In this document: positions 1 to 64,000 of the stretch, in pieces
Position numbering within the stretch: the stretch's first letter is position 1
How the letters are laid out: every line of letters begins with the position of its first letter
Assembly: GCA_965242695.1 (NCBI GenBank)
Contig: CBDESU010000001.1
Location: 224,001 to 288,000, forward strand
From: Cenarchaeum sp.
GTDB lineage: Archaea > Thermoproteota > Nitrososphaeria > Nitrososphaerales > Nitrosopumilaceae
Direction of reading: 5' to 3'
Length of the DNA stretch: 64,000 nt
The notes under the pieces: generated by a model
Seen by the model: the letters and a program-made list of their open reading frames with translations, nothing else
Database searches by the model: none
What the model was told of the DNA's origin: nothing
Program-made: the position numbers and the translations under genes

Positions 1-417
1 GCGGCACTCGACAACCCGCGCCTGCGCCTGTGCGTCGACTGCCACTCGATGGCCGCCGAGGCGCCGCCGCGGTCCTCGCCCGACGGCGCCGGCGCCCCGC
101 GCCCGGCGTTCTGCCTCTCCGATGCGGGCGGGGCGGCATGCCCGCGCCCCGTGATCGAGAGGCTCGCCGCGTGCGTGGCATCCTCGTTCGGCGTGCGCCG
201 CGCGGACGTGCGCATCAACGACCCGTTCCGGGGCGGCCATATAGTGCGCGAGTACGGCGGCAGGGGCGGCGCGCCGTGGGTGCAGATCGAGATGAGCCGC
301 TCGCTGTACCTCGACGGGCCGCAGCCTTCGGGGCCCCGCGGCCCGTCGGCCGATCCGGCGCGCCTTGCGGCCCTCAATGCGATGTTCCTTGCGGCCCTCG
401 GCCGGTTCTTTGCGTGA
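1..417 (+). CDS. N-formylglutamate amidohydrolase family protein (5' partial)
   Basis: Frame open from base 1: CVDCHSM, INDPFRGGHI and VQIEMSRSLY motifs typical of FGase. Confidence 0.85.
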   Translation, partial: AALDNPRLRLCVDCHSMAAEAPPRSSPDGAGAPRPAFCLSDAGGAACPRPVIERLAACVASSFGVRRADVRINDPFRGGHIVREYGGRGGAPWVQIEMSRSLYLDGPQPSGPRGPSADPARLAALNAMFLAALGRFFA

Positions 418-426
418 GGGCGCGGA

Positions 427-3288
427 TCAGACGGGCTGCACGCGCACGCCCATGCCTGCGATGTACCTGCTGAACGCCCCAAAGTCCTCGTCGCAGCTGT
501 ACAGCACGACCGTCCTGGACTGCTCGGCGGCGATCTTTGCGGCAAGCGCGAGCACCTTCGTGTCGACGGCCCCCTCGGGCGGCCCGCCGCCGGCAAGCCT
601 GCCGTTGGCCCTCTTCCTGTCCTGCCACCTGCCCTTTTCGTCGTCGGACATGCAAAACCACGCGCGCCAGTACATCCTGATCACCCTCAGCGAGTCGGCG
701 TACCCGACCCTGTACCCCATCTTCCACTCGGGCGGCATGCCGCCGAGGGTGTCCTTTACCCTGGCGATCACGTCGCCGTGGCTCGGGTGGCACCGCAGCC
801 CCGACAGGATGCCGGGCAGTATGCTGAGTATCTCGCCCCTGCACGCCCACGGCACGATGATCGTCTCGCCGCGCCTCGAGTCGGCCCCGTCCGACCAGCC
901 GCCCTCCCGCATGCCGGCGAACCTGCTGGCAAAGTACGACTTTGACCTGATATCCTCGGGCAGGTCGCAGTCCTCGGCGCACACGCCGACGACGCACGGC
1001 ATGGCCACGTTCGTGTCGGCCACGGCCAGGTCGCTGCGCTCCCTGCGCTGCGGCGGCTGCTGCGCCTGCCGGCCCGGCGAGGCCTCCCCGCCTCCGCCGA
1101 TCTCGCCGCAGATCCCTGCAAGGTCGGGATCGAGGCGCATGCCCTCTAGGTAGTGCCCCCGCGCCTCGCCGAACCTGCCTAGCGCGTCGAGGGACCTGCC
1201 GATGCAAAAGTGGTCCTCGAGGCGCCGCGCCTTGCAGATGCCGGCCTGCCCGTACGCAGTCTGCGCCTCCTCTGACCTGCCCGCCTTTTCGAGTATGCGG
1301 CCCCTGTGGTAGAGCGCCTGCGCATCGTACAGGTCCGACTCGAGGGCCCTGTCGAACAGGGCAAGGGCCCTCTCGTCGGTCGTGTCGACCATGTCCCTCT
1401 TGATGTTGGCGCTGTGCGCGTGGATCGTCCCGGCGAGGACGAGCGCCTCGTGGTGGCCGGGGTCCCTGTCCAGGGCCCTGCCTATCTTGTAGAGGGCGTC
1501 GTTGTAGTTTGATATGGCCGTGTGGCCCTCGTCGAACTGCCTCCTCCTTGCCTGCCGCGCCGCCACCGCGGCCGCCGCGGCGAGCGCATCGGGGCTGTCA
1601 GGGTCGTCGCGGCCGGCCTCCTTGAAGCACCTTGCCGCCTCGTCGTACCTGCCCAGCCCGTACAGGGCCCTTGCCCTTGCGTCCCAGCCCTCCGAGTCGC
1701 CGGCCCGCAGGGCCGCGTTCCTGTCGAACCTGTCTATGGCGTCACTGAACCTGCCGGCCCTGGACATCTCGACGGCCTCTGCGCGCGCGGCCGCCTCGGC
1801 GGCCCTTGCCTCCTCCCGCCTCTCGGCCTCTTTGCGCCTCTTTTCCTCCCTGCGCCTCTCGGCCTCGCGGGCATCCTCTGCGCCCGCGCGCCGGGTCCCG
1901 CCCGGCGCCCTGCGCCGCGCCGCCGCCTCGGCCGCCTCGCGCCTCTCGGCCTCGATCTTTTCCCTGGCGATGCGCTCGGCGGCGGCCCTCCGCTCCGCGC
2001 CTGCGCCCGTCCTCGACTCCCTGACCCTCTCGGCGAGGGCCGCCGCCCTTGCAGACTCTTTGTTGCGGGACAGGGCCCTCTTGAGGTGCCCCGCCGCCTC
2101 GTCGTACCTGCGCGCCTCGCCGCCCGACCCGAGCGTGTACGAGGCAAGGCCGGCGTAGTACAGGCCGTCCGAGCCGGACGGCTTTGACGACGCGGCGGCC
2201 CTGAAGCGCTCGGCCGCCTCGCCCTCCCGCCCGCATCCGGCAAGGGCCGTGCCTGCGATGCACTGCACCCTCGCATCGGCCGGGCCTGCGGCCGCCGCCG
2301 CGGATACGACGTCGGCCGCCTCGGCATGCCTTCCGATGCGGCACAGCGCGTGGGCCCTGCCGGCCGCGCCGGCCGATGCCGCCAGGTCCGTGCCGTCGTC
2401 GCCCTCGGCCGGCTCTGCCGCCCTCTTGTACGACTCCGTGGCGCCCTCTTCGTCGCCCTCGGCGTCGCGCGACATGCCCGAGTACAGCCATGCGGCCGAG
2501 CATCCCGGGTCCGCCTCGCACGCCCTGGCGCACCGCTCGGCCGCCTCGCCGTACCTGCCCGTCTCGTACAGCGCCCTCGCCTCGACGGCCAGGACGGCTG
2601 GATCGCCCGCGGCCGCCCCCTGTGCGGAGCCGATCGCGGCAAGCGCCTCGCCGTGCCTGTCGTCGAGGATCAGCGCAAGCCCCCTGTACGCTAGCAGCGC
2701 GGCCTCGGCGGGGCTCCTGCCGGACTCTTTTGCAAAGTGGTTTGCCGCCTTTGCCGCCTTTCCGGCCAGGATGTGCAGCCTGCCGAGGCGCACCGTGGCC
2801 TCCAGCCTGGCCTCCTGGCCGAGGGACTCTTCGGGGGCCTTGAGGGCCTTTTGGCACTCTTTCTGCGCCTCGGCAATCCTGCCGAGGGCCTCTAGCGATG
2901 CCGCGCGCCGCGCGCGCGCCGCCCATGCGCTGGCCGGTTCGGAGTCGATCGCCTCCTTGTACGCGGCCTCTGCCTCGCCGTGGCGCCCCTCGGCGGCCAG
3001 GGCAGCGGCCGCCTCGGCGGGGGTAGCGGCGGGCGCATCCGCCGCGGCCTCCTTGCCGTCCGCCGCGGCCGCCTCGGCGGCGGGCGCATCCGCCGCGGCC
3101 TCCTTGCCGTCCGCCGCGGCCGCCTCGGCGGCGGGCGCATCCGCCGCGGCCTCCTTGCCGTCCGCCGCGGCCGCCTCGGCGGCGGGCGCATCCGCCGCGG
3201 CCTCCTTGCCGCCTGCCCCGCTAGGCGCGCCCGTCTCCCGCTCTGGCTGCTCAAAATTGTCCGTGCCGCATGGCCGCCACGCCTGCAT
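427..3288 (-). CDS. Multi-TPR protein with C-terminal PIN-like ribonuclease domain
   Basis: Many TPR-like units (e.g. AWLYSGMSRDAEGDEEGATESYKRA); C-terminus has AVADTN...GE...AVDTKVLALA...LYSCDEDF, the PIN acidic tetrad pattern. Confidence 0.75.
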   Translation of the reverse strand: MQAWRPCGTDNFEQPERETGAPSGAGGKEAAADAPAAEAAAADGKEAAADAPAAEAAAADGKEAAADAPAAEAAAADGKEAAADAPAATPAEAAAALAAEGRHGEAEAAYKEAIDSEPASAWAARARRAASLEALGRIAEAQKECQKALKAPEESLGQEARLEATVRLGRLHILAGKAAKAANHFAKESGRSPAEAALLAYRGLALILDDRHGEALAAIGSAQGAAAGDPAVLAVEARALYETGRYGEAAERCARACEADPGCSAAWLYSGMSRDAEGDEEGATESYKRAAEPAEGDDGTDLAASAGAAGRAHALCRIGRHAEAADVVSAAAAAGPADARVQCIAGTALAGCGREGEAAERFRAAASSKPSGSDGLYYAGLASYTLGSGGEARRYDEAAGHLKRALSRNKESARAAALAERVRESRTGAGAERRAAAERIAREKIEAERREAAEAAARRRAPGGTRRAGAEDAREAERRREEKRRKEAERREEARAAEAAARAEAVEMSRAGRFSDAIDRFDRNAALRAGDSEGWDARARALYGLGRYDEAARCFKEAGRDDPDSPDALAAAAAVAARQARRRQFDEGHTAISNYNDALYKIGRALDRDPGHHEALVLAGTIHAHSANIKRDMVDTTDERALALFDRALESDLYDAQALYHRGRILEKAGRSEEAQTAYGQAGICKARRLEDHFCIGRSLDALGRFGEARGHYLEGMRLDPDLAGICGEIGGGGEASPGRQAQQPPQRRERSDLAVADTNVAMPCVVGVCAEDCDLPEDIRSKSYFASRFAGMREGGWSDGADSRRGETIIVPWACRGEILSILPGILSGLRCHPSHGDVIARVKDTLGGMPPEWKMGYRVGYADSLRVIRMYWRAWFCMSDDEKGRWQDRKRANGRLAGGGPPEGAVDTKVLALAAKIAAEQSRTVVLYSCDEDFGAFSRYIAGMGVRVQPV
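3026..3211 (-). repeat. 51-bp coding tandem repeat (about 3.6 copies, GKEAAADAPAAEAAAAD)
   Basis: Directly visible, period 51. Confidence 0.9.
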
Positions 3289-3432
3289 TTATCAATTTGC
3301 AGGGCGGCCTGTGGTCTCGGTCCCAGAATGCCTGGGCGGCATGGGGAGCGTACATGCTGCGCCGAGATGCGCAGGCCCGCCCGAGTGCCGTCCCGCCGCG
3401 GCGCGCCCGCCCCGAGGTTGCCCTGCAACGCG

Positions 3433-3438
3433 ATATAA
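3433..3438 (+). promoter_or_regulatory. TATA box of Type IIG paralog 1
   Basis: ATATAA in GC-rich context about 25 nt before ATG 3463. Confidence 0.55.
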
Positions 3439-3462
3439 GCGGCGCCGGGAGTGTTGCCGCGC

Positions 3463-6381
3463 ATGCAGGGGGGAGGTGCGGGGCGCAGTGGCAGCGAAGT
3501 GGTTCTGCTGGCCCCGCCGCTCGAGGGCGAGGACGATCGCAGATCGTACGTCCGCAACTGGCTGGCGAGCATCGGCGTGCCGGCATCCTCGATGCGCATC
3601 GAGTATCCTACGGCCGAGGGGCCCATAGGCCTCTACCTTACGAACCGCCGCGTGGCCATCGAGGTGAAAAAGGGCGGCCGCCTGGAAAAGGGGCCGTACG
3701 CAGACGGGTCGGGCTCTGGGGGCGGAGATTCCGCGTTCGGTCAGCTAGAGCGGCGCCTCAAGGCAGAGCGGGCGCGCGAGCGCCTGTACCTCGAGGGCGG
3801 CATAAGGGACAGGAAGTGGATTGGGGCCGTCACCGACTGCCGCGTGTGGTACATGTGGGAGTGGGATCCAGATCCGGAGGCGGGCGCGCGGGATGGCCGG
3901 GGGCCCAGAGATGCCGCGGTCCGAATCAACGCATGGCACGGCCGGACGCTCGACAAGGGCGGCACCGGGCGCCTTGCGCACCTGCTCGCCCGCGGCACGG
4001 TGGGAAAGGAGTGGGCAACGGCGGACATGTCGGACATGTTTCGGCCGCTCAGGTCGGGACTGGACAGGGCGTACGCGAAGGGGAGGGGGCTGCGCGAGGT
4101 GCGCGTGCAGAGGGGGCTGTGGCTGGAGCAGCTGCGCGCGGGCGGCAGCGCGCCCGAGTCGGACGAGGACGACCTGTTCGTGCTGCATACGATGCTCATA
4201 CTCGCATCCCGCATGATATCGGGCCAGGGCGATGCAAGGCGGGGGTTTGCGGGATGGGTACCGGACGAGCTTGTCGTGGAGATGAAGGGAGTGATCGACG
4301 AGTACAACTGGTCCCAGCAGACGGGCGACGTCCTGAGGGCGCTGTACCGCCGCTACGTCCCCGCGCGGCATCGGCTGCGGTACGGCGAGTACTATACGCC
4401 GGACTGGCTCGCAGAGATCATGTGCCGGACCATAATAGACGACCGGTTCATAGGCGAGCAGGTGCGCCGCTTCCAGTCGGGGCGCGCGGTACAGGGGGTG
4501 TTGGATCCCGCGTGCGGCTCGGGCACGTTCCTGTACCACGCGGTTCGCCGCATACTAGAGTCCGAGCCGGTCAAGAAGTCGTACCTTGCGCGCCCCGCCG
4601 CGTCGCGCCTTGCATGCCTGATGGTGCGCGGAATGGACATACACCCCGTTGCCGTCGAGATGGCGCGCGCCAATGTCAGGCGCCTTCTTCCGGATGCGGG
4701 GGACGAGGATGTGATGATCTACCAGGGCGACTCGCTGCTCATGCCGAGGCCCGAGGCCACCGTGCTGGGCGCCGGCGGGAGCGATCTGCCGCTGACCTCG
4801 CCGCAGGGCCGCCATTTTGTCCTGCCGGGCTGGTTTATCGTGTCCGACTCTGACCTGTCTAGGTTCGTAAGGTCGGCCGTGGACGACGTGGACATGCCGG
4901 AGGGGCTCGGCAGCGGGCTGGACGGGTATGATCGCGGGCAGCTTGCAGAGTCGCACGAGCGCCTTCGCAGGATAGCCCGCGAAGAGGGGAACGGGGTGTG
5001 GCTGTGGTACATCCTGAACCATGCCGGCTCCATGAGGCTGCGCGGCACGATCGGGCGGATTGTGGCAAACCCGCCGTGGGTGACGTTCGACAAGATACGC
5101 GAGGCGCGCCAAAAGTCCGAGGTGAAGAGGATGGCCAAGGAGCGCGGCCTCTGGGTGGGCGGGTCTAGCACAAAGTTCGACCTTGCGGCGCTGTTCGTCG
5201 ATCGGTGCGCCGAGCTGTACCTTGGGGAGGGCGGGGCGTCGGGGTGGGTCCTGCCGCAGTCCGCACTGCGGGGAGAGACGTGGTCGGGGCTGCGCGGCGA
5301 GGTCGGCGGGGGGATGACGGCCGTGTGGGACGTCGGCAACTTGGCGTTCCAGTCGCACGCATGCGTAATGTTCTTTGGCGCCGATGCGGGGCGGAAAGTC
5401 CTGGCCAGGCGCGGCGGGTGGGCTGCGCCGCGCGACGGCGACACGTGGGCCGAGGCGGAGCAGCGGACCTGCTGGGTAGAGGAGCGGCGCAGGGCCGCGC
5501 CCGAGGAGAGGTCTGCGTGGGCGGATGCCGCGCCGGGCGCCGGCCGCAGGGGGTCGCCGGTCCGGCGCGGCGCCTCCATGATCCCGCAGTGTCTGGTATG
5601 GGCCCGCACCGTGCGCATCGGCAGGGGAGGTGCCGAGGCGTACGTCGAGACCCGGGAGTCCAGGTGGCCCCCGTGGAGCCAGATAGGCCCCCTCAGGGGG
5701 CGCGTTCCTGCGCACTGGGTGCGCGACTGCATATCGTCGGCCGACCTTGCCCCGTTTGCGGCGCCGACCCGCACGAAGTGCATCGTGCCGGTCGACGGGG
5801 ACGGGTGGGACGGCGCGCGGTCAAAAAACCGGTTCTGGCGGATGGCATGCGACCAGTACGCGGCCCACCGCGGCGCCGGGCAGGGCACGCCAAAGACCTT
5901 GGAGGACAGGATAAACTACAACAACGGCATATTCGACCAGCTGGGCAGGGGCGGCCACGCCGTCATATACAACAAGTCGGGCGCCTCGCTGAGGGCATGC
6001 GCGATACGGGGCCCTGATATAGTCCACGACACGCTGCACTACGTCAGGTGCGCGGGCCGGCGCGAGGCGATGTTCCTTGCGGGGATGCTCAACTCTGATG
6101 CGATGCAGCCTGCGTTCCGCGCCGCGCGCCGGAACACGCGCGACTTTGCCGAGCACATATGGCGGGCCGTGCCGGTCCCGAGGTACGACCGCCGCGACCG
6201 CGCGCACTCGCGGCTGGCCGACGCGTCGGGCAGGGCCGCGGCCGCCGCGGCGTCCGCGCTGGGCGGCGGAATGGCGCCGCGGGCGGCGGCCAGGGCGGCA
6301 AGGGATGCGCTGGCCGCGGGAGGACTGGGCGAGCGCATCGACGAGCTGTGCCGCGAGGTGCTGCCGGGCCACGCCGAGTAG
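3463..6381 (+). CDS. Type IIG-like restriction-modification protein / N6-adenine methyltransferase, paralog 1 (nuclease motif degenerate)
   Basis: GEYYTPDWLA, VLDPACGSGTFL (motif I), IVANPPW (motif IV); N-terminal GPIGLYL...IEVK where paralogs have GPIDLYL...LEIK; start could be GTG 3451. Confidence 0.85.
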   Translation: MQGGGAGRSGSEVVLLAPPLEGEDDRRSYVRNWLASIGVPASSMRIEYPTAEGPIGLYLTNRRVAIEVKKGGRLEKGPYADGSGSGGGDSAFGQLERRLKAERARERLYLEGGIRDRKWIGAVTDCRVWYMWEWDPDPEAGARDGRGPRDAAVRINAWHGRTLDKGGTGRLAHLLARGTVGKEWATADMSDMFRPLRSGLDRAYAKGRGLREVRVQRGLWLEQLRAGGSAPESDEDDLFVLHTMLILASRMISGQGDARRGFAGWVPDELVVEMKGVIDEYNWSQQTGDVLRALYRRYVPARHRLRYGEYYTPDWLAEIMCRTIIDDRFIGEQVRRFQSGRAVQGVLDPACGSGTFLYHAVRRILESEPVKKSYLARPAASRLACLMVRGMDIHPVAVEMARANVRRLLPDAGDEDVMIYQGDSLLMPRPEATVLGAGGSDLPLTSPQGRHFVLPGWFIVSDSDLSRFVRSAVDDVDMPEGLGSGLDGYDRGQLAESHERLRRIAREEGNGVWLWYILNHAGSMRLRGTIGRIVANPPWVTFDKIREARQKSEVKRMAKERGLWVGGSSTKFDLAALFVDRCAELYLGEGGASGWVLPQSALRGETWSGLRGEVGGGMTAVWDVGNLAFQSHACVMFFGADAGRKVLARRGGWAAPRDGDTWAEAEQRTCWVEERRRAAPEERSAWADAAPGAGRRGSPVRRGASMIPQCLVWARTVRIGRGGAEAYVETRESRWPPWSQIGPLRGRVPAHWVRDCISSADLAPFAAPTRTKCIVPVDGDGWDGARSKNRFWRMACDQYAAHRGAGQGTPKTLEDRINYNNGIFDQLGRGGHAVIYNKSGASLRACAIRGPDIVHDTLHYVRCAGRREAMFLAGMLNSDAMQPAFRAARRNTRDFAEHIWRAVPVPRYDRRDRAHSRLADASGRAAAAAASALGGGMAPRAAARAARDALAAGGLGERIDELCREVLPGHAE

Positions 6382-6472
6382 CGCGCGCGGGGCGCAGGGG
6401 GCCGCGTGAGGGTCGGTCGGCCCTCTCCCGCCCACAATTCGACTAAAATACGCCTCCTCCTGCAGGGGGCGC

Positions 6473-6537
6473 GGATGCCGATGATGAGCGGAAAAGCCAT
6501 CGGAGCGGTGACGACGATTATGAGTTATGAGGCATCC
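6473..6537 (+). ncRNA. Box C/D guide sRNA (predicted to guide Cm34 of a CAU-anticodon tRNA)
   Basis: Terminal stem GGATGCC/GGCATCC; C box ATGATGA 6481-6487; 13-nt guide; D' CGGA; C' GTGACGA; 12-nt guide CGATTATGAGTT; D box ATGA; TATA-like CTAAAATA about 25 nt upstream. Confidence 0.75.
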
Positions 6538-6681
6538 TCTGCGACGGCCCGGCCCATACGGCGCGGCCCCTGCCGGTCGGCGCAGGACGCCGCATGCGGG
6601 CGCACGTGGGAAGCCGTGGCCGGATGCCCCTGCCGCGGCCGTTCGGCCCGGCATCGCGCGGCCTCGGCACATGCCGGCAGT

Positions 6682-9600
6682 CTACGCCGCCGCGTGCCGC
6701 GGCAGCACCCTCCTGCACGCCTCGTCGACCATGCCGCCCAGGCCGCCCTCGGCAATGGCCTCGCAGATCCTCCTCTTGTTCGCCGCCGGCGTCGACGACG
6801 GCCGGAATGCCCTGGCCGAGGCCGCCTCGGCCTTGGCGGCCAGGTCCCGCAGCCGCCGGTGGTCCGCATCCGACCCGTCGTACCGCGGCACGGGCACGGC
6901 GTACCACGGATGCGCCGCAAAGTCCATGCCGTTCCTGCGCGCGGCCAGAAAGGCGGGGCGCATGCATCCTGCGTTGAGGATCGCCTCGACGAACAGCGCC
7001 TCGCTCTTTGATGCGCACCGCATGTAGTACACCGTCGCATGCGCGACAAGCCCGCTGTCGGGCAGCCTGGCGGCGCTGAGGACTACGCCGGCCTTGTTGT
7101 GCACGACATAGTGGCCCGCCGGCCCGCCGCGACGCGGCTGCCTCAGGAGCATTCCGTTGAAGTCTAGCCTATCCTCGAGCGTCTTTGGGTTTCTCTTGCC
7201 GATCCCGCAGTGCGCCGAGTACTGGTCCCGCGCGGCCTTCCAGAACGCATTCGACTCCCTCCGCGCGTCCCATCGGCCGTCCTCGGCGAGGGGAAGTATG
7301 CACTCTGCGTGCGTCATGACGGCGTACGGCAGCACGTCCGACGCCGTAACGCACCTGCGTACCCAGGAGGATGGCACGGTGCCGGACATCGTGCCCAGGC
7401 TCTTCCACGGCTCGTGGATCGACGGCTTTGTCGTGACGGACACGATCCCCCTCCCCGCGCCCCGCTCCACGCTGGCCGCGTACACTAGGCAGTGGGGAAC
7501 GATCGTGGCGCCCTGCGTGGCTAGCGCGTTCCCGCCGCCGTCAAGATATGCGGACGGCTCGTCGGGGGGCCGGCCGGCCGCATCCCTCCGCTCCCACGCG
7601 GTCTTTTCCCGAACCGCCGCCCACGCGTCGTTCTCGGCAGGCCTCGGGGTGCCGGCCCTGCGGCGCAGGGCCCTCTGGCCGGCGCGGCCGCCAAAGAACA
7701 TGGCACACGACTTTGTCGGGAATGCCAGGCTGCCGATGTCCCACACGCCGCCGGCCCTACTTCCCATCTTTGCCGCAAAGTTGGCCCAGTTGCCCCCTCC
7801 CGCCATGGCGCCGTGCGGCAGTATCCACCCCGACCTGCCCCTCTTGGCGCCCATGTACAGCGCCGTGCACCTGTCGACGAACAGCGCGGCCATGTCGAAC
7901 TTTGCGTTCTTGCCGCCGACCCACAGCCCGAGCTCGCCTGCCATCTTCCTCACCTCCGCCTTGCGGTCGGGATCCTGGATCTTGTCGTACGAGACCCACG
8001 GGGGGTTGGCCACTATCCTGCCTATCGTCCCGCGCAGCCTCATCGGGCCGGCCTGGTTGAGTATGTACCACAGCCACACGCCGTTGGACTCTGCCCTGAC
8101 TATCCGGCGCAGCTGGCCGTGGGCCTCTTGCAGCGCCTCTTCGTCGTAGCCGTCGGCGCCGGCACCTAGCGACGGCGGCAGGTCCGCATCGTCCGCGGCC
8201 GACTCTACAAACCTGGAAATATCCCTGCTGCCGGAAACCGCAAACCATCCGGGCAGTATCAGGTGCCTCCCGCCGGGCGAGACGAGGGGCAGGTCGGCCC
8301 CGCCGTTGCCGTACAGGGACGCCTCGGGCCTGGGAGTGAGGAGGGAGTCGCCCTGGTAGATTGCAATGTCGACTTCGCTGGCGCCCGGCAGGAGCCTGCA
8401 CATGTTGGCCCTGGCCATCTCGACGGCGACGGGGTGTATGTCTATCCCCCTGACCATGCTGCACGCGAGCCGCGCCGCATCGTCGCCCCTCAGGTACGCC
8501 TTCTTGACCGGATCCGACCCGACGATTCTCTTTGCGGCGTGGTACAGGAACGTGCCCGACCCGCACGCGGGATCCAGCACGCCCTGCACCCGCTGGCCCG
8601 CCCCGAAGCGGCGCACCTGTTCGGCGATAAACCCGTCGTCGATCACCCTGGCGCACACGATCTCGGCGAGCCAGTCCGGCGTGTAGTACTCGCCGTACAG
8701 CCTGCGGTGCTCGGCCGGCACAAAGTGCCTGTATATGGCGCGCAGGATGTCGCCCGTATGCTGCGACCAGTTGTACCCGCGTATGATGTCCTCTAGCATG
8801 CGCACCTCTGCGTCCCCGACCCACTGGACAAACCCGTACCGCGGGTCCGCGCCGCCGGGCCGCGACGAGATCATCCTGGCGATCAGGATGAGCATCGAGT
8901 GGAGGACAAACATCGTGTCCCTGTCCCCGCCGGGCGCGTTGCCCCCTCCCCTCAGCTGCTCTAGCCACAGCCCCTGCTGCGTTTGGACGTCGCGCAGCGC
9001 CCTGCGCCTTTCAAACGACCTTTCCAGCGCGGCCCTTGCATCCTCGAAGACATGCGACATGTCGGCCGACGCCCACTCCTTGCCGACCGTAGCGCGGTCG
9101 AGCAGGACGGCGAGCCGCCCGATGTTGGCGCGGGTCAGCTCGGTCCCGTGCCACGCGCCTATGCGGGACGGCGCGTCCCCTGCATCCGACGGCATCGGTT
9201 GCCACTCCCACGCGTACCACACGCGGCCGTCCGTGGCCATGCCGATCCAGCTCTTCTCGCGCACGCCGTCCTCCTCAAGGTGCAGCCGCTCCCTTGCGCG
9301 CTCGGCCGCGACGTACCGCGAGACCTGCTCGAACGCCGATTCGGTCCCGATTGATCCCGTGCCGTCGGCATATGGGCCGCCCGACAGGCGCCCGCCCTGC
9401 TTTATCTCCAGGATGATACGCCTGTTGGTGAGGTACAGGTCGATCGGCCCCGCATCCGTCTGGTGCTCGGTACGGATGGCCGCGGCAGGCACGCCGACGG
9501 CGACGAGCCACTCGCTGATGTACGCCCTGCGGTCGGCCTCCTTTTTGGACGGTGGGGCGAGCAGTGTGCTCTCTGCGTCGGCGAGGCGCCCGCCCTTTCC

Positions 9601-9684
9601 CCTTTGCGCCCGCCTCTTGGACGCAGCGCGCACCTTTCCGCCCGCGGCGCCGCCCTTCCTCGGCGTCCTGTCCGATCGTGCCAT
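6682..9684 (-). CDS. Type IIG-like restriction-modification protein, paralog 2
   Basis: PIDLYL...LEIK PD-(D/E)xK-like motif, VLDPACGSGTFL, IVANPPW, C-terminal TRD-like region. Confidence 0.88.
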   Translation of the reverse strand: MARSDRTPRKGGAAGGKVRAASKRRAQRGKGGRLADAESTLLAPPSKKEADRRAYISEWLVAVGVPAAAIRTEHQTDAGPIDLYLTNRRIILEIKQGGRLSGGPYADGTGSIGTESAFEQVSRYVAAERARERLHLEEDGVREKSWIGMATDGRVWYAWEWQPMPSDAGDAPSRIGAWHGTELTRANIGRLAVLLDRATVGKEWASADMSHVFEDARAALERSFERRRALRDVQTQQGLWLEQLRGGGNAPGGDRDTMFVLHSMLILIARMISSRPGGADPRYGFVQWVGDAEVRMLEDIIRGYNWSQHTGDILRAIYRHFVPAEHRRLYGEYYTPDWLAEIVCARVIDDGFIAEQVRRFGAGQRVQGVLDPACGSGTFLYHAAKRIVGSDPVKKAYLRGDDAARLACSMVRGIDIHPVAVEMARANMCRLLPGASEVDIAIYQGDSLLTPRPEASLYGNGGADLPLVSPGGRHLILPGWFAVSGSRDISRFVESAADDADLPPSLGAGADGYDEEALQEAHGQLRRIVRAESNGVWLWYILNQAGPMRLRGTIGRIVANPPWVSYDKIQDPDRKAEVRKMAGELGLWVGGKNAKFDMAALFVDRCTALYMGAKRGRSGWILPHGAMAGGGNWANFAAKMGSRAGGVWDIGSLAFPTKSCAMFFGGRAGQRALRRRAGTPRPAENDAWAAVREKTAWERRDAAGRPPDEPSAYLDGGGNALATQGATIVPHCLVYAASVERGAGRGIVSVTTKPSIHEPWKSLGTMSGTVPSSWVRRCVTASDVLPYAVMTHAECILPLAEDGRWDARRESNAFWKAARDQYSAHCGIGKRNPKTLEDRLDFNGMLLRQPRRGGPAGHYVVHNKAGVVLSAARLPDSGLVAHATVYYMRCASKSEALFVEAILNAGCMRPAFLAARRNGMDFAAHPWYAVPVPRYDGSDADHRRLRDLAAKAEAASARAFRPSSTPAANKRRICEAIAEGGLGGMVDEACRRVLPRHAAA

Positions 9685-9706
9685 GCGGCGTCCCAGATCA
9701 GCGTTC

Positions 9707-9713
9707 TATTTAA
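9707..9713 (-). promoter_or_regulatory. TATA box of paralog 2
   Basis: TTAAATA on minus strand about 23 nt before ATG 9684. Confidence 0.6.
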
Positions 9714-9859
9714 CGCCCGGCTGCCGCCGCGCGGGACCGCGGGCGGCACGGCAATGCGCCCATTCGCCCCCCTGACTCTAGGGCGGGCGCGGCCCATCGC
9801 GGACTTGCGCGAAGCCTCCGCTGCGGCGCGCCCCGCCCCATTCGCCCTGCTTCGGGGCA

Positions 9860-12856
9860 TCATGCCGCCGCATGCCTCGGCAGAATCTCGGAGCATGCGG
9901 CATCGATCTCGCCGGACACGCCGTCCTCGCGAAGCGCCCCTGCCACCGCCCTTCTGGCCTGCGCGGTCGTGTCGCTCTTCGCGGCCTCGCCTGCGCATGC
10001 CCTTTCTGCCACCCTCTCGGCCCTGCCTGCAAGCCTGGACAGCGTGCGATGCGCCGGCCTCGACCCGTCGTACCTTGGAATCGGTATCGTCTTCCACGGG
10101 TGCGCCGCAAAGTCCATGCCGTTCCTGCGCGTCTGGAGAAAGGCGGAGCGCAGGGCCTCGGAGTTCAGCACGGCCGACAGGAACCGCGCCTCGGCGCGCG
10201 ACCTGCACCTGACATAGTAGACGGTGTCGTGCAGTATCCTGCCGTCGTCCGGGACGCGGGCTGCGTACAGGGCGCCGCCTGCCTTGTTGTACGCCACGTG
10301 CTCGCCAGCGCGGCCCAGCTGGCTGGTCAGCTTGCCGTTGTAGTCTATGTTGGCATCCAGGGTGCGCGGCGTACTCGCCCCGCTCCCGCGGTGGGCCTCG
10401 TACAGGTCTGACGCGGCGCGCCAGAAGCCGTTGGAGCCGCGCCCCGGGTCCCACCCGTCCCCCCTGAGCGGCAGTATGCAGCGGGTCGACGTCCGCACCA
10501 GGTAGGGGACAAGGTCGGCGGCCGCCACGCACTCCCTTATCCATCCGGCGGGAACGTCCCCCTCCAGGACGCCCAGATCCTTCCACGGCCTCCACCTGGC
10601 CCTCTTTGTGACGACGTGCACGGCGCCGCCCCCGCCCCCGCCAGACGCCGACCCCGCCCACACCAGGCAGTGCGGTATGATCGTCGCCCCCTTTCTGGCC
10701 GCGGGCCTCCCGTCGGCCCCGTACCACTCTGACCTTTCCAGCGGAAGCCGGCGCTCGGGCCTGCCCCATGCGGTCTTGGCCGCCGCCGTCCTCCACGTGT
10801 CGCCCTCGTGCAGGACGGCACCGGGCTTTTTTGCCAGCCGCCTGTCCCGCTGCCCCGCGGGGCCCATGAACACCACGCACGTGGCGGTCCCGAACGGCAG
10901 CGTCCCGACATCCCACGTCCCCGTGATCCTCTTGCCGGCCTTTTGCCGGAACCTTTCCCACGTGTCGGCCCCCATGGCGCTGCGGGGCAGCACCCAGCAC
11001 GACACGCCCGTTCCGACCGATCCGCCCCTCATGTACAGCTCGGGGCACCTGTCGACGAACAGCGCGGCCATGTCGAACTTTGTATTTCTCCCGCCGGCCC
11101 ATACGCCGAGCTGCTCGGCCATCTCCCTGACCTCGCGCCTGCGATCGGCCGCCTGGATCTTGTCGTACGAGACCCACGGCGGGTTCGACACTATCCTGCC
11201 TGCCGTCCCGCGCAGCCTCATCGGGCCGGCCTGGTTGAGCATGTGCCGCAGCCACGCGCCGTTGGCCTCTGCCTTTGCCATCTCCCTGAGCTGGCCGTGG
11301 GCGCGCAGCAGCCCCTCGCGGTCGTACCCGACCACGTCGGCGCCGAGCGATGCCGGCATGCCGGTGTCGTCGCAGGCCGACCTTACGAAGCGGGCCACGT
11401 TCCTGGCGTCCGAGCAGACAAACCAGCCGGGCATTATCAGCTGCGATCCCCTCGGCGAAGTGAGCGGAAGATCGCCGTTGTGCCCGAACAGGGTCGCCTC
11501 GGGCCTCGGCGTCATGAGGGAGTCGCCCTGGTAGACGGCGATGTCTGCCTCGCCCGCCCCGGGCGCGATCCTTCGCATGTTGGCGCGAGCCATCTCGACT
11601 GCGACGGGGTGTATCTCGATTCCCCTGACCATCCTGCACACGAGTCTTGCAACCGCATCCTTCTCCAGGTACGAGTCCCTGACGGGCCTTGAGCCGGCCA
11701 CCCTCTTGGCGGCGTGGTACAGGAATGTCCCGGAGCCGCAGCACGGATCCAGCACGCAGTCGACCTCTTTTCCCGCGTCAAGCCGCCTGATCTGCTCGCC
11801 GATGAACCCGTCGTCTATCACCTTGGAGCATACAAGCTCTGCAAGCCAGTCCGGCGTGTAGTACTCGCCGTACACCCTCCTGTGCTGGACGGGGATGAAG
11901 TGGCGGTACAGGGCGCGCATCACGTCGCCGGCCTGCTGCGACCAGTTGTACCCGCCTATGATGTCGCCGAGCATGCGAACCTCCGAGTCCCCGACCCACT
12001 GTACGAACCCGTATCGCGGGTCCGCGCCGCCGGGCCGCGACGAGATCATCCTGGCGATCAGGATGAGCATCGAGTGGAGGACAAACATCGTGTCCCTGTC
12101 CCCGTCGGGCGCGTTGCCCCCTCCCCTCAGCTGCTCGAGCCACAGCCCCTGCTGCGTGCGCACGTCGCGCAGCGCCCTGCGCCTCTCAAACGACCTTTCC
12201 AGCGCGGCCCTTGCATCCTCGAAGACGTGCGACATGTCGGCCGATGCCCACTCCTTGCCGACCGTCGCGCGGTCGAGCAGGACGGCGAGCCGCCCGATGT
12301 TGGCGCGGGTCAGCTCGGTCCCGTGCCACGCGCCTATGCGGGACGGCGCGTCCCCTGCATCCGACGGCATCGGCTGCCACTCCCACGCGTACCACACGCG
12401 GCCGTCCGTGGCCATGCCGATCCAGTTCTTCTCGCGCACGCCGTCCTCCTCGAGGTACAGCCGCTCCCTTGCGCGCTCGGCCGCGACGTACCGGGAGACC
12501 TGCTCGAACGCAGACTCGGTCCCGGCCGACCCGGTGCCCTCGGCGTAGGGGCCGCCCGACAGGCGCCCGCCCTGCTTTATCTCCAGGATGACGCGCCTGT
12601 TGGTGAGGTACAGGTCGATCGGCCCGGCGTCCGTCTGGTGCTCGGCACGGATGGCCGCGGCAGGCACGCCGACGGCGGCGAGCCATTCGCTGATGTACGC
12701 CCTGCGGTCGGCCTCCTTTTTGGACGGCGGGGCGAGCAGCGTATTTTCGGCGTCGGCGAGGCGCCCGCCCTTTCCCCTTTGCGCCCGCCTCTTGGACGCG
12801 GCGCGCACCGCATTCCGGGTGCCGCCCGCCCTTGGCGCGCGCGGGGGCCGTGCCAT
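9860..12856 (-). CDS. Type IIG-like restriction-modification protein, paralog 3
   Basis: PIDLYL...LEIK, VLDPCCGSGTFL, IVSNPPW; N-terminal ~280 aa nearly identical to paralog 2. Confidence 0.88.
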   Translation of the reverse strand: MARPPRAPRAGGTRNAVRAASKRRAQRGKGGRLADAENTLLAPPSKKEADRRAYISEWLAAVGVPAAAIRAEHQTDAGPIDLYLTNRRVILEIKQGGRLSGGPYAEGTGSAGTESAFEQVSRYVAAERARERLYLEEDGVREKNWIGMATDGRVWYAWEWQPMPSDAGDAPSRIGAWHGTELTRANIGRLAVLLDRATVGKEWASADMSHVFEDARAALERSFERRRALRDVRTQQGLWLEQLRGGGNAPDGDRDTMFVLHSMLILIARMISSRPGGADPRYGFVQWVGDSEVRMLGDIIGGYNWSQQAGDVMRALYRHFIPVQHRRVYGEYYTPDWLAELVCSKVIDDGFIGEQIRRLDAGKEVDCVLDPCCGSGTFLYHAAKRVAGSRPVRDSYLEKDAVARLVCRMVRGIEIHPVAVEMARANMRRIAPGAGEADIAVYQGDSLMTPRPEATLFGHNGDLPLTSPRGSQLIMPGWFVCSDARNVARFVRSACDDTGMPASLGADVVGYDREGLLRAHGQLREMAKAEANGAWLRHMLNQAGPMRLRGTAGRIVSNPPWVSYDKIQAADRRREVREMAEQLGVWAGGRNTKFDMAALFVDRCPELYMRGGSVGTGVSCWVLPRSAMGADTWERFRQKAGKRITGTWDVGTLPFGTATCVVFMGPAGQRDRRLAKKPGAVLHEGDTWRTAAAKTAWGRPERRLPLERSEWYGADGRPAARKGATIIPHCLVWAGSASGGGGGGAVHVVTKRARWRPWKDLGVLEGDVPAGWIRECVAAADLVPYLVRTSTRCILPLRGDGWDPGRGSNGFWRAASDLYEAHRGSGASTPRTLDANIDYNGKLTSQLGRAGEHVAYNKAGGALYAARVPDDGRILHDTVYYVRCRSRAEARFLSAVLNSEALRSAFLQTRRNGMDFAAHPWKTIPIPRYDGSRPAHRTLSRLAGRAERVAERACAGEAAKSDTTAQARRAVAGALREDGVSGEIDAACSEILPRHAAA

Positions 12857-12877
12857 GCGCCGCCCGCGCCCCCGTTT

Positions 12878-12884
12878 TATTTAA
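12878..12884 (-). promoter_or_regulatory. TATA box of paralog 3
   Basis: TTAAATA on minus strand about 22 nt before ATG 12856. Confidence 0.6.
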
Positions 12885-12964
12885 TGCAAAAATGCGCGCC
12901 GCATGGGATGTCTGCGGACGGAGGTTACGGATGCCGTCCAGGCGCCGCCCGATCCGCCCACGGC

Positions 12965-13444
12965 TCAGCCGCCCTCTTCCGAGTACCACTGCGAAAACTC
13001 GCCGTACTGCCCGATGCGCCGCAGCGCCGCCTCGACCCTTGCCGGCTCGTCGGCGTCGGGCTGCGGGGACGCCCTTGCGACCAGCCCGCGGTAGTATGCA
13101 TCTGCCGCCGGATCGGCCGCCTTTGCAAGGTCGGCCCTGTACGACTCGAGGGCCCTCTTGATTAGCGGCACGTCGGGCTCTAGGCGGCTCGCGCCCCCGT
13201 CCTCGGCAAGCAGGGCCGGCAGGCGCTTGACAAGGTCGACGACGAGGGGGCCGGTCCTTGACGCCTCGTGCGATATGATCTGCGCGAACGCGCCTCCTGC
13301 CCCGCCGTCCCCCGACAGCTCCGGCGAGGCGCCGATCGACGCGAGCCTCCTTGCATAGTGGCGCAGGGCCCTGAGCACGACGGCGTACCCGCCCTCGTCC
13401 TTTACGTAGATCGAGCCGAGCCAGACCGCCTCGCCGCCGGACAC
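12965..13444 (-). CDS. Hypothetical protein
   Basis: Protein-like composition, GC3-biased codons, AT-rich box upstream. Confidence 0.7.
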   Translation of the reverse strand: MSGGEAVWLGSIYVKDEGGYAVVLRALRHYARRLASIGASPELSGDGGAGGAFAQIISHEASRTGPLVVDLVKRLPALLAEDGGASRLEPDVPLIKRALESYRADLAKAADPAADAYYRGLVARASPQPDADEPARVEAALRRIGQYGEFSQWYSEEGG

Positions 13445-13547
13445 GGCCCGCCGCCCGCACGGCGGCGTTTATTGGTTGCGCGCCGCGCGGGGCGATCGCC
13501 CCGGCGCCCCGCGCGCCCGTTCGAGAAAAAAGAAAAGGGCCTGTGCC

Positions 13548-13646
13548 CTAGCGCCGCGCCCTCTTTGCCGGCCTCTGCTCCTTCTGCCGCTCCGCCTTTA
13601 CCCTGGCCTCTTCGAGCTCTTGGTTCGTGTGCTTGAACTTTTTCAT
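13548..13646 (-). CDS. Small basic protein, 32 aa (MKKFKHTNQELEEARVKAERQKEQRPAKRARR)
   Basis: TTATTATA about 25 nt before ATG; T-rich tract just after stop. Confidence 0.65.
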   Translation of the reverse strand: MKKFKHTNQELEEARVKAERQKEQRPAKRARR

Positions 13647-13971
13647 CTGCCGAGCCGCCTCCGCCCAACTATAATAACAGTGCGGAAAAAGCGATCGGAT
13701 CGCGATCATATTCCACGATCGTGTAGCGTGCCGTCCCGGCATGGCGCCGCGCCCCTGTGCCGGCCCCTCCCCCGCAGGCGCCGCCGCGGCAGCTGCTGCC
13801 GCCAGCCGGCCCCTCCCCCGCAGGCGCGCCACAGTGCCGGGCAAGGCCTGTCCAGGCTCCCGCCCTTCCCCCCGCCCCGGCATGCCGCCAGCGGGTGCCG
13901 ATCGCCCCCGCCCGGGATTCCCGCGGCACCGCCTCCGCGGCCCTTTAATTGGGGCGCACCCGGGGGCGGAC

Positions 13972-14859
13972 ATGCGCCTCGGGCAGCGGCAGGGCGGCGG
14001 CGGCAGCAGCGGCAACGCCTCCCTCGACGCCTCGTTCGACGCCGCCGCGGCGGCCTACGGCGGCGCGATGTCGTCCCTTGTCAGGCCCGAGCCGACAAAG
14101 GTCATGCTCGGGGACAGCACGATAACCGACGAGCAGACGTTCGATCCGGGCCGGGTCGAGTCGTACTATGCCCGCGCGACCGAGGCGCTCGCATCGCGCG
14201 GCTGGGATGCCAGGGCGCCGTCGACGACGAGGGACGGCGACATCCGGCGCATATTCGCAAAGTGCTCGGCGCCGGCCGGCGCCGCCCATGAGGTGTCCGT
14301 GCACATGTCCGTGCAGTTCAGGGCCCTGCTCTACTACCGCCCCGTCTACCGCGTCGTCGAGTGCCAAAAGGAGCTGTCCGAGACGGCCACGCTCCTTGCC
14401 GAGCGCGAAAAGAGGGCCGCCTCGGCCGGCGAGATGCGCGCCGAGGCCCTGCTCAGGGATGCGGGCCACGGCCCCGATGCGGGCCCCCAGGAGCTGTTCG
14501 AGGCGCTCTACAACGACGAGGGCCTGCTCGAGTCCGTCAGGGCCGAGGTCGACTCGGCCGCAGGCGGGGCCGGGGCCGAGGCGCAGCGCCTTGCGGCAAG
14601 AAAGTCCAAGCTGCTCGCCGAGCTCGACTCGCTGCTGATCGAGACGTACAGGACGACCGACGTTATGATCGACGATGCGAGGCTGGTGACGGGCGAGGAG
14701 GGGATACTCTTGACGGCCGACGTCGGGCCGCGGGGGGGAGGCGGCGGCGGGGCGGTCGTCCCGGACGGGGCCGCCGAGGCGGCGGGCGCCAGGATTGCCG
14801 AGCTTGCCGCGGCCCTGTCGGGTTGCGCGCCGCGGGGCCCGCCGCCCCCGCCGCCCTAG
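13972..14859 (+). CDS. Hypothetical protein
   Basis: TTTAAT box at ~13944, ATG 13972, protein-like translation. Confidence 0.7.
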   Translation: MRLGQRQGGGGSSGNASLDASFDAAAAAYGGAMSSLVRPEPTKVMLGDSTITDEQTFDPGRVESYYARATEALASRGWDARAPSTTRDGDIRRIFAKCSAPAGAAHEVSVHMSVQFRALLYYRPVYRVVECQKELSETATLLAEREKRAASAGEMRAEALLRDAGHGPDAGPQELFEALYNDEGLLESVRAEVDSAAGGAGAEAQRLAARKSKLLAELDSLLIETYRTTDVMIDDARLVTGEEGILLTADVGPRGGGGGGAVVPDGAAEAAGARIAELAAALSGCAPRGPPPPPP

Positions 14860-16133
14860 CCGCGGGGCCCGCCGCCCGCATTCGGCCTCTTTTCTATGCG
14901 GATGCGCACGGGGCGCCTGTCGTCCCCGACCTTTTCCACCACGATTCGCACGCCGCCGGCCTCGACCTTGTCGCCCTCTTGCGGTATGTCGCGCAGCCGC
15001 TCGTGGAGCAGGCCGTTGAGCGAGGCGTAGTCGTCGCCCTCGGGCAGCGACGCGCCGAGGACCTCGTTGACGCGGCTTATGTCGATGTCGCCGGTCGCGA
15101 CGATCGCTCCGGGCCCGTCTAGCTCGTACTCGGCGGGGCGCGCCTTGTCGGTCTCGTCCTCGATCTCGCCGACGATCTCCTCGAGCAGGTCCTCGAGCGT
15201 CACGAGCCCCTCTATCCCCCCGTGCTCGTCGACTACCATCGCGATGTGGACCTTGCGCCCCTTCATCTCGCGCAGCAGCGACGAGACCATCTTTTCCTGC
15301 GAGGCGAATATCGGCTGCCTGCATATGTCCCTGAGCGCGACCATCTTGTTGTCGGCCTCCAGCTCGCGCAGGACGTCGCGCGCGTGGACGAACCCCGCTA
15401 TGTCGTCGCGGTGCTCGCCGTACAGGGGCACGCGCGAGTGGCCGCTCTGGTTTATCAGCGGCAGGGCCTCGAAGAGCATCATCTTGGCGTGCAGGGTGAA
15501 CATGCGCGTGCGCGGCGTCATGACCGTCCTCACCTGCGTGTCGTCAAAGCTCAGGGCGCTGCGGACCATCTCGTGCTCCTCGCGCTCGATCGCCTTGTCG
15601 GCCAGGCCCTGCTCGACGACCCCGTGTATCTCCTCCTCGGTGAGCGGCGGGGCGTGGTAGCCGCTGCCCGTGAGCCTGACCATCCCGCGCGTGATGATCT
15701 CGAAGAGCTTTACGACGGGCCAGAACGCGTAGCTGAACGCGAGCAGGACGGGCGCGAAGCGCAGCGATATCTTTGTCGCGTTGGCGTTGCAGTACGTCTT
15801 TGGCGTGATCTCGCCGAACACGAGTATGACGAACGTCATTACGCCGACGGCGATCCCGAGGCCGTCGCTCCCGAACAGCCGTATGGCCACGCTCGTCGCT
15901 AGCGCCGAGGAGCCGACGTTGACCATGTTGTTGCCGAGGTTGACGCTCGACATCATCCAGCCGGGGTTGGACTTTAGGCGGTGCAGGGCCCTCGATCCCT
16001 TGACGCCGTCCCTGAGGAGCCTCGACACCTTCGACATGCTGGTGCCGACGAGGGCGACCTCTAGGCCGCTGAAGAATCCCGACAGCCCGATCAGCGCGGC
16101 AAGGGCGGTGATTTCCACCCAGAGTTCGACCAA
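14856..16133 (-). CDS. Hemolysin/CNNM (DUF21 + CBS + CorC) family protein
   Basis: SGFFSGLEVAL, FGEITPK, VMTPR, VVDEHGGIEGLVTLEDLLEEIVGEIEDE. Confidence 0.93.
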   Translation of the reverse strand: MVELWVEITALAALIGLSGFFSGLEVALVGTSMSKVSRLLRDGVKGSRALHRLKSNPGWMMSSVNLGNNMVNVGSSALATSVAIRLFGSDGLGIAVGVMTFVILVFGEITPKTYCNANATKISLRFAPVLLAFSYAFWPVVKLFEIITRGMVRLTGSGYHAPPLTEEEIHGVVEQGLADKAIEREEHEMVRSALSFDDTQVRTVMTPRTRMFTLHAKMMLFEALPLINQSGHSRVPLYGEHRDDIAGFVHARDVLRELEADNKMVALRDICRQPIFASQEKMVSSLLREMKGRKVHIAMVVDEHGGIEGLVTLEDLLEEIVGEIEDETDKARPAEYELDGPGAIVATGDIDISRVNEVLGASLPEGDDYASLNGLLHERLRDIPQEGDKVEAGGVRIVVEKVGDDRRPVRIRIEKRPNAGGGPRG

Positions 16134-16500
16134 TCAGGCCTTCCCCCCGCGGCGCGCCCCCGGCGCGCCCGATCGGCCCTTACCGGACCCCCTCATGCGT
16201 ACACTACCCGCGCCATACAGGGCCGCCATGCCACGGCAGCCGTGCCATTAATAGGTATTCCACGGCCCACGAGGCTGCAATCGGGGGGCGCCGGGGGGCG
16301 CCGCGCCGCCCTTTGCCCTGCCCGCCACGGGTCGCGGGGCCCTCCCGTACGGCGCCCGCCCGCCCGGCGCCCCGGCACTGCCGTGATCGCACGGCCCGGG
16401 CTCTGTGCCGGACAGGACTGTGCCCGCCCGCCCGGCGCCCCTGCGCCTCGGGGAGGGCTTTGGCGGCTGCGGGCGCCCGACGGCCCCTCCAGACCCGCCC

Positions 16501-17535
16501 CTACGTTATCCCGACCAGGCGGGCCATCTCGCGCCTGCACGAGGCCCCGAGGGCGGACGCGGCATCCTCGGGGGTGATCCGGTGAACGTGCACGCCGTAC
16601 CCCCGCTCAAGGCCCGTCTGCGGCCCGGTCACGGGGTATACCTCGATGTGCCAGTGCAGCTGGCGGCTCGGCCTCTTCTCGGGCGAGAGGTGGAACGCCA
16701 TCGTGTACGCGGGGTCCTTGAGCGACCGGGCCATGCCGCCGAGGGAGGCCCTTATCATGAGGGCCAGGTCGTTGATCTCCTTTTGCGTCATCCTTGCAAA
16801 GCTGGTCATGTGCTTCTTGGGGCATATCCAGAACTCGTACGGGTGCGACGGCGCCCACGGGCAGAACGCCGAGAACAGCGACGTCTTGAGGATGTCGCGC
16901 GCGCCGGCCTTGTCCGGATCCATCATGTCGCAGACGGGGCACACGCCCCTCTCGCTGGATATGAGGCGGTGGGACCGCACCTCGGCGGCGATGACCGGGG
17001 GCAGCGTCGGGAACGAGACGATCTCTGCGTGCGGGTACGGGTCGGTCGAGCCGGCCTCGGCCTTGTGGTCTGCGTACACCGCGACGTACGAGACGCCCTT
17101 TTGGTCGTACATCCACCTCACGCAGTCCTGCACGGAGATCAGTATGTTCGTCCACTGCTCGATGCCGACCGTCGACATCGTCTCGCCGGGAGTGGGCACC
17201 GCGGCGACCGTGAGGTGGTGGCCGTACGCCGGCTCGCTGTAGTTGGGGGGGTCGCCGTACGTGTTCTCGGCATCGACGGACACGACCGGCGACGAGCTCT
17301 CGAAGGCGCGCACGGCCCAGTCGGTGACGAAGATTCCGTCGGCGTCCTGGCGGCGCTGCAGCACGCCGTCGCGCACGACGAGCGACAGCTGCGACGGGCG
17401 GGTCCTCGGCTCGTTGCCCGGCGCCATCGGCGACGTTGCGGGGTCGGCGTCGGGGGGCAGGACGGATCCTGCGGCGCAGGGTCCCGCCATTACTGCGAGC
17501 CGGTCGGAGGTGTAGTCGCGCCGCAGGTCTCCCAC
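16501..17535 (-). CDS. Galactose-1-phosphate uridylyltransferase (GalT/HIT) family protein
   Basis: GTG start GDLRRDY; CPVC; FCPWAPSHPYEFWICPKKH; LHWHIEVYP; PEDAA. Confidence 0.8.
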   Translation of the reverse strand: MGDLRRDYTSDRLAVMAGPCAAGSVLPPDADPATSPMAPGNEPRTRPSQLSLVVRDGVLQRRQDADGIFVTDWAVRAFESSSPVVSVDAENTYGDPPNYSEPAYGHHLTVAAVPTPGETMSTVGIEQWTNILISVQDCVRWMYDQKGVSYVAVYADHKAEAGSTDPYPHAEIVSFPTLPPVIAAEVRSHRLISSERGVCPVCDMMDPDKAGARDILKTSLFSAFCPWAPSHPYEFWICPKKHMTSFARMTQKEINDLALMIRASLGGMARSLKDPAYTMAFHLSPEKRPSRQLHWHIEVYPVTGPQTGLERGYGVHVHRITPEDAASALGASCRREMARLVGIT

Positions 17536-17620
17536 GCGCGGGGCGCGGCGCGGCGTGCTTATAACCTTCGTGCAGGCGCCGCCGGGATCCTGATCGGGCC
17601 GCGGCGCCGGGCGCGCGAGC

Positions 17621-20179
17621 CTAGGAGCCGCGCCGCCGGCCGGCCCTGCGGCGCGCGAGGCGATCGAGATCTGCCATGACGGCATCGGCCTGCCCGCCGT
17701 CGAGGCCGAGGGCGGACAGGACGGCGGCGTCTAGCCTGCCCAGGTCGGCGTCGGCGCAGTACGACTTCCACGCATTCTCGAGGGCGGACACGGCGCGCGC
17801 CGGCAGCGCGTCCATGTCCGGGACCGGCGCCGCGGCAAAGTTGTGCACTTCTATGCTCAGGGCGCCGCCGCCCATCGGGTTGGCGTTGCGCTCCATGTGG
17901 AGGGCAAACCAGGCCGACGCAAGGTACGCCGACATGGCCCTGGCATGGCCGGCGCTGCGGGGCGTGTACGACACGTGCGTGTTCGTCGCGCGGTAGGTGC
18001 CGGCGTTCTCGTACACCTTGATCCTGCCGCCGGCGATCCTGCTCAGGAATATGGGCGGCGGCGGCGCGCCGCCAAGGCCGAGCGAGTACCACGGGCGCCG
18101 CGCCGAGAGCGTGGGCAGGTCGGGCAGCCTCGCGAGCGCCCGCTCGCCGCCGGACATGCTCTCGGCCCGCATATCCTCGCCCCTCCGTATGTACTCCAGC
18201 ACGGCCCTGCCGTCGGCCGTGCGCTCGAGCACGCCCTTTTCGTCGGTCACGTCCAGCAGGAACTCGGAGGCATCCCCGTCCTCGAGCAGCGGGCCGCCGC
18301 GCCCCGTCACGCACGGCCGCAGGTACCAGCGCGGAACGCCCTGGCGCTCGGCCTCTGCCGCCGTCAGCACAAAGAACGCCTTGTGGCCGGTCTTTGTGCC
18401 GAACCTGACGGTGCCCGCGTCGGCCATCGGCACCTTTGCAAAGGGCGCCTTGATGGGGGCGCCGGCAAAGAGGGCGCTCCAGTTGCCCGGCTCGAGGCTG
18501 GACTGGGACACCGCCGCGGCGCCCGCCGGCGCCGGCGGCCCCGCCCCTGCAAAGTCGGCGGGACCTGCGGCGGCGGCGAGCCTGACCTCGTGGCCGGCGG
18601 GAGGATCCCCGCGCTCGGCGACGACGACGGCCGTGTTCACGTCCGCATCGCCGAACACCTTGAAGTCGGACACCGCTATGGTATCGATCGCCGTGTTGTC
18701 GAGCAGGGCTCGCTGCAGGGCCGCGCCGTACCCCGCGCGAAGCCACCCGTCGCTCGATATGAAGCCGAGGCGGCCCCCCAGGCAGAGGCGACCGAGCGAG
18801 TGGAGGTAAAAGTAGGCGCTCAGGTCGCTGCTTCCGGGTATCTCGAACCCGTCGGGCAGCCTGAGCGGCGCGCTGCGGGGGTGGCCGCGCAGCTGCATGC
18901 CGGCCTTTGGGCCCCGTATCACCCCCTGCCTGACGAACGGGGGGTTTCCGACTATGACTGAAAAGCCCGGGTTGCTGCCGGAGAACACCTCGGCGAACAC
19001 GTCCTCCCAGTCCAGCCGGACTCCGTCCGATCCGGCGGCGGGGGATATGCTGTCGGCCGCGACGATGTGGGACGACAGGTCGGGCAGGCTCTCGCCGGCC
19101 GACGCCGTCAGCAGGAACAGCGAGAGGCGGGCGATCTCGACGGACTGCGGGTTGATGTCGATTCCGTACAGGCTCTCGGCGGCGATCCTGCGCACCCGCG
19201 CGTCGTAGATCGACGGGTTGAGCGTGCCGCGGTCGACTGCATCCGCGGCGCTCCCGTCGGAGCCGTTTGACTCCCTGCGCCGCCTCATCTCGTCGTGTAT
19301 CTCCATTAGCGTCTGCGCCGCCTCGATCAGGAATGCGCCGGATCCGCATGCGGGGTCGAGTATCCTGATGCCGTCGAGCCGCCTGTCGAGCTCACCGAGG
19401 TCGTCGGCATACTCGGCGACAAGGTCGTGCGGGCCGCATGCGCGCCCGGATCGCGACAGGTGCGGTATGATCGTCCGGCGGCAGATGTACCTCGCGACGC
19501 ACCACGGCGTGTAGTATACGCCTTCCCTCTTCCTCCTCGAGTCACCGCTGCCGAGCATCCCTTCCAGGTCAGATATCGAGTTTTCGAATATGTGGCCCAG
19601 GATGGTGACCCCGATCTGGCCCTGAAAGTCGTACGAGGCTAGCGCGAGCAGGTTCTTGATCACGGGGTTGACGTCGGCGTGGGAGCCGACCGCATCCCTG
19701 ACCTTTTCCTTGAACTCCCAGGACCTGCGCTCGCCCTTTTGCCGAAACTCGTCAAAGAAGCCGCCGCGCCTCCTGTCCGGAAAGGACGCCGCGCCGCCCA
19801 TCCGCTCGTCGAACAGGCCTCCTTTGAACGCGAACACGTGGGGATCCTCGCAGCCTGTCCTGTAGAACTCGAACAGCTCGTGGACTATGTAGCCCCACAC
19901 CCTGCTGGTGTTGCGCGTAATGGCGCCCCCGAGCACGTCGATGACGCCATCGACGAACATGTCTTTTTTCCCGGACAGCCCTCCGTCCTCGGCGAAGAAT
20001 ATGAATATCAGGCGGTTGAGGAACCCCTGCGCCCTGGCGACGGCCTCGCGCCTTCCGTCGCCCGATGCCTCGAACTCCTTGACGAGCATGAGCCGCGTCT
20101 GCCCGTACAGCCCGTAGAACTCCTCGGTGAGCCTCCTCTCTCCGCCGTTCGACCCGGCATGCGCGCGCCGGACGGCCAT
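17621..20179 (-). CDS. Eco57I-like N6-adenine DNA methyltransferase lacking an evident nuclease domain
   Basis: GVYYTP, RILDPACGSGAFL, YGIDIN, IVGNPPFVRQ, LGFISSDGW; start uncertain (20179 or 20227). Confidence 0.85.
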   Translation of the reverse strand: MAVRRAHAGSNGGERRLTEEFYGLYGQTRLMLVKEFEASGDGRREAVARAQGFLNRLIFIFFAEDGGLSGKKDMFVDGVIDVLGGAITRNTSRVWGYIVHELFEFYRTGCEDPHVFAFKGGLFDERMGGAASFPDRRRGGFFDEFRQKGERRSWEFKEKVRDAVGSHADVNPVIKNLLALASYDFQGQIGVTILGHIFENSISDLEGMLGSGDSRRKREGVYYTPWCVARYICRRTIIPHLSRSGRACGPHDLVAEYADDLGELDRRLDGIRILDPACGSGAFLIEAAQTLMEIHDEMRRRRESNGSDGSAADAVDRGTLNPSIYDARVRRIAAESLYGIDINPQSVEIARLSLFLLTASAGESLPDLSSHIVAADSISPAAGSDGVRLDWEDVFAEVFSGSNPGFSVIVGNPPFVRQGVIRGPKAGMQLRGHPRSAPLRLPDGFEIPGSSDLSAYFYLHSLGRLCLGGRLGFISSDGWLRAGYGAALQRALLDNTAIDTIAVSDFKVFGDADVNTAVVVAERGDPPAGHEVRLAAAAGPADFAGAGPPAPAGAAAVSQSSLEPGNWSALFAGAPIKAPFAKVPMADAGTVRFGTKTGHKAFFVLTAAEAERQGVPRWYLRPCVTGRGGPLLEDGDASEFLLDVTDEKGVLERTADGRAVLEYIRRGEDMRAESMSGGERALARLPDLPTLSARRPWYSLGLGGAPPPPIFLSRIAGGRIKVYENAGTYRATNTHVSYTPRSAGHARAMSAYLASAWFALHMERNANPMGGGALSIEVHNFAAAPVPDMDALPARAVSALENAWKSYCADADLGRLDAAVLSALGLDGGQADAVMADLDRLARRRAGRRRGS

Positions 20180-20439
20180 AGCGCCGGCACGCCGGCGCGC
20201 GCCGCAGGGCGCGCCCGCATATGGCATGCGACCGCTATCGGGCGGCCGTATTTAACAGATCCGGCGCGCCCCCCGCATCGTGCGTCCGCTACGGCGGTGT
20301 TTACTAATGCACATCCGCGGAGGCGCCGCAAGCGCGGCCCGGAGTGGGCTACCACGGGTGCGCATGCGCCTGCGCGCCGCCCCGGTTAGGCTATAAGGAA
20401 CCCGGCGGCGCGCCGCGCGCAGGGCGGTTCTGCGTGGGA

Positions 20440-21750
20440 GTGGGCAGCAACAGCAACAGCGGCGGCAGCAGCGGGGATGTCAGCATGGTCTACGTCCTGC
20501 TCGACGGCGTCGGCGATCTGCCGCACCCCGACCTGGGCGGCAGGACGCCGCTGCAGGCGGCGCGCACGCCGAACCTGGACAGGCTCGCCCGCGGGGGCGC
20601 CATGGGCCGCGTCGTGTCCGTCGGCCGCGGCATAGCCCCAGAGTCGGACATTGCCGTGTTCAACATGCTCGGGTACGGGTTCCGGCACGCCGACTATGCC
20701 GGCCGCGGCGTCATCGAGGCGATCGGCATTGGGATCGACTTTCGCGACGGCGACCTGGCCCTGAGGGGAAACTTTGCCACGGTCGACGGCGAGGGGGTGA
20801 TCACCGACCGCAGGGCCGGCCGGCACATCGAGAGGGCCGACGCGGAGGCGGTCGCATCCGAGCTCGAGCGCGGCGTGAAATTCTCCCGGCCCGGCGCGTC
20901 CGTCGTGGTGGCCCCGACGGTGGGGCACCGCGTCACGGTGCGGATCAGGCTCGACGGCGAGGACCTCTCGTCGAACGTGACGAACACCGACCCCGCGTAC
21001 GCGAGGGTCGACGGCATGGGGATCGCAAAGGCCGTCGGCGACTGCATGCGCATCGAAAAGTGCCTGCCGCTCGACGGCTCGCCGGCCGCCGCCCTGGCCG
21101 CGTCGCTCGTCAACGAGTTCACCGAGCAGTCCGGGCGCATACTCGCCGGCAGCGAGACGAACAGGGCCCGCGCCGAGGCAGGCAGGAAGACGCTCGGCTG
21201 CATACTGCTGCGCGATGCCGGCAACCGGCACCCCGTCGTGGACCCCATCGGCAAGGTGCACTCGATGAGCTTTTCGTGCATCGTCGACATGCCCGTGGAG
21301 ATCGGCATATCGCGGGTGCTGCGCATGGACGCGTACGAGGCCGGCGGCCTGGCCGACTACGAGGCAAAGGCGCGCGCGGCAGCGGACGCCGTCGCCTCGC
21401 ACGACGCGGTGTACGTCCACCTGAAGGGGCCCGACGAGTTCGGGCACGACGGCGATGCGGCCGGCAAGAGGGCGAGCATCGAGGATATAGACGCGAGGTT
21501 CTTTGGGCCGCTTCTCGGCGCCATCGACCTGTCGAGGACGGCCGTGGTCGTCTCGGCCGACCACTCGACTCCGTGCATAAGCAAGGGCCACAGCGACGAC
21601 CCCGTCCCCCTGCTCGTGTCCGGCGGCGGCATGCGGGGGCCGGACGGGACGGAACGGTTCACGGAGCGGGATGCCGAGGCCGGCAGCCTCGGCCTGCTCG
21701 AGGGCGCCGAGGTGGTGCGCACTGCCGTCGCCCGCATCGGGGGATCCTAG
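20440..21750 (+). CDS. apgM: Cofactor-independent phosphoglycerate mutase (archaeal ApgM type)
   Basis: LLDGVGD, TPNLD, PESDIA, GRGVIEA, HLKGPDEFGHDGD, SADHSTP, HSDDPVP; start approximate. Confidence 0.9.
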   Translation: MGSNSNSGGSSGDVSMVYVLLDGVGDLPHPDLGGRTPLQAARTPNLDRLARGGAMGRVVSVGRGIAPESDIAVFNMLGYGFRHADYAGRGVIEAIGIGIDFRDGDLALRGNFATVDGEGVITDRRAGRHIERADAEAVASELERGVKFSRPGASVVVAPTVGHRVTVRIRLDGEDLSSNVTNTDPAYARVDGMGIAKAVGDCMRIEKCLPLDGSPAAALAASLVNEFTEQSGRILAGSETNRARAEAGRKTLGCILLRDAGNRHPVVDPIGKVHSMSFSCIVDMPVEIGISRVLRMDAYEAGGLADYEAKARAAADAVASHDAVYVHLKGPDEFGHDGDAAGKRASIEDIDARFFGPLLGAIDLSRTAVVVSADHSTPCISKGHSDDPVPLLVSGGGMRGPDGTERFTERDAEAGSLGLLEGAEVVRTAVARIGGS

Positions 21751-21759
21751 GCGCCGCCG

Positions 21760-22335
21760 TCATATGCGGAACAGCGACATCTCGCCGCTGCGCCGCATCG
21801 CGGCGACCCTCTCCCTCATGCCGTCGACGTCGATTCCGTGGTACCTTCCCGTGTGGCCGCCGATCTTTTCGAGCGCGCGGCCGAACATGTTGATCCCGAC
21901 GCCGGCGTCGTTCTTTTGCGAATGCGCAAACGCGACGGCCACGAGTATGATCCCCTGGACGAGCAGCTTTTCGGCGCCCTCGCACTGCTTCCAGGCTCCC
22001 TCCCAGGCCTCATGCGCCTCCCAGAACCGCTCGCCGTTGAAGTAGCCGATGCCCTCGCGCATGCCCTCTTCCTTTGGCGGGAGGGCCTGCGCCCTCTCGG
22101 ACTCGGACACGTTGCGGGCGTTGTCGAGCGGGCCGATCGGGCCCAGCCTCTTGACTAGCGCATCGAGGCGCGCGGGATCGACCGAGACGTCGAGCTCGAC
22201 GAACGCCGTCGCCACGCGGGCGACGCGCACGGACGCGCCGAGCTCGGATGCAAGGAACCTGGCCCTGTGCACGATGCGTCGCGCGTCGGCCGGGCCGTAC
22301 CCCGTGTTGCCCAGGTGCAGCATGTAGCGGTCCAC
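21760..22335 (-). CDS. DUF309 domain protein
   Basis: FNGERFWEAHEAWEGAW...VQGII motif; GTG start inferred. Confidence 0.85.
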   Translation of the reverse strand: MDRYMLHLGNTGYGPADARRIVHRARFLASELGASVRVARVATAFVELDVSVDPARLDALVKRLGPIGPLDNARNVSESERAQALPPKEEGMREGIGYFNGERFWEAHEAWEGAWKQCEGAEKLLVQGIILVAVAFAHSQKNDAGVGINMFGRALEKIGGHTGRYHGIDVDGMRERVAAMRRSGEMSLFRI

Positions 22336-22595
22336 GCACCGGCGCGCGATCGTCGCCTTAAATCTCTTCATCGGGGAGCGGATGAGGGGCCGCTGCGCGA
22401 AAGGATGCCTGCCCGCTTGCCCGGCGCGGCGCGCCGGATGGGACCGTGGGCGGGGCGGGCCCGAGGCGGCCGGGGCAGGGATGCAGCGCAGCGCGCAGCG
22501 GGCCGCAACGCTCCCTTCTTGGTGAAGGTGGATGCCGCACAGCTTCGTCCCGCGCTTGTTGCCGTTCGGCACGAGTCGGGCGCCCCGGCGATTCT

Positions 22596-22808
22596 CTAGT
22601 CCATGGGGTAGAGGATTTCATCGATGATGTCCTCCTCGATGCCCCGCTCGATATCCCGCTCGATATCCCGCTCGATATCCCGCTCGATCTCTCTGTCGAA
22701 CTGCTCGGACAGCTTGCGGCTCATCTCTTCAAGCTCCCTGTCGCACTGCGCTATCACTTCGGGGCTCGGGGCGACCGAGCTTGCGGCGCCCTCACTTTCG
22801 GTCATCAC
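22596..22808 (-). CDS. Small acidic protein, copy A (with ERDI 12-bp repeats)
   Basis: Intact ORF, duplicated at 23738-23914. Confidence 0.55.
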   Translation of the reverse strand: MMTESEGAASSVAPSPEVIAQCDRELEEMSRKLSEQFDREIERDIERDIERDIERGIEEDIIDEILYPMD

Positions 22809-23490
22809 GGCGCACCCGTTTTGAGTCTCTTATACGCCTTATGATGTCGTCCGCTTCGCCCATGCGGCCCTTCCTCCCGAGCACTCGTGCCTGTGCTTCG
22901 TTGGGGGACGCCTCCGTGCCTGCAGGATCGGCGGAGATGTCGTATCCAGACATGGATTCGACTAGGCCGCCGCGAACTTCGTCTGGCATGCCTGTCGTGT
23001 GCGGGGCCCTGCTATCTGCAGACTGGACTCGGCGGTAACTCTCGAGCGCCTCTGCCGGGCGCCCCTGCGACTCGGTATTTTCCCGGCCGCGATGCATGCC
23101 CTGGTACTGAACGGATCGACCTCGGCGGCACGGTGGTAACTACCCAGAGCATCGGCCGGGCGCCCAAGATGCCAGAGGACGTTGCCCCTTCCCATGTCGT
23201 GTTTGCATACTGGGGATCGACCTCGACGGCCCTGTCGTGCGACGCAGGGGCGCCTGTGGCCCGGCCCTCCCGCGCAAGGATGCATCCCATGGCCGCGTGG
23301 GCATTCGGGCTGCTTGGATCTAGATCGCCTGCCGTACCACTCCATCACCCCGTCGTTCTTACCGAGGCCTTGGGACCACTTGCCGGCGATCACGTACAGC
23401 ACCGACGGGTCAGCCCCTGTGCCGCCCAACTCTGCGAGGGCCCCTTGGTACGTGCGCACCGCCTCGTCCATGTAGCCGCGCGACATGGCC
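22792..23490 (-). pseudogene. Frameshifted, 5'-truncated TPR gene, copy A
   Basis: Homologous to 23898-25040; TPR text jumps frames several times. Confidence 0.75.
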
Positions 23491-23737
23491 AAGTCCGCGC
23501 CAAAGCACACTGCGGAGCAGGGTGGCCTTGGACGGCAATCCCATGGCCGCGTGCCGAACCCGCTTGATCGATAAAGGCTTGGAACCATGGTGGCCGTCGC
23601 GGGTGTCCGGCGCCACTCGAATTGCCGTAGCCGCGGCATGTCGTCGGCAGGCTGTGCCGGCGCATCTGCCGCCACCTGCGAGCATCCCTGTCTTCTCCCT
23701 CAGGCGTCAGTGGTGGAGGCGAGACCGGATCCATCTC

Positions 23738-23914
23738 CTAGTCCATGGGGTAGAGGATTTCATCGATGATGTCCTCCTCGATGCCCCGCTCGATCTCTCT
23801 GTCGAACTGCTCGGACAGCTTGCGGCTCATCTCTTCGAGCTCCCTGTCGCACTGTGCTATCACCTCGGGGCTCGGGGCGACCGAGCTTGCGGCGCCCTCA
23901 CTTTCGGTCATCAC
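23738..23914 (-). CDS. Small acidic protein, copy B (58 aa)
   Basis: Same as copy A minus 36 bp (three ERDI units); not in ORF track. Confidence 0.55.
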   Translation of the reverse strand: MMTESEGAASSVAPSPEVIAQCDRELEEMSRKLSEQFDREIERGIEEDIIDEILYPMD

Positions 23915-25689
23915 GGCGCACCCGTTTTGAGTCTCTTATACGCCTTATGATGTCGTCCGCTTCGCCCATGCGGCCCTTCCTCCCGAGCACTCGTGCCTGT
24001 GCTTCGTTGGGGGACGCCTCCGTGCCTGCAGGATCGGCGGAGATGTCGTATCCGGACATGGACTCGACTAGGCCACCGCGAACTTCGTCTGGCATGCCTG
24101 TCGTGGTACGGGGGCCTGCCTCGGAGGCCCGGCGGCTCTTCCCGACAGGCTGGCCTCGGAGGCCCGGCGGTAGCTCTCGAGCGCCTCTGCCGGGCGCCCC
24201 TGCGACTCGTGGATCTTTCCGGCTGCGATGTGGGCGCCCGCATGGGACGGGTCGGCCTCGGAGGCCCGGCGGTAGCTCTCGAGCGCCTCTGCCGGGCGCC
24301 CCTGCGACTCGTGGATCTTTCCGGCTGCGATGTGGGCGCCCGCATGGGACGGGTCGGCCTCGGAGGCCCGGCGGTAGCTCTCGAGCGCCTCTGCCGGGCG
24401 CCCCTGCGACCTGTGGATCTGCCCGGCCGCGATGTGCGCCCAAGCGCTCGACGGGTCGGCCTCGGAGGCCCGGCGGTAGCTCTCGAGCGCCTCTGCCGGG
24501 CGCCCCTGCGACCTGTGGATCTGCCCGGCCGCAATGTGGGCGCCCGCATGGGACGGGTCGGCCTCGGAGGCCCGGCGGTAGCTCTCGAGCGCCTCTGCCG
24601 GGCGCCCCTGCGACCTGTGGATCTGCCCGGCCGCAATGTGGGCCCTGGTGCTGAAAGGGTCGGCCTCGGAGGCCCGGCGGTAGCTCTCGAGCGCCTCTGC
24701 CGGGCGGCCGAGGTGCCAGAGGACGTTGCCCCTTCCCATGTGCATGTTTGCGTACCGGGGATCGATTTCGACGGCCCTGTCGTACGACGCAAGGGCATCC
24801 GTGCCGCGGCCCGCCCGCGCAAGGATGCATCCCATGGCCGCGTGGGCATTCGGGTTGCTTGGATCCGCCGAGATCGCCTTGCCGTACCACTCCATCGCCT
24901 CGTCGCGCCTGCCGAGGCCCTCGGCCGCCTTGCCGGCGATCACGCACAGCACCGACGGGTCGGCCCCTGCGCTGTCCACCTCTGCGAGGACCATTTGGTA
25001 CGTGCGGACTGCCTCGTCCATGTAGCCGCGCGACACTGCCCAGTACACCCCCATCATCAGGAACACGGCGCGAAGGGACGGCACCTGCCTGACGATGCTG
25101 TCTATGTGCTGGTCCACAGTCTCCATCATCAGGCGCCGATCGTACCCATGGTCCCCCTCCCGTGCGTATGGTCGTTGCGCACGCTGTGGAGCGTGTACGT
25201 CGAAGCGAGCAGCTCTGGATTCCCCTTGAACACGCTCGTCATGCCCAGATCGTCCTGGATGGACCGTATGTCGTCGACGCTCTGGACCTTGCGGTCGAGC
25301 CAGAGCAGGGCTGCCTAGCTGAGGCGGGGAATGATCCTTGCAAGCTCTGGAAGATCCGCCGCAGTAATGTGCAGGTTGACGGGGGTATGCATGTGCTTCT
25401 CGGGATCGAACTTGTACTGCCCGACCTGGCGGTAGGCCAGCTCTATGCATGTCCCAGAGGCGACCGGCATGTACTTCTTGGCGATCTCGCTCATGCTGTA
25501 GTACAGATCCTTGACTTCATAGTAGCTCTCGAATACGTCTGCCCACGTGCCGCCGAGCAGGTCGCGCGAGATCCTGCTGAGCCACCTTATTCTGGCCAAC
25601 GTCAGGCCCCGCAATGTGCGGTATATTAGTATAACTAGCCTCCACTCGACTCGCAGGCGCGGCCGCCCGCCGGAGCCTGCGGCAGCCAT
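23898..25689 (-). pseudogene. Disrupted HEPN(Swt1-like)-TPR fusion gene, copy B
   Basis: Reading through TAG at 25315-25317 gives ...LHSVRNDHTHG (RxxxxH); a 1-nt shift near 25160 joins the TPR ORF; another shift near 24140 separates the C-terminal tail. Confidence 0.65.
24153..24706 (-). repeat. 102-bp (34-aa TPR) near-identical tandem repeat, about 5.4 copies
   Basis: Unit starts at 24153, 24255, 24357, 24459, 24561, 24663. Confidence 0.92.
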
Positions 25690-26051
25690 CCCTCGCTGCG
25701 CTTGGGTACCGGGTCTGGGATCGCATGTAGCATGGCAGGGAGCCTGCGGCAGCCATCCCGCGCCGCGCTGCGCCGGGGCATGCGAGTGCGGCCCGCCGCC
25801 TCGGCCGCCTCCCGCGCCGCGCCGCCGGCCGCACATGGCGCGGGACGGGCGCAGGACGGCGATCGCCGAACAGCGGCGCAGGAGCCTTTTGCCGGATATG
25901 GATGTCCTGACGTGGCGTGCGGTGCGCAGGATTGGCGGCCGCCGCGCCGTGCGTGGTCGAGCGCCGGCGCGCGGCCGCCGGGCCGGGGATGCAGATGCCG
26001 ACTATTTAAAGGCCCATCGGTTTATATGATTAGCGCCGCTCGGCGGGGGCA

Positions 26052-26441
26052 GTGTCGCTGGTCGAAAAGGTCGCGGACGTCGACAATGCGTTCCTTGCGA
26101 GGCGCGAACTCACGTGCAACTTTGCGGGGCTCGGAGGCAAGCTCACGCGGCTTGATGCGGTCGATATAGTCACAAAAGAGTACGGGCTCGGCGGCAAGGC
26201 CGTGGTCCCGATGGGGCTCAGGAGCCAGGTCGGGCGCACCGTCATAACAGGCACGTTCTACGTGTACGACGACGAAGCGGCCGCCAAGAGGCACGTCAGG
26301 CGGGCCGTCTTTGAGAGGCTAGACAAGGACAGAAAGGCCAAGGCCGAAAAGGAGGCGGCCGAGTCTGATGCCGGCGGCGGCGACGGCGAGGGCAAGGACG
26401 GCGATGGCACGGCGGCGGCCGGCGAAGGGGGCGGGACATGA
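26052..26441 (+). CDS. rps24e: 30S ribosomal protein S24e
   Basis: [10 protein letters not shown]-terminus, G..YVYDD; adjacent to S27ae as usual in archaea. Confidence 0.85.
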
Positions 26442-26443
26442 AC

Positions 26444-26629
26444 ATGGCCGGCGCAGCCAAGAAGGGCAAGAAGGGGTTTAGCCAAAAAATATCGGCGCTG
26501 TACAAGGTCGACGGCGGCAAGGTCACTAGGCTGCGGAGGGTCTGCTCGCGGTGCGGCAAGGGCGTGTACATGGCGGCCCACAAGGACAGGCGCACGTGCG
26601 GCAAGTGCGGCCTGACCGAGTTCGGGTAG
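26444..26629 (+). CDS. rps27ae: 30S ribosomal protein S27ae
   Basis: [27 protein letters not shown]. Confidence 0.95.
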
Positions 26630-26793
26630 CCCCAAGCGCGGCAGGTGCATCGGCTGCGCCGAAGGGTTTCTGCGGCCGGGATGCGGGCATCGAGATCCGG
26701 GCTCCGGCGGCGGCCCTGTCCCCCGTCCTGAGTAGTACGAGCACACCGGCCTCCCGTGCAAGGCGCCTCGGAAGATGCGAGGACGCGGCCGCC

Positions 26794-27513
26794 CTACGCG
26801 TAGTACGAGCGCGCCCGCCTCTTGCGTATGGCCTCGCTCTTCCTCTCGATCTCGGCGAGGCGCGCGGCCGTGCCGGGGTCGACCCTGACGGCCGACACGT
26901 CGGCCGCCGAGAGGCGCGCCGTGTTCGAGTCGAGGCGCACGACCTCCCTCGGCAGGCCCTTTCCGATCCACAGGCTGACGGTCTTGTCCTCGAGGCGCGG
27001 ATCGCGAAAGCCGACCGGGAACCGCTTCGTAATGTGCGAGACGAGGGCTCGGTCGCCGAGGGCCGCGCCGGGCTCGAAGTGGCGCCCGCCGTCTGCGTGC
27101 ACGCTCTCGAACATGCTCGCCGTGACCTCGTCGGACACGACGTCCATCCTCGAGGCGCGGTGGAGCAGCTCGAGGTAGTGCAGGAACTCGTGGGCCAGTA
27201 TGGCGTGGATCGCCCCCTTTAGGCCGTACGCGACGAGCGGGGCCGACAGCTGGACGACGATGCGGATCGAGCCGCCGAACCGGACGGGCAGCGTCCTTGC
27301 AAACAGTATGCCGTACTGCATCGTGTTCGGGTCTGGCGCGGTGACGACGGCGGCCGGCTCGACGTACGCCGGCGGGTACGCGAGGCCGGACGCGCGCTCG
27401 ACGCGCTCCATGCCCGAGGCGGCAAGGCCGAACCGCCGCGCTATGAGGCTGTGGACGGGGCCCGGTATGTCGCCCCGGCCGCGCGCCTCGCTGACGCGAA
27501 ACAGGGGATCCAC
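26794..27513 (-). CDS. Hypothetical protein with HExxH (zincin-like) motif
   Basis: ILAHEFLHYLE. Confidence 0.75.
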   Translation of the reverse strand: MDPLFRVSEARGRGDIPGPVHSLIARRFGLAASGMERVERASGLAYPPAYVEPAAVVTAPDPNTMQYGILFARTLPVRFGGSIRIVVQLSAPLVAYGLKGAIHAILAHEFLHYLELLHRASRMDVVSDEVTASMFESVHADGGRHFEPGAALGDRALVSHITKRFPVGFRDPRLEDKTVSLWIGKGLPREVVRLDSNTARLSAADVSAVRVDPGTAARLAEIERKSEAIRKRRARSYYA

Positions 27514-28062
27514 GGGCTAGCGGGCGCGCGGCGCCGTAAAAACGTGTCCGCGGGCCGGCCGGCTGGCCGCCTAGCGGGCGCGCGGCTTGCCGCGCTTGGC
27601 GGTCTTTGACGCGCGCCGCGCGGCCCTGTCGTCGGCACGGCGGTGGTGCTTGCCCTTTTTTCGCGGCGGCAACGGCGTGCCCGACGGGCGCGGCTATTTG
27701 TAGCTATGTAGGCGCGGCATCCCGGCTGCCCCGTTGCTCCCCCCCCCGTCCCGCGCGCATGGCGGGCGCCGCCTGCCGCCGATCGCCGGCATGCCCGCAT
27801 GCCGGCGGCCGGGGCGGCCGCGCGCCCGGCTTCGCCGGCGTGCGCCACTGCGGCGCACACGGCGGTGTCCAAAGTCCGGCAGCGCCCCGCGCGCCGCCCT
27901 CGGGCCGCGGGCGCGGCCGCGGTGCATGGGGGAGGGGAGGAGGTCGACGCGGAGCCGGGCCAGGCGGCCCGGCTCCACGGCGCCCGTCCACTGCGGGCGC
28001 CGCCGGATGCCGCGCAGCGGATGCGCCCGCACTCTTATACGGATCCGCCCCCCGCCGGCAGC

Positions 28063-29022
28063 ATGGCAAAGGGCTACGGGGCGGCCCGCGTGCGGCGCAT
28101 GATCTCCGAGTCGCTGGCCGGATCGCCGGCGGGCATGACATGCTCGGACCTCTCTGGGCGCCTCGGCATCAGCCGCATCACGCTTGCAAAGTACCTCGAC
28201 ACGTTCGCCGCCGAGGGCCTGGTCCGCCGCCGCGGCGCCGGCCCCGCCGCTGTGTGGCTCGCCGGCGAGGCCGCCGCGTCCACGGCAGCCCTGGAGTTTC
28301 CAGAGGGGTATGCGGCAGCGCAAAGGATGTACGAGGAGCTCGTCCTGTCATGCTCTGAGGATGCCGCCTGCGCGCTCGTGCGCGGCTGCATCTCGTCTGG
28401 CGCGAAGGCGTCCCGCCTCATGACAGAGGCCGTGGTGCCCGCCGCCGCGCGCGTCCGCAGGGCGTACGACGACGGGCGCATCGGCAACTCGGAACTGGCC
28501 CTCATGCGCGGCATACTGTCCTCGTCGATACGCGCCGCCTCGGCCCCGGCGGCCGTGCCCGAGCCCGACCCGATGCGCAGCGCGGTCCTCATGGCCGCCG
28601 ATCCGGCGAGCGCCGTGCTCTGCGAGGCCGCCGCGGCCGCCCTCAGGGGGGACGGCTGGTCGGCGTACGCGCTCGGCGACATGTCCGCCTCGATAAACGT
28701 CCTGCTGGACCTTGACCTGCAGCGCCTGCTCGCGAGGGTGTGGAGGGGGAGGCGCGGCATGCTTGCCGTCTGCGTATTCTCGGACTCTGAGGAGGGCCTC
28801 AACTTCTTTGCCGAGTCGGCCGGCTCGGCCCTGGCGCGAGCCGGCCGCGGCGCGCGGCTGGTCCTGTGCGGGCCCGCCGGCAAAAAGCCCGGCCCCAAGG
28901 CGGACCTGGTCACGGACAGCCTCGGCGACGTCCTGCAGTGGGTGCAGACCTCGTACGAGAGCATGATGGCCGCCGGCGCCAGGCCGCGGCGGGGCGCGGC
29001 GGCCGGCCCGCGCGCCGCTTGA
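28063..29022 (+). CDS. wHTH transcription regulator with B12-binding-like domain
   Basis: N-terminal LSGRLGISRITLAKYL HTH; helical cap (YDDGRI...E) then Rossmann-like region; CTTATA box upstream. Confidence 0.65.
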   Translation: MAKGYGAARVRRMISESLAGSPAGMTCSDLSGRLGISRITLAKYLDTFAAEGLVRRRGAGPAAVWLAGEAAASTAALEFPEGYAAAQRMYEELVLSCSEDAACALVRGCISSGAKASRLMTEAVVPAAARVRRAYDDGRIGNSELALMRGILSSSIRAASAPAAVPEPDPMRSAVLMAADPASAVLCEAAAAALRGDGWSAYALGDMSASINVLLDLDLQRLLARVWRGRRGMLAVCVFSDSEEGLNFFAESAGSALARAGRGARLVLCGPAGKKPGPKADLVTDSLGDVLQWVQTSYESMMAAGARPRRGAAAGPRAA

Positions 29023-29024
29023 TG

Positions 29025-29113
29025 TGGGCCGAGTGAGATTCGAACTCACGGCCTTTCGATCTCCGAGGAGGTCTTATCAGTCGAACGCTCCAGCCAAGCT
29101 GAGCTACCGGCCC
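29025..29113 (-). tRNA. tRNA-Ile(GAU) with 14-nt intron at 37/38
   Basis: GGGCCGG/TCGGCCC acceptor, TTCGA-CTGATA[AGACCTCCTCGGAG]A-TCGAA anticodon arm with BHB helix CTGA/TCGG, GTTCGAAT T-loop. Confidence 0.93.
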
Positions 29114-29286
29114 CTGCCGTGCGCCGGCCGGCGGTGATTTAAGTCTAGCCCGCGCGCCGCCGTTGCGCGCGGGGCCCGCCCGCCGTCCTGCGGCGGCGGG
29201 GAGGCTGCCGTGCCGGAACTGCGGTGGACGGGGAGTGGGGGGGGGGCGGAGAAGGCGCCGGCGGGCCGCCGGCGCGCCGCGCGGAC

Positions 29287-29835
29287 TCACCCCTCCTTCC
29301 ACTTTATCGAGCACCCGATGGACGGGTCAAAGTCCTTTTCGATGCGGCGCCCGCCGAGCAGCACCTCTATGTTGTCGATCATGGTCTTTTCGGTCGCCAC
29401 CGCCTCTGGGCTCATCGCGTCGTCGATGCGGCCGTGGAACGCGAGCCTGCCGGCCGAGTCGAACAGGAACGGGTCGGGCGTGCAGACGGCGCCGTACCGC
29501 CTCGCCACGTCCTGCGTGTCGTCGACCAGGTAGTCGAACTCGATTCCCCTCTCGGCCGCCACGGCCTTCATGTTGTCGTAGCTGTCGTCGGGGTACCTGG
29601 ACGCGTCGTTGCTGTTGATGCCGACCACGGCAATCCTGTCGCCAAACCTCTCGTGCACCTCCTTGATCGCGTCAATCTTTGCCTTTACGTACGGGCAGTG
29701 GTTGCACATGAAGACGACGAGCAGCGCATCGCGCCCCGCGTACCCCGCCAGCGAGTGCCTCTTGCCGTCGATGCCGAGCAGGTCAAAGTCGGGGGCCGCA
29801 TCGCCCGCCTTGAGGCTCACGACCGACTCCGTCAA
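29287..29835 (-). CDS. Thioredoxin family (AhpC/TSA-like) protein
   Basis: FMCNHCPYV, INSND, GAVCTPD, SIGCSIKW; TTG start inferred. Confidence 0.9.
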   Translation of the reverse strand: MTESVVSLKAGDAAPDFDLLGIDGKRHSLAGYAGRDALLVVFMCNHCPYVKAKIDAIKEVHERFGDRIAVVGINSNDASRYPDDSYDNMKAVAAERGIEFDYLVDDTQDVARRYGAVCTPDPFLFDSAGRLAFHGRIDDAMSPEAVATEKTMIDNIEVLLGGRRIEKDFDPSIGCSIKWKEG

Positions 29836-29940
29836 GGCCAACGCCGGCCGCCTGCCGCCGCTCAATAAATAGCGTGCGGGCCGCGCGATCCGCGGCCGCC
29901 GCGAACAGTTAAAATCAGAGCCGCGCGGCGCCCCGCCCGC

Positions 29941-30015
29941 GGGCTGATAGTATAGCGGTAGTATACCCGCCTTGCACGCGGGGGGTCGGGGGTTCAAATC
30001 CCTCTCAGTCCACCA
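29941..30015 (+). tRNA. tRNA-Ala(UGC), CCA encoded
   Basis: CCCGC-CTTGCAC-GCGGG anticodon arm, G3:U70 pair, GTTCAAAT T-loop. Confidence 0.95.
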
Positions 30016-30437
30016 CACCTGTTATCATGCCGGCGCGGCCCGTTGCCATGTCCGGCCCGCACGCTGGCGCCGTGCACGTCCTCCCTCCAGCATGCCCTGC
30101 CGCCAGCGACTGCATGCCCCGCCGTGGCCGGCACGCCCGGCCGCCGGCCCCGTCCCCGAGTGAGCCGCCCGCGGCGATCGCCGCGCCCTGTTCAGCCTGC
30201 TCGCCGAGACCTCCCTTGACCCCCAGTCGCATGCGGCCGCAGCGCCGCCTGCCCGTGCGACCCTGGCCGCAGCGCCCCCTACGATCACCACGCGATCGCC
30301 TCCGGCAGCGCGGCCTGCGCGCGGCGTGCGACCCTGGCCGCAGCGCCCCTCCACCCGATCACCCCTGCCCGCCTTTTATACGGCGCACGGCCGGATCCGC
30401 GAGATGGACTTAAATACAGACCTTTGGGCGCGCGCCC

Positions 30438-30545
30438 ATGGCAAGTCCAGCAGAAGGGTGGCCGGTTTGGATCCCTCTGATTGTCGGGTTGGCGCCAGGA
30501 CTAGTGTACTGGTTTGTCATCACGGCGATGAGAAAGCGCCGCTAG
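30438..30545 (+). CDS. Small membrane protein, 35 aa (MASPAEGWPVWIPLIVGLAPGLVYWFVITAMRKRR)
   Basis: TTAAATA box at 30410-30416, single hydrophobic helix with basic tail; not in ORF track. Confidence 0.7.
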   Translation: MASPAEGWPVWIPLIVGLAPGLVYWFVITAMRKRR

Positions 30546-30694
30546 GCCTTTGGTCCAATGTCCGGTTCGGCCGCCAGGCCCGCGCCGCGCGCGCATGCGC
30601 CGGCCGCGCATCGGCGGCAGGCGCGGCATGCAGGCCCGCATTTTCAGCGAAGCGCCGGGGTTGGCTAAAATACCGCCCTCCGCCCCGCTCCGGC

Positions 30695-32875
30695 ATGCCC
30701 GATGGCTCGAGCGGGGCCCCGCGGTCCAACCTCCTCGGCAGGGAGGCGAGCCCCTACCTGCTCCAGCATGCGTCCAACCCCGTGTGGTGGCACGCCTGGG
30801 ACGATGCGGCCCTCCAGAGGGCCGTCGACGAGGACAAGCCGATATTCCTCAGCGTGGGGTACAGCTCGTGCCACTGGTGCCATGTGATGGCCCACGAGTC
30901 GTTCGAGGACGGGGGGATCGCGGCGCTGCTCAACGAGCACTTTGTGTCCATAAAGGTCGACCGCGAGGAGCGCCCCGACGTCGACGACGTGTACCAAAAG
31001 GCCTGCCAGATGGCCACCGGGCAGGGCGGCTGGCCCCTGAGCGTGTTCCTCACGCCGGGCCGCAAGCCGTTCTACGCCGGCACGTACTTTCCGCCGTCGG
31101 ACGTGGGGGGGCGGCGCGGCTTTGGCAGCGTGGTGCGGTGGCTCGCGCAGGCCTGGGCCGAGCACCGCGCCGACGTCGAGGCGAGCGCAGAAAAGTTTGT
31201 CGAGACGCTGCGCGCGGCCGAGGCGCCCGCGCCGCTCCAGGGGGGGCAGGCGGCCGCGTTCGACAGGGCCGCGGCCGACGAGGCGGCCGTCAATCTCCTC
31301 CACATGGCCGACGAGCACAACGGCGGGTTCGGGTCGGCGCCAAAGTTCCCAAGCTCGGCATGCGTCTCGCTCCTGCTCCGGTACGGCCGCCTGTCGGGGC
31401 TGGCAAGGTTCACGCGCCTGGCGCTGCGCACGCTCGACAGGATGGCCGCCGGCGGGATATTCGACCATGTAGGCGGCGGGTTCCACCGCTACTCGACGGA
31501 CTCGCGCTGGCTCGTCCCGCACTTTGAAAAGATGCTGTACGACAACGCCCTGCTGCCGGTCAACTACGCCGAGGCGTACCAGGCGACGGGGGATGCGGCG
31601 TACCTTGACGTGATGGACCGCACGCTGTCCTATATGCTGCGCGAGCTGGCCGCCCCGGGCGGCGGGTTCCACTCGGCGCAGGACGCCGACGCCGGCGGCG
31701 AAGAGGGGCTGTACTACACGTGGACTCGCAGGGAGGCGCTCGGCGCGCTGCGCGGCGGCGGGGCCGGCTGCGATGCGCTGTCTGCCGCCGAGGCCGACGC
31801 GTTCTGCGCCTACTACGACGTGACCGACGGCGGCAACTGGGAGGGGAGGACCATACTGTACAACTCTGTTCCCCTGCACGCCGTCGCGTTCCGCTTCGGC
31901 ATCGGCGACGATGCGGCCAGGGAGGCCCTGCGGGCGGGGCGCGCAAAGCTGCTCGAGCACCGGACGCGCACGCGCGAGGCGCCGGGCCTTGACGACAACG
32001 TGATCGCATCGTGGAGCGCGCTTGCCGCATCCGCGCTGGCCGCCGGCCACCGCGTCTCTCCGGGCCGCGGGTACCTGGATGCGGCGGCGCGGTGCGCCGA
32101 GCATGTCGCGTTCGGGATGCGCGGCGCCGGCGGCGCGGTGAGCCGCGTGGCCAGGCCCGGCCGCGATGCCATCCCGGGCGGCCTTGACGACCATGCGCAC
32201 TGCGCCAACGCGCTGCTCGACGTGTTCGAGGCGCGGCCGGAGAAGAGGTACCTCGAGAGGGCCGCCGAGCTCGGCCGGATCATACTCGACAGGTTCTGGG
32301 ACGAGGAGTCTGGGGGGTTCTTCATGACGGCAGGCGGCGGCGGGGACGGGGAGGAACCTGAGCGGCACGGCCTCGTCGTGCGCCCGCGCAGCCGCCACGA
32401 CATGTCGGTTCCGTCCGGCGGCTCGGCCGCGGTGCGCGCCCTGATGCGGCTGCACGCCCTTGCGGGCGAGGCCGAGATGGGCAGGGTGGCGTCGCGGGCC
32501 CTTGCCGCCCAGGCGCGCGAGGCCGCCGAGAACCCGTTCGCGTTCGGGCACCTGCTCTGGGCGGCATTCTCGGCAGTCGACGATCCGCCAGAGGTGACGA
32601 TCGTCAATCCCGGGGCCTCGGGCATTGCGGGAAAGGTGCTGTCGATGTACCTTCCCGGCTCGCCGGTCGTCACGGTGTCTGGCGCCGGCCAGCTCGCCGC
32701 CCTCTCGAAGTATCCGTACTTTGCGGGCAAGCCGTTCGGGGACCGCACCGAGGTGTACGTGTGCCGCGCCGGCGCATGCTCGGCCCCGATGGACTCGATT
32801 GAGCGGGTCGAGGAAGAGCTGGCGGAGGCGCCGCGCCGAGTGCCTCCTCCGCCGGATCCGCCTAGATCCTCCTGA
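30695..32875 (+). CDS. Thioredoxin domain-containing protein, YyaL/SSP411 family
   Basis: SPYLLQHA.NPV.W, CHWCHVMAHESF, KVDREERPDVD, GGWPL, PHFEKMLYDNA. Confidence 0.95.
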   Translation: MPDGSSGAPRSNLLGREASPYLLQHASNPVWWHAWDDAALQRAVDEDKPIFLSVGYSSCHWCHVMAHESFEDGGIAALLNEHFVSIKVDREERPDVDDVYQKACQMATGQGGWPLSVFLTPGRKPFYAGTYFPPSDVGGRRGFGSVVRWLAQAWAEHRADVEASAEKFVETLRAAEAPAPLQGGQAAAFDRAAADEAAVNLLHMADEHNGGFGSAPKFPSSACVSLLLRYGRLSGLARFTRLALRTLDRMAAGGIFDHVGGGFHRYSTDSRWLVPHFEKMLYDNALLPVNYAEAYQATGDAAYLDVMDRTLSYMLRELAAPGGGFHSAQDADAGGEEGLYYTWTRREALGALRGGGAGCDALSAAEADAFCAYYDVTDGGNWEGRTILYNSVPLHAVAFRFGIGDDAAREALRAGRAKLLEHRTRTREAPGLDDNVIASWSALAASALAAGHRVSPGRGYLDAAARCAEHVAFGMRGAGGAVSRVARPGRDAIPGGLDDHAHCANALLDVFEARPEKRYLERAAELGRIILDRFWDEESGGFFMTAGGGGDGEEPERHGLVVRPRSRHDMSVPSGGSAAVRALMRLHALAGEAEMGRVASRALAAQAREAAENPFAFGHLLWAAFSAVDDPPEVTIVNPGASGIAGKVLSMYLPGSPVVTVSGAGQLAALSKYPYFAGKPFGDRTEVYVCRAGACSAPMDSIERVEEELAEAPRRVPPPPDPPRSS

Positions 32876-33097
32876 GGAATGCCAGGAATGCGCCGGCCAG
32901 CCAGGCCAGCCCGTCCAGCCATGCAAGCAGCAGCGAGAACAGGTCGGCGCCCTGGCCGCCGCCGTGGCCGGAGCCGGCGAGCCTCCATGCGGGGCCCTTG
33001 CGGCCCCCTCCCCCGCCTCCGCCGTCGTCGGACATGCGCATGCCGCGCCTAGAGATGTCGTCGATCCCGTACCGGACCTCGTCCCTAATGTCCCCCG

Positions 33098-33562
33098 TCA
33101 GCACAGTGGGTCCCTCGCCGCGCCGGGGCCCTGCCCCCCTGCGCCCGCCGCGCCCCCGTCCCTGGCCATGCGGCCCCGGCCGGGCTGCGGCGCCGCGCCG
33201 GGGCCCTGCCTCCCGTCCGCGCCGCCGTCGTCCTTGACGACGGGCTTTACCGACATGTCGATCTCTACGATGTGCCCCACCTGCGGGCGTCCCATCTTGA
33301 CGTACCTGTTGCGCGGCATCGAGACGGTGACGGTCGTCTGCTGGTACGTGCGCAGCTTCATCTGCGGCTGGGACTGGAGGATGATGTCGAGCAGCGGCAT
33401 TATCTGCGACCTGGCCTCCCCGTCGAGCCTCTTTGCGACCTTTTCCATCACGACCTGCCTCTGCGATATGGGCTCGGTGTGGACGTTCTCGACGAGGGTG
33501 ATCTGCACGATGCGGCCGTTGTCGACGATCTGCTGGATCTTGAACTCGTTGAGCTCCGACAC
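33098..33562 (-). CDS. Hypothetical protein, weak resemblance to arcadin-1 family
   Basis: N-terminal beta strands and C-terminal Y..MGRPQVGHIVEI; GTG start inferred; family call tentative. Confidence 0.55.
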   Translation of the reverse strand: MSELNEFKIQQIVDNGRIVQITLVENVHTEPISQRQVVMEKVAKRLDGEARSQIMPLLDIILQSQPQMKLRTYQQTTVTVSMPRNRYVKMGRPQVGHIVEIDMSVKPVVKDDGGADGRQGPGAAPQPGRGRMARDGGAAGAGGQGPGAARDPLC

Positions 33563-33726
33563 GGCGCGCGGACGAGCCGTGTGCATTTATCTCTACCCGT
33601 CGCTGTCCTGCGGCTGCGGGGAGGGGGGGGGGGTGGGCGGGGCAATGCAGCGCCGGTTCGCGATTCATATTCTTCCCGGCCGTCTCCGTCCTGCGGCGCT
33701 GGTACGGGCCGCCTGCCCGTCGTCCG

Positions 33727-33813
33727 CTACCTCATGGCCAGCACGAAGCTGAACGCCGCGAGGGCGATGGCGCCGCCTACGCCCAGGCCGAATATGATCT
33801 TGCTGCCGTCCAC
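33727..33813 (-). CDS. Small membrane peptide, 28 aa (MDGSKIIFGLGVGGAIALAAFSFVLAMR)
   Basis: GTG start, GC3-biased codons, one hydrophobic helix, ATAA box about 24 nt upstream. Confidence 0.55.
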   Translation of the reverse strand: MDGSKIIFGLGVGGAIALAAFSFVLAMR

Positions 33814-33836
33814 GGAGACGGCCCCCGCCCGTTCGC

Positions 33837-34166
33837 TTATGTTGGTTTTGCCCCGCCCCAACTCCCGCCGCCGGATGCCGCCGCCGCCTTGGCGTCGAGT
33901 ATGGCCTTCTTGATCAGGGGGGCCCTCTCCTTTAGTACCCTGCCGAGCTCCTGCACATCCTCGAGCGACGGCGCCCCTCCCTGCGACTGGACGGCCTGCA
34001 CGAACGACGCGTACACACTGCCCGCGATGATGCCGAACGCCGCATCGTCGGCGGAGTCGACCTCGGGGCGGTACGCCTCGGCCATCTGGCGGTACGATCC
34101 GGCCTCGCTGATGTAGTAGTCGATCTGCCCGTCGATGTACGACCTCATCTCGTCGGATACCGCCAC
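33837..34166 (-). CDS. Hypothetical protein
   Basis: Protein-like translation and codon bias. Confidence 0.75.
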   Translation of the reverse strand: MAVSDEMRSYIDGQIDYYISEAGSYRQMAEAYRPEVDSADDAAFGIIAGSVYASFVQAVQSQGGAPSLEDVQELGRVLKERAPLIKKAILDAKAAAASGGGSWGGAKPT

Positions 34167-34196
34167 GCGCCGCCCGTGCCCACAGGATATTTGTGC

Positions 34197-35583
34197 CTAT
34201 GGGCCGCGCCGATTGGCCTGCCGGGCACGCTGCATTCTGAGGCCCCCCTGCCAGGCGGCCGACTCAATGCCCATACTTCGCGGGCCCATCCACCGCCCGA
34301 TCTCTGCAAAGGCCTCCCCGATGTCTGCCCATTCTTCGGGCGTGAGGGGCGGCGAGTCTGCGCACCCTTCTCGCGGAGCGGCCCCAGGCCTGTCCCGTCC
34401 ACGCGGCCCGCGGACGGCGATATCCAAAAGGCCGGATTCCATCTCCCTCCCTGCGTGGTCAAACCCCGTGCCGTAGTCGGACTCGATCGCCCTGCCTAGC
34501 ATCGCGGCGCTCATTGCGCCGCCGGGCTCGGCCGCCGCCGCGCCGGCGCCGCCGCCGGACTCGAGGATCTGCCTACCAGCCGCGGCCATTTCATGGTGGC
34601 GGTCGATCCCGATTGCACTTTCAAACGACGACACGGCCTCGCCTCGGCGCCCCGTATGCTCTAGGGCAAGCCCGCGCCCCGAATGGGCCGATGCCGACGC
34701 CGGATCCAGCCTGACGGCCTCGTCAAAGGCGGCAAGCGCATCGGCGTAGCGCCCGAGGCCTGCCAGCGCGATCCCGCGCCCCGAATGGGCCGATGCCGAC
34801 GCCGGATCCAGCCTGACGGCCTCGTCAAAGGCGGCAAGCGCATCGGCGTAGCGCCCGATGCCGGCAAGAATGCGCCCACGCGCGGCGCGGGGGCGCGACG
34901 ACGTCGGGGATTCCTCCTCGGCCCTCTTGCAGGATGTCCATGCGTCGTCAAGCCGCCCGAGCCCCGCAAGCGCGAACGCGAGCCCTGCATGAACATCCCC
35001 GTCGCTTGGCGAAAGGTGCACCTCATCCTCGCACATGCTTATTGCATCATCGTAGCAGCCGAGCCGCACGGCGGTAGTGGCCAGGTCTGCATGGACTGCG
35101 GCAGAGTGGGGATTGATCCTTGCCGCATCATGGAGCAGCTCCATCGCCTCGTCGGGGCGCCCCCGCCGCACAAGCGCGCGTGCGCGCCCTGCGCATGCCA
35201 TGCCGCAGCGGGGATCGAGGCGGGCGGCCTTGTCAAACTCGTCCAAGGCATCGGCGTAGCGGCGAGGCCGTGCAGGGCTAGGCCGCGCACTACGTGCACT
35301 GCGCCGCGCTCGGACTCCTGCCCCCCGGTCCCACTGCAAGCGTCTAGGGCGCCGGCATAGTCCCCCCGCCGCATACGAGTGAAATGGCTTGGTTCACGCG
35401 AGGTGAAACCTCGCCCGAGTTGCAGCGGGCGGCGAATGCCGCGCGCGCAGCGTCGCCGTTCTTCTCGACACTTGCCCCTGCCCGCGCCGCGCCGGTTCGA
35501 TCGGCGGCGCCTAGTGCGGGGCGGGATGCGGCCGCGCATGCCTCCGTGTGCCGATTCACAAACTCGGTGAGATTGGGAGCCAT
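34197..35583 (-). pseudogene. TPR protein with two apparent 5' frameshifts
   Basis: TPR-like text passes through three frames (shifts near 35372 and 35265); internal 102-bp duplication 34671-34858. Confidence 0.65.
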
Positions 35584-35999
35584 ATAATCATATGATGCGG
35601 CGGCTTGAGGCTGGTGCGCAGGCTCTTCTGACCTTGCGGGGGGGGGGGAGTATGGGCAAGGACGGGGCTGCAGGCGCCTGCAAGGGACCCGCGCGGCATG
35701 GCGTACGGGGGCGCCGCTCTGCCGCGCCGCTGGTCGGCTCGGACTGGCCATCTGACACGCGGCGGGCGATGCCGCGCGCTGCACTGCACTGCACAGCGCA
35801 TCGCATGCGCTAGCGGGATGGGGCAAGCCCGCCGTAGCCCCCGCTCGATCCCTGTCTCGGCCACATCAAGGCTCGATCCGCCTAGCGCACGCGCTGCGAC
35901 ATGGACGAATGGTTATTTAGAGCAGGACGCACACGCCCCGCGTGAACCGCGGTGCTCGGTGCTGAGATGCGTGGGCCAGTGGGCGCAGCCGCCGATGGC

Positions 36000-37358
36000 A
36001 TGATCAGACTGCCCGCAGGCGGCCGCGACGCGCCTGCGCCTTCCAGTCTCTCCGTTACCGGCGCGGCCACCCGGGATTCGTCCGTCGGGCAGGGAGCCGC
36101 CGAGCCGGAGCCCGCCGCGGCCCCGTCCGAGCCCTCCCCCGACCAGCCCGCCGCCGAGCCGGAGCCCGCCGCGGCCCCGTCCGAGCCCTCCCCCGACCAG
36201 CCCGCCGCCGAGCCGGAGCCCGCCGCGGCCCCGTCCGAGCCCTCCCCCGACCAGCCCGCCGCCGAGCCGGAGCCCGCCGCGGCCCCGTCCGAGCCCTCCC
36301 CCGACCGGCCCGCCGCCGAGCCGGAGCCCGCCGCGGCCCCGTCCGAGCCCTCCCCCGACCGGCCCGCCGCCGAGCCGGAGCCCGCCGCGGCCCCGTCCGA
36401 GCCCTCCCCCGACCGGCCCGCCGCCGAGCCGGAGCCCGCCGCGGCCCCGTCCGAGCCCTCCCCCGACCGGCCCGCCGCCGAGCCGGAGCCCGACGCGGCA
36501 AAACCCGATACCCATCTGCCTCCCGAGGGCCCGCCCCCTCCGCGCCGCATTCCTCCCCCTCCTGTGCCCGCATCCAGGCCCGCCGGGACCGGCCGCGGCA
36601 AGATCGCCGCAATCGCCGTCGCGGTTGCCGCCGCCGCCTTCCTTGCCGGGCTTGCCGCAGCCGGGGCCGGCCTGGCCCCGCTCGGCGGCGTCCCTGCCGA
36701 CTCTACGACAAACGACGAGCTTGCCGCCATGATCGAGGGCCTGCGCGGCGACCTCGGCGCGCCGGATGCCGCCCCGGCGTCCAGGCCGCAGCAGGCCGGC
36801 CCGACAGCCGAGGCCCTCTCGGACGACGACCCCGCAAAGGGCGATCCGGACGCGCCGCTCACAATCGTCGAATTCTCGGACTTTCAGTGCCCGTTCTGCA
36901 AGAGGTTCTACGAGCAGACGCTCCCGCTCATCGAGCGCGACTACATCGACACCGGAAAGGCGCGCCTCGTCTACCGCGACATGCCGCTCGAGCAGATACA
37001 CCCGCAGGCGCCGGCGACCCACGTCGCCGCCGAGTGCGCCGGCGACCAGGGCATGTTCTGGGAGTACCACGACCTGCTGTTCGACCGCCAGGGCGAGTGG
37101 TCGCGCCTCCAGCCGGCAGGCCTGGACGATGCGCTGGCAGGCTACGCGGCCGAGCTCGGACTGGACGCCTCGTTTGGCGAGTGCGTGCGCTCGCCCGAGG
37201 CGGCGCGCGAGATGCGGCACGACCTGGAGCAGGCGCTCGGCATGGGCCTGACGGGCACGCCGACCTTTTTGATCGGCGGCAACGGGCACGACTTTGTGGC
37301 CATATCCGGCGCGCAGCCGTACTCTACATTCTCCTCCATACTCGACGGGATGCTCTGA
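36000..37358 (+). CDS. DsbA-like thioredoxin-fold protein with repetitive N-terminus and TM helix
   Basis: IVEFSDFQCPFCKRF, GTPTF, GAQPY. Confidence 0.9.
   Translation: MIRLPAGGRDAPAPSSLSVTGAATRDSSVGQGAAEPEPAAAPSEPSPDQPAAEPEPAAAPSEPSPDQPAAEPEPAAAPSEPSPDQPAAEPEPAAAPSEPSPDRPAAEPEPAAAPSEPSPDRPAAEPEPAAAPSEPSPDRPAAEPEPAAAPSEPSPDRPAAEPEPDAAKPDTHLPPEGPPPPRRIPPPPVPASRPAGTGRGKIAAIAVAVAAAAFLAGLAAAGAGLAPLGGVPADSTTNDELAAMIEGLRGDLGAPDAAPASRPQQAGPTAEALSDDDPAKGDPDAPLTIVEFSDFQCPFCKRFYEQTLPLIERDYIDTGKARLVYRDMPLEQIHPQAPATHVAAECAGDQGMFWEYHDLLFDRQGEWSRLQPAGLDDALAGYAAELGLDASFGECVRSPEAAREMRHDLEQALGMGLTGTPTFLIGGNGHDFVAISGAQPYSTFSSILDGML
36096..36492 (+). repeat. 54-bp coding tandem repeat, about 7.3 copies (AAEPEPAAAPSEPSPD[Q/R]P)
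   Basis: Directly visible. Confidence 0.95.
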
Positions 37359-37360
37359 CC

Positions 37361-37816
37361 ATGTGGAAGCTAGAGCAGGAAGAGTACTACTTTCGCGTCT
37401 TCGACTCCAGGCGCCAGGTCGCCGCCTACTTTGACCCCGACTACGGCGGCGCGCTGCCGGCCGGCGACCAGGACGAGGCCGTCGAGGAGATCTGGAAGAG
37501 GCGCGATCCCATACCCGGCGGCTACCTGATGGTGGGCCTTGCAAAGCTCGGCGTGTACGGCGCCGACGAGCCGGTCACGCTCGGCGCGCTCGACGCGAGC
37601 CTCGAGGCGGCCCGGGACCGCATACGGGCGTGGAGGGAGGCGCTCGCCGCCGAGGGCGCCTCGGCATCGTACGTCAACGTCTCGCACACGGACCAGGACA
37701 TGCTGACCGTCTCGTTCCCCGTCGCGTTCCGCACCCCGGTGCCCCTGTGCGAAAGGGACGTCGCCGCCGCGCTCTCCCCTATCTTGGATCGGCTGCAGCG
37801 GCTATCCCTGCTATAG
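37361..37816 (+). CDS. Hypothetical protein
   Basis: ATG 2 nt after DsbA stop; protein-like translation. Confidence 0.75.
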   Translation: MWKLEQEEYYFRVFDSRRQVAAYFDPDYGGALPAGDQDEAVEEIWKRRDPIPGGYLMVGLAKLGVYGADEPVTLGALDASLEAARDRIRAWREALAAEGASASYVNVSHTDQDMLTVSFPVAFRTPVPLCERDVAAALSPILDRLQRLSLL

Positions 37817-38600
37817 CCGAGCCCCAGTACCTGGACAGCCCGACGTACCCGACGACCGACGCGGCGAGCAGCGCGCCCGCCCCGAGCGAAAACTCGGGGA
37901 CCGCCGCGTACTCCTCGGACTCGGCGACGGCCGCGTGGCCGGCGACCTCGCCGGCGGCCTCGCCGGGGAACGAGACCAGGAAGAACGCCTCCTCGGACGC
38001 GCGCAGGTAGTCGCGGTCGGGCTTGCCCTCGGACGCGGCGAGGACGTTTCCGTCCCTGTCGTACAGGGTCGCCACGACAGACACTTCGTTGGCCGTGATC
38101 TCGCCGCTGTTCAGCACCGTCCCCGTGACCGCGACTATCCCGTGCGCGTCCGACGAGACGCGCGAGGCCGTCACGTCGATGACCCTGCCCTTGGGGCCTG
38201 CGACCTCGTACTCGATGCCGAGCGCGTACCCTTCGACCGGCGCGCCGGGCTGCCGCCCGGCGTCCAGCACGAACGGCGCCCTCATGCCGGGAACGATGCT
38301 GTCGACCATGGACGCGCCGGATGCGGTGCCGAGCGCCTGCCCAGAGCCCGAGTACAGCGTGGCCGTGACCTCGGCGCCCCGCAGGGGCACGCCGAGGCCG
38401 TTGCGTATCTCGCCGGCTATGAGCACCCTGCCGTCGCCGCCCTCGAGCAGGCGGTCGCCGAGGATATCGACGCCCCCGCCGCCTCCGGGCGGGATTGCCG
38501 CCGGCGCGGCGGCATCCGCGTGCGGCGCGCCCGCCGCAGCCGCCGCGGCGATCGCAACGGATGCGGCGACCGCCGCCGATCCAAGCCGCGCGCCTCGCAT
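37779..38600 (-). CDS. Secreted FxLYD-type domain protein with PEF-type C-terminal sorting signal
   Basis: Signal peptide, two GE/GT.N...ATLYS/ATLYD domains, AVPEF + TM helix. Confidence 0.8.
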   Translation of the reverse strand: MRGARLGSAAVAASVAIAAAAAAGAPHADAAAPAAIPPGGGGGVDILGDRLLEGGDGRVLIAGEIRNGLGVPLRGAEVTATLYSGSGQALGTASGASMVDSIVPGMRAPFVLDAGRQPGAPVEGYALGIEYEVAGPKGRVIDVTASRVSSDAHGIVAVTGTVLNSGEITANEVSVVATLYDRDGNVLAASEGKPDRDYLRASEEAFFLVSFPGEAAGEVAGHAAVAESEEYAAVPEFSLGAGALLAASVVGYVGLSRYWGSAIAGIAAAADPR

Positions 38601-38630
38601 GGACAGCCGCAGCCGCGGCGGCGTTAAAAC

Positions 38631-39194
38631 CTATGGGGCGGGATCCTGCCCGCCGCCTCCCCCGCCGCCGCCAGACTGCGCCTCCTTGAACTCTGCCAGG
38701 GCGGACAGCTCGTACGCAAAGGCGTCCTGGTGCAGCCGGCCGGCGCGCTCGTCGTGCGCCGCATCGCCGGTGAGCAGCCAGCGAACCTCCTCCCTGTCCC
38801 TCTCGAGCTGCGACTCGGCCGAGAGCCTGAAGAGGTCGACGGACGCGGCAAACGGCGCCGGGGGATCCAGCGCATCGTACCTCTCGAGGAGCGCCTCGAG
38901 CGACTCAAAGTGCGCCTCGGCCCGCGCCTCCAGCTCTTCCTCCGCGATCTCGCCGGCCTCAAACCCCGCCGCGACGGCCTCGAACGCCTCCTGCATGGCG
39001 GCCAGGTCGTCCTGGATCGACTCGATCTCGGCGCTGAACGCGGCGCCCTTGGCCCTCAGGTAGTCGATATAGTACGAGTACCCGACGACGGATGCGGCCA
39101 CGGCGGCGGCGACGGCGACCGCCGCGACGGCGACCGCGCCGCGCCTCTTTTTCTTCCTCCTTCCCCCAGTAAAGCGGCGCCCCAAGCCGTCCAC
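38631..39194 (-). CDS. Membrane-anchored helical hypothetical protein
   Basis: Basic N-terminus, TM helix, acidic helical domain. Confidence 0.7.
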   Translation of the reverse strand: MDGLGRRFTGGRRKKKRRGAVAVAAVAVAAAVAASVVGYSYYIDYLRAKGAAFSAEIESIQDDLAAMQEAFEAVAAGFEAGEIAEEELEARAEAHFESLEALLERYDALDPPAPFAASVDLFRLSAESQLERDREEVRWLLTGDAAHDERAGRLHQDAFAYELSALAEFKEAQSGGGGGGGGQDPAP

Positions 39195-39201
39195 CGCCCG
39201 C

Positions 39202-39495
39202 TCAGTCTATGTAGCGCCCCTCGGCGTCCATGTTGAGGTCTATCGTCATTACCGTGCCGCTGATGAACGACTCGTTGCGTATGGTCCTCACGCGGGTGAC
39301 GTCCAGGTGGTGCGGCCATATCTCGACGACGATCTCGCCGACCTTGACGCCCTCGGGCGCGTCGGTCAGCACGATGTCGCCCCTCTCGACGCCGTGCTTT
39401 TGCAGCTTTGCGAGCGAGTGCTCGACGAGGGGCTCGGGGTTGTTGTGGTTGATGGCCCACACCTTCCCCTCGTACTCGATCGCCTCGGCGGGCAT
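39202..39495 (-). CDS. Hypothetical protein
   Basis: TTTTATA box upstream, protein-like translation. Confidence 0.75.
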   Translation of the reverse strand: MPAEAIEYEGKVWAINHNNPEPLVEHSLAKLQKHGVERGDIVLTDAPEGVKVGEIVVEIWPHHLDVTRVRTIRNESFISGTVMTIDLNMDAEGRYID

Positions 39496-39552
39496 GCGCG
39501 GCGCGCATGGGCGCCCGTATAAAATGCCTGCCGCCGCCCGCGGCGCGGCCGC

Positions 39553-39789
39553 CTAGCCGTCGTCGGCCACGCCGAGGGTCATCGTGCTGACGACCCTTGA
39601 TATCTTCCTGACCCTCGTCGAGACGATGCGCTCAAAGCCGTCGCCGTCGTCGGCGTGCACCTCTGCGAGTATGTCGTACGCCCCGAACGTCAGGTGCGCC
39701 TCCTTTACGCCGGGTATCCGGCGCAGCTCCTCGACGATGTACTCCTCGGCGCCTAGGTCGCAGTTGAGCAGGACGTAACCCTTGTGCAC
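39553..39789 (-). CDS. Lrp/AsnC ligand-binding domain protein
   Basis: GYVLLNC..G.E, TFGAYDI, VVSTMTL. Confidence 0.9.
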   Translation of the reverse strand: MHKGYVLLNCDLGAEEYIVEELRRIPGVKEAHLTFGAYDILAEVHADDGDGFERIVSTRVRKISRVVSTMTLGVADDG

Positions 39790-40022
39790 AAAAACCCCGC
39801 TCCCGCGCGCGCCGGCGCCCCTTTAAGGCTTGCTTGGGCCGCGGCGGCCCGGGCGCGCCGCGCGATGCCGCGGCCCGCGCTGCGCGGAATCTAAGGCAGG
39901 GCGCAGGCCTGCACGGCCCCTGCGCGAAAAAATTCCCAAAGACCGCCGGCCGCGTCCGGCAGGCGCAGGATCCGGCCGCCTGTTACTAAAAATTTAAAGA
40001 GCCGCCCGCGGCCGCGCGCCTG

Positions 40023-40811
40023 TTGGAGCCTCGCAAAAGGAATGGGGACCGCGGCGGGGACGGCCCGCGCAGGGACCGCGGCGGGGACGGCCCGCGCAGG
40101 GACCGCGGCGGGGACGGCCCGCGCAGGGACCGCGGCGGGGACGGCCCGCGCAGGGACCGCGGCGGGGACGGCCCGGGTGGGCAGTACCGCGGCGGCCCCG
40201 GGGGCGGCGGCCCGGGCGGGCAGTACCGCGGCGGCCCCGGGGGCGGCGGCCCGGGCGGGCAGTACCGCGGCGGCCCCGGGGGCGGCGGCCCGGGCGGGCA
40301 GTACCGCGGCGGCCCCGGGGGCGGCGGCCCGGGCGGGCAGTACCGCGGCGGCCCCGGGGGCGGCGGCCCGGGCGGGCAGTACCGCGGCGGCCCTGGCGGC
40401 CCGCGCGGCGGCCCCGGGGGCGGCCCGGGCGTGCAGTACCGCGGCGGCCCGGGCGGGCAGTACCGCGGCGGCCCCGGGGGCGGCCCGCGGCGCGGCCCTC
40501 CCGTCGGGACGGGCCCGAAGGGAATATTCTACGTGCGCAACTCGCAGCCGATGTACACCGCACTCGAGGTGCTCGAGCGCCTCGGCGCCGAGGGCCGGCT
40601 CAAGCTCAAGGCGCGCGGCGAGTCGATCCCGACGGCCGTGGCCGTTGCAAACATCGTCACAGAGAGGCTCATCAAGGGCTCGTCGAAGATCGAGGGCGTG
40701 CACGTCGACAGCGAGGAGATAAAGTCGCTCGGCGGGGTGCAGTCGACGATCGAGATCACGCTGTCAAAGTCCGGCGCCGACCCGGCCGCGGCGGCCGGCC
40801 CCGCCCCCTGA
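40023..40811 (+). CDS. Alba DNA/RNA-binding protein with long N-terminal RGG low-complexity extension
   Basis: LKARGESIPTAVAVA and QSTIEITL Alba motifs; TTTAAA box 25 nt before TTG. Confidence 0.85.
   Translation: MEPRKRNGDRGGDGPRRDRGGDGPRRDRGGDGPRRDRGGDGPRRDRGGDGPGGQYRGGPGGGGPGGQYRGGPGGGGPGGQYRGGPGGGGPGGQYRGGPGGGGPGGQYRGGPGGGGPGGQYRGGPGGPRGGPGGGPGVQYRGGPGGQYRGGPGGGPRRGPPVGTGPKGIFYVRNSQPMYTALEVLERLGAEGRLKLKARGESIPTAVAVANIVTERLIKGSSKIEGVHVDSEEIKSLGGVQSTIEITLSKSGADPAAAAGPAP
40045..40490 (+). repeat. 27-bp (DRGGDGPRR) and 39-bp (GQYRGGPGGGGPG) coding tandem repeats
   Basis: About five copies of each plus degenerate units. Confidence 0.9.
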
Positions 40812-40850
40812 CGGCTGGCAGGGCCGGCCCGCGGGGCGCGCCCGACACGG

Positions 40851-41267
40851 TCACAGCGACGCGCCGGGCCCCTTTAGCAGCAGGTTCTCGCACTCCTTGC
40901 AGATCGTCTCGTTGATGTTCGGCTCGATGTTGTGGTGTATGTCGCAGATGAGCAGGCTGGACTTTATGTAGTTGCACACGCTGATGAACTTTGCGAGGCT
41001 CGACGGCGTGTAGGCCATGTCCGATGCGAGCGTGCTTCCCAGGTCGTCGAGCATGGATGCCACCTGCTTGTCGCCGCGCAGCTTTTCGATCAGGCGCGGA
41101 TCGCCGCGCGTGCCCCGTATGTAGTTGCTCACGGCTGCCTGCGTGACGCCGAGCATCTTTGATATCTCGTCCTCGCGCACCTTGTACTTTGCGGCCAGGT
41201 CCCTCGCCAGGATGGCGCGCAGGGCCGGTATGAGCATCTTGGACTCGATCTCGGCGGGCAGTAGCAC
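40851..41267 (-). CDS. Archaeal HTH transcriptional regulator with C-terminal Cys/His cluster
   Basis: LLPAEIE...IPALRA, LGVTQAAVSNY...RG, CDIHH...CKEC. Confidence 0.85.
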   Translation of the reverse strand: MLLPAEIESKMLIPALRAILARDLAAKYKVREDEISKMLGVTQAAVSNYIRGTRGDPRLIEKLRGDKQVASMLDDLGSTLASDMAYTPSSLAKFISVCNYIKSSLLICDIHHNIEPNINETICKECENLLLKGPGASL

Positions 41268-42254
41268 GGTGAGGCGCAGGCGGCGGGGGATTTAAAGGCA
41301 ATGCGCGGGCCGCCGGGCCGATCCCGCCCGGGCCGGCGGGGCCGCGGCGGCGGCCCGGCCGCGGCGGCGCGCGGCCCTGCGCATCGGCGCCGCGGCAGCG
41401 CGGGGGGGGGGGGGCGGATGGGAGAGGGGCGCGGGCAGTGCGGCGGCTGTCCTGCCTGGGGCGGGCCGCCACGACCGGCGGCAGGCGAGTCGGTGCCCCT
41501 CGGCGGCAGCTTGCAGCGGCGCGCAAGGGCCGCTTCGTGTGGGATGGCGGCATGCGCGCGCAATGCGGGCATAGTGCATTGCCTGCGGTTTGCCCTGTCC
41601 ACCGCCGCGCGGCGCGGCGCCCAGCCGGCCGCGCATGATCCGAGAATGCCGGGGCGCCTGCCAGCATCCCTGTCGCCACTGCCCGCAGCCCGCGCCGATG
41701 CGCGTTTCAGCGCGCGCAGCGGAACGCGCAGGGCGCGGCGAGCAGATCGGATCTGCCGGCTGGCGGCGCGGCGCAGGCCGCCGCATGCACGCATCCGGCG
41801 TGGATGTCCGCCGCCCCCAGCGGCCGGGAGTCGCCGCTCGGCGCAATGCGCGGACCGGCCTCGCCACTAGGCAGCGCGGCCGGGATTAGGATGGGGACGA
41901 CAAGGCGCCGGGTGCGCGCTAGGGAGGGAGTGGGGGGGGGAGGGGGAAGAGCCGAGGAGTTTCTTCCCGCAAGGATCATCGCGTCCGCCGCTGCCCTGAT
42001 CCGCGTCCGCCGGCGCCGGAGCGGCGCGCCCGCGCGGGGGGACAGACGACACGTGGGAGATGCACTGCATGTCCGGCGCCCTGCATGCTCCCGCCATTCG
42101 TCCAGATGTGCACCGGCCCCGCTGTGCGCCATACGGCGATCTGCAGGCGCGATCGCTACATTAAATAGATGGGGGGGGGGGGCGGCGCCAACGGAGCGGG
42201 TGTGATTGGGCTGTAGGTCTGACTTGACGGACAGGCGATGTCCGATGCCGCGCG

Positions 42255-45200
42255 ATGCGGGCAGCTTCCGAGGGGGGGGGGGGCGGCGGGCCGCAATTCC
42301 TGGCGGCGGCGGGATGCCGCTACCTTGCGCCGCGCCTTGCCGCCGCCCTTGTGATCGCACTGGCAGCCGCCGCCCTTGTGATCGCACTGGCAGCCGCCGC
42401 CGCCGTTGCATCGCCGGTATTCTGGGGTGGCGACGCGCCGACTCTGGGCTCTTGGCATCATGACGCCGCCGCCCCTTCGCAATGGGCGCACCCTCCGCAG
42501 CATGGTCTGTTGCCTGCGGCGCATGCGGATCCGCACTTTGGGCCGTGCATTGCTAACGTGGGGGACCCTCCCCATCAGCACTCTGCCGAGCCGGCCTTTG
42601 TATCGCCCGATGATGTGTACGGAATAGGCGATGAGATCATCATTAACATCTATAAGGCTGGTGCCAGCATTAGCAATCCCGGTGTGTTTACTCATACGCG
42701 CCTTGCGCTTGAGACGGGCGACGTCGACCGGTTTGCCGTGCATGTCCAGGGCACCGGCGGCCACAATACCCGTTACAACTATACAGTCCAACCGGGCGAC
42801 TATTCGGACGATCTCGACTACAAGGCGCCCAACTCGCTTCACTGGACAGGGGTTCTAGAAAGTAGTACTAGGGCTGTCAACTGCTGGCTGTCGACTCCCG
42901 GCACCAGCAACTACAAGCACAACTCGCTTTCGGTAGGACGCACCGTCGTAGTCGACGGCATCATACCGCGCGTGGTGGATGTTACGATGCCGGGCGGCGC
43001 GTACGGCGCCGGCTCGCAGCTCAACGTCACCGTCAACTTTGACGAGCCGGTTCGTGCATTGGGAGAGCCGCCGACGCTAAAGCTGGCGCTGGACGGCGCC
43101 AACGCGACGGCGGCGTTCCTGGACGGCAACGGGACGGAATCGCTCGTCTTCAACTATACTGTAGTGCGGGGCGACATTGCCGACGACCTGGACTATGCGG
43201 GGAGGATGGCCCTTGCAGCGGGCGGCAGCCTGACCGACCTTGCCGGCAACAACGCGAGCCTCGTGCTGCCCGAGCCGGGCTCGCCCGGCTCGCTCGGCGC
43301 TACCAGCGACGTCCGCATAACTGCGGCCGACGGGGCCGTGGCCGGCGTATGGTCGCCCCTGCCCGACGGCACGTACCCCGCGGGGTACCGCATCGACGTC
43401 CTTGTCAACTTTAGCGAGCCCGTAGTGTACGGCGACCAGCCGCCGTCGCTGGTCCTTGCATTGGATGCCGATACGAACCGGACGGCCGCGTACGCGTCGG
43501 GGAACAACACCCGCTCGCTCGCATTCAGCTACACGGTGCGGCAGGGCGACGCTTCGGCCGGGCTGGACTATGCGGGCGGCGGCGCTCTGGAGGGCGGCGG
43601 CCTGGAGGACAGGGCCGGCGATGCCGTCGACGCCTCCCTGCCCTGGGAGGAAGGCACTGGCGGACACCTTGGCAGCTCGCAGAGCATCGCGATAGACGCA
43701 TCGATCGAGGCGCACGCGGCCGGAGCCGACTCGCCCGGCGGGGACGCCGCGTACGTGCGCGGCGATACTGTCAGAATCGCCGTCGACTTCTCCGTGCCTG
43801 TCGCCGTCACGGGCAGTCCCGCGCTGCTGCTTGCAACCGAGCCGCCGCGCAGCGCCTCGTACGCCGGCGGCAGCGGCACCCGCACCCTGGAGTTTGACTA
43901 CACGGTGCGGCAGGGCGACATGGCCGCCGACCTGGACTATGCGGGCCCCGATGCCCTGTCACTTGGCGGCGGCGACAGCGGCGCGGCGATCAGCACGGCC
44001 GGCGGCGGCGAGATCCTCCTGCTCCTGCCGGCCCGCGGCAACCCGGGCTCGCTCGGCCATGCCCGCGACATCCTGGTCGATGCCGAGGCCCCGTCTGCCG
44101 TAGGCATCGCGTCGCCTAGCGCCAACGGCACGTACAGCACAGGGCATGCAGTCAACATTACCGTGTCCTTTGACGAGGCGGTCGTTGTCGCGGGGGCGCC
44201 AGCACTGGCGCTTGCAACCGAGCCGCCGCGTAGCGCCTCGTACGCCGGCGGCAGCGGCACGGACGAGCTGGCGTTCCTGTACGTGGTGCAGCCTGGCGAC
44301 GAGGCGGCCGACCTGGACTATGCCGGCCCCGATGCCCTGTCCCTTGGCAACGGCGCGGCGATCGGTGATGCGGCTGGCAACGCCGCAAACCTGACCCTGC
44401 CCGCCGCGGGGCCTGGCGGCCCGCTGGCCGGCCGGAGCGACATTGAGATCCTAGGCGAACCGCAGCCCGCGTTGCGCCTGGCCGACCGCCTTGTGGATGG
44501 CGGAAGCTGGAGGCTCAGCAGCGCGCACGGCGTTGCAGTCTTTGGCATGGGCGGCGCCACGTACGCCGTGGTCGCATCTGCCGCCGAGAACGGCGTCCAG
44601 CTGATCCGCGTGCGCGACGGCGGCACGCTCGAGCCGGTCAGCACGCTAGGCGACAACGCCTCGCTGAACCTCGCCGCCCCCGTCGACATCGACGTGTTCA
44701 ACATGGGCAACCGCACATACGCGATCACGGCAGGGTGGAACGAAGGCGTCCAGCTGATCCGCGTGCACGACGACGGCAACCTTACGGCCACCCCGGGTGG
44801 CCGCGCCGACCCCTCGGGGCCCTTGGGCGTCGACGCCTTCAATCTGGGCAACCGCACGTACGCCGTTGCCACTTCGAACACCTGGTCGGGCGGCGCGCAC
44901 TTGATCCGCGTGCTCGAAAACGGCACGCTCGTGGATGCCTACTCGATTCTGGACAATTCCACGCTGCTGCTGCGCAGCGCCCGCGGCGTGGACGTGTTTA
45001 CGATGCGAGGCGAGGATGGAGACCGCACGTACGCCATGGTTGCGTCCCAGACAGAGAACGGCGTGCAGCTGCTGCGGGTGGGCGGCGACGGCAACGGCAC
45101 GCTCGCGCCTGTGGGCTGGATCGGCACTGCCAACAACAGCGCGCTGGCACTGGACAACGCCCGCGGCATGGACGTGTTCGAGACGGCGGGCGGCCGCACC

Positions 45201-48200
45201 TATGCGGCCGTGGCATCGTACGACAGTAGCGGCGTCCAGCTTATCCGCGTGCACTACAACGGCACGCTAGAGGCGGCCGGCTCGCTCCTGGACGACTCGG
45301 ACGTTCCGAGCGGTTCGGTCGTCCCAGATTCGCCGGCCGCCGCGCGCCTTGGCGGCGCCAACAACGTCGACTCGTTTGCCATGGGCGGCCGCACGTACGT
45401 CGCCGTCGCCTCGCACGCCGGCGACGCCGTCCAGCTGGCGCGGGTGCACGAAAACGGCACGCTAGAGGCGGCCGGCTCGTTCTTCGACGATGTCTCGGTA
45501 GCGGCAAGGGACAACACGGGATCAGCGGACGGCGGCACGGTAGAGCTCGACGGCGCCTACGACGTCGACGCCTTCACCATAGGGCGCGCCACGTTCGCCA
45601 TAGTGTCTCCGCAGTACGACGGTGGAATCCAGCTGCTGCGGCTGTCGCCCCCGCTCGTCACGGGAGTCTCCACGCCTGCGCAGAACGGCACGTACGCCGA
45701 GGGGGGCAGGATCAACTTCACAGTCGGCTTTGACGTGCCGGTATCGGTGTCGGGGCCGGTCCCCTCAATCCTGCTCGCCCTTGACGGGGCAGAACGCGCC
45801 GCAACGTACGTGTCGGGGCGCGGGACGAACTTGACCTTCGCCTACGAGGTGCGGCCAGGCGACAATGCGGGCCGCCTGGACAATGCGGGCGCCGCCTCCC
45901 TGATCACGCACGGCGCCGTGTCGGGCTTGCAGGGGGCGGAATACACCTTCCGCCAGTCCAAGCAACACACATGCAAATACATAGGGGGGTTTGTTACTCC
46001 TGTCGAATGCATGCCCGATGCGCCCCGGGAGGACATGCTCTGGAACGACCCCGTCGATGCCGACCTGGAGCTGCCGGCCCAGGGCTCGCCCGGCTCGCTG
46101 GGCCGGCTGCGGAACATCCAGATCGACACGGCGCCGCTTGTCACGCGCGCCGGCTCGCCGGACGAGCCGGGCCTGTACGGCGCCGGCTCTGTGGTCAACA
46201 TCACCGTCGCCTTCAGCGAGGCGGTGGATGTGACAGGCATGCCGGCCCTGCCGCTCTCGACGAACCCGCCTAGGAGCGCAGTATACGTCGCGGGCACGGA
46301 CGGCGATGCCGAGATTGCGTTCCGCTACGTCGTAGATGACGACGACGCCTCGGACATGCTCGGCTACGCGGACGGCGCGGCCCTGTCCCTTCCCGGCAGC
46401 GCGACGATCGTGGACTCGTCCGGGAACGGCGCCGACCTGGCACTGCCCAGCCTGGGCGGGCGGGGGCTGCTTGGCGCCTACGCCGGAATCCTCAGAATTG
46501 ACGGCGTGGCCCCCGGAGCGGTCGCCGTCACGGATGCGATGCCAAAGGGCGCCCCGTACCGCGAGGGCGAGACGGTCAGAATCTCCGTCGACTTTGGCGA
46601 GCGGCTCGCGATCTCCGCTCGCGATCTCCCGCCTTCGCTCCGCCTGGTCCTTGACGACGGCGCGACTGCGACCGCCGTGTACGAGCGGCAGGCCGGCGGG
46701 CAGACGATGCTAGTCTTCAACTATACGGTACTGGCGGACGACAGCGCCGGCACGCTGGGCGCCGACGACCTGTCGTTCGGCGACTGGGATGTCGCGGACG
46801 CCGCGGGGAACGGCGCCGGCCTGGACCTGCCCGGACCCGGCGATCCAGGCTCGCTCGCATCGGCGGGCATCCAAATCGACACCAAGAGGCCGGGCGTCGT
46901 GTCGGTATCCTCGCCGAACGAGGACGGCGCGCACGGCGCCGGCTCGACGGTCGACATCGCCGTCTCCTTTGGCGAGGCAGTCAGCGTCGTGGGCGCGCCC
47001 ATGCTGGCTCTGGCGACGGATCCGCCTAGGAGCGCAGTGTACGTCGCGGGCAGCGACGGGGATGCAGAGCTAGCGTTCCGCTACAGTGTGCAGGCCAACG
47101 ACACGGCGGGCCGCCTGGACTATGCGAACCGCAGCGCACTGTCGCTCGACGGCGGGACGATCAAGGATGCGGCTGGGAACGACGCCGACCTCCTTCTGCC
47201 TCCGACGGGCTCGCCGACCTCGCTCCATGCCTCGAACATCACAATAGGCAGCGGCTCGGGCCCCGGCTCGGGCGGCAGCGGCTCGGGCGGCAGCGGCTCG
47301 GGCGGCAGCGGCTCGGGCGGCAGCGGCTCGGGCCCCGGCTCGGGCGGCAGCGGCTCGGGCCCCGGCGGCGGCCCCGACGGTGGCTCGGGCCCCGGCGGCG
47401 GCCCCGACGGTGGCTCGGGCCCCGGCGGCGGCCCCGACGGTGGCTCGGGCCCCGGCGGCGGCCCCGACGGTGGCTCGGGCCCCGGCGGCGGCCCCGACGG
47501 TGGCTCGGGCCCCGGCGGCGGCCCCGACGGTGGCTCGGGCCCCGGCGGCGGCCCCGACGGTGGCTCGGGCCCCGGCCCCGACGGCGGTACTGCCAACACC
47601 ACGACGGTAGTCTTGGGGCCGAACGACATCGTTGGCCGGGGCAATCATACCGCCGATGGCCCCGGCGTGCGCATCGCGATCGACGTGTCGGGCCTGCCCG
47701 GCGCTGGCACCGCGGACGGAACCGTGCAGTTCCCGTCCAACGGCGCCGTCGTGGCGACGTCGTTTGCAACCGTGTCGTTCCCGACCGGGGTGGAGGCGAC
47801 ATCAGTACCTGTCGGCGGCATGCTCGCCCTGCATATAGTGGACGCGGCCAGCCGCAGCCTGCCGTCAAACTCGAGCATCCAAGAGGCGCTTTCCTACGAC
47901 GGCTCGGGCCGCGTTCTGCCGCGAAGCATAGTAGAGATCGGCGGAGGCGGGGACGGCCGCATCAAATTCGCCGATCCCATCCGCATATCCCTCGACGGCC
48001 AGGCCGGCGGCCGCGCGTTCTACGTCGAGGGCGGCGCAAACGGCACGATCCGACCGATCGACCTGGCGTGCGCGGCAGACGACACTGTCAGGGTCCACCG
48101 CCAGCTCAACGGCATGGGCGAGTGCCGAATCGAGTCGGGCGGCGACATGGTGATCTACACGTACCACCTGACGCAGTTTGGCACCGTCGCATCCGAGCGC

Positions 48201-48620
48201 GGCACGCCGCCGCCCGTCGTCTACACGTGCTCGATCCGCCTCGGCATGGACAGCCTGGCGGTGCCTGCCAGCCCGGGCAGCTACTCCGAGGCGGCCCGGC
48301 AGGACGTGGTCAACTCTGGCTCGCAGGCGTTTGAGCGGGTCGACCTTGATGCGACCCCGTGGTACATCGACCCCGCTTCGGATCGGCCCGGCCCCGGCGC
48401 CCCTCGCCTGGACGCCTCGCTCACCGTGCTGGGAACTGCGGCCCGGGGCGTGACGTTTGCCCCCCTGTCCGCGGCCGGCGCGGCGCTCGGGCTCGAGGGC
48501 GGCCAGGAGCGGGCGCTGTGGCTTGCGATCAACCTGACGGGCCACGACCAGGTGAATGCCAGCCGGCTCGTCCAGCAGGTTACGTACACTGCAGAGTGCG
48601 CCGGAGCGCCGGCGCGATAG
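42255..48620 (+). CDS. Giant secreted/surface protein: nine ~120-aa Ig-like repeats, beta-propeller, Gly/Ser/Pro linker
   Basis: Hydrophobic signal region; repeated G.Y..G..V.I.V.F.E.V...L.F.Y.V..GD...LDY units; propeller blades (RTYA.V.S....GVQLIRV) at ~44470-45645; start uncertain. Confidence 0.85.
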   Translation: MRAASEGGGGGGPQFLAAAGCRYLAPRLAAALVIALAAAALVIALAAAAAVASPVFWGGDAPTLGSWHHDAAAPSQWAHPPQHGLLPAAHADPHFGPCIANVGDPPHQHSAEPAFVSPDDVYGIGDEIIINIYKAGASISNPGVFTHTRLALETGDVDRFAVHVQGTGGHNTRYNYTVQPGDYSDDLDYKAPNSLHWTGVLESSTRAVNCWLSTPGTSNYKHNSLSVGRTVVVDGIIPRVVDVTMPGGAYGAGSQLNVTVNFDEPVRALGEPPTLKLALDGANATAAFLDGNGTESLVFNYTVVRGDIADDLDYAGRMALAAGGSLTDLAGNNASLVLPEPGSPGSLGATSDVRITAADGAVAGVWSPLPDGTYPAGYRIDVLVNFSEPVVYGDQPPSLVLALDADTNRTAAYASGNNTRSLAFSYTVRQGDASAGLDYAGGGALEGGGLEDRAGDAVDASLPWEEGTGGHLGSSQSIAIDASIEAHAAGADSPGGDAAYVRGDTVRIAVDFSVPVAVTGSPALLLATEPPRSASYAGGSGTRTLEFDYTVRQGDMAADLDYAGPDALSLGGGDSGAAISTAGGGEILLLLPARGNPGSLGHARDILVDAEAPSAVGIASPSANGTYSTGHAVNITVSFDEAVVVAGAPALALATEPPRSASYAGGSGTDELAFLYVVQPGDEAADLDYAGPDALSLGNGAAIGDAAGNAANLTLPAAGPGGPLAGRSDIEILGEPQPALRLADRLVDGGSWRLSSAHGVAVFGMGGATYAVVASAAENGVQLIRVRDGGTLEPVSTLGDNASLNLAAPVDIDVFNMGNRTYAITAGWNEGVQLIRVHDDGNLTATPGGRADPSGPLGVDAFNLGNRTYAVATSNTWSGGAHLIRVLENGTLVDAYSILDNSTLLLRSARGVDVFTMRGEDGDRTYAMVASQTENGVQLLRVGGDGNGTLAPVGWIGTANNSALALDNARGMDVFETAGGRTYAAVASYDSSGVQLIRVHYNGTLEAAGSLLDDSDVPSGSVVPDSPAAARLGGANNVDSFAMGGRTYVAVASHAGDAVQLARVHENGTLEAAGSFFDDVSVAARDNTGSADGGTVELDGAYDVDAFTIGRATFAIVSPQYDGGIQLLRLSPPLVTGVSTPAQNGTYAEGGRINFTVGFDVPVSVSGPVPSILLALDGAERAATYVSGRGTNLTFAYEVRPGDNAGRLDNAGAASLITHGAVSGLQGAEYTFRQSKQHTCKYIGGFVTPVECMPDAPREDMLWNDPVDADLELPAQGSPGSLGRLRNIQIDTAPLVTRAGSPDEPGLYGAGSVVNITVAFSEAVDVTGMPALPLSTNPPRSAVYVAGTDGDAEIAFRYVVDDDDASDMLGYADGAALSLPGSATIVDSSGNGADLALPSLGGRGLLGAYAGILRIDGVAPGAVAVTDAMPKGAPYREGETVRISVDFGERLAISARDLPPSLRLVLDDGATATAVYERQAGGQTMLVFNYTVLADDSAGTLGADDLSFGDWDVADAAGNGAGLDLPGPGDPGSLASAGIQIDTKRPGVVSVSSPNEDGAHGAGSTVDIAVSFGEAVSVVGAPMLALATDPPRSAVYVAGSDGDAELAFRYSVQANDTAGRLDYANRSALSLDGGTIKDAAGNDADLLLPPTGSPTSLHASNITIGSGSGPGSGGSGSGGSGSGGSGSGGSGSGPGSGGSGSGPGGGPDGGSGPGGGPDGGSGPGGGPDGGSGPGGGPDGGSGPGGGPDGGSGPGGGPDGGSGPGGGPDGGSGPGPDGGTANTTTVVLGPNDIVGRGNHTADGPGVRIAIDVSGLPGAGTADGTVQFPSNGAVVATSFATVSFPTGVEATSVPVGGMLALHIVDAASRSLPSNSSIQEALSYDGSGRVLPRSIVEIGGGGDGRIKFADPIRISLDGQAGGRAFYVEGGANGTIRPIDLACAADDTVRVHRQLNGMGECRIESGGDMVIYTYHLTQFGTVASERGTPPPVVYTCSIRLGMDSLAVPASPGSYSEAARQDVVNSGSQAFERVDLDATPWYIDPASDRPGPGAPRLDASLTVLGTAARGVTFAPLSAAGAALGLEGGQERALWLAINLTGHDQVNASRLVQQVTYTAECAGAPAR
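47248..47586 (+). repeat. Gly/Ser linker: 15-bp (SGGSG) and 30-bp (GSGPGGGPDG) tandem repeats
   Basis: Directly visible. Confidence 0.92.
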
Positions 48621-48977
48621 GGGCCGCCGCCTCGCCGCGGCGGCGGAGGGGGGGGGGGGCGCAGGCGGCCGCGAAGGGGGGGGGGGCGCAGGCGGCCGCG
48701 AAGGTGCGGCCTAGATCGCGGCATCGCTTCCTGCGCCGACCCAAACCCCTCTCCCTCGCCGGCACCTTGGGATTCCTGTGCCGCGGCCGCCCGCGCCGCG
48801 CCGGGCGCGGATCGGGCCCGCGACTAGGCCCTGATGCGCATGGGCGACTGCTCTTGGCGGCCCTCTTGTTCCTGCCCACGCCCACCTTGCGGAAGTGGAT
48901 GCCGCACGTGCCGCCGCCGCCGCCCACCGCGGCGCAGCCTCGCCAATCTTATAAGATGGCGCCAGGCCCGCGGCGCA

Positions 48978-49700
48978 TTGGCCGGGCGGATCGAATGCGC
49001 GCTGTGCGGCCGCAGCTTTGCGCCGCACGGCGGCCGCAGCCGCCTGTACTGCAGGCGGTGCGAGGACAAGGCCGACAGGAGGGTCGCCGAGGTGCTGAGC
49101 ATGCGCTGCAGGGTGTGCGGCAAGGAGTTTGCAACAAAGCTAAGATCGGCCAGGTACTGCTCGGATGCGTGCCGCGCCGAGGCCACGCGCCGCTACAACC
49201 GCGAGTGCATGCGGCGGTACCTGGCCGACCCGGAGAAGCGCGCCATTATCCTGGCGCGCACGAGGGCGGCCGCGGCCGCCCGCAGGGCCAGGGAGCGAGG
49301 GGGGCGCGAGCCAAAGGCGCGCCGGGCCGCCGGCCGCGCGCCGCCGGCCGCAGCGCCAAAGTCGAGCGCATGCCGGCTGTGCGGCCGCAGCTTTGCGCAG
49401 TACGGCGGAGCCCACCACGCCTACTGCAAGCGCTGCACGGCCAAGGCGGACAGGACAATCTCCAAGGCGCTGCGCGTGGACTGCAAGGCGTGCGGCAAGG
49501 CGTTCTCTACTACCAACCGCTCCGTCCGATACTGCTCGGATGCGTGCCGCGCCGAGGGGCAGCTGCGCGGCAAGCGCGAGCTCAACCGCAGGCGCATGGC
49601 CGATCCCGAGGCGCGCGCCATTGCGAGGGCGCACATGAGGGCGTGGAGCGCAGCGCGCAGGGGCGGAAAGGCGGGGCGCCCCAAGCGGCGGCAGGCATAG
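48978..49700 (+). CDS. Basic multi-zinc-finger protein with internal duplication
   Basis: Two copies of CxxCGRSF...YCxRC + CxxCGKxF...RYCSDAC; CTTATAA box about 23 nt before TTG. Confidence 0.75.
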   Translation: MAGRIECALCGRSFAPHGGRSRLYCRRCEDKADRRVAEVLSMRCRVCGKEFATKLRSARYCSDACRAEATRRYNRECMRRYLADPEKRAIILARTRAAAAARRARERGGREPKARRAAGRAPPAAAPKSSACRLCGRSFAQYGGAHHAYCKRCTAKADRTISKALRVDCKACGKAFSTTNRSVRYCSDACRAEGQLRGKRELNRRRMADPEARAIARAHMRAWSAARRGGKAGRPKRRQA

Positions 49701-49849
49701 CGCGCAGCGCACGGCTGCGCAGGGGGAAGGGGCCGGACAAGAAGCCGCCGCGCTGCGATGCGGACGCGATCGAGCTGCCGCGCCCGCCCCGCCTGCGCGC
49801 ATGCGGCCGCCTACCGCATCCTTATAGTTGCCGTGCCGCGCCGCCCTGC

Positions 49850-50836
49850 GTGGACTGCGCCGCTGCCGCCGGGCGACTGCGCGCCGCGCTCGGCCGGGCA
49901 GTGCGCGAGTGCCCGCGCGGCTCCGTCCTGGCCCTGTCCGGCGGCCTTGACAGCTCGATCATAGCGCACATTGCGGGGGCGTCCGGGGTGGGGCCCTCGT
50001 CGGCCGTCGCCGTCATTGCACGCGACTTTGTCGCCTCCGACACGACGTACTGCCAGATGGCCGCCTCGAGCTCGGGCCTGCCGCTGCGGATCGTAGAGGC
50101 GGGAACGGACGAGCTGCTCGACGCCGCGGCGGGGGCCATCAAGACTCTTCGCACGTTCAACGACATAGAGGTGCGCAACTCGGCCGCGTCGTACCTGGCC
50201 GCCAAGGCGGCCCTGGATTCGGCCGGCGGCGGGGACGGCGGGCCGTGCCTGGTCACCGGCGACGGGGCCGACGAGCTGTTCGCCGGCTACTCGTTCCTGC
50301 TTGCAAAGAGCCCCGGCGACCTGCCGGAAGAGCTTGCGCGGATGCGCCGCATCATGCGGTTCGCATCGCACGAGATCGGCAGGAGCCTCGGCGTGCGCGT
50401 CGAGTCGCCCTTCCTGGACGGCGAGGTCGCCGACATCGCCGCCGATGCGGGGCCCGATCTGCTCGTCGGCAGGTCCCCGGGCGGCGGCATGTGCGGCAAG
50501 TGGGTGCTGCGCCGCGCGTTCGAGGATGTCCTGCCGCCGGCGATCGCGTGGAGGCGCAAGGTTCCGCTGCAGGACGGGTCGGGGACGGCGGGCCTGCCGG
50601 GCCTCTTTGATGCGCTCGTTCCCGACGAAGAGTTCGAGCGCCGCCGCGCCGAGGTGGCCGAGGCCGACGGCGTAACCCTGCGCACAAGGGAGTCGCTGCA
50701 CTACTACGGCGTGTACAGGGGGCTGCACGGCCGGCCGCCGCGCGCGGCGGACCCGGGCTCCGCCTGCCCGTACTGCGGGTGCGAAGTCTGCGCAGACGAC
50801 CGCTACTGCCGCATGTGCGGGGCGCACCCGGTGTAG
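49850..50836 (+). CDS. Asparagine synthase C-terminal domain protein with zinc ribbon
   Basis: LSGGLDSS, TGDGADELFAGY, SPFLD, KWVLRRAF, C-terminal CPYC...CRMCG. Confidence 0.88.
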   Translation: MDCAAAAGRLRAALGRAVRECPRGSVLALSGGLDSSIIAHIAGASGVGPSSAVAVIARDFVASDTTYCQMAASSSGLPLRIVEAGTDELLDAAAGAIKTLRTFNDIEVRNSAASYLAAKAALDSAGGGDGGPCLVTGDGADELFAGYSFLLAKSPGDLPEELARMRRIMRFASHEIGRSLGVRVESPFLDGEVADIAADAGPDLLVGRSPGGGMCGKWVLRRAFEDVLPPAIAWRRKVPLQDGSGTAGLPGLFDALVPDEEFERRRAEVAEADGVTLRTRESLHYYGVYRGLHGRPPRAADPGSACPYCGCEVCADDRYCRMCGAHPV

Positions 50837-50880
50837 GGGACCGTGGCGTGCAGGGCGCGGGCCCGCGCCGGGCTTGGCTC

Positions 50881-51024
50881 TCACCGACCCTTCCACTTTC
50901 TCGGCTTGCGCTTGAATATGCGCCTGCACCCGTTGCAGCAAAAGTAGTACACGACGCCGCCGTGCTCGTGGGTCACGGCAAGATCCTCGTCGAGCTCGAT
51001 GCCGCACACGGGATCAACGGGCAC
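50881..51024 (-). CDS. YHS/TRASH metal-binding domain protein (47 aa)
   Basis: PVDPVCGIELD...YYFCCNGCRRIF; not in ORF track. Confidence 0.88.
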   Translation of the reverse strand: MPVDPVCGIELDEDLAVTHEHGGVVYYFCCNGCRRIFKRKPRKWKGR

Positions 51025-51298
51025 GGGTGGCCTGACCGCGCGCCGTATTTATCTCTAGGTGCGGGCCGGGATCCGCCGGGCCCCAAGCGCGCCTCCGCCT
51101 CCCCGCGCCGCCCTGCCGCTGGAACCCGTGCAGAGGATGCGGCGCTGCGTCCGGGAGCGGCGCCGCATCCGTAGGGCGCCGCGCCTCTTCCCCCCGCCAA
51201 TCGGCGGCCGGACGGCGGGCGGATGCGGCCCGGCCCTGCCCGCGCGCTGGCGCCCGCGCCACCCAACGCATAATACAGGGCCGGCGGGCCGGGATCGG

Positions 51299-52225
51299 GT
51301 GGGGCCTGCGACGAGTCCGCTGTCCGGCAAGGAGCTTGGGGAGATCGTGAAGGAATGCGGCAGCATGCCGGCTGTCGCCCGCCGGCTAGAAGAGGAGGTG
51401 CGCACTCGTCCCGGCGACGTCCCCCTCCTGTACCTTGCCGGCGTCGCGAACATGGAGGCCGGCGACCTCGAGAAGGCGTTGCGACTGCTGCGCGAGTCGC
51501 TGCGCGTGTTCCCGCGGCTGGCCCCGGCGCATGCGACCATGGGCAGGATATACGCAAAAATGGGGCGCCACAAGAAGGCCGCGGCATGCTGCAAGAGGGC
51601 GATGCGGCTCGACCGCGGCTCGGCCGATCCGCTTGTGGCGTATGGCCGGGTGAAGATCGACGCTGGCAAGGGCAAGGCGGCACTGCGCCTGTTCCGCGCC
51701 GCGGCGCGGCGCGAGCCCGACAACGGCGAGGCGTACATTGGCATGGGGGAAGCGTACATGCTGATTGATCGCCCGTCCAGAGCCGCGGCCTCCTTCCGGA
51801 GGGCCTCTAGAATCGACCCCGACTCCGTTGATGCCACCACCTCCCTTGGCAAGGCCCTGGTGTCGTCCGGGCGGCTCGAAAAGGCCATTGCCGCATTTGA
51901 CAGGGTCATTGCAATGGATCCCGACTCGCCGCTGGGGCACATACTGCGCGCCACGACTCTGACCGAGATGGGGCGGTACGACGAGGCCGAGGCGTCGTAC
52001 GATGCGGGCATCGCCGCAAACCCCGACGCCTCGGTGTCGTGGGCCATGCGGGCCGACAACCACGGCCTCGCCGGCAGGGCGGAGGACGGCAGGAGGTGCG
52101 TCGAGAAGGCCCTTGCCCTGGGCCGGGCCGGCAAGGGGCGCGGCGACGGCGACAAGTTCGACGGCCTTGTAGCGGATGCGATGGAGTCGATCGCCGAGGC
52201 CGAAAAGGGCGGCGATGCGCGTTGA
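51299..52225 (+). CDS. TPR protein
   Basis: Consecutive 34-aa TPR-like units; start inferred. Confidence 0.8.
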   Translation: MGPATSPLSGKELGEIVKECGSMPAVARRLEEEVRTRPGDVPLLYLAGVANMEAGDLEKALRLLRESLRVFPRLAPAHATMGRIYAKMGRHKKAAACCKRAMRLDRGSADPLVAYGRVKIDAGKGKAALRLFRAAARREPDNGEAYIGMGEAYMLIDRPSRAAASFRRASRIDPDSVDATTSLGKALVSSGRLEKAIAAFDRVIAMDPDSPLGHILRATTLTEMGRYDEAEASYDAGIAANPDASVSWAMRADNHGLAGRAEDGRRCVEKALALGRAGKGRGDGDKFDGLVADAMESIAEAEKGGDAR

Positions 52226-53151
52226 AGGTAGACACGATCCACAACGCAGACTGCCTCGACTGCCTGTCGAATCTCCCCGGTGAGTCGATGGACCTGATTG
52301 TCACGTCTCCGCCCTATGCAGACAACCGCAAGGGCGCCTACCGCGGCGTTCCCATAGACGGGTACGTGGACTGGTTTCTTCCCATTTCGCGCGAGCTGTA
52401 CAGGGTGCTGCGCCGCGACGGCTCCTTCGTACTGAACATAAAAGAAAGGGTCGTCAACGGGGAACGCGCCACCTATGTCATAGATCTGATTCTTGAGATG
52501 CGGAAACAGGGATGGGTGTGGACGGAAGAGTACCTATGGCACAAGAAAAACTGCTACCCGGGCAAGTGGCCCAACCGCTTCAGGGATGCGTGGGAGCGCT
52601 GCCTTCACTTTACAAAGCAGAAGGATTTTCGCATGTTTCAGTACGATGCGGTGGTGCCCGTGGGAGACGGGCGTGACGAGCGGCAGGACCACCCCGCGGC
52701 TGCAGGCGTGGACAGGAATGCCGCCAAAAATGAGGGCGGCGCTGGCGGGGATGCCTCTGGTTGGGCGGGACGCGACATGGCGTACGCGACGAACGTGATC
52801 CACATGGCCACAGAGTGCTCGAATGTAAACCACAGCGCGGCGTTTCCGGCTCCACTCCCCGCATGGTTCATGAAACTGTTTGGCGCCAAGGGTGACATTG
52901 TACTGGATCCGTTCATGGGGAGTGGGTCTACGGCCATTGCCGCAATCGATCTGGGGCTCCACTATGTGGGCATAGAGATCGAACCCAAGTATTGCAAGGC
53001 GGCGCTTTCTAGGATAAAAGCCCACAAAGCCAAAGCTCCAATTATCTTCGACCACGTCCGTCGTATAGGGGTTCTACTAAAGTTGACAAGAATTGACCAG
53101 GTGTCAAGATCTCTTCACCCCTGTGGTGGTATAGCAGGGACGACAGAGTAG
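52222..53151 (+). CDS. Site-specific N4/N6 DNA methyltransferase (beta class); 3' end altered by IS630
   Basis: DLIVTSPPY, HSAAFP, VLDPFMGSGST; last ~28 codons lie inside the IS. Confidence 0.9.
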   Translation: MKVDTIHNADCLDCLSNLPGESMDLIVTSPPYADNRKGAYRGVPIDGYVDWFLPISRELYRVLRRDGSFVLNIKERVVNGERATYVIDLILEMRKQGWVWTEEYLWHKKNCYPGKWPNRFRDAWERCLHFTKQKDFRMFQYDAVVPVGDGRDERQDHPAAAGVDRNAAKNEGGAGGDASGWAGRDMAYATNVIHMATECSNVNHSAAFPAPLPAWFMKLFGAKGDIVLDPFMGSGSTAIAAIDLGLHYVGIEIEPKYCKAALSRIKAHKAKAPIIFDHVRRIGVLLKLTRIDQVSRSLHPCGGIAGTTE

Positions 53152-54603
53152 GGCATGGGGCGAAAGGGATCGATTCCAGTGGGCAAGGGCTTCATGCCTG
53201 GCACGAGCGCCCACAAGCTCAAGCGCCTTGCCAACAAGGAGATGGACGCGCTGACGGCCAAGAGGTACATGGCCGCGTACCACCGCAAGAAGGGCAGGTC
53301 GTTCAACGAGATAGCCGGGATGGTCCTTGCATCGTACGACGCGGTCAGGGACTGGCTGGTGAAGATGCACAAGGGGGGCCTGAAGGCGGCCCCGCGGGGC
53401 AAGAGCCCCGGCAGGCGCCGATCAATTCCGCTCGAGATCCGCTGGGAGTTGATCATGGACGTCTTCATGGGGCCGCAGGCGGCCGGCTACAAGGCCAACG
53501 TGTGGACGTTCAAGCTCCTGCACGACCATCTTGAGAAAAAGTACAAGGTGAAGATAGCATACTCGACGGCCGCAAAGAACTTCAAGGAGATGGGCATACG
53601 GCTCAAGGTGCCCCGCCCCGCACACCCAAAGGCGGCGAGCCTCGAGGAGCGGCTCGCCTTCCAGGCGGAGGCGCGCGCCAGGATCAAGGAGGCCGCCGCA
53701 GCCGGCTACCATACGGTCTTCATCGACGAGGGCCATGCGCAGGGCTACAAGAACGGGCGCGAGACGGCGGGGCTGAGGGGGGTCGAGATCGTGCGCACGT
53801 CGAGCGTCGGGCGCGCACGCCTGAGCTTCTTCGTAGCCGTCGGCTACGGGTGGGTCTTCGTCATGGAGTGCCCCGGCCGGGCCAACAGCGAGGCGTACAC
53901 GAGGTTCCTTGACAGGGTCAACGCCCTAGTCGGCAAGATTCAGACCATAGACGACAACGCCGGATACCACACCTCGGACAGGTCCAGCGACCACATCCGG
54001 GACAACGCGGACCGCCTGAGGCGCATACCCACGCTTCCGTACACGCCCAACGACAACGTCGCCGAGCCGCAGATCCGCGGCATAAAGACCGCCATGTCCA
54101 ACGTAGGGCTCGACAGCGTCGGGGCCATAAGCGGCGAGCTCGGGTGGTGCTTTGAGAGCGACCTAGTCGTCCCGGTCGAGTTCTACGACTATGCGACTAC
54201 GGTCAACGCGCCGCAGATCAGCCCCCGCAAGGCGGCGGGGATCAAGAAAAGGCTCGGGCCGGGAGAGCACTTTGTGTACGTGCAGAGGAGAATGCCGGAA
54301 GAGGAGATCACCCTGCCGACCATCGAAGAGATTAAAGCGAAGGAGGACAAGATACTCCCTCCGGAAAAGCGCGCAGAGCTGCCACTTGTGCTGACCAACT
54401 CGAACATTCCCGCCAACTTTCTTGCGAGGCTTCCCCAGATATTGCTTGAGGAATAGAGTGGCATGCCCCGCTGCGATAAATGTTGCACTTGTGCCGCGCT
54501 GCGGAATAACAATTTACGATACAATTGTTTTGCGTAACTATTTTGTCGACCTTAATTGCATGCAATCTTCAATACGTTTTCGTGAACTCAGATAGAACCC
54601 CTA
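53066..54603 (+). mobile_element. IS630-family insertion sequence
   Basis: Imperfect terminal inverted repeats TAGGGGTTCTA....AGTT.AC; flanking TA duplication at 53064-53065 and 54604-54605. Confidence 0.88.
53155..54456 (+). CDS. IS630-family transposase
   Basis: N-terminal HTH/wHTH, FIDE, DDNAGYH, PYTPNDNVAE (DDE triad). Confidence 0.9.
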   Translation: MGRKGSIPVGKGFMPGTSAHKLKRLANKEMDALTAKRYMAAYHRKKGRSFNEIAGMVLASYDAVRDWLVKMHKGGLKAAPRGKSPGRRRSIPLEIRWELIMDVFMGPQAAGYKANVWTFKLLHDHLEKKYKVKIAYSTAAKNFKEMGIRLKVPRPAHPKAASLEERLAFQAEARARIKEAAAAGYHTVFIDEGHAQGYKNGRETAGLRGVEIVRTSSVGRARLSFFVAVGYGWVFVMECPGRANSEAYTRFLDRVNALVGKIQTIDDNAGYHTSDRSSDHIRDNADRLRRIPTLPYTPNDNVAEPQIRGIKTAMSNVGLDSVGAISGELGWCFESDLVVPVEFYDYATTVNAPQISPRKAAGIKKRLGPGEHFVYVQRRMPEEEITLPTIEEIKAKEDKILPPEKRAELPLVLTNSNIPANFLARLPQILLEE

Positions 54604-55581
54604 TAAACGAGCTGGATGACATGAATACCTCCTGACAAATTTTGGCGGCGGGGCTGTCGTAACCACTTCAGAAACCGCGATAGTCGCAAAAAAGGGCGGG
54701 CGGACGGGCGGATGAAAACGTGCCGATCGTGCTGCGGCTTGTCGCATGCCGGACATGCGTGACACGCGCTCAAGAGCACGTTCGGTGAGGATCGCATCGA
54801 GGATCGCACCGGTGCCACCCAACCCGACGTTCTTGTATACTTCGCACAGATCCTCGTAGGATCCCGGCCCCCCGAGCATGTCCCAAAGCGGCTTGCCTAT
54901 CAGTGCGTGGTTTTTCACGTCCAGGTACCTGCACCCGATCGAATACGCATATTCGTCTGCACCGTACGGGTTGTACGCCATTCCGAAATACGTCTGGGTT
55001 TTAGGAAACGCGTTTTTCCTGATACAATGTACGGTCAGATGTTTGCGTGTTGTCGTGAGGCATTGATCCTTGTTAGGAGACGGCGACTTGAACTCTATGT
55101 ATATTTCTTTGCTCGTGCTGTCGCTTATGTACAGGTCCGACCTCACGTCCCTGCTCACCTTGCTACTGCCGTCGCCGCGCACAAGCTTGACTAGTCGCTG
55201 GACCTCGTGGCGGTAATTCTGGAATCGCTTGCCGATTCCCACTTCGTGCACTATGTTGTCAACTTCTGCTAGCGTGTCGGCCGGAACGTAGCTCGCCAGA
55301 TCATGCTGGCGTTCGACAGTGCGGAAGCTTTGACGTGCGAGGGCCTCTGCGCAGTGCTCATAGGTGCTACCCAGGCCGCTCGACAGTGATCTCTCGAAGT
55401 TGGACCCCCTGCTGGCGCTCTTTGGCAGCAGCGCCCTGTGGAACGGCTTGTGGCCGCCTTTCGCCTCTTCCCCCGTGGCGGCAGTTTTCAAATACTGTGC
55501 CTTCTTCTTGCGCGCGAGATCTTCGATCCACTTGCGCAGGTATTCCTCGAGCTCGCGACTTGTATCGCTAGACAGCGCCAT
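54601..55581 (-). CDS. Type II restriction endonuclease, TdeIII/MjaII-like
   Basis: KPFHRALL, ERSLSSGLG, SDLYI...IEFKSPSPNK, MAYNPYG; overlaps upstream MTase. Confidence 0.8.
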   Translation of the reverse strand: MALSSDTSRELEEYLRKWIEDLARKKKAQYLKTAATGEEAKGGHKPFHRALLPKSASRGSNFERSLSSGLGSTYEHCAEALARQSFRTVERQHDLASYVPADTLAEVDNIVHEVGIGKRFQNYRHEVQRLVKLVRGDGSSKVSRDVRSDLYISDSTSKEIYIEFKSPSPNKDQCLTTTRKHLTVHCIRKNAFPKTQTYFGMAYNPYGADEYAYSIGCRYLDVKNHALIGKPLWDMLGGPGSYEDLCEVYKNVGLGGTGAILDAILTERALERVSRMSGMRQAAARSARFHPPVRPPFFATIAVSEVVTTAPPPKFVRRYSCHPARL

Positions 55582-56782
55582 TGGGACCACACACCAGCAT
55601 GTTTTCGTCAAACCCTGTAGCCCTTCTTCCCGATCTGCGATTGACCGTCCTGCGAAGGCGCTTGATTATCGACAAGCCGGCATCCTGCACTATGTCGTCA
55701 TATATGCCAAGCTTGTCGTTGACTATGACTACGGCGACGCCATTTTTGCCCATGGTGGATTCTGATACGTTGCGGAGTGTCTTGGCTACAGCGTGCTTGT
55801 ATTTTGCCACTGCGGCTTTGCTGGTGCCGTTGGCCCTGCGGCCTACCTCCTGATCGCTTTTATCCTCGATGCCAAGCAGTTCGTACGCATATCTGTGCTG
55901 TTCATGGTAGTCGATCAATCCTATGTATGGGGGAGACGTTATGACGTGGGTTATACCAGTGCGCGAAAAGTCGAATGTCCTTGAATCGCCATGGAGTGCC
56001 TTGGTATGGACAGACTGCCTTATTTTTTGAAACTCGGCAAGCCTATTGACGACGTCGTCGCAGTACCTCTTGATAAAGACCATGGAATTTTTTGTTGGAT
56101 GGCATGTCCTGCTGTGCTTGAGACAGTAGTAGTCTGTCGGGTAGGGCTTTTTTGGATAATCAACTTCGTAATGTGCTATCATGCGCGACGATCTGGCCGA
56201 GCGTGTAAGTATAATTTTGAGTACGTCTTGGTACCTGTGCTTTGGTATGAGCTCCTTGAAGACAAGGAGTGTATGCAGTGCGTCGGGGTGGAACCATCTG
56301 TTCAGATATGCCGAATCTGTACGCAGCTTGCGAGGCTTGCCAACAAAGCTGACTGGATCGGTCTTCGTTGCGCAGCTTAGAGTTTCAGACAGTATGGCAT
56401 TGACCTCTTTTCTGAGGGCGGCGATGTCATATTTTGCGGTCTTTACATTGCACAACATGACATTAAACTTGCTAATGTCAATACCGATTGAGGGTATTCC
56501 GCGCGTGTTTGCTTGGATGAGGGTTGTACCGGATCCCATGAACGGATCACACACCCTCTTTGCACCCTTGAGATCATGATCCAAGAAATAGTCTACTAGC
56601 TGCGGCACAAACTTGCCAAAGTACGGGTGTATGCCATGAACGTGCTTGGTGCGCATTTTTTGCGGCATTTCTCTCTCTGTCCAACTCAACTGCTTGACTA
56701 GCTTTGCGGGCGGCGGCGACACGTCACAGCGCCTCCCATCCCGTTGCGGTCCTGGCACTGTTTGGATTGCACCTGATGTCAT
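55568..56782 (-). CDS. N4-cytosine-type DNA methyltransferase (alpha class), likely cognate of the endonuclease
   Basis: HGIHPYFGKFVPQLV, DPFMGSGTT, VITSPPY; visibly lower GC than flanks. Confidence 0.88.
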   Translation of the reverse strand: MTSGAIQTVPGPQRDGRRCDVSPPPAKLVKQLSWTEREMPQKMRTKHVHGIHPYFGKFVPQLVDYFLDHDLKGAKRVCDPFMGSGTTLIQANTRGIPSIGIDISKFNVMLCNVKTAKYDIAALRKEVNAILSETLSCATKTDPVSFVGKPRKLRTDSAYLNRWFHPDALHTLLVFKELIPKHRYQDVLKIILTRSARSSRMIAHYEVDYPKKPYPTDYYCLKHSRTCHPTKNSMVFIKRYCDDVVNRLAEFQKIRQSVHTKALHGDSRTFDFSRTGITHVITSPPYIGLIDYHEQHRYAYELLGIEDKSDQEVGRRANGTSKAAVAKYKHAVAKTLRNVSESTMGKNGVAVVIVNDKLGIYDDIVQDAGLSIIKRLRRTVNRRSGRRATGFDENMLVCGPNGAV

Positions 56783-57166
56783 GGGGGCCTACCATGTGGC
56801 CGATGAGGGGTGCCGAGCGTGGCTTTGCGGGTCGGGGGTGACTGGGGCCAGGGGTCGACCTGATCAGAACCGCAACGCTATGAGACGGCATGCGTGACCC
56901 TGCATGCCTGAATCCTACCGCAACTGCCGGTGCCAACGGGCGGAGGCGTCATTTTGGATTTAATAAGAGTTTTTTGATCTGACGATCGCCAGCATGTGGG
57001 CCGACACGCAGTCCGTCGTATGCGGTGGCGGCCTTCCATCATTGGCACCGTGGTCGGGGCCTGGATGCGCCCTGTTGCCAGTGTTGTGGTCTGTCGACCG
57101 GCACTTTGCCTTGTCAGCACTGGCGCTGACGTGTCGTATCCACACTGTTCAGAGTGGACATCAGGG

Positions 57167-57276
57167 CTGGCAGTGGGTGGTGCATGATTGCGCCTCGTCT
57201 GCACCTGCGCGCGACCGAGTCGCCGACGACCACGTTCCTGGCAGTGGGTGGTGCATGATTGCGCCTCGTCTGCACC
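57167..57276. repeat. Two identical 39-bp hairpin-containing direct repeats with a 32-bp spacer
   Basis: CTGGCAGTGGGTGGTGCATGATTGCGCCTCGTCTGCACC at 57167 and 57238. Confidence 0.85.
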
Positions 57277-57295
57277 AGGCACAACCCTGCCGCCG

Positions 57296-58267
57296 TCAGG
57301 TCTGCAGTGCCACTGCGGTTAGCAACCCTGCAACGAGCAACGCGCCGGATATGCGCGCAAACAGCAGCGTCGCCGACATTGCCCCGACAAGCCTGCCCCA
57401 GTCGGCAATGCCTGCCGGGGCGGCACTCCTACCTTCGCCATCCGCCGCCCCTGACGCGACGCGGCCTCCATCTCTGACGCTCGCCCGCAGCCTTGTACCC
57501 GCCGCGATCGCTAGCGGCATGCCTCCCGCGGCCGCCAGCGACCAGACGGGAAGGATGCCCGCCCACACCCCTGCCGCCAGGGCCGACATGGCCGCGACAG
57601 GAAACGCCCAGAACAGCGGCGCCGCGCGGGCGGGGCCGCCTGCCGCGATCACCAGCGTGCGCCGCCCGCCGGACGCATCCGCCTCGTGGTCGGGAAACGA
57701 TGCGACGAACAGGACGGCCGACGACAGCGCGCCGACGGCCGCGCCTGCAAGGGCCGCCTCGGCCGACAGCGCCCCCTCCTGTATGTACGCGGCCCCGACG
57801 ACGATCATGGCCCCCTTTGCGGCGACGAATACCTCTGCGAGCCCCGAGTCGACGATCCTCGTAGAGTAGAACCAGATCGAGGCCGCGGCAAACCCGAGTA
57901 TTGCGGCGATGATCCACCCGTGCGCGATCGCAAAGTACGCGCCGGCCGCGCACCCTGCCAGCAGCAGCGCGATGCCGGCGCGCCGCACCCGGCCTGCGCC
58001 GATCAGGCCGTCGGCTATGACGCCGGTCCCGCCGCTCATCGGAGTCCTCCTTGCGCGCGCGTCGATCCCCCTCTTGTGGTCTGCATAGTCGTTGAGCAGG
58101 TCGACGCTCGCGTGCAGCGCGAGCACGCCGGCCATGGTGAGGGCGGCGGATGCCGCGTCGATCTGCGCGCCCCTCCACGCCGCAGCGGCCAGCCCCGCAG
58201 AGACGGCCACGACCGAGGCGAGGAGGAACCTTGCGCGCACGGCGCGCAGCCACGAAGAGATCATCAT
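57296..58267 (-). CDS. UbiA/MenA-family prenyltransferase
   Basis: LLNDYADHKRGID, SGG.G, FPDHEADASGGRRTL, multiple TM helices. Confidence 0.9.
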   Translation of the reverse strand: MMISSWLRAVRARFLLASVVAVSAGLAAAAWRGAQIDAASAALTMAGVLALHASVDLLNDYADHKRGIDARARRTPMSGGTGVIADGLIGAGRVRRAGIALLLAGCAAGAYFAIAHGWIIAAILGFAAASIWFYSTRIVDSGLAEVFVAAKGAMIVVGAAYIQEGALSAEAALAGAAVGALSSAVLFVASFPDHEADASGGRRTLVIAAGGPARAAPLFWAFPVAAMSALAAGVWAGILPVWSLAAAGGMPLAIAAGTRLRASVRDGGRVASGAADGEGRSAAPAGIADWGRLVGAMSATLLFARISGALLVAGLLTAVALQT

Positions 58268-58674
58268 ACAAGCGACTCGTCGCTGACCTCTAGCGGCCTG
58301 CGCCCCTCGAACCCAGACTCCGCATCGTGCCAGAACTTTATCTCGCTCTCGCCGGCCTTCCAGCACAGCCATATCTCCTCGTCGAACCGCTTTGACGGAA
58401 AGTCGAGCAGCCCCTCGTCGATGTTCTTGACGACGGCGCCGGTGCTCTCCAGCTGCTCGACCGAGTGGTAGAACAGCGTAAGGGCCGAGTTGAGGGCCCG
58501 CTTGGCCTCGGCGACCGCGGCCATCCCTCCGCCGCCCATGACGGCGGCCCGCAGGCGCCCCTCGGCGCGCGCCACCTCGTCGCGGCACGACACGACGCGG
58601 TCGTACCTCTTGGCCACGTCGGGCAGGGCCTCGTTGGCGCTCTTCACGGTAAAGTATCTTGCCGCGGGCCGCAC
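58264..58674 (-). CDS. DUF2203 family protein
   Basis: YFTVKSANEALP, GLLDFP, LCWKAGE, WH....GFEGRRPL. Confidence 0.88.
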   Translation of the reverse strand: MRPAARYFTVKSANEALPDVAKRYDRVVSCRDEVARAEGRLRAAVMGGGGMAAVAEAKRALNSALTLFYHSVEQLESTGAVVKNIDEGLLDFPSKRFDEEIWLCWKAGESEIKFWHDAESGFEGRRPLEVSDESLV

Positions 58675-58792
58675 GGCACGGCGCGCCGGCGGGGCGATTA
58701 AAAACGTACCCGGCGCGCGGCCCTGTCCGTGCCGGAGGACGGCCCGCGGCTCCCGCCCCAAGATATTTTTATCCGCGGCGCGGCGCGGCGCC

Positions 58793-60010
58793 GTGGGGGC
58801 GGTAATCGGCATCATAGGCGGCGGGCAGCTCGGCAGGATGCTCGCCGAGGCGGCCTCGTCGTCCGAGTCGCTAGCGGGGCGCATCTCGCGCACCGTGGTG
58901 CTCGACCCCACGCCGGGCTGCCCCGCCGCGCAGGCCGGCGCCGGCCAGATAGTGGCGGGGTTCCGCGACAGCGCGGCCATACGCGAGCTCGCGTCGCGCG
59001 CGGACATCATCACGTACGAGATCGAGTCTGGAGACGCGGACGTGCTAGAGTCCATCCGGGGCGAGACGCAGGTGAGCCCCCTGCCGTCGACCCTCCGGGT
59101 CATACAGGACAAGCTGCTGCAAAAGTCGTTTTTGCGCGACCGCGGCATCGCCGTAGCGGACTTTGCCGGCGTCGAGTCGCGAGCGCAGCTCGACGAGTCG
59201 CTCGCAAGGTTCGGGTGCCCCGCCATACTCAAGGCGCGCAGGGACGGGTACGACGGGAGGGGCAACTACCGCATAGCCTCGCCGGACGGGGCCGGCGCGG
59301 CCCTCGGGTACTTTGGCGACCGCCCCGTCATGATCGAGCGGGCCGTCGACTTTGGGATGGAGGTGTCGGTGATCGCCGCGCGCAACACGCGCGGCCGCAT
59401 TGCGACGTACCCGGCCGTCGAGAACATGCACGGCGAGGGGATACTGCGAACGACGGTGGCGCCGGCGCGCGCGCCGCAGTCCGTCCTTGACGAGGCCGCC
59501 AGCGTGGCCCGACGCACCATGGAGGTGCTCGACGGCGCAGGCGTGTTCGGCATCGAGATGTTCGTCGAGCGCTCCGGCGGCGTGCTGGTCAACGAGATCG
59601 CCCCGCGCGTGCACAACTCGGGCCACCACACGCTCGTCTCGTCCGAGACGCCGCAGTTCGAGCAGCACCTGCGCGCCGTCCTCGGCATGGACCTCGGCCC
59701 CACGCGCCTGCTCCGGCCGGCCGTCATGTGCAACATACTCGGGCCCGACGGGTTCGAGGGGCCGTACTCGATCGCCGGCGCGCCGGATGCCGGCGGGGAT
59801 GCGCACCTCAAGATGTACGGCAAGGCCGTATCACAGCCGCGCCGCAAGCTCGGGCACCTCACCGTAGTCGGCGCGGACGGGGGTGCGGACGGAGTGGACG
59901 GCGGGAGCCCCGCCATCGACGCGCTGCTAGAGCGCGCCCTTGCCGCGCACGGGGCCATTCGGATCGAGCCGGCTGCAGGCAACGACGCCGGCGGCGCTTC
60001 GCCGCCCTGA
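58793..60010 (+). CDS. purK: N5-carboxyaminoimidazole ribonucleotide synthase
   Basis: IGIIGGGQLGRML, QDKLLQK, GYDGRGN, NEIAPRVHNSGH, RKLGH. Confidence 0.95.
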   Translation: MGAVIGIIGGGQLGRMLAEAASSSESLAGRISRTVVLDPTPGCPAAQAGAGQIVAGFRDSAAIRELASRADIITYEIESGDADVLESIRGETQVSPLPSTLRVIQDKLLQKSFLRDRGIAVADFAGVESRAQLDESLARFGCPAILKARRDGYDGRGNYRIASPDGAGAALGYFGDRPVMIERAVDFGMEVSVIAARNTRGRIATYPAVENMHGEGILRTTVAPARAPQSVLDEAASVARRTMEVLDGAGVFGIEMFVERSGGVLVNEIAPRVHNSGHHTLVSSETPQFEQHLRAVLGMDLGPTRLLRPAVMCNILGPDGFEGPYSIAGAPDAGGDAHLKMYGKAVSQPRRKLGHLTVVGADGGADGVDGGSPAIDALLERALAAHGAIRIEPAAGNDAGGASPP

Positions 60011-60070
60011 CGGCCGCAGGCGCGATCGCCCGAAAAAAGGAATATTAGAGCGCGGCCGGACGGCGGCCCG

Positions 60071-60475
60071 TTGGCGCTTGCAGCCTCTTACGTGATGGTC
60101 GGCGTTGCAATCGCACTGCTTGCCGTGTACGGGGCGGACGTGGCCGCCGCAAAGTCCTCGCCGGCCGGGGACGAGGGGTTTTTGCCGTTCGACCACATGG
60201 CGCGCGGCCTGGGCCTGGGCCTGCCGTCCATGGTGCTGCCGATCGCCGCCTTCTTCGTGTCGCGAAGGGAGCCGTCAAGGCCCCTCGGACTCCTCTTGGC
60301 AGCCGCCGGCATCCTGATAATCGTCGGCGGCGCCGTCGTCCTCTCGATGCCGCCGCCCTCGGAGCCGGAGGCCGCCGAGGGGCCGGCGCGGAACGCGGCC
60401 GCCTCGGCCGCGCCGCTCCTGGCCGTCGGCTCGATCATCGTGGCCCTCGGCGCCATCAAGGTCCGCAGGTCGTAG
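60071..60475 (+). CDS. Membrane protein, hypothetical
   Basis: Four hydrophobic segments. Confidence 0.7.
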   Translation: MALAASYVMVGVAIALLAVYGADVAAAKSSPAGDEGFLPFDHMARGLGLGLPSMVLPIAAFFVSRREPSRPLGLLLAAAGILIIVGGAVVLSMPPPSEPEAAEGPARNAAASAAPLLAVGSIIVALGAIKVRRS

Positions 60476-60487
60476 GGGGCCGCCGCC

Positions 60488-60724
60488 GTGGCAGACGCCC
60501 AGCCAGGCACGGCAGGCGGCGGGAGCGTCATGCTCCGGGCCGCGGGATCTGCAGCCCCGGGCGCAGCGGGCCTTCCGGCCTCCGAGATTCCCGTGTGCGC
60601 AAGGTGCGGCGGCGAGGCGAGGCGGCCGCGCGACTGCGAGCACACGGGGTGGGCCGTGTTCTGCACCGAGTGCTACGTCGAGCTCCACTACTACCTGACC
60701 GAGCCCGGCGCTGAGGGCAGTTGA
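60488..60724 (+). CDS. Small zinc-finger protein
   Basis: CARC...CEH...CTECY; stop overlaps DedA start. Confidence 0.6.
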   Translation: MADAQPGTAGGGSVMLRAAGSAAPGAAGLPASEIPVCARCGGEARRPRDCEHTGWAVFCTECYVELHYYLTEPGAEGS

Positions 60725-61248
60725 GCGGCCTCGACGAGCTCGTCGCCTGGGTCACGGGCCTGGTATCCGAGCACCTGTTCGCCGGCGTCTTTCTGGCGGC
60801 CCTCGTCGAGACCGTCTTTCCGCCCATACCGACGCTTGCCATATTCCCGCTGGCCGGCTACGTCGCCTCGCAGAGCGGGCTCGATGCGGCCGGGGCCGTC
60901 GCCCTGGGGGTGGTCGGCGGGGCCGGCGCAACGATCGGCTCGACGGCGATCTACGCCGTCTCGCGCAGGCTCGGCAGGGCCGCCCTGCTCAGGTACATGC
61001 GGTACGCCCGCGTCGACGACGCAAAGCTGGCGCGCGTCGAGGCGTGGTTTGCCGCGCACGGGGACAAGGCCGTCTTCCTTGGACGCCTGGTCCCCGTAAT
61101 GCGCGAGATGATCTCGGTGCCCGCCGGCATCCTCCGCATGCCGGTCCCAAAGTTCCTGCTGTTCACGTTCGCCGGCTCGTGCGTGTGGAGCACGGGCGTG
61201 ATCCTGGCGGGGTACTACTTTGGGGTGTCCGTGTTCGGGGCGCACTGA
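60721..61248 (+). CDS. DedA family membrane protein
   Basis: ETVFPPIPT, GRLVPVMREMISVPAG. Confidence 0.92.
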   Translation: MSGLDELVAWVTGLVSEHLFAGVFLAALVETVFPPIPTLAIFPLAGYVASQSGLDAAGAVALGVVGGAGATIGSTAIYAVSRRLGRAALLRYMRYARVDDAKLARVEAWFAAHGDKAVFLGRLVPVMREMISVPAGILRMPVPKFLLFTFAGSCVWSTGVILAGYYFGVSVFGAH

Positions 61249-62769
61249 CGCGGCGGCGCGCCTTGGGACGGCGGGCGCGGGCCGGGGCGGCCGCCGCGCC
61301 GCCTCTTGGGCCGGGACGCGGCATCACGCCTGGACAGGCGCGGGGCATCGGGGAGGCCACTCTGCAGCCTTGCGCCCTGTGCCGCAACCTGGCGGCCTGG
61401 CGCCCGGCCCCGGCTGCCGATGCGGACCGGGCGGCATTGCGGGATGTGGCGGCCCGCCCGCGTTCGGCGCCCTTGATGGGCGCGGCCGTCCGGGCAGGCG
61501 TGCGGCACAGGCCCAAAACAATGCGCCGTATTGCGCGCCATGGCCGGGCGCGGGCGGCGCTCGGATGCGCGCCCGAACAATACGCCGTACTGCGCGGCGC
61601 CGCCGTTGCGCCGGCCACCCGCACACTGTCCATCTCGCGCGGGATGCCGCCGGCAGGCTGCCCACTGGCTGCTGTGCGGCACTGCCGCCCCGGCCGGACC
61701 GAGTGGCCGCCCCGGCTGCGATCTCAGCCGCGCCGTCCTGCCCGCCGCCGACTGCCGCCCCGGCCGCGCCTGTCGGCCCTCTCCCCCTCCGCATCGCCGC
61801 CCCTCTCGGGCGCCCCCTCGCCCGGCATCGCGGGGTCTGCCATGGGCGAGCGGCCGGCGGCAAGCACGAACGGAGTATCCGATGCGGCCATGCGCGGGGG
61901 CGCGAGCGGAGCGGCGACCTCGCCGGCCGCGGAGATTCTGCCCGCCCATTGACTGCGCCGGGAGCGGGCGCGCCGGCCGGCCCGAGCCGCCCGCTCCACT
62001 GCCCGCCCGCCCCGGGCGCGCCAAGGCCGAGCGGCTCGGCCGCGCCGGCGCCGACCACTCCTGCATACCTTGCAAAGGGCGAGCCCGTCGCGCCGGCACC
62101 GGGACGGTCCCGAGCCCGACCGAAATGTCCTGCAGCATCCCGACGCTTGCCCCCGACCGCAGCCCGCCGCCGAGCCCTGCAAGCCCCCCGCGCAGCCCGC
62201 GGCGCGCTGGTACGAACAACCGACCGCATCTCCTGTCCTATAGGCGGCAGGTTCCCCGCCACGGGCCATGCGCCTGCCAGGCGCAAATTTTGTCCCTGTG
62301 CAGCGCCGCACATGGCCGGCAGGACGAGGGGCATCTGGGCTGTGACAAGGGTTCGTCGCATTCTGAACTGCGAGATCTGCGGAGCTCTGCGGACAGAGGA
62401 GACGCGGCGCGGCGGCCTGACCGGCACATCGCAGCTAGACGCGTCCATCAGTATCCGCTCAAGGTGCGAGTGCGGATGCTTCGACCGCGCTGACATGCAC
62501 AACGACCCTGTAAAGGCACCCGACAGCCGGTTAGATGTGGTCGGGCGGATCGTGTCCGCGCACTTTGCAGGGGCCGCAGCCCGTGGTGCGACAGCCGCGA
62601 GGCCGGCGGTAGCATCCGTGTCATGTACATCTGGGATCTGCTCGACGTGGGGAGCGGCCGGCGGTGCGCGCGGCTGCCATGCGCATGGGATCAAACTCGC
62701 CTGTCGCCACGCCAAGCAGCGGGCGCATGCGCGGGTGGACTTAAAAATAGGGCGGGCGGGGGCGGCGGC

Positions 62770-63828
62770 ATGGCGAGGAGTGGCGGACGGGATGCGGCAT
62801 CCGTGGCCGATCTGTCCTGCGGCGTCATCGGTTTGGCATACGGATTTGCCAAGGCGACCATTCGCGTCACGGCTGGCAACGGCACCGACGAGCCGTGCAG
62901 GTACGCGTTCAAGGCCAACGCGGGCTCCAAGTTCATCTGCAGGTCGGTCGAAGACCTTGCCGTGGACAACCTGTCCGGCCTCTACAGGCGGAGCGGCAGG
63001 CGCGTCCTGATCGGATGCGTCCCGTGCCGGCCGTTTTCCAGCTACGGCGGGAACCGATCGCCCGGCACGCGGTGGTTCCCACTCGACGCGTTTGCGCGGC
63101 TTGTACGCGGCACGTCTCTCCCCGTGGCCTCGATGGAAAACGTGTCGCACCTGCGCCCGCGTGCCATATTTGAAAAATTTCTCAAGCGCCTCAAGGGCGG
63201 GATGTGCCGCGCCAGGCACGACGCTGCAACCTGCTCCGACTACGGCACTCCGCAGACCATACGAAGGCCGGTACTGCTCGCGTCAATGCCCGGGGACGCA
63301 GGCGCGATCAACAGGGCGCACCGCGTGGGTCTGCCCGCCGTGCGTGACGCCGTCGGATATCTCGATCCCATACGGGCCGGATGCATCTCCCCCCAGCATC
63401 CTCGCCACAGGTCGCGCGATCTCCTCGCCGCCGACCTTGAGCGCATCTCGCAGACCACGCGGGGCGGCGGGCGGAGGGGCTGGGTTCGCCGGCTTGTCCT
63501 CCCATGCCGCAGGATGCAGTCGAGGCGATCGTACGACCGCGCGCACGGCCGCATGCGGCGGGATCGGCCGACCCCTGCGACAACCCTGCAGGCCATGGCG
63601 CTCGGGAGCGGGCGGTTTGGCCGCACTGAGCAGGATGGGGTGCCGTCCCTCGGGGAGGCGGCACCGATCAGGGCGTTCCCGCGCGGCCACGAGCTCGAGC
63701 TAGGAGGATCCGGCATTCGGATTGGCACGGAGGCAAGGCACATGGGAAACACCGTGCCCGCCGCCCTTGGGAATGTGATCGCGCTGAGCGCAAAGGGGAA
63801 CTTGGTGGGGCACGATGGCGGGGTATAG
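62770..63828 (+). CDS. C5-cytosine DNA methyltransferase, degenerate motifs
   Basis: DLSCGVIG (motif I eroded), PCRPFS, MENV, GTPQTIRR, MGNTVP. Confidence 0.75.
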   Translation: MARSGGRDAASVADLSCGVIGLAYGFAKATIRVTAGNGTDEPCRYAFKANAGSKFICRSVEDLAVDNLSGLYRRSGRRVLIGCVPCRPFSSYGGNRSPGTRWFPLDAFARLVRGTSLPVASMENVSHLRPRAIFEKFLKRLKGGMCRARHDAATCSDYGTPQTIRRPVLLASMPGDAGAINRAHRVGLPAVRDAVGYLDPIRAGCISPQHPRHRSRDLLAADLERISQTTRGGGRRGWVRRLVLPCRRMQSRRSYDRAHGRMRRDRPTPATTLQAMALGSGRFGRTEQDGVPSLGEAAPIRAFPRGHELELGGSGIRIGTEARHMGNTVPAALGNVIALSAKGNLVGHDGGV

Positions 63829-64000
63829 CCTCACGATAGGGCTAAACGCCCTGAACCACCTGGGCGTCAACCTGTACAGCAGCGTGCCGGCGGTCCTGTC
63901 GGAGGCCGTGGCAAACGCCTGGGATGCCGACGCCCGGAACGTCTCGATAGACATCGGCGCCGACTCGATAACAATCGTAGACGACGGGCACGGTATGTCG
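63815..64000 (+). CDS. GHKL/MORC-type ATPase, probably restriction-associated (3' partial)
   Basis: LNHLGVNLYSSVPAVLSEAVANAWDADA...DDGHGMS; overlaps C5-MTase stop; not in ORF track. Confidence 0.85.
   Translation, partial: MAGYSLTIGLNALNHLGVNLYSSVPAVLSEAVANAWDADARNVSIDIGADSITIVDDGHGMS

Follow-up and report, generated by a model that had tools for sequence, protein, structure and literature searches.

A predicted dual-guide box C/D sRNA conserved in the Nitrososphaeria, with complementarity to CAU tRNAs at C34 and to domain V of the LSU rRNA

Overview

The stretch of Cenarchaeum sp. DNA analysed here (the window, 64,000 nucleotides) carries at 6473-6537, on the forward strand, what is in all likelihood a dual-guide box C/D sRNA with a promoter of its own, predicted to guide Cm34 formation in CAU tRNAs, of which tRNA-Met is the conserved one, and a second methylation in domain V of the LSU rRNA. 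Its anatomy, its conservation, the covariation of its terminal stem, the complementarity of both guides to these RNAs and one covariation between a guide and its target are direct observations. Transcription, RNP assembly and the methylations themselves we infer from them: transcribed from its own promoter, the sRNA would be bound by L7Ae, Nop5 and fibrillarin and would direct two 2'-O-methylations. The D guide would pair with nt 31-40 of the anticodon arm of a CAU tRNA, with C34 at the N+5 position, and so yield Cm34 on elongator tRNA-Met, a tRNA-Ile2-like tRNA being a predicted second substrate in this genome and in ~44% of the family (Nitrosopumilaceae). The D' guide would pair with CGG[C]UUUUCC of LSU domain V and direct methylation of a cytidine next to the peptidyl-transferase centre that corresponds to E. 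coli C2510.

The genome under study (G000; other G numbers denote relatives and f numbers families) comprises 3.89 Mb in two contigs with 67-68% G+C. The genes of the core proteins fibrillarin (282 bits) and Nop5 (211 bits) adjoin each other on contig C1, and the closest named relatives of this fibrillarin are from Nitrosopumilus, Nitrosopumilaceae or Thaumarchaeota. The stretch is also present in DNA sequencing runs, including sponge metagenomes.

Anatomy of the sRNA

The elements of the sRNA and the element upstream of it, all on the + strand of the window, are as follows.

6443..6450, +, TATA-like A/T-rich promoter box CTAAAATA, 22 nt 5' of the sRNA stem
6473-6537, +, whole box C/D sRNA with C, D', C' and D boxes and a 7-bp terminal stem
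6473-6479, +, 5' strand of the terminal stem, GGAUGCC, pairing with 6531-6537
6481-6487, +, C box AUGAUGA, with one G between stem and box and the k-turn core (G/A)AUGA at 6480-6484
6488-6500, +, D' guide of 13 nt, with the conserved core GGAAAAGCC at 6490-6498, complementary to LSU rRNA GGCUUUUCC
6501-6504, +, D' box, variant CGGA, followed by a GCG spacer and then the C' box
6508-6514, +, C' box, variant GUGACGA (NUGAUGA in relatives)
6515-6526, +, D guide CGAUUAUGAGUU of 12 nt, with the conserved core GAUUAUGAGU at 6516-6525, complementary to nt 31-40 of CAU tRNAs
6527-6530, +, D box, variant AUGA, directly 5' of the 3' stem strand
6531-6537, +, 3' strand of the terminal stem, GGCAUCC, pairing with 6473-6479

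The architecture claimed in a preliminary description of this DNA (boxes in the order C-D'-C'-D, guides of 12-13 nt and a closing stem of 7 bp) is borne out exactly by the sequence at 6473-6537, and the variant D and D' boxes that it named are indeed AUGA and CGGA. Membership in the C/D class is indicated by a canonical C box, a D box of the form NUGA with the G and A of the sheared pairs, the 7-bp stem, the presence of both internal boxes (C' and D') with guides of 13 and 12 nt, and guide pairing of 10-12 bp between the D guide and CAU tRNAs and of 9-10 bp between the D' guide and LSU domain V. The first base of the D box departs from the C/D consensus CUGA. The fifth base of the D guide, counted from the D box, is G at 6522.

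Conservation across the family and the class

A BLAST search with a 121-nt query found homologs in 15 of the 24 other family genomes, with matches that stop at the borders of the sRNA, and a second copy within G000 at C1:524768-524834. An alignment of 17 sequences (A1) shows an invariant k-turn core, (G/A)AUGA, and no variation in either guide core or in the GA of the D and D' boxes, which answers in the affirmative an earlier proposed test, whether the boxes are conserved in relatives. Within the C box, alignment positions A10, U11, G12 and A13 are the same in 17/17 sequences, its last three positions being variable. Of the cells in the terminal stem 97.5% are paired, and four of its seven pairs show compensatory (two-sided) changes. 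None of 500 shuffles attains its covariation score, and slid registers fall far short of it as well.

The covariance model R1, built from alignment A1, matches 24/24 family genomes, 22 of them at no less than 63 bits (>=63), G010 at 37 and G005 at 25, and 54/54 family genomes in a class-wide sample; sixteen of the matching genomes are training data of the model and match by construction. Outside the family, R1 matches 8/10 genomes of f21, 7/8 of f22, 11/17 of f23, 4/9 of f18, 1/1 of f25, 1/1 of f15 and 1/14 of f19, and it is unmatched in f9, f20, f24 and f26 (6 genomes together). Among 15 distant class-level homologs that were retrieved, the D' core GGAAGAGCC is found in 14 and GAUUAUGAG precedes a NUGA or NCGA D box in 13. 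The D guide core GAUUAUGAGU is exact in 21/24 family sRNA sequences, and the D' guide core is the most conserved part of the sRNA across the class. Since R1 finds the RNA across the family and in several further families of the class, and four of the seven stem pairs are compensated, 6473-6537 is, by this comparative evidence, a genuine dual-guide C/D sRNA conserved class-wide and not a product of chance.

The unusual boxes were examined in the same homologs. The D box reads NUGA or NCGA in 46/46 homologs, and none of the 24 family sequences and none of the 15 class-level homologs has C at its first position; the canonical CUGA is found in four of seven other-family homologs of the order (G040, G027, G038 and G035). 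The D' box CGGA is confined to both copies in G000 and to its closest relative G004, most relatives having CUGA, and in these two genomes only it co-occurs with UGACGA in the C' box, so that the normal U.U pair becomes G-C. The non-canonical D' and C' boxes of G000 therefore appear as a compensated double change.

The A/T-rich box upstream is conserved as well. Among 23 family homologs, an exact copy of CTAAAATA or one with a single mismatch ends 20-24 nt 5' of the stem in 18, a two-mismatch variant (CTATTATA or CTATAACA) lies at 20-22 nt in four more, and in G017 the box fits only at 14 nt from the stem. Both copies in G000 retain it despite their differing flanks and a genome of 68% G+C. The box resembles an archaeal TATA box and may well act as the promoter.

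Several side observations concern related loci. A third, weak R1 match in G000 (C2:143606-143676, minus strand, 29.9 bits) is possibly a further C/D sRNA. The homologs L117 (G040), L118 (G036), L119 (G027) and L123 (G031), from four other families of the order, keep the D' guide and have a different D guide; by eye, G040 and G036 seem to have D guides that would match CAA and CUG anticodon loops, which would amount to a retargeting of the wobble guide. At loci L108, L112, L101 and L102 (G011, G008, G006 and G018, respectively), GGCUUUUCC or a near copy of it, that is, the LSU target sequence complementary to the D' guide, stands directly 3' of the sRNA; it is maybe a T-rich terminator only, or it may pair with the guide in the precursor.

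Comparison with Rfam

At gathering thresholds, a search of the whole window against Rfam returned two tRNAs only and no C/D family. A permissive scan of 6350-6700 (E<=10) gave 14 matches, of which 11 are to archaeal C/D families on the + strand within 6476-6534, and none of the 14 attains its gathering score. The best is sR41 (RF01126; 31.1 bits, E 1.2e-5, gathering score 54), and sR-tMet (RF02163) scores 17.1 bits (E 2, gathering score 50). The window RNA is thus not a member of the Rfam families sR-tMet and sR41. The preliminary description had suggested a thaumarchaeal counterpart of sR-tMet; this holds in the sense that the RNA is a C/D sRNA aimed at C34 of CAU tRNAs, and fails in the sense of membership in that Rfam family.

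Gene copies and neighbourhood

Two convergent ORFs of ~1000 aa, 300 nt apart, flank the window copy of the sRNA; both carry N6_Mtase, MmeI and Eco57I-type methylase domains and represent type IIG-like restriction-modification (R-M) genes. In small-genome relatives the sRNA is located between the aIF5A gene and a diphthamide-synthase-like gene (PF01902), and in other families of the class the conserved start of the diphthamide-synthase-like gene is likewise found 3' of the sRNA. The second copy in G000 (C1:524768-524834) retains this PF01902 neighbour. Only ~110 nt are common to the two copies, a segment that starts with the promoter box and runs through the 3' stem; they differ by one base, located in that stem strand, their boxes and guides being identical; the stem is a perfect 7 bp in the window copy and contains one G.U pair in the syntenic copy. 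G004 has a single copy, in a context without informative Pfam matches. Judging from this arrangement, the window copy is the derived one, a duplicate inserted between the two R-M genes. The placement "inside the R-M array" given earlier is accurate as to the two flanking genes, but the setting appears incidental, because the window copy duplicates a gene whose ancestral place adjoins the diphthamide-synthase-like gene, and nothing evident ties the R-M context to the function of the sRNA.

Two further features of the surroundings were noted. Positions 52001-58000 of the window have a G+C fraction of 0.56-0.62, compared with ~0.70 elsewhere in the window, and may mark a foreign island, and C2:129635-131533 of G000 consists of ~14 tandem copies of a unit of ~130-160 nt.

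Predicted targets of the D guide

The complement of the 10-nt D core occurs four times in the 3.89-Mb genome, twice as the antisense strands of the two sRNA copies and twice in the anticodon arms of elongator-type CAU tRNAs. The tRNA genes that bear on the target assignment are the following.

C2:1621103-1621176, CAU tRNA gene (a), intron-less, acceptor GGGCCCG, arm ACCGA-CUCAUAA-UCGGU, likely tRNA-Ile2
C2:1323717-1323808, CAU tRNA gene (b), acceptor GCCGGGG, arm CCAG^A-CUCAUAA-UCUGG, 18-nt intron between nt 30/31, likely elongator tRNA-Met
C2:98993-99082, CAU tRNA gene (c), A1-U72, anticodon stem closed by three G-C pairs, likely initiator tRNA-Met
29025..29113 of the window, -, tRNA-Ile(GAU) gene, 14-nt intron, nearly complementary to the D guide, not a predicted substrate

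Three G-C pairs closing the anticodon stem are described as a hallmark of initiator tRNAs. The other two genes were told apart by comparison with the tRNA-Ile(GAU) of G000, to which gene (a) is identical at 57 of 75 positions and gene (b) at 49 of 75; gene (a) shares with it the acceptor stem (6/7), the D arm and the 5' strand of the T stem. Because gene (a) is the more similar one, we read it, with good confidence, as tRNA-Ile2 and gene (b) as elongator tRNA-Met.

The preliminary description had matched the D guide to an anticodon loop with CAU, with the N+5 rule falling on C34, and had proposed a search of the CAU tRNA genes for the complement, which was found in genes (a) and (b). With gene (a) the D guide forms 12/12 pairs (11 Watson-Crick and one G.U, dG -16.3), the fifth pair from the D box involving C34. 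Pairing with tRNA-Met is weaker: 11 pairs with the spliced form of (b) (10 Watson-Crick and a G.U, dG -14.0) and 10 Watson-Crick pairs with its precursor (dG -12.9). The spliced tRNA-Ile(GAU) pairs at 11/12 positions (dG -12.3), and its sole mismatch, G x G, is at position 34, just as had been stated. The N+5 partner of the D guide is C34 in (a), (b) and (c); the initiator tRNA (c) was rejected as a substrate, as it forms only 9 pairs including two G.U (dG -8.8).

Comparison of orthologs separates the two remaining candidates. In orthologs of gene (b), ACUCAUAAUCUGG is kept in 29/30 genomes, including ten other families of the order, and the intron (13-42 nt, with no C/D boxes) is always inserted after CCAG, that is, after nt 30. 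Orthologs of gene (a) are present in 24/24 family genomes, and their pair 31-39 is A-U in 11/26 and G-C in 15/26; the A31-U39 form is found in 11/25 family genomes (~44%), G000 included. The D core stays constant while gene (a) switches between A31-U39 and G31-C39, which breaks the duplex at position 39, and this argues that (a) is not the conserved target. Most likely, then, the conserved substrate of the D guide across the family and the class would be C34 of the intron-containing elongator tRNA-Met. Since the A-U form of (a) presents the same 10-nt target as (b), the Ile2-like tRNA is predicted as a second substrate, and tRNA-Ile2 is possibly one in the genus Cenarchaeum. The base beside the D box, compared by eye with tRNA nt 30 or the last intron base, gave mixed covariation and no pattern.

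The D-guide pairing is confined to the 3' exon of tRNA-Met (nt 31-40) and does not span the exon-intron junction, so that spliced and unspliced tRNA-Met could both be substrates. The earlier proposal of a CAU tRNA or pre-tRNA-Met target is accordingly kept in that the conserved target is an intron-containing elongator tRNA-Met, and modified in that the pairing involves only the 3' exon.

Some peculiarities of these and other tRNA genes deserve mention. The tRNA-Met-like gene (loci L064-L093) has its intron at the non-canonical position 30/31 in 30/30 genomes from 11 families, and in G028 it has an additional insertion in the T arm. The Ile2-like tRNA (a) and its orthologs have an unusual T loop, AUCGAAG, with A as the first base instead of UUCGAA, conserved in 26/26 genomes. 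The initiator-like tRNA(CAU) at C2:98993-99082 has an extra insertion in its 5' half, its Rfam match being limited to model positions 9-63, and lies ~570 bp from the TiaS gene (C2:99648-99995). Finally, G000 has four nearly identical tRNAs of 90-93 nt with a long variable arm (C2:62099-62191, C1:407285-407377, C1:407462-407554 and C2:1303052-1303141), which differ mainly in the anticodon (read as GAU, CAG, UAG and CAG, respectively); GAU on a Leu-type body would be unusual.

Predicted target of the D' guide

The D' guide had been predicted to target either the intron of the same pre-tRNA or rRNA, and the rRNA alternative is the one that stands, by way of a 9-nt core in LSU domain V. The full 13-mer target has no other exact copy in the G000 genome and was rejected, its three one-mismatch sites falling outside known RNAs. 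The pre-tRNA-Met intron was also rejected, as it offers no more than a partial match (7/8) in G000 and the intron sequences are unconserved.

The 9-nt D' core has two matches in the LSU rRNA of G000, at 576-584 and at 2609-2617, so the 9-mer alone is weak evidence. The first site would form the most stable duplex in G000 (9 Watson-Crick bp and further pairs at its flanks, dG -18.3), but it was rejected as a chance match: the region is variable, and none of the relatives examined has the sequence. The second site (C1:43018-43026) lies inside a block of 171 nt with 98-100% identity among family members, where 23/23 sequences read GGCUUUUCC in the context CGGCUUUUCC; in other families 11/11 read GGCUCUUCC in the context CGGCUCUUCC. 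The D' guide itself reads GGAAAAGCC in the family, GGAAGAGCC in G029, G035, G036, G027 and G040, and GAAGAGCC in G038. Guide and LSU site were both seen in 22 family and four other-family genomes, and all 26 are consistent with one another (26/26). The D' guide and its LSU target thus appear to have changed together, A-U in the family versus G-C outside it; the change is most simply a single event and counts as one piece of evidence. In G031 (f8) the D' guide is of the A type and the LSU is not assembled.

The N+5 partner of the D' guide is the bracketed C of CGG[C]UUUUCC, and the target strand carries residues of the peptidyl-transferase centre a few bases upstream. This cytidine aligns to position 2509 of the 2903-nt E. 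coli 23S gene feature, which we take to be C2510 if the usual 2904-nt numbering is one higher. In G000 the duplex comprises 9 bp and has A opposite C at N+2, where most relatives have G and therefore 10 bp. A human 28S modification, Cm4456, with the guide SNORD49, exists. By a numbering offset it may correspond to the predicted LSU site, and we take it as a lead only.

Alternative explanations

That the boxes are chance motifs in a G+C-rich intergenic region, with no RNA gene behind them, is scarcely credible: the non-canonical D and D' boxes and the uniformly sub-threshold Rfam scores would fit such a reading, but conservation stops exactly at the predicted RNA borders in genomes ranging from A/T-rich to 68% G+C, the stem changes are compensatory and both guide cores are conserved, so that the comparative data already contradict it. 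Doubts about the window copy in particular, or about one of its guides, carry more weight, and we consider both of the following quite improbable. The window copy could be an inert duplicate, with only the syntenic copy at C1:524768-524834 expressed and functional. It sits amid convergent type IIG-like R-M genes, the duplicated segment is only ~110 nt, the other copy holds the class-wide diphthamide-synthase-like neighbour, and G004 manages with one copy; yet the duplicated segment takes in the promoter box, neither the boxes nor the guides differ between the two copies, and it is the window copy that has the perfect stem, the syntenic one having a G.U. Similarly, the D' guide could be an orphan or a mere folding chaperone, its LSU complementarity not leading to methylation. 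Such a state would have precedent in the tRNA-targeting sRNAs of Pyrobaculum, whose second guide usually lacks a target according to a review, and would agree with the short G000 duplex and its mismatch at N+2; against it, no part of the RNA is better conserved across the class than the D' core, which has also changed in step with its LSU partner.

A different question is which tRNA matters most in this genus. The same sRNA may have tRNA-Ile2(CAU), alone or with tRNA-Met, as the relevant substrate of its D guide, which would place Cm34 on the very cytidine that TiaS converts; we regard this as rather unlikely, though less so than the other alternatives. The Ile2-like tRNA gives the best duplex in G000 (12/12), and the 5'-most guide C pairs with G41 of this tRNA and not with U41 of tRNA-Met. 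This extra C is found in G000, G004, G003, G022 and G023, four of which (4/5) have an A31-U39 Ile2-like tRNA, and it favours gene (a) in G000, G004, G003 and G022. TiaS is also encoded in G000. Against this stand the constancy of the guide core family-wide while the Ile2-like tRNA has A31-U39 in only 11 of 26 orthologs and G31-C39 in 15, and the expectation that agmatidine, once formed, should not pair with the guide G. Moreover, 2'-O-methylated agmatidine did not come up in the sources covered by a limited literature search. We keep elongator tRNA-Met as the conserved predicted substrate, with the Ile2-like tRNA as a possible second one.

tRNA-Ile2, TiaS and agmatidine

The preliminary description had pointed out that targeting of tRNA-Ile2 would intersect with agmatidinylation by TiaS, and the issue is real, as the best-pairing gene is Ile2-like and a TiaS gene is present (113 bits). 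If gene (a) is methylated, 2'-O-methylation and agmatidinylation meet on C34. A bolder version, which we find unlikely, would have the same guide RNP also methylate C34 of tRNA-Ile2 in this sponge-associated genus and in the ~44% of Nitrosopumilaceae with an A31-U39 tRNA-Ile2, so that methylation and TiaS agmatidinylation meet on one nucleotide; the result might be 2'-O-methyl-agmatidine, carrying both modifications, or else a competition between them by which AUA versus AUG decoding is tuned. A limited literature search found no account of how TiaS distinguishes tRNA-Ile2 from tRNA-Met.

Relation to known guide RNAs

Haloarchaea, Pyrococcus and humans are already known to use RNA guides for Cm34 of tRNA-Met. 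The haloarchaeal sR-tMet (RF02163) is a box C/D sRNA that guides Cm34 of elongator pre-tRNA-Met (Joardar et al. 2011, as described in citing papers), and a predicted tRNA-Met guide and the tDNAs of H. volcanii are listed in the supplements of PMC2584109. Like sR-tMet, the window RNA is a stand-alone C/D sRNA predicted to place C34 of elongator tRNA-Met at N+5, and its predicted target gene has an intron. Unlike sR-tMet, it would pair entirely in the 3' exon (nt 31-40, with the intron at 30/31), and its second guide has a predicted rRNA target. Whereas sR-tMet pairs with the intron-containing precursor, the pairing predicted here needs no intron (10 Watson-Crick bp in the tRNA-Met precursor and 11 bp in the spliced form). 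With sR41 it has in common the consensus UAUGAG two bases before the D box, in the same register; it differs in the rest of the guide sequence and in scoring 31.1 bits against a cut-off of 54.

In Pyrococcus, tRNA-Met is among the targets of four wobble-position guides, documented or predicted according to a review; they are of one kind with the D guide here, and sR41 may be the one for tRNA-Met. The human SNORD97 and SCARNA97 are box C/D guides for Cm34 of elongator tRNA-Met(CAU), which protects this tRNA from angiogenin cleavage (Vitali and Kiss 2019, PMC6601510). The window RNA, as a predicted C/D guide for tRNA-Met Cm34, resembles them in kind; the human guides are eukaryotic, intron-encoded and work as two cooperating RNAs. 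In archaeal pre-tRNA-Trp, the intron itself is the C/D guide, for Cm34 and Um39. The predicted system shares with it an RNA-guided Cm34 on an intron-containing archaeal tRNA, but a gene apart from the tRNA encodes its guide, and the intron of tRNA-Met (13-42 nt) is free of boxes. Cm34 has also been reported in the initiator tRNA of two euryarchaea. Unlike the Pyrobaculum sRNAs mentioned above, the window RNA couples a tRNA guide to a conserved rRNA guide. A limited literature search found no description of thaumarchaeal C/D sRNAs.

Significance

If the predicted function is true, the ammonia-oxidising Nitrososphaeria would be the third archaeal lineage with RNA-guided Cm34 on tRNA-Met, after the haloarchaea and the Thermococcales, and, humans also using such a guide, a member in this class would strengthen the case for an ancient guide-target pair. 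In genomes with an A31-U39 tRNA-Ile2, the guide cannot separate tRNA-Met from tRNA-Ile2 by sequence, and these organisms offer a natural test of how 2'-O-methylation and agmatidine are kept apart. For cultivated Nitrosopumilus, two testable predictions follow: tRNA-Met should carry Cm34, and the LSU rRNA should carry a Cm next to the peptidyl-transferase centre.
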